64,000 nt of DNA from Diadema antillarum (lineage: Eukaryota), in contig NW_027270890.1 of the NCBI RefSeq assembly GCF_040938485.1, forward strand, positions 6,572,001 through 6,636,000. The letters are read 5' to 3'. A program made the position numbers and the translations under genes. The stretch's first letter is position 1. Every line of letters starts with the position of its first letter. Below are positions 1-64,000 of this stretch, in pieces. The notes beneath the pieces were generated by a model. That model did no database searches. It was not told the origin of the DNA and saw only the letters and a program-made list of their open reading frames with translations.

Positions 1-12919: not shown

Positions 12920-14134
12920 CAATTTGTAACACGCATCTGTCATACTTAGTATTCTCTTCGTCTGATTTTGATTCACCTCCTTACATTATGCAGATCGAAT
13001 GTCCCAAGTGGACTTTGATCATTTGATTAATGTAGGAAGGACACAAGAACAAAGCAAGAAAGTTTCAGTAACTCTCAGAATGGATTTCTAGAGCACTTCT
13101 TTTCCACTATGCTACTTACTTACTTGCTTGTCCATAAAACATTAATACGGACATTTCTATTCCCTAAAAACAATCTTCACCCTCCGTAGGTATCCCAAAG
13201 GATTTCACAATTTCTTTTCATGACTCTGTGATCTCTTCCTCATTGTAAACATCCCCCTGTCTGTCTGTACGCTCATAACACGGCTATTGATTGTATTGTT
13301 GTATGCACTGTACTTGCATTTTAAACAACTCGCATTGTAAATGAATCAGCGTTTCGAGTGTAAACGTAGTAAAAAAAAATAACACACAGCTTGAGAAGAA
13401 ACGCGATCAACTCGTAATTTGGTGTGCTGATTTTTAAATCATTCTCGTGGTGTTTATTTTGTGTTATTGTAATTACCTCATGCATTATATTAAACTTAGA
13501 CTGAAATTTCAACTCGGAAATCATACAAGTGAAATATGCCTGATGATCGAAAAAGTAATGATGACACTACATTGTCAAGTTTAGACCATGTTAGAGTGTG
13601 GGGAGAAACCGAAGTATAGATCTGCGTTAAAACTGGAATTAGGCTCCTTTTCTTAAAATTGAAGTCATTGAAGGAAATCCATCTTCGTATAATCATGACG
13701 TCACGTCATCCAGTTCCTTCTTATTCCTCTGTTTGCAGTGCTTAACCCTCCCCAAACTAGTTTCATGGGACCCGCCAAAATCACGCCCCTGTATTAGACA
13801 GTATCTATTTGCACCCTATGTTCATGCAGACAAAAATCATTGATAACAACCAGAAAATATATGGACGTCAAAGTGAAAAACACAAAGGCAAGCACACTTC
13901 TACCACAACCAAACTAGTTGATACCGTCCTCAATGGAAAGCAGGAGAGAAAAAAAAATGAAACACACAGAGAAGATTTTCTCCTCGCTTTTAGAAAAAGC
14001 AACGTTTGTTTCCAGAGATAATGCTCTGAACATTTTCCAAATAAGGGTATAGTTTGCAGCTTTCACAATTTACTGGTGTGTTGAAAATAAAGGAGGTGAG
14101 AGTGGGGAGAGAAAGAGCTGAAAAAACCTTTTAG

Positions 14135-14275
14135 TGAGCATGCGCATTAAATTAGGATCAACCCACTTATCATATAAACGAATGCAAGGCTTTTCATGTC
14201 TCAAAGCGTCTCCTCCAAGAACTCGTTGAGGATCCACCATCGCCAAGAAACACTGAAATCATAACGAGGCTTAAG
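14135..14275 (+). promoter_or_regulatory. GPCR1 promoter and putative non-coding exon 1
   Basis: TGAGCATGCGCA at 14135, TATAAA at 14173, TTTTCA at 14191, donor AAG|GTAAGT at 14275/14276. Acceptor ttAG|GA at 18951-18952 after a long pyrimidine tract. Confidence 0.6.
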
Positions 14276-14943
14276 GTAAGTTCTCACACCTGTTTATATT
14301 TCACTTCGCCTACATAGAATGATGTTATACTATTCTAGCTGAAATAAGTATTTGTCAAATTCTTCGGCTTTTATTTCAGTTTGGATATGTATACTTTATA
14401 TTAGTATGTCACAATGATGAATATACGAAGGGTCTGTCATTACATTCGAAGTCCCATATCATGCATTTTTTTTTCAAAATCAAGTGAATTTATTAGTAAT
14501 TTTCTGCATCGAATATATATATCACAAATGAAATACAGTCATTTCTTTTTGTTTGCAAGACAAATAGAACATTAGAATGTACACAACAGTATGTACATCC
14601 TAATATAAAACTGAGATATCAGTGTACAGATTATAGAAAAGAATAAGAGGACACGTCAATCAGGAACCACTCGGGATAAAGTGAATTGAATGGTCTGCCT
14701 GAATTATGGCACATGTATTGGGTGTGTGAACGCAGAAGACTGTCGTCAAACAAGCATATAGCTTGAAGATACGACAGCCTTGAAAGAGAAGAAAAAATGG
14801 GGAAAACATACATCTTGTATACTTATCGAAAAGAAAAGAGAAAAAGATATCATGCAAAATGACAGATTCTTGGTAAGGTCTTTCGAGAAGGCATTATGTA
14901 GTTTAGACTGATGTAAGTTCTTCTCATTCATCCAGTCGAAGTA

Positions 14944-15327
14944 CAAGATCAAAGATAAGTTGAATCAAGAAACTGGAAATAAACTCACTAATGCAACGTT
15001 TCGCCAATTATCAATTGGCTTCTTCGGGCGAATGAAGCTCCCGATGATGGAATGGCCCTTAGATAGTGCGAGATTGTGCAGAGCGCACTGGACCTTGTCC
15101 AGCGCGCGAAAGACGGCTTGGGATTTTTTCGCAAAATGTTCGCAAAATCCCAAGCCGTCTTTCGCGCGCTGGACAAGGTCCAGTGCGCTCTGCACAATCT
15201 CGCACTATCTAAGGGCCATTCCATCATCGGGAGCTTCATTCGCCCGAAGAAGCCAATTGATAATTGGCGAAACGTTGCATTAGTGAGTTTATTTCCAGTT
15301 TCTTGATTCAACTAATCTTTGATCTTG
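14944..15327. repeat. Near-perfect inverted repeat: arms 14944-15127 and 15144-15327 (184 bp, 1 mismatch), 16-nt loop
   Basis: Base-by-base comparison gave a single mismatch at 14957/15314. This explains the mirrored 107-aa and 76-aa ORF pairs. Confidence 0.97.
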
Positions 15328-15961
15328 GCATTACACGTGTATGTAGTTCTCATGGAAAAGATCGTATTGTTATTACCAGAGCCACAGTAGGGAAAGAAGT
15401 ATTCAGGATGGGATTCGATTGTGTGATATGTTAATGACTATATTATGGCATTGCCGAAGTTTTAGTTATAACTCCTCAAAATGTTAACTTAAAATCAAAT
15501 AATATCTACATGTTTCAAAGTCAATTTCTGGCTGAAAAAAAAGTCTATTGTGCATTGAAAAGTAAAATTTCGTACACGTTGTATTCGTTTTTGTTGTTGT
15601 TGTTGTTGTTGTTGTTGAAAAGTTCAGTTGTTTTCTCCATCGACAGGACTGACAAATGAATTTATCACTAATTCAGAGAAATGTATTATTCACGAAGACA
15701 TAGTAAAATAATAATAATAATCATAATAATAGATAGCCGTCAACTATATCGCCTTCACTGACTACTATAGGAAAAGAAGTCTATCATAATTCCAGTTTTA
15801 TTTTGCGTCGGTTCGTTTATCTAAAAATGAACTGAGGTTCATTATTCTGAAACACTACAGCGCTATTTTGAATATTAATTAATCCGAAAAAAATGCGTAT
15901 ACTAACAAACATTCGGCATTACTAAGAAAAAAAAGAAGGTGCGTATCACATGTATCATGTT

Positions 15962-16665
15962 AACCGAAGCTTCGGAGTTATGATCCTTTGTTTTTCACAT
16001 TTAGATTAACGACCCCTATAGGAATAACAAGCCCCTCCTTTTTTTTTTTCATTTTGATTAACGAACCTTTGCAATTGCTAACCTTGCTATGTTTTCGGAT
16101 TAACGAACCTTGGAAAAATGAGCCCAGTGTATTTTTTTTTCTCGGTATGATGAAACCTTCGGAATAACAAACCTCCTCTCCCCCCCCCCCCAAAAAAAAA
16201 GACAAAAAAAAACACGAAAAAACGAAAAAACGAACTGTATAAGCCAACATTTCGAAGGGGCACTTTCCTGCTGACAGTGGTTTAGGCATTTCATCAAGAT
16301 TCAACTTCCAATAGAGTCTGCGTCAGTTGAATTACTATTCTATGGTGCGAGATAGATACTTGTTATGAGATTCACATAAGCGATAGTCAACTCGAGGATC
16401 GATTCGACTGATCTGCTACAGATCATTATTCCGAAGGTTAGTCCGAAAATGAAATTATGAAAAGTACCGTCATTCCGAGGAACCGTTAATCGCAAAACGA
16501 AACAAGGAACACAATTCCGAAGGTCTGTTTGTCCGCATTCTTTTTTTTTTTAAATTTCGCATTAACGGACCTTTGGAATACCAAACCTTGTTTTTAATAA
16601 TTGGATATACGAACGTTTGAAATAACAAATCATATTTCCTTTTCGGAATGACGAACATCCCCCTA
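15962..16665. repeat. Array of ~10 degenerate AACGAACCTTCGGAAT(A)AC units in both orientations; related fragment at 22068-22185
   Basis: The motif recurs near 16006, 16058, 16098, 16150, 16430, 16472, 16516, 16561, 16608 and 16641, separated by T/A-rich linkers. Confidence 0.75.
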
Positions 16666-17280
16666 TTGGACATGACAATCCTTTAAAAATGTGTTTATTG
16701 TAAACCAAGTTATTAGATTACAAAGTCAATCAACATACGACGTTTGTTTTTCCTTTTTATGATGTGATCACAAAATATCAAGTCCTCTTAGTTTGTTGTT
16801 GAGAGTCTGGAAATGAAAAATGGAATAATTGTGCTTTACAATATTAACCATGTCATGTCTGTCTATCGTGACCTTTATCAAGTACACATATGAAAAAAAA
16901 GGAAATCTGACAACAATTCTCTCTTACACTCCTCAACCTTGAGCATGTTGAGGATGAGTACTTGTTTTTTTTTCTTTCTTTTTTTTACATGAAACCATGG
17001 ATTGGTATCAAAGCTTTCTAGTATTTCAGCACATCTTAGAGAATGCTCAATAAAGCATGAACGTAGTGATTTTCTTATAAAGGAAGATGAACATTATGAT
17101 AAATACTGTTATCATAGATCTGTCAAACATTTTTTTCTGTCCTTTTTTGTCCTCTCATTTAGAATAACTTCTTTTACTAACATAATCTGAATAAAAAATT
17201 ACACTCATATGTTGAAAACATTCTGTACTATGACTGGTTGAAATACAGAAGGCTCTGGGAGTGCTGTTTTAGCTCACATA

Positions 17281-17552
17281 ATATACAATATATAACATAC
17301 AATATACAATAATTATACAATAAACAATATACAATATATTATACAGTATACAATATACAGTATACAATATACAATATACAGTATAAAATATGCAATATAG
17401 AATATACAATATGAACTATAATATACAATATATGATATACAGTTTACAATATACAATATGCAATATACAATAGACAATATACAATATACAATATGTAATA
17501 TACAGTATAATATACAAATATACAATACACAATATACAATGTACAATATACA
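17281..17552. repeat. Degenerate (AATATAC)n heptamer minisatellite
   Basis: Tandem 7-mer; it produces the YCI-repeat spurious ORFs. Confidence 0.95.
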
Positions 17553-18706
17553 GTTCGCATTCTAATATCACATCATATAAGAATACAGTGGGTAATGACC
17601 AGCACACTAAAAATCGATGCTGACGGTTCCTGTCATAATGCTCGTTTATAAGCATGTAATGATGAAAAGAATGGTATCAGGTGAGATCATCGGCAGATAA
17701 TTCTGTTTGAGAGCTGCAGCAGACACACCCACGTATTTAATCATGGAGGTTCATGGTTCAATTAACGCTAAATGCGAGATAGGAGATAGAAAAAAAAAAC
17801 AGTGGAAGGTACATTTTATATGAGAAACCTGGCAATATTAGCAAGGGTCTGAAAATCATATAAATGTGTGTGTGTATAAATATGTAAAATAGTCAAACCT
17901 GTCAACCTTGTTCAAGGGAGAAGAAAAAAGTGGCTCCTATACAGGATTAATCCGCCACTAAAACACTAAGACCCGTCGCTATAAGGCAGGTTAAAACATT
18001 TTGTTAAAAAGACACACCTTTTGGCTGCCAACTGCAAACTCGCAGCTTGTGATTCAAGACCATTAATCTGTTAAGTGATATGGAGAGCAATAACGCAACG
18101 CCCATATTGATTGTATTAATGTATATCGAATGCGATTTATTACTGATAGTGAGTAGGATAGAACGAAAGACAAGAATTAACAAACTATATAGGAAACAAG
18201 GACACTTCTCCCTTGGTTAATCTCTGAATGCATTAAACTAAAAGCCGCATGCAGTCTAAAATCCGATAGGATCGCTCTTGCACACAATTCAATCCGCAAG
18301 ATATGGCTTTAAAACGCACTCCATCTTAGGAAAGTACGCACGAACTTAACATTCTGCCATTATGTAAATTTCTAAAAGATATTCTGTAGGGCGTTAAGAA
18401 GCTGAAAGTGATTGCATTAATTCGCATGCAGACACAATATTACCAACCAATCCATTACCAAAATGCTTGGTCTGAGAACACGACGTCTTTGAATAAATTG
18501 AGAAGAATTTGCTATAAGGTATTAAATCCTGAGCATTCTTAAGCTCTTGAGTATACATTAATTTTCACGTTATTTCCTTTTTTCACGAAACATTGTAAAT
18601 TTTGGAGTTGATGAAAAAGTAACAAACACTGCAGACTCACTTCATTACAGCCAGATTAAAAATTACACATTAATAACGTTTCAAATCTACTCCTTTGATA
18701 TATATT

Positions 18707-18741
<35 letters not shown>

Positions 18742-19082
18742 ATACATATTATCATATGTAATATTGCTTCAATGAGTATCTGATACATTAAATTGTTGAA
18801 AAGTCATTTTGAACTTAATTAATTGAAGTGTTTTTCACAATTTTCATTTTCAACAGAGTATATAAGATTCCGCTCAAGGCAAAGTGGTGATTCACTCTCA
18901 CTTACCATAGTTTGGATATTTTTTTTTCTCTGTTTCCCATTCTGCCATTTAGGATATAACAGGCAGAATCTTCACTCTTGACGCAGACTCGAAAAATTTT
19001 GCCCAGCTTATATGAACACTGATTTTGATCATCCACAATTTCCAACGAATCACTGCAGCATCGGTGTATAGGATCGACAGGC

Positions 19083-20177
19083 ATGGACGTGGTACCGGTA
19101 TCGATTAACGAGGGTCTTGCTACAATGATGACAGACGAAATAAGTACGAAATTCACTCCGGTGAAGACACAGGGCAGTGGGTGGCTGTGGAGTGTGCAAT
19201 GGTCCTGGACGAATTCCATTCAGCTGATTTTTGCTGTGGTTGGGATTGTCGGCAATCTGCTCGTGATTCTTGCCTTGTTGAGACGAAAGGCGCTACGACA
19301 CTCGACAGATATCTTCATAGGTGCTCTGGCTCTAGCCGACTTTCTGACATCGGTCGTGATGATCCCTGTCCCACGGGCCCAAAAGGTACCCGACACTATT
19401 GCCGGTGCCTTGTACTGCAAAGTGGTGTACCCGAGCTATCTGATGTGGGTGTTCATCTTCTCGTCCGCCTACATCCTGGCGGGGATGTCCATGGAGAGGT
19501 TCGTTGCGGTAGTGTACCCACTACATTTCAACCGGCTCTTCACCAATACCCGAGTTTATGGCTACCTGTTCATCGTGCTCGTATGTGCCATTCCCGCTGC
19601 GGGGATCACCATGACTTTGCAGGTGATCGACGACGAATGCCGAGACACGAAGACAGCTCAGCTGAGAGTAGACTTGTCGATCTACCTCTTTACCTTCCGC
19701 GTTGCTGTTCCCGTGTTAGTCATGGTGATAACGCAGGTAATCACTACCATTTCACTTCATCGTCAGTCCAAGCAGCTCCAAGGAGCTCGCTCGACGTCGA
19801 AGGCCGACGCCCCCTCCTTTCACCTCACGGCCCGTAACCGCATAGTGAAAATGACGATGATCGTGGTCATCATCTTCGTACTCAGCCTCGGGCCGAATCA
19901 ATTGATGACCATGATTGCGGCTGTGAGGGGCACCCTGTCTACATTTTTGTTCAGTCCTTTGTACTACACCCTGACTTTCCTAGCCTTCGTCAACTCGTGT
20001 GCCAATCCCTTCATCTACGCCGCAAGATTCCCGAAATTCCGCAAAGCAGTGAAGGACATCTTCACGTCTGGTTTCTCCCGGAAGAACCTGCCGTTATTTG
20101 CCAACGGAGAGCAACCGTCTAACATGATGGCGTCAGAAAAAGACACTTCCTTATCCACTGTGTCCCAAGCGGTGTAA
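19083..20177 (+). CDS. Orphan class-A (rhodopsin-like) GPCR, copy 1, 364 aa, single coding exon; peptide-receptor-like (galanin/allatostatin-A/somatostatin-like by general appearance)
   Basis: Seven hydrophobic segments. GN in TM1, LALAD in TM2, TM3 Cys (LYCK), ERF at the DRY position, ECL2 Cys, P in TM5 and TM6, NSCANPFIY in TM7 and a basic helix 8. Confidence 0.95.
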   Translation: MDVVPVSINEGLATMMTDEISTKFTPVKTQGSGWLWSVQWSWTNSIQLIFAVVGIVGNLLVILALLRRKALRHSTDIFIGALALADFLTSVVMIPVPRAQKVPDTIAGALYCKVVYPSYLMWVFIFSSAYILAGMSMERFVAVVYPLHFNRLFTNTRVYGYLFIVLVCAIPAAGITMTLQVIDDECRDTKTAQLRVDLSIYLFTFRVAVPVLVMVITQVITTISLHRQSKQLQGARSTSKADAPSFHLTARNRIVKMTMIVVIIFVLSLGPNQLMTMIAAVRGTLSTFLFSPLYYTLTFLAFVNSCANPFIYAARFPKFRKAVKDIFTSGFSRKNLPLFANGEQPSNMMASEKDTSLSTVSQAV

Positions 20178-23100
20178 TGTCTTCTGTAGGTGATTCATGA
20201 CTGACGTTGCTGGTGTAGATAAGAACATTATTACCCAAGATAGCATGACTACAGGATAATCATGAACCCGTGAGTAATCTCTCTCCTTTGTGTCATAAAG
20301 TAATTATTTTAATATAACATTACATTACTGGCAAGAGAGAGAGAGAGAGAGAGAGAGCCTAGGAAGTATTAATCCTTTTTTTTGTTTCAATATTTAACGA
20401 ATCATCTTTTTTATGTGTGTTCTATGTGATACATGAAATATAATACACTGTGCCCTATCACCAAATTTTAGATAAAGACACTTTAGGTATTAGTACCTGC
20501 TAACGCAAAGCATGCAAGGTGCGTTTCATGAAGTGTCGATAATTGCAAGTACGTCAGTATAGGCTTACTATCTAAGATATTTTCTTGATTTGCTGAGCAA
20601 AAGCATAGAAACTGAAATTACACATTGATACATATTACACTTTCTCAAAGGTGCTGTATGAAACGAGATCCCGGTCTATTTGTTTATTAGACTGATGCTT
20701 GCCTCTGCAAGTGTTCTATATGTTCGTAGTATTCTCATATCTTATTTCCTGGTCACAGCTAGTGCAAGGTATACCGTCCTTCGATTGTTATCAGGTGATA
20801 CGCAGTTCTTTGAAGTCACGCATTTATTATGTCCATGTCAATATTGCGCCTTCTACACACGAATGATAAACCTGAAGTTGTCCTTTTTCTCAACAATATG
20901 TTATCTTATTTAAGCCTTGTGTTTATAATGAGGCATATTTCTACTGAAACGTATTGGCATAATATAATTGCGTATGATATTCTTTGTATTGTTACCACAA
21001 TTACATGGTCAAAGGAAAGATGAAGAACTAATAAAGTTGTGGAATAGCCTGTTACTTTAGCTACCCATGAAGATGGACTGAAAAAAGCATCATTTTTTAT
21101 ATCTTTATTTTATAGATTTCAACCCCTTGAAATATGAGAAAAAAAGGATCAGAGAAAGAAACAACTGGCAAACAAAAACAGAGTCTTAAGTCATAGGCAT
21201 TAACTCCATGAGATGCAATATCATCTCGAGCAAATTAAAAGTAGTTCTTTTCTGACTACGCCACGAATCTATTATCTCCGCAGCGAGTAAGAAAAATCTG
21301 AGTAATTCTAACATTCGGAAATACACAAATGACTGATATTTGACGTGACGTCATGTTTATCTAATGGGCATAAAATTGACAGAAAAATAAGAGGCATGCA
21401 TCAATTTGAATGGTATAATAGATTGATAGTTTGAAATTCTTTCCTTCATCAGAAAAAGGGATTGAAAGGGGAAATATATAAAGAGACTGAACACTTAAGA
21501 AGGGCAGTTCATATATTTTTTTTAATTTACCTCAGATCTGCCATTTTAGTTCACTTGAAGTGGAATATAGGTATTGAATGCAGCCAAAAGCTTGTAAGCA
21601 AAAAGGTTACATATCCTTATTTGCCTACTTTCAACAAAAACCTTCAATATTGAGAAGAAGTTGTAATTCTCTTGTTATTCTTTTGTATTTAAGTGTTACT
21701 GTCCAATTCATACACAATCTGACTATAATCTATACGGTGGAGATGATTGAGGACATTTCAAAGAATCAAATATCCTAAAACAAAATAGTGTAATTATTAT
21801 ACTAACAGCTGAATGCAACACTTTCTTTGTCATTTAAAAACAAAGTATGTCTAAGGCAATATTTCATTTTAATCTTCTGCTATCATTGTTTTTCTTTTGT
21901 TTTTTGTTTTTACGTTCACAAACTTCTGTAAGATCACTTTTGGGTATCAAACAGAAAAATAAAAAGCTTTTAAGTATAATGAACTATCCATGCATGAATC
22001 ATTGAGTACATGTATTTTATCTGTGACACTCTCAAAGCTGGCAACATTAAGACTAGTAGTGTTCGTTATTATGAAGGTTCGTTTATCCAAAAATGAAATA
22101 AGGTTGGATAGCCAGATATTTTGGTTTTGGCTTTATTCCGAAGTTCCGAAGGTTCGTTAATCAGAAGGTATATGTTCCGAAAAATTTAAAGAGGAAGGGG
22201 AAGAAAGATAAGGAGGAGGAGGAGGAAAAGGAGATGACGATAAAAGAATAATGACATGAAAGAACGAGCGTAGATCCGGTCATAACGATGATATCTGAAG
22301 CACGTTGCACACATAGGTACATGCCATTGTATACAGAGGTGTGAAATTGTTGTTACGGTAAGCCGCCATACCTGCAATTACTCAGGCACAGGCAGACCGA
22401 AAGGAGTGAATTTGTGACTGGTTGAATTGCCACCGCAATTAACGGATTTACAATAATGTCAAACATCTCCATGGAACCTCCCCCTATATTACACAGAAAG
22501 ACCTTGACTCCCAACTCAAAGCATCACGTAGTGAAATCTGGACGTGATCAATCTGTACTCTCCCCTCTCATTGATGAGAAGTCCGTGCGACCCCCTTTTT
22601 TCAGTCTATTTGTATTGATACCGTATGTCCCTCAAAAAGTTACAATCGGGCTTACTGCAACGAAACTTGGAAAATGGTGAATCACTCCAAATGCAATTTC
22701 AGGGTATAAAACTATAACTTATTACCTACATCTTACAGAAAACCTCATCCGATTTCCTTCTGTGGTCAAAGAGAAATTACAATCTTTGTAGAGCACGTCA
22801 AGAATTTCTTCCTTCTCAGTTTGTCCATTGTGTTCACAGTTCCAAGAGCATCCAAGTGCTGAACTTGGAAGAAACGGACCCATGACATGCTTTACAATGG
22901 TCCACATTTCTCTGAATCGGTTTTTCTGCAAAATTTAGGTAAAAAGCTATACTTTCATCCCCTAAGCTAGCACTCAGATTGTTCAATTATTTTGAACGTT
23001 TTCATTGCGGAAATCCGATTGTATTTTTTTTTTTTAGTTACTGATATGNNNNNNNNNNNNNNNNNNNNNNNNNNNNNNNNNNNNNNNNNNNNNNNNNNNN

Positions 23101-23543
23101 NNNNNNNNNNNNNNNNNNNNNNNNNNNNNNNNNNNNNNNNNNNNNNNNNNNNNNNNNNNNNNNNNNNNNNNNNNNNNNNNNNNNNNNNNNNNNNNNNNNN
23201 NNNNNNNNNNNNNNNNNNCAAAAGAAACAAACTTAACTACACTACTGCTACATACCGTACACTGTATACATCAAAGGTAGGGCCTTAACAATTTGGAAAA
23301 GGGGAGAGTATAACATAACCATATAAAAAGTGTCCAATTGGTGTGACAATGTAAAAGAAAAATAGATCTTATTGGATTCATGGGAGGAGAAAATTAAAGC
23401 ATGAGGATAAATTGTAAACAATTCGTTTGAATATATTCAGAGACGGAGACAGTTGTGCTGCAATAGGGAGTTTGTTGAAAAGAGAGCTACCGGTGTACAA
23501 AAATATTATGTATTATGTATATTATAGGCCTAATAAACATAGT

Positions 23544-23608
<65 letters not shown>

Positions 23609-23865
23609 ATAGTAACCAGTTCAGACAAGCAAGCTCGAATAGAAACGTTAAAAGTTTAAAGTTAAAAAAATACACACACCAATGCTGGCAGTTCCTAACG
23701 ACTAACAGTAAAGTCTTTTATTTTCAGTTACCCACAACTGCTCAAAATGGAGTTAGTACCTTCTAGAATCAAGTTATTCATCTGTAAGTACATTATGAAA
23801 GGACAGATGTTGTAGTGCTGACGTGGTGTGTTTTGTTTGCACCTTTACACATATCATTTCAAGTC

Positions 23866-23930
23866 AATTCAATTCAATTCAATTCAATTCAATTCAATTC
23901 AATTCAATTCAATTCAATTCAATTCAATTC
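23866..23930. repeat. (CAATT)n pentanucleotide microsatellite
   Basis: About 12-13 tandem units. Confidence 0.95.
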
Positions 23931-24753
23931 ACATTTATTTCGGATATTAAAACAAGGTAAATATTACAAGGATTCATTTGGGTAACACCTATAAGAAGCA
24001 AACGCTTGTCGGGTAAGGTGCACCCTATTGCAACTGTATAATAAACATAAATAATTCCGAGGCCTTCTAAAAAGTTTGTCCTTCCTCCTTTCTAAAATCA
24101 AATCCGTCGTCGCCAGACGATATAACATTTCAATGCAACCAATGTTTCAACAACTTATTTTCCCATATTGTAGAGGCTAACAATGTTTAGATTATCGAGA
24201 CGTGGAAATTAGTGTTCTTTTAAAATCTGCACTAGAAATTTTCTGGCATTCCACTATTTTCATTAAACTTTGACCTTGACTGCCGTGGAAATTCTTGTTA
24301 TTTTGTCATATGGCGTATGTAGAACAACGAGATGTCTTTCTTTTAAATTTACAATGTCGTGAACATAGAAATCTTGAAAGCAAAGAATCTCCCCTATGTC
24401 TCTTTCTCTCTTCACACGCAAATACACTGTATACCTGCGCTTCCCCGGGAGAACGGAGCATTTAATGCCACTGTTGTATAATACATAATCATAATAGTAC
24501 ATGTATTTACTTATTTCTCTCATCTTATTGCCATTCCCCAAATTTCAACCTGCATTTTCTCGATAATGTGAAATCCTCTAATGTCTAAATAGACACCGTA
24601 CATACACTGACAAATCAATGTAGGCCGATTGATGTTGATCTGCAGACAAATGGCTAAATAAAAGCATCCAAATGAACATCACCAACAAACGCGTTTATGT
24701 ATTCAAATGCTGTGAAGAAGGCCGCAGAATGTTTGTTACGGTATGTGTATGTA

Positions 24754-24788
<35 letters not shown>

Positions 24789-24993
24789 GGGGGGGGGAGG
24801 GAGGCGAGTTTGGGTGCATGGGGATCATGGAGTGTTACTATGATTACATACAACTCTCGTTGCAGCTTTTTAGGAGATAGAATAATATAGATCAGCGCCG
24901 TCACCAGTTAGCATGTGATTGAATGGAATAATAGTTGAAAACGTTAAAGAGACAAATTACCTCCCCTATGTCTTATGTCTCCTTAATAAAGTG

Positions 24994-25047
<54 letters not shown>

Positions 25048-26109
25048 CATCTTAATTGTGCATTAACTGTAGTGCTGCATATTATGTTTTGAACGTGTAA
25101 GTATAGTTAGGGCACTTGTTGAGGGAATGAGTCTGGAGAAAAACTATTCATGGAGAGTCTAAATGATTGATAAGCTCAACATTGCTTTGTTTTTCTAGAA
25201 TATTTGCTGGTTGGGCCGTATGTTGCAAGATCGAGAATTACGGGTATAAACAAGACGTTAATGTGAAACGAATAAGTGCTCTTTTTTAGGCTGCAACAAA
25301 TGCTCATGTAGGTCAATGTATTGGTCTTTTTGTAGCTGTTTTAGTTTTTCTAGTGATTGCGTCAAAAAACAACAGCATGTATTTTTTTAATTTTTGCGCT
25401 TAGCCGTTCGTATTTCGGTTATTTCGGGTCAGTGTAATAAAAAAAATGACTTTGATTACTTTACAAAAATTACATATATATATATATATTTTCTTCTTTT
25501 TTTTATATGTCCCTGTCGGGGCACAGAAAATTGTGAGCGTGCATTGTTTTTATATGTTTTTTTTTTCTCTCTATCGACCAGGAGAGAGAAGAATAATTCG
25601 TGGCTCACATATCTTCATGTATTTCAGCTAAACAATTTCAACGGTTTCTCTCCCCTCTCTCTCTCTCCTTCTTTCTCTCTCAAACTTTCCCTCTTTCTCT
25701 CTCAATCTCTCCTTCCCAATTTCTTTTTCATTTTTCCCTGTCAGCCTTTCTTCCTTCGCTGCCTCAGAAATGACCACAAAAATAATTTTCATCTCAACTG
25801 CCCTCAGAAAAAAAAACAAACGAATCACAACTGTTTGATTTCAAATAATTATGTCAACCTTACTTTGTGAACACTTATTCTGTGGAAGACGATTTTACCC
25901 CGTCGATTCGTGTATCCAAAAGTTCAACGATTCGAATTTCACAAAGATGTACATATTTAACATTTGACGCTACACACAGTTTTAGACAATTATTCAGATG
26001 TATTCAAATGAGAAACATTGACTCGTTCAATGGCTGCAAAAATGCATATTGTAAGGGCGCTGTAGAATGTTTAATTTTCATTTTTCTGATTTCTTGTACA
26101 GAAGATTAA

Positions 26110-26330
26110 CAATCGAGAAAAAGAATGAGTGAAGATAGTCTTGATAGTAATAGTTTGCAGATGGGAGGAAAGGAGAGTGTGATTAGTTCCTATCTGTTGG
26201 AGCAGGATGAAGGGGTGATAAGATCAAAGTTAAGCAAAAGATCAGCTTCTGTGGACATGTTTTGACTTTCATCAAGATGAGTCCATATACTGCAACAGAG
26301 TAAAATCATTACTGGTGGAATTTGTGATTA
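26110..26330 (-). mobile_element. Possible very degenerate CR1/L2 LINE C-terminal remnant
   Basis: Disrupted frames read ...LCCSIW... and ...ITLSFPPICKLL, loosely like the CR1 YC..IW and HT.PLF..L.IL region. The match is weak. Confidence 0.3.
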
Positions 26331-27741
26331 ATTATGAGGAATAAATGCGTCAGTCATCAGTGGTGAAAGGTCAAAGGTCAACAATTGAAATTTCAGGGAT
26401 TATGTCTGCTTGTGTTTCAATGTAAACCTATGACATTTTCCTCTTGTGTATGACTACATTGTACGAATGAAATACCTCTGAACTTCCACTGTTGTGTATA
26501 GAAATAAGGTATGGAGAAAGAAAAAATCAAGGTATCATTAATAACTCATCACGGAGACTTCTCTTTGTTTTCTTTCTCTTTTTGTCTCTTTCTTGGAAAT
26601 TATAATTGTTATAATCTGGGCAACAATCCCGGCCCCCACTCAAGTGGTCATCTGTACCGTATCTGCGGACCCGATTTTTTTTTTTTCGGGAAAAGGGGTA
26701 TTATCTTAAGGTTTCAATTCGGTGAAAAAAGTCCGAAAAATCATTGGAAATATAGTGGTCTTGTAGCATTTTTTTTAAAAACACCATGATATCCTCTCCG
26801 AATTACACAAACGTCATCAGTATACATCTGTTTACCTTGTGTCCCCTCAAACTGCATTACTACTTTGTTCTTTCAAGCATTGATGACAGTTTTGTTTTAA
26901 TGGTTCAGCAGAGCGTTTTTAATAATTGTAGAACGTTCACAATGCAGAAAATAGTGTCGTATGGCATAGCAATAATAAATATCATTAACACCAAATATAC
27001 ATCACACCACTCCCACCTGTTAATAAGAAAATTACAATGATATCGTTAGACAACCTCATTTATATACATAAAATCGTGGATGTGAATTATTATGTATACA
27101 TTTACTACGCAAGTATATATTATGAGTTGATTATGTTATATATGAGTAAATTACTTGACACAATGATTTAAGTGTTACAAATATACGTGATTGCCTGATA
27201 CCTTTGCGTTGTGACCGTTTGGGTCAGATATTCAGAAGATTATAAAGGATAAATCAAGAAAGCCCTACCATCTTCAAAAACCAAAAGAAAAACAAAAGAT
27301 TTGACATATCACAACTCAAAACTTGGCCAACTGGAATCGCTCATCTTGGACGACCGCGTGCACCATTCGAACGTGAGCCATGTCAGACTACAGTGTGAGG
27401 AGCTAAAGTATGCGTTACGATTTTTGTTTTGTATAATTTGGATGCAAACTGGCGTACTGTCTTGTCGATCGTTCGAGAAATGTTTCGCATTTGCTAGCGG
27501 TTCATTGAGTTTGGCAAAGGTACGCAGGGTTCCAAAAACACTTTTTAACACTTTTGAACAAAACAACCATGGAGCTACATGATTCAACCAAAGGTAGGTA
27601 GATGTTTGTTTCCACTTTCGAGGGGAAAAGAGTATGCAATTTAGATACGCATACGTTTAATAGCTAAAGACGCTGTAGTGTGACAGGTCCTCAACAGGTC
27701 TGGACTCCTTCAAAGCCGAGGTTGTAGGGCGTCTACGGAGC

Positions 27742-28337
27742 TTAAACTGCTGGAGGCGTTGTTACACTTACACCAGGCTTGTTCTTGCCGCGTCTTGATC
27801 CCTCCCGATGTCCCTGGCTACGTCCCAGAAGATTACGTAGAGGTTGGTTTCTTCCTCGGTGCTGACTTTGACCTCCCATCTGATTCCGTTGTCGTCGGTG
27901 AGGTCGAGACTGATTATGACTAGCTCCGTTACGTGGTGCCTGGTTCGGATCTTGCTGACTATGTTCCGGCTGACTATGTCCTTGTCGACCTGCTCCAAGA
28001 TGGTCACGCCGCTGCTGATTGCTTCCAAACTGACGATCTCCTGGTTGATTTCGTGGCCGATGAATGCGTCCTGTCTGGTTTCGCCCCGAGTCATTGTCAT
28101 CTGGCTGATTTTGACCTTGATGATGAAGAGGTAGTTCGACACTCAAACTTCGTCCTAGTCCTCGGCGATCCGTCTGGCTGCCTCCTGACCTATCGCGTCC
28201 TGCTTCATCTTCTACTTGCTCCCTTGGAGCCTTTGAGTTCTGCTGATTACGTCGTTCTTGATATTTTCCTGGCTCTATAACTTCCAGCTGGGTTCGGCCT
28301 TCTTGATCTCGTGTCTGTTGATTGTTTCCGTGAGAGT
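27742..28337 (-). CDS. Uncharacterised secreted protein, coding exon 3 (596 nt, terminal): Q/R/G/N/H-rich disordered tail ending KPGVSVTTPPAV*
   Basis: Acceptor ttttgtcaattgcccAG, phase 1 (A|AC), one open frame of 198 codons to TAA, and GC-rich coding-like composition. An alternative donor GGT|GTAAGT near 27772 cannot be excluded. Confidence 0.8.
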
Positions 28338-28764
28338 CTGGGCAATTGACAAAAATTTACGGAAAATTTGATCTGAGGTAACATGTTTCTTACACACACA
28401 TCTTGCAGCAAATCATTAAGACTTTCTTTCTTGCGTACAAACTGAATATTATTGATATTAGTTTCAAATTTATGTAAATAATTATCATGCAAACAAATCT
28501 GCAAATCTAATTTATCATGGGATTGTAGTGAATATGTATACACAAATATGTATATATATTTTATTCAATAATCATGGAAAATAATGTAAAGTGATTCATT
28601 AAACAAACAGAAGCTCCTTAACTTTAAGCAGAGCTTGTAGCCATTGTAGAAAATGAATAATCTTCTCGGATTCAAAGAATGGTAAAGAGAAGGAGGAAGG
28701 TGCAATGTTTTGTCGCACTGGTATGATAATGATTAATCATGCACTCACGAGAAATGTATTTCTA

Positions 28765-28955
28765 GGTTCCATGACATTTTCTCCTACGCTAGACATAAAT
28801 TCTACCCACAAGCACACGCGTAATCCTAACCCTATATAATCCTAATCATCAAACTAAACCTAAAATCCTATCACAACCCTAACCGTTACCATGAGACCCT
28901 GGAGAATATAAGACCAGAGCAATCATACTCTTGCAGGAGCAGATGACATGTCACT
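28765..28955 (+). mobile_element. Dispersed repeat with degenerate (CCTAAC) runs and ggagca-containing ends
   Basis: gacattttctcct...cctaaccctatataatcctaa...aaccctaacc...caggagcagatgacat. Ends are approximate. Confidence 0.45.
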
Positions 28956-29635
28956 GTATTTCTCATTGCTATATGTCTTGATGATTAATAAAATCGAAAG
29001 GATGACAGAAATCATGATGTTCTGGATGAATGAAGAGTTAGCGGAAATGAGTGCTTTTCGATGATTGGATGATTACATAAGATTTTCAGGTTTGAACGTC
29101 ATACAATTAGCGTCTTCCCCAAAATGGAGAGAAACCGACGCGTCAGGTGAAACGCATTAATAAATGTGCTCCCTGGAATTTCAGTAGTTTTGTTTTGGTA
29201 GTTGTTGTTGTTGTCCTGTTAAGTTATCTGTTAGTTTATGCAGCAATAACAGTTTAGCAAACCTATAAAAATACAAAGTACTAGTGACCTGTCTATTGAA
29301 GTAGTTAAACATGGAAAAAATACTGGGAATTTCATCAAAATCATATGATTGAATTCTTTACAGAAACAAACATGAAAAGTCAACCTTTTCTTTTATTGAA
29401 GTATTTAGTTTTTATTGCTTGAATTACATGAAATATCCGCACACCGTCACAGTTCCATATCTTTTGGTTTTACTGATTTTAAATGAGAGATGATTGGTTT
29501 GAAGGCATCGATTATAAATAGTTCTTGTTAATAGACACGCTGATAGACATGTTTGCATTATATCGCTGTAAAATGATATCTAGACCCAGGATCGCAGGAG
29601 ATATTCTAAATGCACACTAAAAAAGACCCCCCCCC

Positions 29636-29677
<42 letters not shown>

Positions 29678-29786
29678 GCACACAAAACACACAAAATAAA
29701 ACAAAACAAAACAAAAACAAAATCAAGACAAAACCACCAAAAAAACCCAACCAAATAACAAACCAAAAGTCCACAGGAAAACTTAC

Positions 29787-30110
29787 TGGAAACGTTGGAT
29801 TCCATGCACACCCTCAATCGATGCAGATTTCTGTAAGTACACGCAAAGTGCAAAATCTCACAGGTGTTGTTGAAATGTGCTGTCCTGTCATTACGGCAAA
29901 CCCTGTCGGCGCCGATCCGGTCGATCTCTCGGTTTGCCTCGAGGAAGTCAGCGACGAGCTGCCCCAGGGCTTCCTTGGAGCAGTCCTCCTTGTACTCGGG
30001 GGGAGCATTCAAGAACTCCTCGCAGACACTTCCCTGCTTCACGATCCTCCGAAATCCAGCCAACATCCTCCTAGGCTGGCCGTTTGGTCTGTTCTGAGGA
30101 GGGGGACATG
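29787..30110 (-). CDS. Uncharacterised secreted protein, coding exon 2 (324 nt, phase 1-1): Cys-containing Kazal-like domain
   Basis: Acceptor ctcctgcacAG and donor A|GTAAGT. Translation: ACPPPQNRPNGQPRRMLAGFRRIVKQGSVCEEFLNAPPEYKEDCSKEALGQLVADFLEANREIDRIGADRVCRNDRTAHFNNTCEILHFACTYRNLHRLRVCMESNVS. Confidence 0.85.
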
Positions 30111-30435
30111 CTGTGCAGGAGTTTCAAGCAGAGTTGGATCCATTTTACCCCATTGCTTTCGTTAAAGGGTGACTAAGCTCTATGCCAATTGTTTGTATGA
30201 ACACCACAAAGTAACAGAATATGAGAGAGATTGGATCTCCGACTATATGGGGTCCCGGAATTCATTCTGATTGTACGCACACAAACTGTTATGGTTAGAC
30301 ATAGCAAGAGAGAAAAAAATAAAACAGAGAGAAAAGAGAGAGAGAGAGAGGGAGGGGTGGAGACAGAGATGCAAGTTTTAACCTCAAAGAAAATACATTA
30401 CAATTACTTCAAACGATAGTAAACATTGCACTTAC

Positions 30436-30496
30436 CGTCTCCACCAAGCAGAAGGCTTAGAAGCAGGATGCTCTCAACAAATATAACCACCTTCAT
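30436..30496 (-). CDS. Uncharacterised secreted protein, coding exon 1 (61 nt): signal peptide MKVVIFVESILLLSLLLGGD(A)
   Basis: ctctcttcctcAG|ATG and donor G|GTAAGT. Hydrophobic h-region with small residues at the -3/-1 positions. Phase 1 matches exon 2. A non-coding upstream exon is implied. Confidence 0.85.
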
Positions 30497-33400
30497 CTGA
30501 GGAAGAGAGCAAGGAATAGACATGCATGACTGTGTAATCCATTTCATCTAGATCTGTCGTCATAGAGAAATCTTACTGGAAATGATGTCAGAGTATATTT
30601 CCCGGAGAATGTTCTGATTTTCCGTAGTGCTAATTGCTCACTCCCTCGCCTTGAATCATGTTCAAACAAATAGAAAGAAAGAACAAATCTTTCTATCAGT
30701 TTGTTGACTCGTGGAGTAGACCTAGATAGACTCCACAACGGAACATCATTACCTTCACTTCATTCCAAGATGAAGAAACGACAGAGTAAACTGACCACGT
30801 TGAATACATACCATGAATATTGTGGTGCCACCTTAAAACTTCGAAGCTGCCGTAAAAGCGATAGTCCCCATTAAAAGCAAAAAGATACTATACTAACCTT
30901 TCCGACTGCATAAACCGACTTCCGAGCATTCTTTGACGATGCGAAACAGTAATTACATTATGTAGAAAAGTATCAACATCTGAGTAATATATCAAATAAT
31001 TCTTTACTTCCTATCAGAGGCAGAGAGAAGGACATTATAATTCCAACTCCCACCATGTGTACCTGGTTGCATGGCTTTGACAATTACATAGGGCCTGGGA
31101 GACGTCCACTCTGATTCTGTTGACAAAATGTTCACTGTTATTTTCATCTAATTTTGCATGTTTTTGTCCATTTCAAACAATTGCAATACGATTATACATA
31201 ATAGAATGCCAAAAGAAACTAGTACAAGCTATAGCAGAATTGCCTGTAAAGGTATCAATCAACACATAGTTTTCCTACAAAAACAGTAGGCCTATTAGTC
31301 ACATTTTTTCTTTACAGAAATAGCAGAAAAAAAGATGACGCCATCACAGTTTGTTTTTACGTTTAGTCAAGATTTACAGTAGCACGGAATGTTAATTGTC
31401 ACATATCGAATATGAACTCACCATTCTCCGTGTGAATGACTGCGTGCTTGGTCGAAATGGTTTCTCATGGACAACGGATAAGTTGATCCATCAAAAACTC
31501 AACTTTGATGGTAACTCTCTATGCGTTGCGCTTGACTCATGTGTACCTCCTTTCACGTTGCAGCTCTATTAAATACGAGCTCTGATTTTCCATATGTAGA
31601 CGATAACGAAACAAGCAGAGTCAGTGTGAGATACAGCTAGAGGTGAATGTTCAAAAAACAGAACAGAATATCGCCAACCACAATCATGGTGAAAATGAAA
31701 ACGTGGCATTGATTAATTTCTCCACAAAAAGGTTGAAAGATGTTGGTTGCTAAAGGTGGGGGGGGGGGGGGGAGGGTGGGCACCAACGCCCTCGTCAGCA
31801 AGAGCTGGTGTTTATTGTGCGCTGTAAAGTCGCATTGCAGGATGAATTAATTGTTCTGTCAATTAGCAGATACATTTGAACAGTCAATATGGTAGAAATT
31901 TAGGGTGATTAATGACCATGCCGCGACGTATTTCTACAGGTATATTCCATATGGTATGGAGTTAGAGACCTTTTTTGTTCAATCATCCTTTTGCTTTTTT
32001 TTTTTGGTTTATTTTGGGGGTTATACGATGCTATAATCATGTCATTGTTTGTATAACACAGTGTTATGAAAGATTTCAAAGAGAAAGTATACTTGGCTTT
32101 AAATAGTGGTACAAAAACGTTTTTAAACATCCTTGTTTGCCGTATTGGGGTCTTTGCACAGAGAGTTCTGCTGGATCAGAGTGTCATGCGGCCAGCTAAA
32201 TGCTGTAGTCAAGCATCGACAAAAGATAAAACACAAACAAACAAACAAACAAACAAACAAACAAACAAACAAACAAACAAAGTGATTTCAACCGGATTTC
32301 ATTTCATGATGCATTGATGATGACTTGGATGATCATTCATACCCCAATACTGTTGGTGTGTGTTAAGAAATATCGCATTTTATCTAAGCTTTGACCAGAG
32401 ACTTGCCTTTTGACAGGATACCCATGTTATATCGGCAGAAATGAGTAATTACCGATTAACTACCATGAAAACTAACTTGAACAAGATATAAAGAGACAAT
32501 TTGAGGGCGTTATGACAGCAATATCATTATAGAGGGATGATCACTGTTCACTTGCTTACAAAACAACCGGTCGTTTCTGTATCTATATCCGACATGTAAC
32601 CTGATCGCTGTCTGTCTGTCTGTCTATTCATCCATTTATCTTTCCTTTATCCCCACTGGGATACTTATTATTCTACATCAAACATAATTCATATTCACCT
32701 GAACACAAAATACATCACAATGTTTCAAATAACATCATAATATTTTGAATAATATCTTATTTATCTAAATAAGATTTTATTTATCTACCTACCCATCTAT
32801 CTGTCTCTCTATCTCTCGCTGGTCATGCATCATGGATGAGCATAGAGTCTTTAAAGGTATTGTTTGCCATTGGAAACAGTGATTAAAAAAATGTTTGAGT
32901 TATCACATTTGATGCATCCCTATGTTTAGGTCAGTTGCATCATAAAGGATCCAACCATATAAAGATTCGCAATAAAGCCTAAAATATGAGATGATATCAC
33001 TATTTTTCAATAAACCGTAACTGTAGACAGTTTATTCTAGAAACAATCTTATCATAACTATTCTTCACATTTTGTATATTTAACAATACTTGACATCGAT
33101 TGTAATGATTACAATAACATTGTTACATTGGTTGTTTCTATCCCTAACTGACATTTTCAAACTATTTTTTAAGCACTGAAACTGGGTTTTTGTTTCATCT
33201 GCTAATGAAAAAGAATTGCATGTTATTATTATTTTATATATACCGTATTGTGATATATTGCAAATATAACACAACTTGAAGATTGAATATACACATATAA
33301 CATGCAAAATATGTTTTTCGGTAATGATATAGGCCTACCAGTCAGTGTGATGGTTTTGATAGTTATAAGTTTAGAATCTTAAGCTGTAGCTTGTTTGTTT

Positions 33401-33732
33401 CAGTTTTTAATAGGTTTTTTGATTTTTTTGTTTTTTCCCTTTTGTAACTTCTTAACCCTTTCTCTCTCCCCCCTCCCTCACCCACTCATTTTCTTTTTCT
33501 CTCCCTTTCCTTCCCCAGTTACATATTGTTTTATAACATACACGGGCATTACGCGCATTACAAGAAATGAGCAAAATGAGATATAAATTTGATTTTTTGT
33601 GATTTTAAGAGGTCTTTTTGTTAAGCCTCCGGAATAGTAATAGCTTATTAACAAGCATTGCAATAATCAGAGTTAATAATGCAATGATTTGTTTTATATG
33701 TAGTATGTTTTAATCAAAGTATGTTGTTATTG

Positions 33733-33905
33733 GGGCGGCAAGACCTCGTATCTGCAATGTCAAATATTTAGTCTGCCGTGGTGGGCTTATATATTTTGGG
33801 GTGGAGCAGCAAAAAACTTGAACGGGACTTTGACTTAAATTGTCTGACCAATAGTTTTGAGGAAGTCATTTTCACCAAAATTTGAGGTACAAGGTCTTGT
33901 CGCCC
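33733..33905. mobile_element. 173-bp MITE with 18-bp imperfect TIRs
   Basis: GGGCGGCAAGACCTCGTA versus TACAAGGTCTTGTCGCCC (16/18 complementary). No clear TSD. Confidence 0.65.
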
Positions 33906-36281
33906 AAGCGATCATAATGACATTGTGATTTATTGTTGATATAACACAATCCGTTAAACGCGGGATGGGATTTTTATTTTCCAGTAACTACAATTTGTTG
34001 TATATTTATCTCATATTATTTTATGATATATGGTTTCATATATATGTATTTTTTGAATATATAATTGGTTTTTAAATGTAAATGAAGTGAATAGTATTAT
34101 TTTTCAGTGTGATAATTATTGATATGTATAAATTTAAAATTTTATTCGGAAGTTTTGTGTTTGGTCTCAAAATAACAGTTTCTACGCGCTATAAATTGTT
34201 TTTCCTGTCTCCACCCTTTCCTCTCCCCTCCCTCCCTGTCCTCATTTCTCTATTTCTCTTTTCTCCAACTTCACACGAGGCCCCTGCAACTTTCATGGGT
34301 TTTTACGTACAGTATATACAGAGAGCAAAATAATGTTATGCATCTGATTTCAGTGCTGGCATTGGTTTTGAATTGATTTGTTTGTTTTTTGTATGTTTTT
34401 CGTAATCAAGTACAGTAACATTTTTTCCTTGTTTAAATAGATAAACGGTGGAGGTACATGACATGACCTTTTTTATGAAAACTTAATTTTCCATGTGCAA
34501 TATCGTATCCCTAATATCTGTTGGTCATTGTATTTTTTTTTTTTTCATATTTCTATGTCCTCACATTTACTCATGTAAAAATATCTGTAATTCAGCCTAC
34601 GGGCTGCAAGAGATGTTGCCAAATAAAAAATACCTTTACCTTTACCTTTAAATGGTAAAATAATGCCTTTAACTCCTGTATCGTTGGTGGAAAAAGGAGG
34701 TGGCTTGATAAATCGTGACTGGTTTCCGTGCCATTTCTCTCTTAGATGCATATCTTTCCATTTCTGCAAATATTTTGAGAAATGTCGTTCTGTTTCACTC
34801 ACTTTTTTCTCTCTCTTTCCTTCAGAGTATGAGGTCAATATTTGATCCTCAACTTGCCGTTGTTTGTTTTCTTATCATGTGACCACAGGAAACAATACTT
34901 TTTCGTTTCCTAATTGTATGAACCAGCCTCTTGTCAGTCGCAGAACCTCTTCATTTGACTCGTGGGTCGTTCATTGTTTACACACGATTGCTGTCTGCAC
35001 CGTCAAGCAGTAGTGGAAAAACCGCAGACCCACTAAATGTTTCATGTAAAAATAAAAACAAGTTACTCTTGTACATGGTTTGTACATGCTAACTGAGAGT
35101 GAAATATTAAGTGGGATATAATGCTAAATGTTTCGCAAAATCTTAATTCAAAGCATGTGAGTAACAGCAGTTATCATAGTCTAAAGTGTTTAAATGGTAA
35201 AACTAGTGATTACGGCAAAGTCCTCCCCCCTACTATTGTGATATTTTGTCGTTGAGCCGTCACCACACTGACAAATGGTGTCCTAAAAAGGCCTCCTGCA
35301 ATCAAATTTACTGTCGAGGGCCTTCTGATGTAGACAGGTCGTCACATCTCAGATTCAGGTCAGGATAGATCATGTGATCATGACTTATCATGCTAGATTG
35401 TCCACCTTATCTCATTTCAGTTTTCTCTAACTTCCGCTAGGTTTTCATCTATGATCAGTGAAATGAAACAAATAACAACAAAAAAAAAACAACAAACCAC
35501 ACACGTTAATGAATGAGNNNNNNNNNNNNNNNNNNNNNNNNNNNNNNNNNNNNNNNNNNNNNNNNNNNNNNNNNNNNNNNNNNNNNNNNNNNNNNNNNNN
35601 NNNNNNNNNNNNNNNNNNNNNNNNNNNNNNNNNNNNNNNNNNNNNNNAATACAAAACATGAAAGATCTGCCTTTGCTTTCATGATACCACTCATAGCTAA
35701 GTCAGCCAAAGAATGCTTTGCCCGACAGTAGGCCACCCATGCGCTAGTCCGAATCTTACGATAATCGGCATCAGAAAAGGAAGGTTTATCTAACAAGGGA
35801 ATTGACAAAGGAATCAGCTTCCTGTACATTTAGATGTGTGTTTAGGTGTTTTTAACTGAAATGGTGTTATTTTATGAATTATATTTGACGAATGAAGGTA
35901 CATGTTTTTTGAATATTCCATATTTTGTTATTAATGGACGGGAGAATGTTTCATGTCAGTAATGAAACTGGGTGACATGCTCCTGCGTGCTGCGATATAA
36001 ACTAGATGATTCAGGAGAAATTGAAATATGTGAGAAAGAATAATTACAACGATGCAAGAAATTAAAAATTCTTTATGCACCCGTGGAAACTACAGGAAAT
36101 ATAGATTTAGGTTAGAAAATGGGAATTAGTTGCATGCGAATGATCAATTTTTATTTGCTGACTTTATGCCGATATTTCTATATTTGCCTGGATTGTGTGA
36201 AGAAGATGGATACATTTCAGGTGAACGTGAGAAGGCTATTATGCACATTTGACAGATTGAGAACATCTTATCAGGTACAAG

Positions 36282-36331
<50 letters not shown>

Positions 36332-38534
36332 TTTGCAGTTGAAGGAGACAATCAAAGGGAAGGTAAGAAGACGAGTGACAAGAGTAATATTAGATATCTC
36401 ATTTTATCTTGTGCTGTCAAAAAAAAATATATGTCGGAAATAGAGGCTTTTAGAAAAGTAAGGGAGGACATAATTGTGTCACAGCAATTCATAAGTGGAT
36501 TGGATGTCATTGTGTTGAACTGCACCTTAAAGACAAGAATTAAGGGACCGAGAGAGATACAGGCGGTCGACTCTTCTCACCATGGATGAGTAAAATCACT
36601 TGAATGATTTCTTCCTTCTTAGACGTCTCTTTTTGGAAAGACTTCATCTGACTGAAAATGAAGCTATTTATTGTTCTGGTTACGTTCTTCTTAAAAATCA
36701 ACACGGAACTGGTGATTTTGACAACTGGACAAAACAAAACCGTATATTCTTATTTTATTTTTTTTTTTTACATAATTGCCCTGTTCCTTCATGAATTTTA
36801 GCAACTTTTGGTGATATATTGGTAAGTACAGCGCGGAGTAGTAACTTGAAGGAAAAATATCATTGTTGTAATTCTGAAATCAAGCCATGTTTCTGCGTGA
36901 AAGGTGAGTTGCATTTTATGGCTATTTTAGAAATATAAGCCCTACATCTTGTCCTATGGCAGAATTTCAAATCTGCTTAAATTCAAATGAAAATTTTCCA
37001 TGAAGCANNNNNNNNNNNNNNNNNNNNNNNNNNNNNNNNNNNNNNNNNNNNNNNNNNNNNNNNNNNNNNNNNNNNNNNNNNNNNNNNNNNNNNNNNNNNN
37101 NNNNNNNNNNNNNNNNNNNNNNNNNNNNNNNNNNNNNGTAGTAGAAGTCATAAACTATATTACAAAATAGATGCAAAATCAATACAATGCAAACTTTGCA
37201 GGCATGAGAAAGTGAGCACAGCTATAAATCGAAATAGTGACGTACTGAAAAGCGGGGCTTGTAAGATGGGGATCACACGACAAATTGTGATATGCAAGTA
37301 ACAATAATTAATCATCTATGATATTGGCATATTGTAAATAGAACTATTTTAAAGTATACAGGAACTAATACTGTTAAATGAATTATCATTTGATTTTCGG
37401 CGCAGGCACTATGGTAAGTGGAAGACTGGTCTACACTGTACATGTTAGAACCATGACGACGGATGAATGTAAACACTTTTTTTTTCAGGGTTGACAAAGA
37501 AAAATTTTGAGAATTTTGGAAAGATTATATTTTGTCAACTTGTTTGCAATATCATTTTTAATGAAATATTACATCATTTTTACGTTAAAACAAATTCAAC
37601 CTGCAAGGTACTTTTGTCAAAAACTCATAATGTTTGAGCTTTATAAACAATGGGTCTGACTTGCAAAATGCGTTGATCAGATACATACATACAAAGTTCG
37701 TTAATGGCAATAAAGAAGTGGAACAAGATTGTTCTGTCTTGACATGAGTTGCTCATGCAATATAACAAATACTTATAGGAATATTAGGAAAATTGATGTA
37801 CATGGATTACTACTATAATCTATGGACATGAAAATACAGGTACACTGTCAGAATTGTTTGGTACTTCCCCCTTTCTCTCTCTCCATTTCTCTCCTGAACA
37901 ATAACGAAATTGACCAGTGTCATTTTTACATTGTTTAATTGACTTAACAGTTATTTTAATAATCATATCTTATAGCTTGTATAAATGCATTGTGGTAACA
38001 TACCACAAGTAGGGGGACTGTATTATGCACGTTCGCTTTGTAGCAGCGCCTCAATTTTCATTTCCAGTCTTTAATGAAATAAGGTATGTTTCTATGTGAT
38101 ACTATTTTGCATGAAATTAATCATGTTGACATAATTTCTATGTAACATTAATTTATGTCGATTGGAAATTCATATTAAAAGAAGAATAAATAAGTTACTT
38201 TGTTATATTATATGCCACGTGATGAATGACTTTCTCTTCCTATATAAACCTCCTCTGCCTACCCTTATCTCCCCCACCCCCACCCCCCCCCCCCCCCTCT
38301 CTCGTGTAGGTCACGTCACATTGTAGCTATGTTTGAATGACTACCATCAAGACGATGGTATAGACCAATAAAGTGTTTGGATACCCCTAGATCAGAATTA
38401 TAGTGCTCGCTCCTCTACGTACCTCACGCCAGCTCTTTTGTGTGGGTCACGTGTCGCATCGTAACTATATTTGAATGACTACCATGAAGACGATGTTAGA
38501 CAAAAAAAAAAAAAAAAAATGTTTGGATTTTTTT

Positions 38535-38924
38535 TTAAAGGAATCGTACACTTTTGCTTGAGACCTAACTTCAGGTTCCTAACCTTTAATTATTATTTTT
38601 TCTGTGTGTGTGAGATAATGGAAACCTCTAATGAAATGATATTATGGAAGAACATGTAACTCCATGAGGATTTCGACATTATTTGTTGAAAATTGGTTTT
38701 GAAATTGCTGAGATATCCAACACAGAGCGATTTTAACTGTTGTTATAGTCGATATATTTTACTCTATTTTTGAAGTGTAAGCCATTCCAAAATCGATTTT
38801 TATTGAATAAACTTGGGATTCCTCTTAGAAACGTAATGCTCTGTACTATAAGTGTTTTCTTGGTATCTCACAAAAAGTTAAAAGCCCCATTTTCATCTCC
38901 ACCAATACTGTAGCCTCCCTTTAA
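38535..38924 (-). mobile_element. Kolobok-like MITE family A (~390 bp), copy 1
   Basis: TTAA-AGG...CCT-TTAA ends; internally similar to 39325 and 46886 in reverse orientation. Confidence 0.75.
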
Positions 38925-39324
38925 ACTTCAATGTTGCAATTAGATCAGAATTACAAGTGTTCTGCTCCTCTTAGCGCCCCCCTCCCCCACACACCATCCC
39001 CGCCTTGAACTCCCTTTCTCTCTCTCCCGTCCTCATCACTCTCAGCGTTCATCACTTCCATCACTCCCCTTCCATCACTCCCTCTCCCTGCCCTCCCATC
39101 TCTCCTTCTTTTTCTCTCGTATCGTATTTCTCCTCTTTTTACACTTCACCTTCTCTCCGCTGCCCTTTTTCTCCCCATCCTCCACCCCTTCCCCTTCCAA
39201 ACCCCCTTCCCTATCCGTTCCCTGCCATTTACTAGTACCCCACTCTTTCCTCTGCTTTCCAATTATTTCTTTCCAACCTCCTTCCATCTCACGTTGAATG
39301 AGCTTGAACAGTCTATGTTTCAGG

Positions 39325-39714
39325 TTAAAGGAATGTTGTAGTATTTATTGAGGTGAGGATTCAGCTTCAGATGCTTAGAAACCACTTCATGAAAATCCTA
39401 AAAAGACCATACAATTGTGAGAGGAATCAAAAGTTCATTTGATGAAAATAGGTTTGGAAATGACTGAGATATGAAGAACAAAGTAAACCAAATTTATCCC
39501 AATAAAAGGTTGGTCCGACCATTTGTTAGGATCGCCTTGATTTGGATATATCCGCCATTTCAAAATCATTTTTTTTTAAATCAAAATAAACTTTGAACGT
39601 CTCTCGCTATATGCTCTTTCATTATTTCGTAAGAGAATTCTCGTCTAAGAAATCATTATACACAAAATTTGAAGCCTAAAACCCCACTTCAACTGAAACT
39701 GTACAATCCCTTTA
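39325..39714 (+). mobile_element. Kolobok-like MITE family A, copy 2
   Basis: TTAAAGGAATG...TACAATCCCTTTA; aligns with 46886. Confidence 0.75.
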
Positions 39715-40136
39715 GCCACTGTTTACTATTTGGAGCAGCGATTAAAAGAAACGTTCGAGTTTTCATATTTGATGTATATTCAGTTGTATCACAAAACATC
39801 ATACCATATAGAAATTTCGCAAGAAGGCCAAATATAGGAGGAAGCATATCACTTATCTTCTCAACAAACCATAAGAGTAGACGGTTAAATCTAGATACAA
39901 TTTTAATGAAAGTACATTTCGCATTTTGTGCATCTAAAAATATTCTACATTGGTTGTACTGATTAATATTTTTATAATATACCGTAGTTGCTTCTATCCC
40001 TGAGTCACTTTTTAGAACAATTTTGAAGCTATAGAGCTGGGTTTTATTTTTCATCTGCCAATGGAGATAGTGGCTTTAATCCTCAGTGCACTATTCTATC
40101 CCTTTCTATTCCCTTCTTCCGGAGGGGGGGGGGGGG

Positions 40137-40188
<52 letters not shown>

Positions 40189-41329
40189 ATGTCAATAATG
40201 CTGTGATTGACATCTCGTTGAGTAACTTTTCTCTTTCCTGATACTGTTATAGCCAATATCTAGCGCGATGTTGTTCAGAAAGAGGATATGCGTTTATTAC
40301 GGTACATCGCACGTATACATCCCTTTCGCATTATCAAACCTCCGTCCGTGCGCCTCCATTTCTGTATACATTTCCCGCAGAACATTTCTTTGAATTGATA
40401 TCTTATAGTCCAGCAGTTGACCTCTCACTAACTTGCGTTTGATAGAAGAAGGAAAAATATGAATACCGTATACTCTCAGGTAATATATCGCACTCTATCA
40501 TGTCCACGTTCGGTTATATTCTGCTTTTTCCTGTAATGGAGACGTAGTTGAGGGTGATGAAATATCATGCATGCATAATGGATGCACTATAGGTGTCCTC
40601 TTTCATTATTGAGCGAAAGTGCATAGAATGGGAAATGGAGTGTGATCATTTCCACGAGTTATATTTGCAGTAATTATGAAAGAAAAAAACTTTTCTTACT
40701 AACTTGAATTTATTGCCAAACGTCTGTGTGCCCAGGGCACGTGATAGACTCTCTAATTTTCTCTTTCTTCATACAGTGTTCTTGGTTTGTTGTGACAGAT
40801 GCATTATCAAATTCATTTTCCCGGAAGAAAAAGAAGTACTCCTCAATGCATACAAGTACAAAAAAAGCTAAGGTCTAAGTTTGGATGTCAAAATATAAAG
40901 ACTAACTAAATCTTGACGTTTTAAACGAATGCCGCACTTTCCTCAAAGTTGTCATCAAACTGTTTAACATTCTACATTCAATGGCACAGTCATTATTCGT
41001 GGCACTTGTCATGTCCTAGTATTTGGTAACATTTTAGTCCATTAGCGTGAGTTCCGTTGATGCGCTACCCTGACAATATGCAAACGGAGTCTTCTTTTCT
41101 CTGGCGGTGTAATTGCCGACGCCCCTTTTGTTTAACCACTTTGTGCAATTACGACACTGGACATCAACCACTCTGACTTCTTTATGATACTATTGTAGTT
41201 ACGGAATATTTGGACGAGAGTAAAATGCACGACAGTCCACATGAAATATAAAACAAGTTGTGTGCAGAAAGATTTCCCACATCTTTCAAGATTTTTTTAT
41301 GTTCTTTACGAAATCAGTCTAGATATTGC

Positions 41330-41581
41330 AAAGCGCATGCTCAACGAACGTCATTGTGGTCCATGGTTGACATTAATGCCATGTAATGATTTTCTAATGA
41401 GCATGCGCATAGGTCACCTTTAAGTCCCTCTACTTCCGAACCTCTTTTATACCCCTTCATTTATGGAGCCCCTATATCAGTCACGATCGCTGGATGCACG
41501 TTTTCACTGTGACATACCAAAGTTGACAACAGGCCTGCAGTTGCATGAAGAACAGACGGTCAGAGCAGAGACAACTTTAAG
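41330..41581 (+). promoter_or_regulatory. GPCR2 promoter and putative non-coding exon 1
   Basis: AAAGCGCATGC at 41330, TGAGCATGCGCA at 41398, TATAT at 41473, TTTTCACTG at 41501, donor AAG|GTAATA at 41581. Acceptor gcAG|GA at 43051-43052. Confidence 0.7.
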
Positions 41582-43174
41582 GTAATACTTTTCATTTGAA
41601 AACCTTATTTGCTTCTTATAGAAAATACTCAGTCTTACTTTAATACATGTCAATTTTCGGTGCGCATTCGGTTTTCTTCTTTCTTATGATCGATATAAGA
41701 TATTGACCCTGACGCAATCGACACGAATGTGTCAAGGCTTTTAATTTTTAATGTTTAGCATTTCTATTTTGGCATGATGTTTATCTGATTGTATTGATAG
41801 GAGATGTGTGTGCCACAGACCGGTTTATTAGAGCAGCACACAGTTGACTCCAAGTATACTTCACATGTTAGATTTAACATAGATTACTTTGCTTTCCGTC
41901 GTGCTAGCCACCAAAATATTTGTATCGTCATGGCTTATAAAATATTCTACTTTACTATTACTTTAATTCATATGCCTGTCAAACGAGTTGTAAGAATTAT
42001 ATTGTACTTGACCATCTAAAAACAAAGCAAACCAAAACAGACTGCCCATAAGATTATGAATGATGATTCCTCTATGTTTAGGGAAAAGTAGTTCATTTTT
42101 AGTGCATAAGGAATAAACTCACGATTTCAAAATACGAATTGCTATTACGAAATTTAATTCAATTCAATTGTCTATTTAATTTTATCAATTATAGAAAATA
42201 CAAAATACAAGGTGATAATTTATCAATTCGAGTGCTCGACAATTTGAAAGGGAAAATCATTGAGTATGATGCAAAATATAATTAACGAATGATAATGTAG
42301 TGAGAAACAGAATGCATACTTTGCAATATTGTAACAAACTGATTTGTCCGTGAGTGATGTTGTTGGAAAGAATCGAGCCTATGAACTCTATATCTTTTCT
42401 CCGTATTCAGATGGAGGTGAGAATGAATGAATGATATCATGTGCATTGAAAGACACCGCTCCTTAAATGATTCTTTCATATCGCCCCACAGCGTGTCGAG
42501 AGAATTTACTGCGCCAAAGCAGAGTCAATTTTAAAAGCAGGATCAATTCGTCGGAATTTCCAAATAAACTGATTTTGCAGGAAACGCTGGAAAGACGCGA
42601 AAGATGAATACATGAAATGCTGTCTTAACTTATAGAAAATCAGCACCATTTTGGTTCAATTGTTGTGCATTCCGCAATCTGGCGAAACTAATATTTTTTC
42701 TTCACCGGAATGTCCTCTAGGTTCTTTGCGGCTTTTCCGGTTTATTCTTTAGCATCAAGGAGTTAACAGTGAAAATGGACTGCCAATATAAATGGTGTCG
42801 ATCGATTTCTGCTTAAACTCTAAGCATATCAGTCTTCTTTTAAAGAAGCTAATAGCAAACCCTCTAAAGATTTACGATATCTAAAGAAGTTAATTTTGTT
42901 AAATTGGTGGAATTAATTGTCAAAATAACTGGTAAAAGATGATTTAATGAAAGATAGGCTTCAATTAGCGTTTAGAAAGGTTGGCGTAGTTTTCTATGAT
43001 ATGGAGGTTAAAGTTTCTGTAACTAGTTTCCTTGTCTCCTTACACTTGGCAGGACCACTGGTTACTACTGAAGATTAGCGGAGAGACTGAATGCGCTCAC
43101 GCGGGACAGCAATTTGTCCTGCTGTCATCTGAGATTCAAAGCCTTAAATCACTCAACACCAAAGTTCAGTTTCA

Positions 43175-44290
43175 ATGGAACCGCCAACGCATGCTGATAA
43201 TTCTGGCACGCTGTCATACACAGCGATGACAGTTGAAGTGGATACGACAGAGGTTGCCATAGGAACCCTTCCAAGGCTCCAAGAGGAGACCAGTGAATGG
43301 ATGTGGAGTATGACCTGGTCCTGGACAAGCCTGCTCCAGCTGATGTTTTCATTGGTAGGAAGTGTCGGTAACTTTCTAGTGATTCTTGTCCTGGCCGGGC
43401 GACAGACGGCCCGGTACTCAATGGATGTTTTCATCTTGGCGCTTGCGGTGGCCGATTTCTTGACGTCCGTGGTAATGATCCCAGTTCCGATGGCTCAGCG
43501 CGTGCCAGATACCATTGCCGGTTCTTTATACTGCAAGGTGATATACCCAAGCTACCTGTTGTGGATATTCGTCTTCTCGTCTGCCTACATCCTAGCAGGC
43601 ATGTCCGTGGAGCGTTTCGTGGCGGTGGCATATCCTCTACACCGTCACCATGTCATCACGAAGCGACGAGTGTACATTTTCCTGGCCGTCGTTGGCATAC
43701 TTTCCATACCTTCTTCTGCTCATAATATCAAAGTTGAAGTCATAGGTAACAGGTGCCAGGACACAAAACCGATGAATGTGAAAATTGACATTGCTATCTA
43801 TCTTTTCTTTGCCCGCGTGGGTTTCCCCGTGCTCACCATGGTCGTTACGCAGGTCCTGACAGCCTTGGTTCTACATCGACAGCACAAAGAACTGAATAAC
43901 GTTTTGTCTGCTCAGAAAGGGGGTGTCCCATCCATCCACCTCACAGCTCGCAACAGCATAGTGAAGATGACCGCTACTATAGTAGCAGTTTTTATCCTGA
44001 GTCTGGGTCCAAACCACCTCATGTTAATGATAACAGGCCTTCGAGGAACCCTCGGATCGTATTTGTTCAGCCCTATCTACTACGTCTTTAACTTTCTTGC
44101 TTTCATCAACTCGACAGCTAATCCCTTCATTTACGCAGCTCGGTACCCTAAGTTTCGCACGGCCATCAAGGACGTCTTCACCAAAGGACTGTCCAAGACG
44201 AAGTTGCCACTTTTTGATCAGGCCATCGTTCACCGTTCGGGGGTTAGTACTCAGATTACCAATGCCTCCTCTGTGAGTGGCTTAATCTGA
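43175..44290 (+). CDS. Orphan class-A GPCR, copy 2, 371 aa
   Basis: 7TM with GN, LAVAD, ERF, SLGP and NSTANPFIY. Paralog of copy 1, roughly half identical in the TM core by eye. Confidence 0.95.
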   Translation: MEPPTHADNSGTLSYTAMTVEVDTTEVAIGTLPRLQEETSEWMWSMTWSWTSLLQLMFSLVGSVGNFLVILVLAGRQTARYSMDVFILALAVADFLTSVVMIPVPMAQRVPDTIAGSLYCKVIYPSYLLWIFVFSSAYILAGMSVERFVAVAYPLHRHHVITKRRVYIFLAVVGILSIPSSAHNIKVEVIGNRCQDTKPMNVKIDIAIYLFFARVGFPVLTMVVTQVLTALVLHRQHKELNNVLSAQKGGVPSIHLTARNSIVKMTATIVAVFILSLGPNHLMLMITGLRGTLGSYLFSPIYYVFNFLAFINSTANPFIYAARYPKFRTAIKDVFTKGLSKTKLPLFDQAIVHRSGVSTQITNASSVSGLI

Positions 44291-44485
44291 GAAAGTAGGA
44301 TTAAGCCATCATAACAATCAAAGAATTTACATAGCCTGCAATATTAATGTTATGATTTTTAATTGAGAAAAAGAAAATGATTTTCGAGTATCAGTTACAC
44401 GAGTTGACTCTGGACATAGTAGCGACCTTTCATATGCAACAATACGAGTATCAGATGGAAATCACACATTGCCATAGAATGAAGG

Positions 44486-44520
<35 letters not shown>

Positions 44521-45429
44521 ATATGATATGTCGTCTTGAGTTTGTGTGTTATACATGTACATATGTGATGTAGGTAGCCTGTATATAAAATTATGTCGTA
44601 CATTATGAATGTTTCATATAGATATGATAAATTCGGAAACTAGTAAAAAGTTAGTGTTATTTATATAGTACAATGTATATATGGAGATTTTCACTGGAAA
44701 AGAAATTTACTTTTGAGATTTTGAGATATCTTCAACTAAACCTACTCGAAAAAAACACAGACAATATTTCAGCAATATGGGATACTTGTAATCATAACTT
44801 CAAGAAAAAGATTGTTAAGCAAGAAGTGAGCTGTCTAAAGCATTTGAAAGGTTTCATTGTGCTCTGGCTGATGGTGGACGTTCTTAAAATGTTTAAAATT
44901 GGGGCTCCAATTGTGTTGCGATCAATCTCTTCTTATAGCCTATGTCTATGGAGTTTTTCTTTTTTCCTCCAGAAACTAATTTTCGAGATGATGATGATGG
45001 TGATGGTAACGGTTTCTTGAATATCGCCGGTTGAAGGGCGCTCATGGTGCTTGAACTAGAATGCCTCAACAACTGTTCAGTCACAATAGGGCCTACGTGA
45101 TGTTGTGATATTTAATTCCCATTAATTTTATATGGTATTTAAAGCTTTAAATCGAAAAGTAATTTGCCTATTTTTTTTTTTCAAAAATGAAATGATTGAT
45201 AGTCACATAACTGTAATGCCATCTTTTAATGGCCAAAATCGGTTTTCTAGTTATTTTTCTTTCCTTTATATCTGACTTTACACGGACGGGTAACGTGATG
45301 AAGCACCTTATGTACATAATGTATGCAAATCATAAAAGAGTGACTGTATGTGTGTTTGTGTGTGCATCTACATTTTATGTAAATTAGCAACTACGTTTAT
45401 CACTTACCTTCACATCAATAAAACATCTG

Positions 45430-45612
45430 GGCCCCATCTAATTCAAAAAAAATATGATATGAAAGTAACCCTTCCTTGCTAGAATGGCAATCGTCATGGT
45501 AACAGCGAGTTTCCAGCTTCCTGATTGGCTGTTGCTATTTGCAACAGCCAATCAAAAACAGCTGCCATTCGAGCAAGAGGTGCAATCCTAACATCTTTTA
45601 TGAAATGGGGCC
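45430..45612. mobile_element. Harbinger-like MITE (GGCCCCAT...ATGGGGCC) with an internal 14-bp hairpin of two inverted CCAAT boxes
   Basis: Terminal 8-bp IR, plus TGATTGGCTGTTGC-tattt-GCAACAGCCAATCA at 45522-45554. Confidence 0.55.
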
Positions 45613-45693
45613 TAGAAAGCACTGACTTGGATAGGTCTTAGTATGAACGTGACCTCAAATACCTGAACGTGCTCAGACTAAACATAAAACATA

Positions 45694-46876
45694 CACTCTT
45701 ATTTCTGCGGCGTCAAAAATAACTCGGAAAGTGTGAAATGTGACTCGGAAATGGCGCCAGCTGGGAGTCAACTCCTTCCGAGTCAAATGATTTCACTCGG
45801 ATTCCGAGTCATTTTCCGAGTCATTTCTGTGGCGCCAAATTAACTCGGAAAGTGTCAAATTTGATTCGGAAATGGGGTCAGTTAGGTGCAATCTATTCCA
45901 GCAAAATGACACGGATTTCCGAATCAAAAGATCACAATTTCACTCTGATACGGTGTCGTTTCCCGCATTGTAAGTAACCCATTTTGGTGTAGTAATGACT
46001 CGGATTTGGTGTGCACTTTTCTAGAGGAATGCGGAATGGAGGAATACATAGGAGTTTTCATCGGTGAGTACCCACCTCATTCACAACACTCATATAAATA
46101 ATTGCCTGAAACATGGTCTAAACAGTCAGTTTTATTTAGGGCAAAATGAACTTTCGACACGGACACATTGACTGGTAATGGCGTAGCCGTAGGCGGCGTA
46201 CGGTAGCTCGAATTAGCAATCAAGATCGTATATATGTGTATTGTATGCATGTACAGTGGAGGTGTAGCTAGGTAGGTTCACATCTATTGTAGATTGGTTC
46301 TAACGTATGGCATATAGCCCAAGGCTACGTACAAAAGGTACGAGCTACCGTACGGCCGCCTACGGCTACGCCATTACCAGTCAATATGTTCGTGTCGAAA
46401 GTTCATTTTGCCCTAAATAAAACTCACTGTTTAAACCATGTTTCAGGCAATTATTTATATGAGTGTTGTGAATGAGGTGGGTACTCACAGATGAAAGCTC
46501 CTATGTATTCCTCCATTCCGCATTCCTCTAGAAAAGTACACACAAAGTTGTCCATCTTGAAGACAAAAAGTTGCAAGACATCTCGCGGCCGCGGCGGATC
46601 GTCGAGAAATGACGTTTTTTTTTTTTTTTTCGCGGGGGTACTACGTCACATAGGACACATGACATGTTTTGTCCAATTGTAGCGCGCGTATGTCACGTAC
46701 ACCGCGCTGGGTATTTCTGATGTGACTCTGCGCAGGTGTAAAAAGTCCGATAACCAAAATGATAACTCGGATTTGAGTCAGAAAGTACACGGTTGGTGTT
46801 AAATTTACACGGATGGGAGTGAATTTTTTTGACTCGGATTCAGAGTTGAAATTTTGACTCGGCAGAAATAAGAGTG
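45694..46876. mobile_element. Non-autonomous CACTA/EnSpm-like DNA transposon (1183 bp)
   Basis: TA|CACTCTTATTTCTGC...GCAGAAATAAGAGTG|TA, and about 13 subterminal ACTCGGA-type motifs in both orientations. Confidence 0.85.
46009..46543. repeat. Fold-back: ~200-bp inverted arms (46009-46210 and 46341-46543) around a 130-bp spacer, inside the CACTA-like element
   Basis: The arms are reverse complements with only a handful of mismatches and one indel. Confidence 0.9.
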
Positions 46877-46885
46877 TAGGGTGAC

Positions 46886-47272
46886 TTAAAGGGGTGGTAT
46901 ACTATTGGTGGAGATGAGAATTGGCCTTTTAACTTTTTGCAAGATACCAGGAAACCACTTATGAAATTGCACAGAGCAAACCATTCTAAGAGGAATTCAA
47001 AGTTTGTTTGATGAAAATCGGCTTTGGAATCCCTGAGACATCAAAAAACAAAGGAAAACAAAGCAATTGTAATAAAAGTTGGGCTCCACCTTTTATTCGA
47101 ATCACTGTTTTGGATTTGTCAGCCATTTCAAAACCTATTTTCATCAAATAAACGTTAAATTCCTCTTGGAATTACATGCTGTTTCATATTTCATAAGAGG
47201 TTTCTCATTATCTCACCAAAATATTTAAGAACCTGAAATTACATCTCAACTAAAATTATACAATCCCTTTAA
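46886..47272 (+). mobile_element. Kolobok-like MITE family A, copy 3
   Basis: TTAAAGGGG...CCCTTTAA; aligns with 38535 and 39325. Confidence 0.8.
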
Positions 47273-47632
47273 AGATAGATGGTAATTTCATGATGAATTT
47301 GGTTGAATTTCTTGAAATAAGAACAACGCACTTTAGACTAGGGGGTTTCTCGAGCTTGAAATACCATCGAAATAATTGTTGGTTTGTAAATAGCGTTAAA
47401 GAATGACACATCAGCCATTTTACATGCAACTGAAATCTTGAATGTGGAAGCAGGTTAGTTTGATTGTAATATAATCATAATAATTATATTGATAATAAAA
47501 TTGATTATATCAAATACTAATTTTGTATCTATTATGCTTTGAAACGAGTGACGGTGGAAGAAGGATTTATGCTAGCTGGAATATGACCTCGTTTACTCGA
47601 AGTAGTTTTTTTTTTCTTCGTATCATTGCTCT

Positions 47633-48256
47633 TTAAAAGGGACATCTAGCCAAAATATATCAATCAAATAAAAAAGAATAAAATCTTACGAGTTCAACTG
47701 TAAAAGAATTAGACTGAAATCGGATGACAAATAAGGAAGATAATGACGTTTTGAAGTTTTGCTAATTTCTGCAAAACAGTTCTTGTGCTGTGGATATGAA
47801 TATGCAAATGAGTGAGCTATCCATGTCATAACCTCATAATTTTCCGTTGATCCTGTACAAAAAAAAAAAGAGAAGAAAGTTCAATTTTTCTGCCTTTGAA
47901 GTCTGAAACATGATGTTATTTCTGGTTGAATAACTCCAGAATAGTGATCAGTTTCCATATACGAGGAATAGAGCCTCCGGCATATAATTGCGTTTGAACG
48001 AAAAACTGGAAATTTCAAAATTTTATGTACAAACTACATGGCAGTTTGTGAGGAAATGACATGGTCACTTTTTCATTTGCATGTTCATATATCAACTGTT
48101 CAAACACTTTTTTCCCGAAAAACATTTAGAAAATTTAAAATGTCATAACATTCTTATTTTACATCGGATTTCGATCAAAATTATACCGTTGAACTCGTAA
48201 TAATTTACTCTTTCTTACCAGATTAACTTATATTTGGACCGGATTTCCCCTTTGAA
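47633..48256. mobile_element. Kolobok-like MITE family B (~620 bp) with long imperfect TIRs
   Basis: TTAAAAGGG...CCCCTTTGAA, mirrored subterminal blocks, and octamers ATGCAAAT and ATTTGCAT in mirrored positions. Confidence 0.65.
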
Positions 48257-49749
48257 AGGATCCCCCCCCCCCCCTATGTTAGTGTCGATTGAGCAATATT
48301 TATATGTGTGATATTTCACAAAATATAATAGGAAATCATATAAAAGAAACTTACAGATATAATTAATTTTAAAATTACCGCGAGAGAGAAAATGCTCAAA
48401 ACAAATTGTTGACTAGGACGGTGGCCCTAATTTATTTCAATTCAATTACATGGAGAAACAAAATGATATTCATGGAGCACATTTGCCTTGGACTCGATGC
48501 GACGTACAGACGTAGGAAAATGATAACTTGTCAGTAGTGCACAAGAAAAAAAAACAGTGTAAGGAAATTTGTTTACAAGGTTCTTCTTGATGACTGGGTT
48601 TTCGCAAAGTTTTGATTAATTCACTTTTTTTTCTTTCAAAAACAGCCAGTTTACAGCCATCTACGAGTTCTATAGCTTAAACATCCACAGACATTGCCTT
48701 GTCCTATTTGTGCCTCAAGTAAAGATAAATGCAATAAATATGAGGTGAATGTGCCAATTGTAAATTATTACAGTCTCAACATCATACAAACGTCTGAAAA
48801 GCATTCGTACTTAGAAATAAGATTAGAATATGACTGATAAAGAGCTAGTGTGTGCAAGTCATCGTATCTTCCCTGCTGAAACCAACGAATGAGATATTGT
48901 TTGATGTCCACTTGAATAAAAAGATATCAACATAATTATATATTGAAGGATACACGCAGAAATCTATCAGATTTTCTCACAGTTTCATGTATTGTTTAGA
49001 ATATGTGAAGTCAAAGAAAGTGGCTGTGAGGAATGTCATGGAATCAACCAGGGAATCATTTATGCGTCTTAAGGATGTTGTTAGCTAAGTTCTGAAATAT
49101 TGATTGTAAATTGCACGCATCAAAACTCAGTTCTGCAATTGATGTTAGCTGTATAGGCCTACTCTTACGCGAAGAGAGAAATTCGGTTTAATCACCATAC
49201 ATTGCGTTTATATTTTGGCATGATCTTGTGAATCCCATTCTAAGTCATATCAGCAGGCGCCACTGTCATATAAGCACTAATTTTCAAAACTCTTCTGGAT
49301 TGAAAAATACGTGGATTTCCGGATGACTTAAGCTTATATGTCGGCAGAACATTGAATGATCGACAAAAATCATTCCCTTCCTGTTCTCATGATACATTCA
49401 TAAACAGAGCAATGTCAGGAAGAAAATCAAATTCATGAAAGTTAAACCTAAACTGCTATGTTTAAATATGATAAATCAAGAATCAAATTACGACTATCAG
49501 ATTAGGGCACAAAAATATCTTAAAAGTAATCCCTTTGAATGGGTACTTACATGACTGTGCTAGCAGCTATCTCATTTCATTGTTAGCACCAGTGGTCAGG
49601 TTAGTTCAAAACAATTAACATTTATATGGCAATAACAATAACAACGATCTGCAAAAACTACACAAAGTAAATTTTCGTTAAATTCTCCCCACTTTGGATA
49701 CATTGTAATGTTTAGATATCGCTTTTAGCGAAATTATTCATCAACCTGA

Positions 49750-49985
49750 AAAGCGCATGCCCCAAGTATACCTCAAAATGGGCGTTAGTTGACATTAGTA
49801 CTATGTCATGATTTTCTAACAAGGTGAGCATGCGCAGGGGTTACCCTCCCTCCCTCCCCCTCCCCATTTTTAGACGGTGGCAGCTATATTAATGATGTTC
49901 GTTTCCACTGATTGACATGTCAAAAATTTCAACTCGTATGCAGCTGCTTCAAGAAGAGACGGTCAAAATCAGAGATAACGGCGAG
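49750..49985 (+). promoter_or_regulatory. GPCR3 promoter and putative non-coding exon 1
   Basis: AAAGCGCATGC at 49750, TGAGCATGCGCA at 49825, TATATTA at 49885, TTTCCACTG at 49902, donor GAG|GTAATA at 49985. Acceptor gcAG|GA at 51216-51217. Confidence 0.7.
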
Positions 49986-51334
49986 GTAATACTCCTAATC
50001 TTGACTTCTTTCACCGACGAAGAGAGAGTCTAAATTCTCCTCAAGCACATTCATTTTCGATGGGATTTTTCCCCCCGGCAATTACCATCCAGATCGGTAA
50101 GAACGTGTCAGGGCTTCGCTTTGCACGCTGATACAGAATTCTAACGTTTATCATGTCTGCTTTGCTATGATACTTATCTAATTATGTTAATCACGTTGAT
50201 GGCAGTAATGTAGGTGGTGTTCTTTCCTGGAGACGAGTAATAACCTGCAATACGGGTTGCTGAATTCAACATAATAACATCTTATTTAGAATCTTTGCAA
50301 AGTAGGCCTATCAATATTTATTAGAAAGTAGAACTGCCGACAAGCTGTCGGTCTCTGCATGATTAAATCTGGATCACGCTGTGTTAGAACTATGCTAATT
50401 TTATAACTATGGTAGTTCTATCAACGATAACCACTGGTTATAGAATACTGTTTTTTAGCTTATGATATAGATCATTGCTATAGAATACTAGTTACCATTG
50501 ATTGTAGAATTACCATTAGTTGTATTAAAGGTACTATAGTTTATACGCCGGGACCCAGTTGTATCCAAAGCCTTCAAGCTATATATTTTACTAAAGACAT
50601 ATCGATTATTCCATAGTACTATCTATTTTTCCGTGTTATGATGTTTTAACTAATCAAATCACTTATATCAATCAGTAGAGCTAATTGTTATTTACCCATT
50701 AAACTTGACGAAACGTCATCTATTTGCACTCCGTCGTGCAAGCCAGCAAAATGTCATTGTGTGGTCGTGACATTTTATTGTATTAAGGGTAAGTTTGTAA
50801 CACATTTTATTTAGATAACAACAAATCATGTATGTTGCTAGAAAACAGATATTTTTCGCAATGCAATTTCTTTCAACCAGATTAAGTTACTAGCGACTGA
50901 TTTTGACTACTGATAAGCAGAATTCAGCCTCTTCAACTTTTTCTCACTTTCGCTCATTTATCAGTGTTTATGAAGAAACTCTCTTCTCGAAAGCAGAGGA
51001 TATCTAAAAAACAGGGTCACGATACGATATAAATCTATAAACCTTTGGAGCTTTATGATTTTTATCTAGAGACAACTTTAATTAGATTAGCTGCTAAAAG
51101 AGATTTCAATGGAACAATCACTTTTTTTTCAGTGTCACGAAACAGCTGTATCATCCTCAATATTTTTTGTTAGTGTTTATGTAACTTGTATGCTATATTC
51201 CTTAACACCCATCGCAGGACAACAGATACAACTTTACGTCTTGGGGTGGAAGAGTGGATGCTTTCACTTGGCCAACATTTCACCTAACCGTCACCAGAGA
51301 TTCAAAGCCTTAACTCACTTATCACGGTTGTTTA

Positions 51335-52456
51335 ATGCCAATGGAAGCACAAGCGCATTCAGATGCTTCTTACCCGCTTTCATACACAGCGATGATGGTA
51401 GACGTGGATACGACAGATCCTGACATAGTAACCCTTCCAAGGATCCCCGAGGAGACCAGTGAATGGGTGTGGAGCATGACATGGTCCTGGACAAACCTGC
51501 TACAACTGATATTTTCATTGGTAGGAAGTGTCGGTAACTTTCTGGTGATTCTTGTCCTGGCCGGGCGACAGACGGCCCGGTACTCAATGGATGTTTTCAT
51601 CTTGGCGCTTGCGGTGGCCGATTTCTTGACGTCCGTGGTGATGATCCCAGTTCCGATGGCTCAGCGCGTGCCAGATACCATTGCAGGTTCTTTATACTGC
51701 AAGGTGATATACCCAAGCTACCTGCTGTGGATATTCGTCTTTTCGTCAGCCTACATCTTAGCAGGCATGTCCGTGGAGCGTTTCGTGGCGGTGGCATATC
51801 CTCTACACCGTCACCATGTCATCACGAAGCGACGAGTGTACATTTTCCTGGCCGTCGTTGGCGTTCTTTCTATACCTGCTTCTGCGCATAGTGTAAAAGT
51901 TGAAGTAGTAGGCAACACCTGTAAAGACACAAAGCCAATGAAGGTGAAAGTTGATATAACAATTTATCTCTTCTTTGTCCGCGTTGGTTTCCCCGTGCTC
52001 ACCATGGTTGTTACGCAGGTCCTGACAGCCTTAGTTCTACATCGACAGCACAAAGAACTGGAGCACGTCTTGTCTGCTCAGAAAGGTGGTGTCCCGTCCA
52101 TTCACCTCACAGCTCGCAACAACATCGTGAAGATGACGGCTACCGTAGTAGCAGTCTTCATCCTCAGCTTGGGTCCAAGTAACCTGATGTTTATGATAGC
52201 AGGCCTTCGAGGAACCCTCAGATCCTATTTGTTCAGCCCTCTCTACTACGTCCTGAACTTTCTTGCTTTCATCAACTCGACAGCTAATCCCTTCATTTAC
52301 GCAGCTCGGTACCCTAAGTTTCGCACGGCCATCAAGGACGTCTTCACCAAAGGATTGTCCAAGACGAAGTTTCCACTTTTTGATCAGACCGTCGATCACC
52401 ATTTAGGGGTCGGTACGCGAATAACCAATGCATCCTCCGTGAGTTGCGTAATGTGA
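51335..52456 (+). CDS. Orphan class-A GPCR, copy 3, 373 aa (the real start may be the second ATG at 51341)
   Basis: The protein is identical to copy 2 from FSLVGSVGN to VYIFLAVVG. All 7TM motifs are present. Confidence 0.95.
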   Translation: MPMEAQAHSDASYPLSYTAMMVDVDTTDPDIVTLPRIPEETSEWVWSMTWSWTNLLQLIFSLVGSVGNFLVILVLAGRQTARYSMDVFILALAVADFLTSVVMIPVPMAQRVPDTIAGSLYCKVIYPSYLLWIFVFSSAYILAGMSVERFVAVAYPLHRHHVITKRRVYIFLAVVGVLSIPASAHSVKVEVVGNTCKDTKPMKVKVDITIYLFFVRVGFPVLTMVVTQVLTALVLHRQHKELEHVLSAQKGGVPSIHLTARNNIVKMTATVVAVFILSLGPSNLMFMIAGLRGTLRSYLFSPLYYVLNFLAFINSTANPFIYAARYPKFRTAIKDVFTKGLSKTKFPLFDQTVDHHLGVGTRITNASSVSCVM

Positions 52457-54306
52457 GACAGCAAAATTAAACCTCACTTCGGCCTACAATAAAAAAAATT
52501 ACGTACCAATTAAAAGTAAAATTATGACATAATTATGAGGAAGAAATGCATCAATTTGTAAAGTATTAGTAATATCAGTTGATATCTTTGCTGTCACTGT
52601 AGGATATCAGATGGAAGGTTTAGTTTAATAGTGTATTCTTAACAAAACATAAAGTGGAAAGGTGTAAGGAAATATCGAATCATGGACAATAGATTCCGAC
52701 GGTTTCATCAGCCATTCTGCTTTTTGTAAAACATGGACAAAGATACCTCAATATGTTGAGATTTATCATGAAATATATCATTCGCAGCCTTTCCTAAAAT
52801 AATGCCAACGTACTTTATCTTCCGTTTTATGGTCTTTTAAGATACCTGAAGAGTTTGCCTGCTTTTGAATTAAAGCCATTATCAAATAGAAAATAAAAGA
52901 GCTTTTCATTGAAATGCACTTGTTACATAACAAAAGGTTATTTTGGATATTTGGATATTGATTTTGACTTTGGATATTGATCTTAATTGTCACTTTTCAC
53001 TTTTAGTTATTTCATTTTTCAGCAGATTTGATGTCATATATTTCAAATCGATAAAAATGGATATTCCGTGGGATAGAGTAGGACGATTGCTCCTTGAGAT
53101 GTAATGGAGATCTTGTATGTGGTATCGGGTTAGTCTAATTATTAGAAATAGACAAAATGACAGTAGAATGTAGAAATATTGAAGTAGAATTAATGACGGT
53201 AGAATTATTTATGCCAGTTGGCTAAAATATGATGTGACTTATCAAGTTTTCAATTTGTGTAACTTTTTTCCCCTTTAGCATACAGCTATATACTCTGTAA
53301 GAGGGCGCTGACATTACTATCACAGCATGACTGTCTTGCCAGATATCAATTTACACACCTGTGTGAAGAGAACATCGCACATATTATGTTACCTTGCTTT
53401 ATAGAAGTTAGCAGAAATTAGGTAGAATTAGAGCTTACTACCTCCGATGGAAAAATGAACGTAAATTAAACATATTAAGTATTAACTTGAGTAAATGCAC
53501 TGTTTTACATGTATATTAACTCGATCTGTATTAATTTGTTGGCTCGTATAAGGTTCCTTGAAAAACAAATGCATTGTGATTTGTGTTGGTTCATAAAACT
53601 CTCAACATCACTTTTGCGGTGAAACGAAAATCTAGAAGCATTCCATATATTTAACTCTAACGATTAATCGCCATGTATTTTGTTAGTCACACTGATATTA
53701 CAGAAAAATGCATGTTATGCCGAATCGAGGGGAAGGTGCATTCCATTGTCTTTTGTTAAACATAATATGTTGAACGAAAGACATTAATATTATCAATACT
53801 TTAGCAATGATTGACAAATGAGGTCACAACAGGAATATTGGTTTGGAAGGATTTTTTATGGGCGTATCCAAGTAAAATGAAGAAAAATGAATCCGAAAAA
53901 TTAGTTAAAAATATATGGAATGTTTCATTTCATCGCAAAAATGATGTTGAGGGTATCATAAATCAACACAGATGAACATGCATTTTATATTTCAGGAAAC
54001 CTTTATAGAAAGGTTCGGTCGAGTGCGACGATGGAAAACCACCTGCATACTTTAATGATTAAAGTATGCTAGCTTATATATAGATCAACGTCCGCAGGTA
54101 ATAATGCTTTATCCTATCTGTGTCTTAGGTGAACATAATGGTGCATGCTGGTTTTGTCGTAAACCAATTATTGTATCAAGTATGAACACTCAGAAAACGG
54201 ATTCATTGTCATACAAACTTCAGAAAACTACTCTTGCTTAGACAGGTGTTAGAAATAAGGTTCATATCATGGATGGTGAGATAGTTGGTACAAGACATTG
54301 CAAATA

Positions 54307-54855
54307 TTAAAGGACAAGTCCACCTTCATATACAACATGTAGAGTGTCCATGTGGTTTAGGTGAATGCAGCAATATTAGCAGAAAACATCGGTGAAAGTT
54401 TGTGGAAAATTGGACAATCCGTTCAGAGGTTATTGTCCTGCTGGATGAAAAGAGTACGACAGCGTTTGATGTCATATGCGTAGAACAATGTAACAAAATA
54501 TAAAGAGAATTTCACAAAATTTTACTCTTTGAAAAAAAGAAGTGCTCATTTGCTTGTCGTTGACATAATATGTTAGGGACAATATTATTCCCCTTTGCCT
54601 TCAAAAGAGGGAAGTCAAATGTTCTTTTCTTGTATGAATTTCATGTTGAATTTCCTTATACTTTTATTAGATCGCTGTACGCATGTGACATCATACACTG
54701 TCGTAATCTTCTTATCCAGCACTGACTGCGCTGATACTTCAACAATTCATAACTTTTAAATGGATTGTCCCATTTTCCCCAAACTCTCTTTGATGTGTTC
54801 TACTAATGTTGCTGCATTCACTCAACCCACATAACAACATGAAATTGTCCTTTAA
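54307..54855. mobile_element. Kolobok-like MITE family C with a TTAA TSD; a fragment of the same family lies at about 1660-1740 in PP2A intron 2
   Basis: TTAA|AGGACAA...TTGTCCT|TTAA. Absent from the paralogous site near 63830. Shares gcatgtgacatca with 1690. Confidence 0.85.
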
Positions 54856-55314
54856 GATAATCTTTAAAAAACAACAACTCCAACAACAACAACAAAATGA
54901 TGAAGTATAGGTTGATGCCCTCTATTATGAAAAAGCAACGACATAACGTGTAGAGCGAGAGAGTGAGAGAAAAGAGAGAGAGAGAGAGAGAAAGAGGGGG
55001 AGGGGGAGAGAGTAGGTGTTGGCTATATCTATTTCAACATAGTTTTTTCTTTTTTTTAATACTCCTTTGCCGTCCAAGATGAAGCAACAATTAGAAATAA
55101 ATTTAGATGAAGTGTTAATAAAGTATGATAATTTCCACTGCTTAAGTTTTCCACTGATATTTGCGGTCTGGGTATTACGAGAAAGTTGTTGCTCCAATTT
55201 GAACTTAATGATGAATCGATAGAAAACCAAATGAATGTGGCAATATAACTTGATAACAAAAATCAATATTTTCAAAAATCTATTCTCAATTTTACTTTAG
55301 AAGGTACATAGAAT

Positions 55315-55432
55315 AGGGGCGGACCTAGGAATTCCGTAAAGAGGGGGTGCCTTTACAAAATTAAAGGGGGGCTCACAACCCCCATTTTAATTTCTTTTGT
55401 TTTGAAAAAAAGGATCCCTGGATCCGCCCCTG
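55315..55432 (+). mobile_element. PIF/Harbinger-like MITE, same family as 12760
   Basis: AGGGGCGGACCTAGG...CCTGGATCCGCCCCTG TIRs. Confidence 0.75.
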
Positions 55433-55889
55433 CAGAATACATACTCATACATGAACCGAAAAAAAAAAAATACAAAATGGACGGATTGCCAATTTTAGAT
55501 TCACTAATCATAATGATTTTGTTCTTCCATAGGATCCATTAGTGGTTACGTCACAATGAGCTGTGAAGTTGATAGGTCTAAACGAAAGCCATTATTTTTT
55601 TCTTAATACGGTGTCATGTACGCTATGTACCGTTGTAGACCTTCAATGGCACATGTGCATTCCGCCACGTATTCATCCATTAGCTTTAATACATTAGCTT
55701 TAGCCTCGTCGATGCTTATGATATACATGAAATAGGTAAACGAAGACTCAGTCTTTTCTCTCTTTCCCTCTCTCTCTCTCTCTTCTGAAATTCGAAATCA
55801 ACGATTTTAAGTTTCTTTATCATCCACAGTGCTGTTTTCATGGAACAACCCCATAAAGATTGAGATAATACAAGTGTACGTAAGTCATG

Positions 55890-55920
<31 letters not shown>

Positions 55921-56004
55921 CAGGAAAGTGTCATACACTATTGAAATTACATGGAACAGAAATCAGGTTTGGTAGCATACCTTCGCGAAAGATTTACACG
56001 CATC

Positions 56005-57135
56005 TTTATGCCTCCGCCACGAAGTGGTGCCGGAGGCATTATGTTTTCGGGTTGTCCGTCCGTCCGTCCGTCCGTCCGTCCGTAATGAATTTTGTGGACA
56101 GGGTAACTACCAAAACCTTTTGAGGTATCCTAATGAAACTTGGCATGTATGTGTATTAGGGGGTGAAGTTGTGCCTATCAACTTTTGGGTGCACATGCTC
56201 AAGGTCAAAGGTCAAAAGGTCAAGGTCAAATGATTAAAATTTCACTATTTCCCCCATATCTATGCAATGCCTATAGATATTTTCTTGAAACTTAGTGTAT
56301 ACATGTATTACCCAATTAAGATTCTCTGGTGAAAGTTTGGGGTCATAAGGTCAAAAGGTCAAAGGTCAAAAGGTCAAGTAAAGTGTCAAAATTTTACTTT
56401 TTTCTCTGTATCTTGGAAATTGTTCAAGGTATCTTCATGAAACATAGTATATATGCATGTACTGACTGGCAGTGGTTATCTAGGGAATTCAGGGTTCATT
56501 GGGTCAAAGGTCAGGGGTCAAACGTCAAGGCAATACTTTAAAATTTTACTATTTTCCTTATATTTATGCAATGCCAGCAGGATTATTTTGTTTAACTTGA
56601 TGTATGCATGTATAACCCAATAGAAATTATCTGGGATTTTTTTTTTTTGCCAAGAAGGTCAAAGGTCAAAAGGTCAAAGTGAAAGTGCTGAACTTACTTC
56701 TTTCTCCATATCTCCGAAGTGGCTCAAGTTATCTTGAAACTTAGTACATATTTATGTATGTTCTGCCTGACAGTGATTCTCTTATAAATCAAAGGCCAGA
56801 TGAACATGATAACAATTTACTGTTCAATACAGAAATTGCACTTTTTCTCCATACCTTGAAAATTACTCGGTGCATAAACTTATGAAAGGGTCAAAGTCAA
56901 GTTAAAGTTCTTAAATCCCCAAATACATGCTCTCCTCCAATTCATCCAATTAAACATACACGTGTAGGTCAAGGAAGGTAAACATTCAATACATTTGTGA
57001 CAAACATGTCATTTTGATATTTTGCCAATTTTGTGAAAATGTAATCACACATTGTCCACATGTACTATAGACCCATTAGGAGAATCATGCATTATGGCGG
57101 AGGCATACCAGTCGCCATAGCGACATTTCTAGTTT
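56005..57135 (+). mobile_element. Intact HINE (DINE-1-like non-autonomous Helentron), about 1.13 kb
   Basis: Inserted in T runs. Perfect 12-bp subTIRs ATGCCTCCGCCA (56008) and TGGCGGAGGCAT (57095), a 5' inner IR, a (GTCC)7 microsatellite, a 3' stem-loop GTCGC-CATA-GCGAC (57111-57124), and ~150-bp internal subrepeats. Confidence 0.88.
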
Positions 57136-57162
57136 AAAACTTATTTACAGTAGTTATATACC

Positions 57163-57714
57163 TTGGAAGTACGAGATCAAAAGAGTAATTTCGCCTTCTC
57201 CCCAAAAGTAACCCAAGATATTTTTCTCCGACCAAGAGTTAGAACTCTTATACCAAAGCTTGAGGAATTTCAGTTTAAACTTCTTCATAGTGCACTTTAT
57301 ACAAAAGTTAATCTGTTGAGATTTGGGTTTGTTTCGGATGATCTCTGCATGTTCTTTTTGCAAAAAAAAAAAAGCACTGAGACATATTTACATATATTTT
57401 GGGAGTGTATTGAAGTGCAGGAATTCTGGCAAATCAATATTCAAAAATTGAATTTAGAAGAACTAAGAAATATGAACTGGGAAGTTGTTTATACAGTTAT
57501 ATCCGGAAACTCGTTATAAGTCAAAGGATGGAATACAATTATATCGATAATTAAATATATTTTATATTTAGCGATATCAGAAAGGGAGGTACCAAAGTTT
57601 AATGATGTTATGAAGTATTTTAAGATGTGTAAAGAAGAAGAAAATAAGATAGCGAGTAAAAGAGGAACAGTTGCAATGCATTTGTTACAGTGGGAAGATG
57701 CATACCGAGGATGA
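57163..57714 (+). mobile_element. 5'-truncated L1/Tx1-clade LINE remnant (C-terminal zf-RVT-like region of ORF2, frameshifted)
   Basis: FQFKLLHSALYT...C...ET.LHIFWEC..VQEFW and a terminal ...HLLQW are typical of L1/Tx1 ORF2 ends. Confidence 0.8.
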
Positions 57715-58465
57715 TATGTGATTTTCTTTTTCTGTCTTGATTTTGCCGTATCTGCGAGTTATTATCATATCGTTGTCGTTTTTTCTCTCTATTGCTTGTA
57801 CCTTTTCCACATCATTGCCACTTTATGATTATAATGTATTTTATTATAAGAGAAACAAAATGGCAATTTACACGCAGAGTTATTCAAGTGTAAATAAAAC
57901 CTGAGGGCTGAAGGCACGTGGGGGTGGGGGGAGTGCATGCTGGCGTTGCGTGGGTGTGTCTGTGTTCATGTGTGTATGTTTTCTCGCAAATGGCCTCGGG
58001 TTTTTTTTTTTTTTGATAAGCAATGATATATAGGGCTTAACCCGTTTTGTTTTTAAGCAAATTGTTTATTATGTTCCCGTTTTGCGGGCTTTTTGCGAGA
58101 ATTATGTGCTTTAAAAAAAGGCAAAAAGCGGATTTTGTTTCCTTGGTTAAAAGAGTTATAATGTAAGTTTGACATGAGTTTACACAATGTTGGTGTTACT
58201 GCATTTTGTCCTTATATAGTGTAAGATTGACGTTATTTTGTACAATGTTTGTGCATAATGCAGTTTGTCTTTGTATGATGTTTTGTTTTGTTTCTGTGAA
58301 CGTTTCTGTTTCTGTGATATGAAATTGAACGAAATTCTAATACAGAATGATAAAAAAATACACCTCTGCAATAACTACATAAAGAACCTTTCGTTAAATT
58401 ATCTTCACTTTGGATACATTGTAATGTTTTAGATATCGCTTTTAACGAAATTATTCATCAACCTG

Positions 58466-58705
58466 AAAGCGCATGCCTGAAGTATACCTCATAATGGGCG
58501 TTGGTTGATATTAGTACTATGCCATAATTTTTCTAACAAGGTGAGCATGCGCAAGGGAAGGGTCACCCTCCCCATTTCATTTATGGTTGCCGCTATATTA
58601 ACCATGATTACATGATGTTCGTTTCCACTGACTGACATGTAAAAGATTTCAACTGGTATGCCGCTGCTTCAAGAAGAGACGGTCAAAAGCAGAGACAACG
58701 TTGAG
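58466..58705 (+). promoter_or_regulatory. GPCR4 promoter and putative non-coding exon 1
   Basis: AAAGCGCATGC at 58466, TGAGCATGCGCA at 58542, TATATTA at 58594, TTTCCACTG at 58622, donor GAG|GTAATG at 58705. Acceptor gcAG|GA at 60458-60459. Confidence 0.7.
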
Positions 58706-60576
58706 GTAATGCTCGTAACCTTGACTCAGTCCATATTCTTTCTCCGACAAACAGAGAAGTCTAAATTCTCCTCAAGCACTTCACTTTCGATGTTTTTTCC
58801 CCCGGAAAGTAAACCATCACACGATTTTTATGAACGTGTCAGGGCTTCGGCTTTTCGCGATGATACAGAATTCTAACGTTTGGCATGTTTGCTATGATAC
58901 TTATCTCATCATATTAATCAGGTTGATGGTAGTAATGTAGGTGCTGTTCTTTCCTGGAGACGAGTTATAACCTGCAATAAGGGATGCTTAATTCAACATA
59001 GATTACAATAACATCTAATTTAAAATCTCCTGACAAGCCGTCGGTCTCTGATTAAATCTGGATCACGCTGTGTAAAACTAAGATAATTTCACAACTAATG
59101 GTAGTTCTGCAATCAACGGTAACCATTGGTTATGGAATACTGTTTAATACTATAGGTTATAATAGATTATTACCATAGAATACTAGTTACCATTGATTGC
59201 AAAATTGCCATTTATTGTAAAGGTACAACACAGTCGTATCCAAACCCTACAAGCCTTTACTGAAGACATGTCGTTTATCCCTTTGTACTGTTTATGTTTT
59301 CAATGTTATCAAGTTTTAATTAATTAAATCACTTACATCAATCAGTAGAGTTAGTTGCTATCTACCCATCAAACTTGACGAAAGTTCATCTCTTTGCATT
59401 CCGTCGTGCAAGTCAGCAATATGTCATTGTGTGGTCGTGACACAGTATTGTATCAAGGGTTCCGTTTATATTATGACTATCATTGACTATTGTAAAACGT
59501 GGAAATGAGGCTCGATCGGAATTTTGAAATAGTGGGATTGCAGATAAATCCATATTCAGGGAATCACCCAATAGAAATGAGTCTGTTTGTTTCCAAAATC
59601 ACAAAGGACAGAATGTCTGGACAATGCATGAGGTTTTCTCGCTTCTTAATGCCTTCACATACGTTACTTCTAATTGTAATTCAACGTTTTAACAAATAAA
59701 CACATACCTAAATGGGCTCAAAACTTGTGACGTATTTTCATTTATATAACATCGAATCGCGTTTGTTCTGAGAAAACAAATAGTTTTCGCAATGCAGTTT
59801 CTTTTAACCAAATTAATATACTAGTGACTGATTCTGACTACTGACAAGGAGAATTCAGCCTCTTCAACTTACCCACTTACGCTCATTATTATCAGTGTTT
59901 ATGAAGAACGTCTCTTCTCGAAAGCAGAGGATATTTAAAAAACAGGATCACCTAATCGTATTTTCCACTCATTTGGTAATGTACAATGTAGGCTGGGCCG
60001 GAAAGATCACGCGAACGCTAACTTCATGGGATGATGCCTTCAAAATAAGAAGTATAGTTGCATTTCCCCCCTAACCACGTATACATCGTTCAGGGCAAAC
60101 AAAAAGTTCTTCCACAGAAACTTAAGATGTTTGTTTTTGTTTTGTGTGACTGTTTCTTATTTCTACTTTAGCACATAAAGGTGTAGTCAGCAACTGCGGT
60201 CATTTGTCCAATATCAATAATTTGACATCAATATTATTGAAGATGGTTAACGCTCTTAAGATGTAAATCTCTAAACCTTTGGAGCTTTATGATTTTTATC
60301 TAGAGACAACTTTTATTAGAAAGCTGCTAAAAGAAAATTCAATGAAACAATCACTTTTATGCAGTGTTACGAAACAGCTGTATCATCCTCTATGTTTTAT
60401 TTTATTTTTTGTAAATGTTTGTGTAACTTGTATGCTGTATTCCTTATCACCCATCGCAGGATAACAGATACAACTACAAGTGTTAGGGTGGAAAGTGGAT
60501 TCTTTCACGTGGGCGAACATTTCACCTAACCGTTACCAGAGATTCAAAGCCTTAACTCACTCATCATGGTGACTTC

Positions 60577-61698
60577 ATGCTAATGGAAGCACAAACGCGT
60601 TCAGATACTTCTTACACGCTTTCATACACAGCGATGATGGTAGAGATGGATACGACAGATCCTGCCATGGCAACCCTTCCAAATATCCCCGAGGAGACCA
60701 GCGAATGGGTGTGGAGCATGACATGGTCCTGGACAAACCTGCTACAACTGATATTTTCATTGGTAGGAAGTATCGGTAACCTTCTGGTGATTCTTGTCCT
60801 GGCCGGGCGGCAGACGGCCCGGTACTCTATGGATGTTTTCATCTTGGCACTGGCGGTGGCCGATTTCTTGACGTCCGTGGTAATGATCCCAGTTCCGATG
60901 GCTCAGCGCGTGCCAGATACGATTGCAGGTTCTTTATACTGCAAGGTGATATACCCAAGCTACCTGTTGTGGATATTCGTCTTCTCGTCTGCCTACATCC
61001 TAGCAGGCATGTCCGTGGAGCGTTTCGTGGCGGTGGCATATCCTCTACACCGTCACCATGTCATCACGAAGCGACGAGTGTACATCTTCCTGGCCGTCGT
61101 TGGCGTACTTTCCACTCCTGCTTCTGCGCAAAATTTAAAAGTTGAAGTCATAGGTAACAGGTGCCAGGACACAAAACCGATGAATGTGAAAATTGACATT
61201 GCTATCTATCTCTTCTTTTCTCGCGTGGGTTTCCCTGTGCTCACCATGGTCGTTACGCAGGTCTTGACCGCCGTGGTTCTACATGGACAGCACAAAGAGC
61301 TGGAAAACGTCTTGTCTGCTCAGAAAGGTGGTGTCCCGTCCATTCACCTCACAGCTCGCAACAACATCGTGAAGATGACGGCTACCGTAGTAGCAGTCTT
61401 CATCCTCAGCTTGGGTCCAAGTAACCTGATGTTTATGATAACAGGCCTTCGTGGAACCATCAGATCCCATTTGTTCAGCCCTCTCTACTACGTCCTAAAC
61501 GTTTTTGCTTTCATCAACCCGACAGCTAATCCCTTCATTTACGCAGCTCGGTACCCTAAGTTTCGAACGGCCATCAAGGACGTCTTCACCAAAGGATTGT
61601 CCAAGACGAAGTTGCCTCTTTTTGATCAGGGCATCGATCACTATTTAGGGGTTGGTACGCAGATAACTAATGCTTCGGCCATGAGTGGCCCAATCTGA
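60577..61698 (+). CDS. Orphan class-A GPCR, copy 4, 373 aa (the real start may be the second ATG at 60583)
   Basis: Intact ORF with 7TM motifs; TM7 reads NPTANPFIY. Confidence 0.95.
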   Translation: MLMEAQTRSDTSYTLSYTAMMVEMDTTDPAMATLPNIPEETSEWVWSMTWSWTNLLQLIFSLVGSIGNLLVILVLAGRQTARYSMDVFILALAVADFLTSVVMIPVPMAQRVPDTIAGSLYCKVIYPSYLLWIFVFSSAYILAGMSVERFVAVAYPLHRHHVITKRRVYIFLAVVGVLSTPASAQNLKVEVIGNRCQDTKPMNVKIDIAIYLFFSRVGFPVLTMVVTQVLTAVVLHGQHKELENVLSAQKGGVPSIHLTARNNIVKMTATVVAVFILSLGPSNLMFMITGLRGTIRSHLFSPLYYVLNVFAFINPTANPFIYAARYPKFRTAIKDVFTKGLSKTKLPLFDQGIDHYLGVGTQITNASAMSGPI

Positions 61699-62542
61699 GA
61701 AAGCAAAATTAAACAATCGTTACCTCACCAGCTCACGTCGGCTTTAAATCAAAGAATTTACACAACCGTTAAAAGTAAAGTCATGTTCTTATAAGGAAAA
61801 AAAAAGCTTCAATTCCTTAAGTGGTAATAGTTAAATGAGTTAACTTTAGAGATAGTCTCCTTTCGTTTCACTGTGGACTATCAGGTGGAAGGTGTATGTA
61901 ATATACTTCTGTATAAACATGTGTATTCTTAACAAAAACGAGGGCAGGTGTAAGGAAATCTTGAATCGTGGACGAGAAATCTCGACGGTTCCATCAGCCA
62001 CTCTGCTTTTCTTAATAGCCAGAAGTTCTCTGGAAAACGTGTTCTTAGATGTTCCAATATGTATATGCTCAGTTTTTTCTTAAAGTACATGATAACTTAG
62101 ACTAAAAGATAATGATAGAATTGCTCCCCGCTGTGAAATAATGACTACATACGTTAATTTTACTATTATTTTTTTTTTGGAAATACCAATAATCAAATAA
62201 GACATCTGAAGAGTTGGGATAAAAAAACGCCCTTTTTAACACTGCTTTTAAATCAAAGCCATCATCAAATAGAGAAAATAAGAGTTTTTTTTACAAGAAG
62301 TATTTTTTAGAGATTTACTGAAATTATGTCGTAATTATATAAATTATATTTTCATCATTTTTATTTTTCACAGCCGATTTGATTTTACATATTTCAAATT
62401 GATAAACGGATTATATATTAGTTGTTTTTACATTTGAACTCTCCATTATTTTTTTGACTCATAGATATCATTATTCAAAAGGAAGGCCCGGCGGAGTGGG
62501 AGATAAGGCCTTGAGATGCAACTGAGATGTTGTATGTAGTAG

Positions 62543-62701
62543 CAGTTTTCTTTCGTTATATCGAAATTTCGTTATGAATCTATTTAATAAACAATAAAAA
62601 AACAAAACAAAACAAAAGAAGTATAATGTTGCAGCCTGATTTTTTTTTTCGTTGTAATCGAAATTTGTAATAACCGTGTTCGTTATAACGGGAGTGCACT
62701 G
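62543..62701. mobile_element. pogo/Tigger-like MITE (159 bp)
   Basis: The right TIR reads CAGTGCACTCCCGTTATAACGAA on the minus strand. The left TIR CAGTTTTCTTTCGTTATATCGAA is degenerate. Absent from the paralogous site near 53120. Confidence 0.7.
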
Positions 62702-64000
62702 CATCAGGTTAGTCTAAACTTGTTAAAAAGATAGAAATGACCATAGAATGTAGAAATGTTGAAGTACAAATGGTGGTATGGAATGGTTTATCAGACTTGG
62801 TTAAATATGATGTTGATACAGTTATTCTGTTTTAAGTTTGTGTAACCGTTTTAATTTGAGCTTACAGCTATATACTCTGCAAGAGGAAGCTGAAATCACT
62901 ATCACAGCATGACTGTCGGGCCAGATATCACTTTACACACGTGTGTGAAAGGAACATATCGCATGAATTACCTTGATTTATAGAAGTCTGCACCAGGTAG
63001 AATTAACTACATTATACTTGGAGTATTAACTTGTGTAAGTGCACTCCTTACATGCAAACTCTCCATTATCTCGTTGGCTCGTAGATATCACTAAAGAAGG
63101 ACTTGGCGAAGTGCAGCGATGGGCCCTTAGAACGAATTTTTGCATTCATTCATCAATACCAGCTGAATAAAAGGTAACACATACTTAAAAAGTGTCTGCA
63201 TTAAACTCATCCAAGCTGTACAAACATGGAGCCATTTCTTACTGAACTCCCACTATGGAAGTGGAAAACTCGCAGAGTAATGTCTTAAGAAATAATTAAA
63301 ATTAAAGACCATTCTTTTAGAAAGTGGAACTTATCTACGAAGATGTCCAGAATTTTATTTCATTGAACTCGAGTGTCAACGGAGGTGAAAAACAATCGTT
63401 TGGACTCACTTGTCCAGGGGTACATGAGGTGTATAGGGAAATGATGGCATAATTATTGATATTGTACAAGAGAAACGAAATGGTGTGAACTTGTTTGCGA
63501 GTCTTTATTTAATTTTCTGCTTCTCGCCAAGTTTGATTAATTCATATCCCCCCCAAAAAAAAACAAACAAAAAAAAAAAAAAAAAAAAAACCACCCACAT
63601 TCTTCAATGATCTATGCATGCCAGCTTAAACCTCCGCAGGTAATAATGCTTTGTCCTATACCTGTGTCTGAAGTTACCATATGGTGCATGTTGGTTTTGT
63701 CGTCAACCAATTATTGTACCAATTATGAACATTCAAAAAACTGATTCATTCTAATACAAACTTCAGAAACTGATCGCGCTTAGATATAAGGTTCGTATAA
63801 TGGATGACGATACAGTTGGTGCAAGACACTGTATAACATCCGCAAAACAACAACAACAAAACCACCACCACCACCAACAACAACATAATGATGATAGTTT
63901 GATGTTCCCTCTTTATAAAAAAAAACCCGACATAAAACATGTAGAGAGAGAGAGAGAGAGAGAGAGGAGATAGAATTAGGTGTTGGATATAGATATTTCA

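Follow-up and report, generated by a model that had tools for sequence, protein, structure and literature searches.

Sea-urchin skeletogenesis ranks among the leading models for biomineralisation and for gene regulatory networks, and many of its terminal effector genes are still labelled "uncharacterized". SM50-type spicule-matrix proteins are basic and combine a C-type lectin domain with G/P/Q/N-rich repeats. Transformer (Sp185/333) genes consist of two exons (a leader and one mosaic exon) and are not known to encode a Cys-rich folded domain. The only functional data on the protein family described here come from the L. variegatus gene LOC121411681 (XP_041460436.1, P0016) and the S. purpuratus gene LOC115919110 (P0011), which Table 3 and the supplements of PMC13200730 report as enriched in skeletogenic primary mesenchyme cells (PMCs; scRNA log2FC 7.3, with detection in 51% of cells against 1%) and VEGF-dependent. 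In the same study, the VEGFR inhibitor axitinib lowered their expression (log2FC -2.68, padj 1.7e-12), and its supplements contain no other member of the protein family defined below.

We analysed a stretch of 64,000 nucleotides of the Diadema antillarum genome (the window; contig NW_027270890.1, positions 6,572,001 to 6,636,000), in which a preliminary description had placed a hidden three-exon gene for a secreted protein of 326 aa. On re-reading, the three minus-strand exons, their GT/AG sites, the phase-1 junctions and the joined 981-nt ORF were all found at the coordinates first given (Table 1). Exon lengths of 61 + 324 + 596 nt put both junctions in phase 1 and add up to 981 nt of uninterrupted coding sequence, 326 codons and a stop. 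Intron 2 also contains a (T)39 run and a TTTTG-type microsatellite at 29636-29734.

Table 1. Features of the D. antillarum gene and its upstream region, in transcript order (window coordinates)
Feature	Position	Strand	Remarks
TATA-like AAATATA	30594..30600	-	Within block GGGAAATATAC, invariant in the D. antillarum window, the C8 haplotype and D. setosum
Two more in-frame ATGs	30523-30521, 30547-30545	-	Downstream of TAG at 30550-30548; probably 5' UTR
Coding exon 1	30436..30496	-	Met and hydrophobic leader, 20 codons + 1 nt; ATG at 30496; followed by GTAAGT
Intron 1, phase 1	30111..30435	-	GTAAGT...CACAG; splice sites kept in C8 and D. setosum
Coding exon 2	29787..30110	-	Preceded by CACAG, followed by GTAAGT; extra N-terminal Cys (CPPPQ...), basic linker, six-Cys domain
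Intron 2, phase 1	28338..29786	-	GTAAGT...CCCAG; splice sites kept in C8 and D. setosum
Coding exon 3	27742..28337	-	Preceded by CCCAG; 197-aa tail; stop TAA at 27742-27744

The gene is not hidden in general, because its D. setosum orthologue is already an annotated RefSeq model (XP_072166301.1, P0001; 335 aa, "uncharacterized protein", without annotated function). It is thus not new as a gene model, and it has been characterised by nobody. The D. antillarum exons were searched one by one, with XP_072166301.1 as the full-length stand-in. This protein was collinear with the exons and aligned gap-free over both junctions, with ungapped protein-level identities of 88% for exon 2 and 82% for exon 3, and the two species have in common the three coding exons, the junctions, the seven Cys and a basic, NQ-periodic tail. 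The alignment identifies the D. antillarum gene as the orthologue of XP_072166301.1. The two models differ in their start: RefSeq adds nine codons at the 5' end by beginning at an in-frame ATG that is poorly conserved and equivalent to 30523. Only 3/9 of these codons are identical between the species, versus 18/20 residues in the exon 1 leader downstream (which is identical in the C8 haplotype). The ATG equivalent to 30547 has lost its frame in D. setosum owing to a 4-nt indel, and the region of both upstream ATGs is probably 5' UTR. Further upstream, the invariant AAATATA is a candidate core promoter. At the 3' end, an ATTAAA at 27656-27661 was considered as a poly(A) signal and rejected, as it is not conserved in D. 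setosum.

A second copy of the locus lies on contig C8. We rejected the possibility of a paralogue, because the whole GPCR cluster around it is a collinear, mirror-order match at 99% identity and other loci also occur in contig pairs; this copy is the second haplotype. Exon nucleotides were 90-92% identical to D. setosum without a single indel, whereas flanks and introns reached 72-88% identity with 1-44 gap openings per HSP. Between haplotypes we counted 54 gap openings in ~3 kb of non-exon sequence versus 0 in the 981 nt of exon, where simple arithmetic leads one to expect ~18. Neither D. setosum nor the C8 haplotype has lost a splice site or the frame. The gap-free alignment with XP_072166301.1, the kept splice sites and the indel-free exons set against the introns place the gene model beyond chance. 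Estimates of dN/dS were 0.39 and 0.44 (D. setosum and C8 comparisons), with a synonymous divergence of ~0.19. The locus might instead be annotated but non-functional or unexpressed, namely a decaying duplicate whose frame survived by chance; in favour of this, the haplotype substitution rate in the exons (~2.6%) is near the mismatch rate of the whole region (~2.9%). This reading is nonetheless extremely improbable given the dN/dS of 0.39, the contrast between indel-free exons and introns with dozens of indels, and a 981-nt frame with splice sites and seven Cys intact in three independent sequences. Taken jointly, that the three exons form a real gene, that it encodes a secreted protein and that this belongs to the family described below is almost certain.

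Exon 1 encodes a hydrophobic leader (GRAVY 1.79), a probable signal peptide likely cleaved after ...GGDA, and a hydrophobic leader was also found in the full-length family members. Exon 2 carries seven Cys and two N-x-S/T sequons. Six of these Cys (numbered in the exon-2 peptide: C29, C43, C71, C83, C90 and C101) occur without exception in 13 sequences and lie in a domain of ~85 aa with the spacing C-x12-13-C-x21-31-C-x10-15-C-x6-C-x10-14-C. AF2 performed poorly on this domain with 6 sequences (pLDDT 60) and better with the 13-sequence family alignment (pLDDT 76, pTM 0.64), predicting helices at 12-65, a strand at 70-72, a helix at 82-92 and a strand at 98-100. The HMMER/Pfam and AlphaFold plus Foldseek searches suggested in the preliminary description matched no characterised family or known fold. 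Pfam gave nothing meaningful for the exons, the orthologue, the paralogues or any family member, and PDB sequence searches with the exon and the family profile returned sub-threshold matches only (cytochrome bc1 hinge protein, E 0.06, over the N-terminal helices; granulysin, 0.1; Anemonia elastase inhibitor, 0.33). With the domain model, the best match was E 1.6 for Foldseek against PDB and Z 4.0 for a wide VIA-align search, in which no family was prominent. Once the leader is removed, exon 2 would fold as a compact, disulfide-stapled domain, with a helical hairpin as its N-terminal part and a beta-hairpin plus helix resembling a Kazal core as its C-terminal part. The seventh Cys, at the mature N-terminus, would be left free for covalent pairing.

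The architecture first proposed (signal peptide, Kazal-like domain, tail) was borne out in so far as the protein has a leader that is hydrophobic, a domain with Cys and a basic, disordered tail, but exon 2 is not a Pfam Kazal domain. The likeness to Kazal is weak and limited to a 23-residue VC...C...C core. The domain has six Cys, the last four in an FS-Kazal-like spacing (C-x11-C-x6-C-x10-C), a VCxxD..F.N.C..L..AC motif and a predicted beta-hairpin, helix and strand in its C-terminal part; it differs in that its N-terminal two thirds are predicted to be helical. It may be asked whether this C-terminal part, as a degenerate module of the Kazal or ACRBP-like type, would bind a serine protease or its zymogen, with the tail as an anchor. 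Using hhalign, 23 columns (VC..(D/G)..F..C..IL..C) aligned onto the Kazal C3-C4-C5 core of Kazal_2 domains from the same genome at a pairwise E of 0.0064, although with a probability of only 5.9%. A PDB profile search listed 1y1b, an elastase inhibitor of the non-classical Kazal type, at a sub-threshold E of 0.33. In ESM-Atlas, the acrosin-binding protein PBP_sp32 (PF07222) was the best feature match of the domain (0.80) and a PF07222 cluster its best structure match (TM 0.47 by query, 82 residues, rmsd 4.0), both below the level the tool calls reliable, and an agrin-like Kazal cluster reached TM 0.39 with the AF2 model; all of these scores are in the "lead only" range. Set against these leads, Kazal_1 (PF00050), Kazal_2 (PF07648) and PF07222 had no match at E <= 10 in the exon, XP_072166301.1 or the 13 family members, while the Kazal_2 model, over its cut-off, picks out at least 97 loci with true Kazal domains elsewhere in the D. 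antillarum genome and 0 here. No Kazal structure was among the Foldseek or VIA matches. Cys2 and Cys3 (C43-C71) are separated by 27 residues predicted to be helical, compared with 7-9 in Kazal domains of the same genome, and the canonical Kazal reactive-site loop is therefore absent. As for the acrosin-binding lead, the only PF07222 matches in the genome were E/K-rich low-complexity ORFs, which are artefacts. We consider protease binding or inhibition unlikely.

The domain defines a family of its own. The D. antillarum genome contains three further loci with this Cys pattern, and a profile seeded with the sequence of the D. antillarum locus and three paralogues gave, in the genome, E 1.4e-36 for the locus itself and 1e-28 to 1e-32 for the paralogues, the similarity extending over the whole domain. 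Among 1.84 billion proteins, hmmsearch with the profile returned nine matches at E <= 0.001, of which seven were family members (P0001, 1.3e-33; P0002, 4.9e-23; P0004, 8.4e-15; others 1e-5 to 1e-7) and two, P0003 and P0007, were rejected as internal-repeat false positives. Six-Cys domains came from Diadema, Strongylocentrotus and Lytechinus plus four sequences of unknown source, and every named protein is "uncharacterized" (XP_072166301.1, XP_072162839.1, LOC121411681, LOC115919110, LOC100889463, LOC105442046 and LOC129272308, among others). These sequences delimit a small, unnamed, sea-urchin-only family marked by the ~85-aa six-Cys domain, all named members of which are echinoid. The suggestion that the protein may belong to an undescribed secreted family is supported, with no Pfam, PDB or literature name found; in the literature, the LOC and XP identifiers of family members led only to PMC13200730. 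The exon plan of leader, linker plus domain, and tail, with phase-1 introns, is common to the family as far as the two paralogues examined show. Both have three exons at positions equivalent to those of the D. antillarum gene, including a leader exon that ends in phase 1; phase 1 was read at both junctions for the C26 paralogue and at the two donor sites for the C236 paralogue. No orthologue of the D. antillarum gene was found in Strongylocentrotus or Lytechinus, and in the tree it sits on a very long branch, grouped weakly (56/83) with Diadema members of the PMC-enriched branch. Its sequence marks it as a divergent family member, so far from Diadema only.

Exon 3 encodes 197 aa with 0 Cys, one Tyr and one Phe (R30 Q29 G25 S16 N16 P14 H11), counts that agree with the Cys-free, Q/R/G/N/H-rich composition originally noted, and ends in ...VSVTTPPAV. 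The tail is very basic (pI 11.6, net charge ~+14.5), hydrophilic (GRAVY -1.9) and of low complexity; NQ recurs every 10 residues, an NQPG motif is present, and there are three sequons. At E <= 10 it matched only the D. antillarum locus and the C8 haplotype copy in its own genome; a word-indexed protein search found only the Diadema orthologue among 79 candidates, and a feature search gave no usable match. The ESM-Atlas model of the whole D. setosum orthologue had a pLDDT of 0.39. From these properties we infer that the tail is disordered and made up of degenerate decapeptides in which N, Q, R, G and H abound. Such a cationic tail would bind polyanions, including acidic matrix proteins, sulfated glycans or mineral surfaces.

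Five dibasic sites in the tail (tail residues 28, 57, 109, 147 and 181) and an RRQR at its residues 147-150 also raise the possibility of a prohormone-like precursor, cut at these sites by proprotein convertases to release small peptides, and relatives carry an R-x-(K/R)-R directly after the domain (RQRR, RKRR, RRRR). We regard this as very unlikely: there are no repeated conserved peptide units between the cleavage sites and no recurring Gly-Lys/Arg amidation pattern, the expression lead for the family is mesenchymal and not neural, and furin cleavage after the domain fits the maturation of a matrix protein equally well.

Another reading is a cationic host-defence or immune effector: a secreted protein, specific to its lineage and evolving fast, that would attach to microbial surfaces through its R/H/G/Q-rich tail. 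The gene is lineage-restricted and on a long branch, its tail (with 11 His, the net charge given above and no aromatic core) is less constrained than the domain (pN/pS by exon ~0.55 versus ~0.30), and the two haplotypes differ at ~5% of residues. Diversifying immune genes typically show dN/dS above 1 together with indels, however, and here dN/dS is below 1 and the tail has no indels between species. It is uniformly hydrophilic rather than amphipathic, Pfam and tail searches found no similarity to Sp185/333 or a known antimicrobial family, and the sole expression data for the family point to skeletogenic cells. An immune role is, on balance, quite unlikely. The resemblance to Transformer proteins raised in the preliminary description found no support: it is one of composition only (secreted, echinoid-specific, G/H/R/Q-rich low complexity), the exon plan differs, with three coding exons and a disulfide domain in D. 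antillarum, and the tail search gave only the Diadema orthologue.

Given the PMC and VEGF data on the Lytechinus/Strongylocentrotus branch, a structural or assembly role in an extracellular, probably skeletal, matrix appears most likely. Our best explanation, to which we assign a probability of roughly 0.4, is that the gene encodes a two-module secreted protein acting as a structural or assembly component of such a matrix. The PMC-enriched, VEGF-dependent family member lends indirect support to the earlier idea that this might be a biomineral matrix protein; that this particular paralogue has a role in matrix or biomineral is possible, though less likely than not. More tentatively still, and doubtful as a whole, the six-Cys domain may mark an undescribed, echinoid-specific family of secreted skeletogenic-cell proteins in which a symmetric phase-1/phase-1 exon is combined with swapped disordered tails, the basic-tailed Diadema paralogue being a lineage-specific matrix-assembly factor. 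The tails attached to the domain exon would be acidic and mucin-like, short and basic, or long and cationic with decapeptides, and the basic-tailed paralogue might, for instance, pair electrostatically with its acidic-tailed relatives or with mineral and in this way contribute to the unusual Diadema skeleton.

The PMC-specific, VEGF-dependent effector LOC121411681/LOC115919110 can now be tied to a definable domain family across echinoids, with a signature (six Cys, three-exon plan, phase-1 introns) and testable candidates for matrix assembly. For annotation, the analysis confirms the D. antillarum locus as a real gene, one of which the sister species D. setosum already has a predicted model.

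Among described proteins, those of the SM50 type come near to the D. antillarum protein in general design: both are secreted and basic, with one folded domain and a tail of degenerate short repeats rich in N/Q/P/G/R. This likeness is not homology, because the tail matches nothing else in its own genome at E <= 10. No Pfam match to Lectin_C, the C-type lectin domain that SM50-type proteins have, was found in the exons, the orthologue or the family members. The PMC-enriched branch (LOC121411681, LOC115919110, LOC100889463 and L. pictus LOC129256533) shares a probable signal peptide, the basic linker and the six-Cys domain with its invariant Cys spacing, and the Diadema paralogues seemingly closest to the LOC121411681 branch share the three-exon plan. 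In that branch, however, the domain is only ~20-25% identical to that of the D. antillarum gene, the S. purpuratus genes have two tandem six-Cys domains, and the tail is short, acidic, Ser/Asp- and Thr/Pro-rich (pI 4-4.8) and follows a furin-type RxRR. In the D. antillarum gene, this usual acidic tail would have been replaced by a basic one, and the function may have changed with it. Diadema carries a divergent member with a wholly different, cationic tail, which exemplifies how tails are swapped while the domain exon is conserved.

Reading the minus strand over 27600-30700 and translating it in the phase-1 frames bore out the three exons, splice sites and phase-1 junctions that the preliminary description had proposed, and the predicted protein comprises a 20-residue hydrophobic leader, a 107-residue exon 2 peptide with seven cysteines and a 197-residue exon 3 peptide with none. 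The composition claimed for exon 3 held as well (R30, Q29, G25, S16, N16, P14, H11, with one Tyr and one Phe). Three in-frame ATGs could open the frame. The RefSeq start in Diadema setosum is the counterpart of the window ATG at 30523; because the nine-codon extension from that site is identical at only 3/9 positions between the window and D. setosum, and because a 4-nt indel places the ATG at 30547 out of frame in D. setosum, the start at 30496 is, by sequence comparison, the best conserved of the three. Within intron 2, the low-complexity stretch listed below is a place where assembly or polymerase slippage errors are likely to arise.

Features of the window gene and its surroundings
Feature	Position	Strand	Detail
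Exon 1 (leader)	ATG at 30496, 61 nt	minus	followed by GTAAGT
Exon 2	30110-29787	minus	CACAG before, GTAAGT after
Exon 3	28337-27742	minus	CCCAG before, TAA at end
In-frame ATGs 5' of 30496	30523, 30547	minus	preceded by TAG at 30550; sequence reading
TATA-like block GGGAAATATAC	AAATATA core 30594-30600	minus	invariant in window, contig C8 copy and D. setosum
Intron 2 low-complexity stretch	29636-29734	minus	unbroken 39-T run, then G run; flanking TTTTG-type microsatellite
Four intronless rhodopsin-family GPCR ORFs, 364-373 aa	19083-20177, 43175-44290, 51335-52456, 60577-61698	+	7tm_1, E 1e-34 to 1e-37

The exons were searched singly, with the D. setosum orthologue serving as full-length proxy. 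Queried with exon 3, a word-indexed search of proteins returned one, this orthologue (P0001, XP_072166301.1, 335 aa, "uncharacterized protein [Diadema setosum]"), which is collinear with the three exon peptides and gap-free over both junctions, with identities of 18/20 (exon 1), 88% (exon 2) and 82% (exon 3). The split codons agree, encoding Ala at junction 1 and, at junction 2, Asn in the window and Asp in D. setosum. The D. setosum genomic locus retains all splice sites and has no exon indels; identity to the window is 90-92% in exons and 72-88% in introns and flanks, where each HSP has 1-44 gap openings. Nei-Gojobori counts summed over in-frame exon pieces gave dS 0.19, dN 0.074 and dN/dS 0.39 between the two species, and per-exon pN/pS was ~0.30 for the domain and ~0.55 for the tail. 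The evidence that the window locus is a gene is thus comparative; a silent gene is a rival reading. It had been called hidden; since its model is already annotated in RefSeq for the sister species, it is not hidden in a general sense.

A second copy in the species' own assembly (1.75 Gb), on contig C8, is 94% identical with introns included, shows 54 gap openings outside exons and none inside relative to the window, and gives dN/dS 0.44. We rejected it as a paralogue and regard it as the other haplotype because its four or five neighbouring GPCR genes of rhodopsin type keep a collinear, mirror-image order (99% identity for the nearest) and because contig pairs are seen for other loci as well. 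The GPCR ORFs of the window are clustered in tandem, on the other strand from the window gene, with further copies just outside the window, and C8:5296000-5350000 holds the mirror-image collinear counterpart of this cluster. Near-identical pairs on different contigs were found for many Kazal loci and most paralogues of the family, as well as for the window gene and the GPCR cluster. The assembly (2963 contigs) seems to hold both haplotypes, and copy counts in it should be approximately halved.

Neither Pfam (for the exon 2 peptide, P0001 or any relative) nor a PDB sequence search with exon 2 gave a match. In a six-frame search of the same genome, exon 2 produced weak matches (28-36% identity) sharing a Cys pattern on inspection, and a profile of those sequences recovered four loci: the window gene, C236/C1211, C750/C443 and C26, three of them on two different contigs each and the C26 locus as two copies. 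Against 1.84 billion representative proteins the profile had nine matches at E <= 0.001, of which seven were family members; P0003 and P0007 were rejected as internal-repeat artefacts. Named members, compiled from profile matches, their cluster members and a later word search, are all "uncharacterized": P0001 and P0002 (XP_072162839.1) in D. setosum; LOC100889463, LOC115919110 and LOC105442046 in Strongylocentrotus purpuratus; and LOC121411681, LOC129256533, LOC129256532, LOC129272308 and LOC121409570 in Lytechinus. Four more (two ENA, two Logan) are listed without source. Six cysteines are invariant in a 13-sequence alignment (exon 2 peptide positions 29, 43, 71, 83, 90 and 101), and the seventh, at the N-terminal end of the mature protein, occurs only in the two Diadema orthologues.

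The C26 paralogue repeats the window gene plan of leader exon, linker-plus-domain exon and tail exon with phase 1 at both introns, and the C236 paralogue has three exons at the same positions; the shared plan supports common descent. In S. purpuratus LOC100889463 and LOC115919110 (P0004 / P0010 / P0011), linker and domain stand in two near-identical tandem copies; this exact duplication is explained by the shared plan, as duplicating a symmetric phase-1/phase-1 exon would yield it. One 16-kb contig of ENA assembly ERZ26222911 (P0005, P0008) carries two family domains ~300 bp apart in separate ORF calls; these probably belong to a further urchin gene whose domain exons lie in tandem. On C26 the acidic-tail paralogue has an additional copy (C26:1067936-1068271) in which the N-terminal part of the domain is duplicated internally, with the ...SEEARANCTDAFLEGLTTRNKSR... 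segment twice in one open frame; this copy may be rearranged or decaying. The suggestion of an undescribed secreted family was upheld: the family has no name, Pfam model or described function, and appears to be echinoid-only in the libraries searched.

The domain had been described as Kazal-like, which held only narrowly. The spacing of its last four cysteines resembles that of follistatin-type Kazal domains, a 23-column core (VC..D..F..C..IL..C) was aligned by hhalign with seven genuine Kazal_2 domains from the same genome (probability 5.9%), and the family profile reached the non-classical Kazal inhibitor 1y1b in PDB at E 0.33. However, no Kazal HMM gave a match, although in other parts of the genome the Kazal_2 model detects at least 97 loci, and the Cys2-Cys3 stretch is 27 residues against 7-9 in the genome's Kazal domains. 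An AF2 model on the family alignment (pLDDT 76, pTM 0.64) predicts helices over residues 12-65, then a strand, a helix (82-92) and a strand. The Pfam/HMMER search proposed earlier assigned no family. Nor did the AF2 model match any solved structure, whether in the Foldseek comparison that had likewise been proposed (best E 1.6) or in VIA-align (best Z 4.0). The top ESM Atlas cluster was acrosin-binding protein (ACRBP, PF07222), with language-model features at 0.80 and shape TM at 0.47, both in the range of a lead only, and PF07222 matched no family member. A rival reading, a protease-binding Kazal/ACRBP-like protein, draws on these resemblances. Given the limited Kazal-like core, the lack of Kazal HMM or solved-structure matches and the lead-only Atlas scores, we leave this as a disulfide domain that is unclassified and whose core may be remotely Kazal-like. 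PF07222 matches in the genome itself were low-complexity artefacts: an E/K/G-rich ORF at C74:1001931-1002143 scored above the curated cut-off as a false positive, and a similar ORF (L035) scored under it.

The exon 3 tail is strongly basic and hydrophilic (pI 11.6, net charge ~+14.5, GRAVY -1.9), with NQ recurring at intervals of 10 residues (76/86/96/106 and 131/141/151), five dibasic sites, three sequons and no DNA-level repeat detected by TRF. Beyond the Diadema orthologue, no relatives of the tail were found in the same genome, the word search or the Atlas. Other family members differ, having either a furin-type RxRR followed by an acidic Ser/Asp-rich and then a Thr/Pro-rich stretch (pI 4-4.8) or a short basic tail. 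In the ML tree the branch of the window gene and P0001 is very long and groups, with weak support (56/83), with the other Diadema members that belong to the acidic-tail branch. A cationic immune effector is a rival reading for so basic a tail, as is a prohormone-like precursor for one with several dibasic sites.

The sole functional evidence on the family found in the literature concerns a distant paralogue of the window gene, LOC115919110 / LOC121411681, an "Uncharacterized" mRNA enriched in skeletogenic primary mesenchyme cells (log2FC 7.34; 51% vs 1% of cells) and lowered specifically by the VEGFR inhibitor axitinib (log2FC -2.68, padj 1.7e-12), with values that rank next to those of p58a and P19L (PMC13200730, Development 2026, and supplements). 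Other members are not in the tables of that study. Because of this enriched, axitinib-sensitive paralogue, we propose for the family an extracellular role, probably in skeletal matrix. For the window copy we tentatively propose, at a probability of roughly 0.35, a folded domain bearing a disordered tail that would bind polyanions.

The earlier comparison with Transformer (Sp185/333) proteins was not sustained: their exon plan differs, the window gene has a Cys domain and no similarity was found. SM50-type basic spicule-matrix proteins, compared by composition, resemble the window protein in that respect only. In kind, the window protein is secreted and lineage-specific, and it joins a disulfide domain to a disordered tail.
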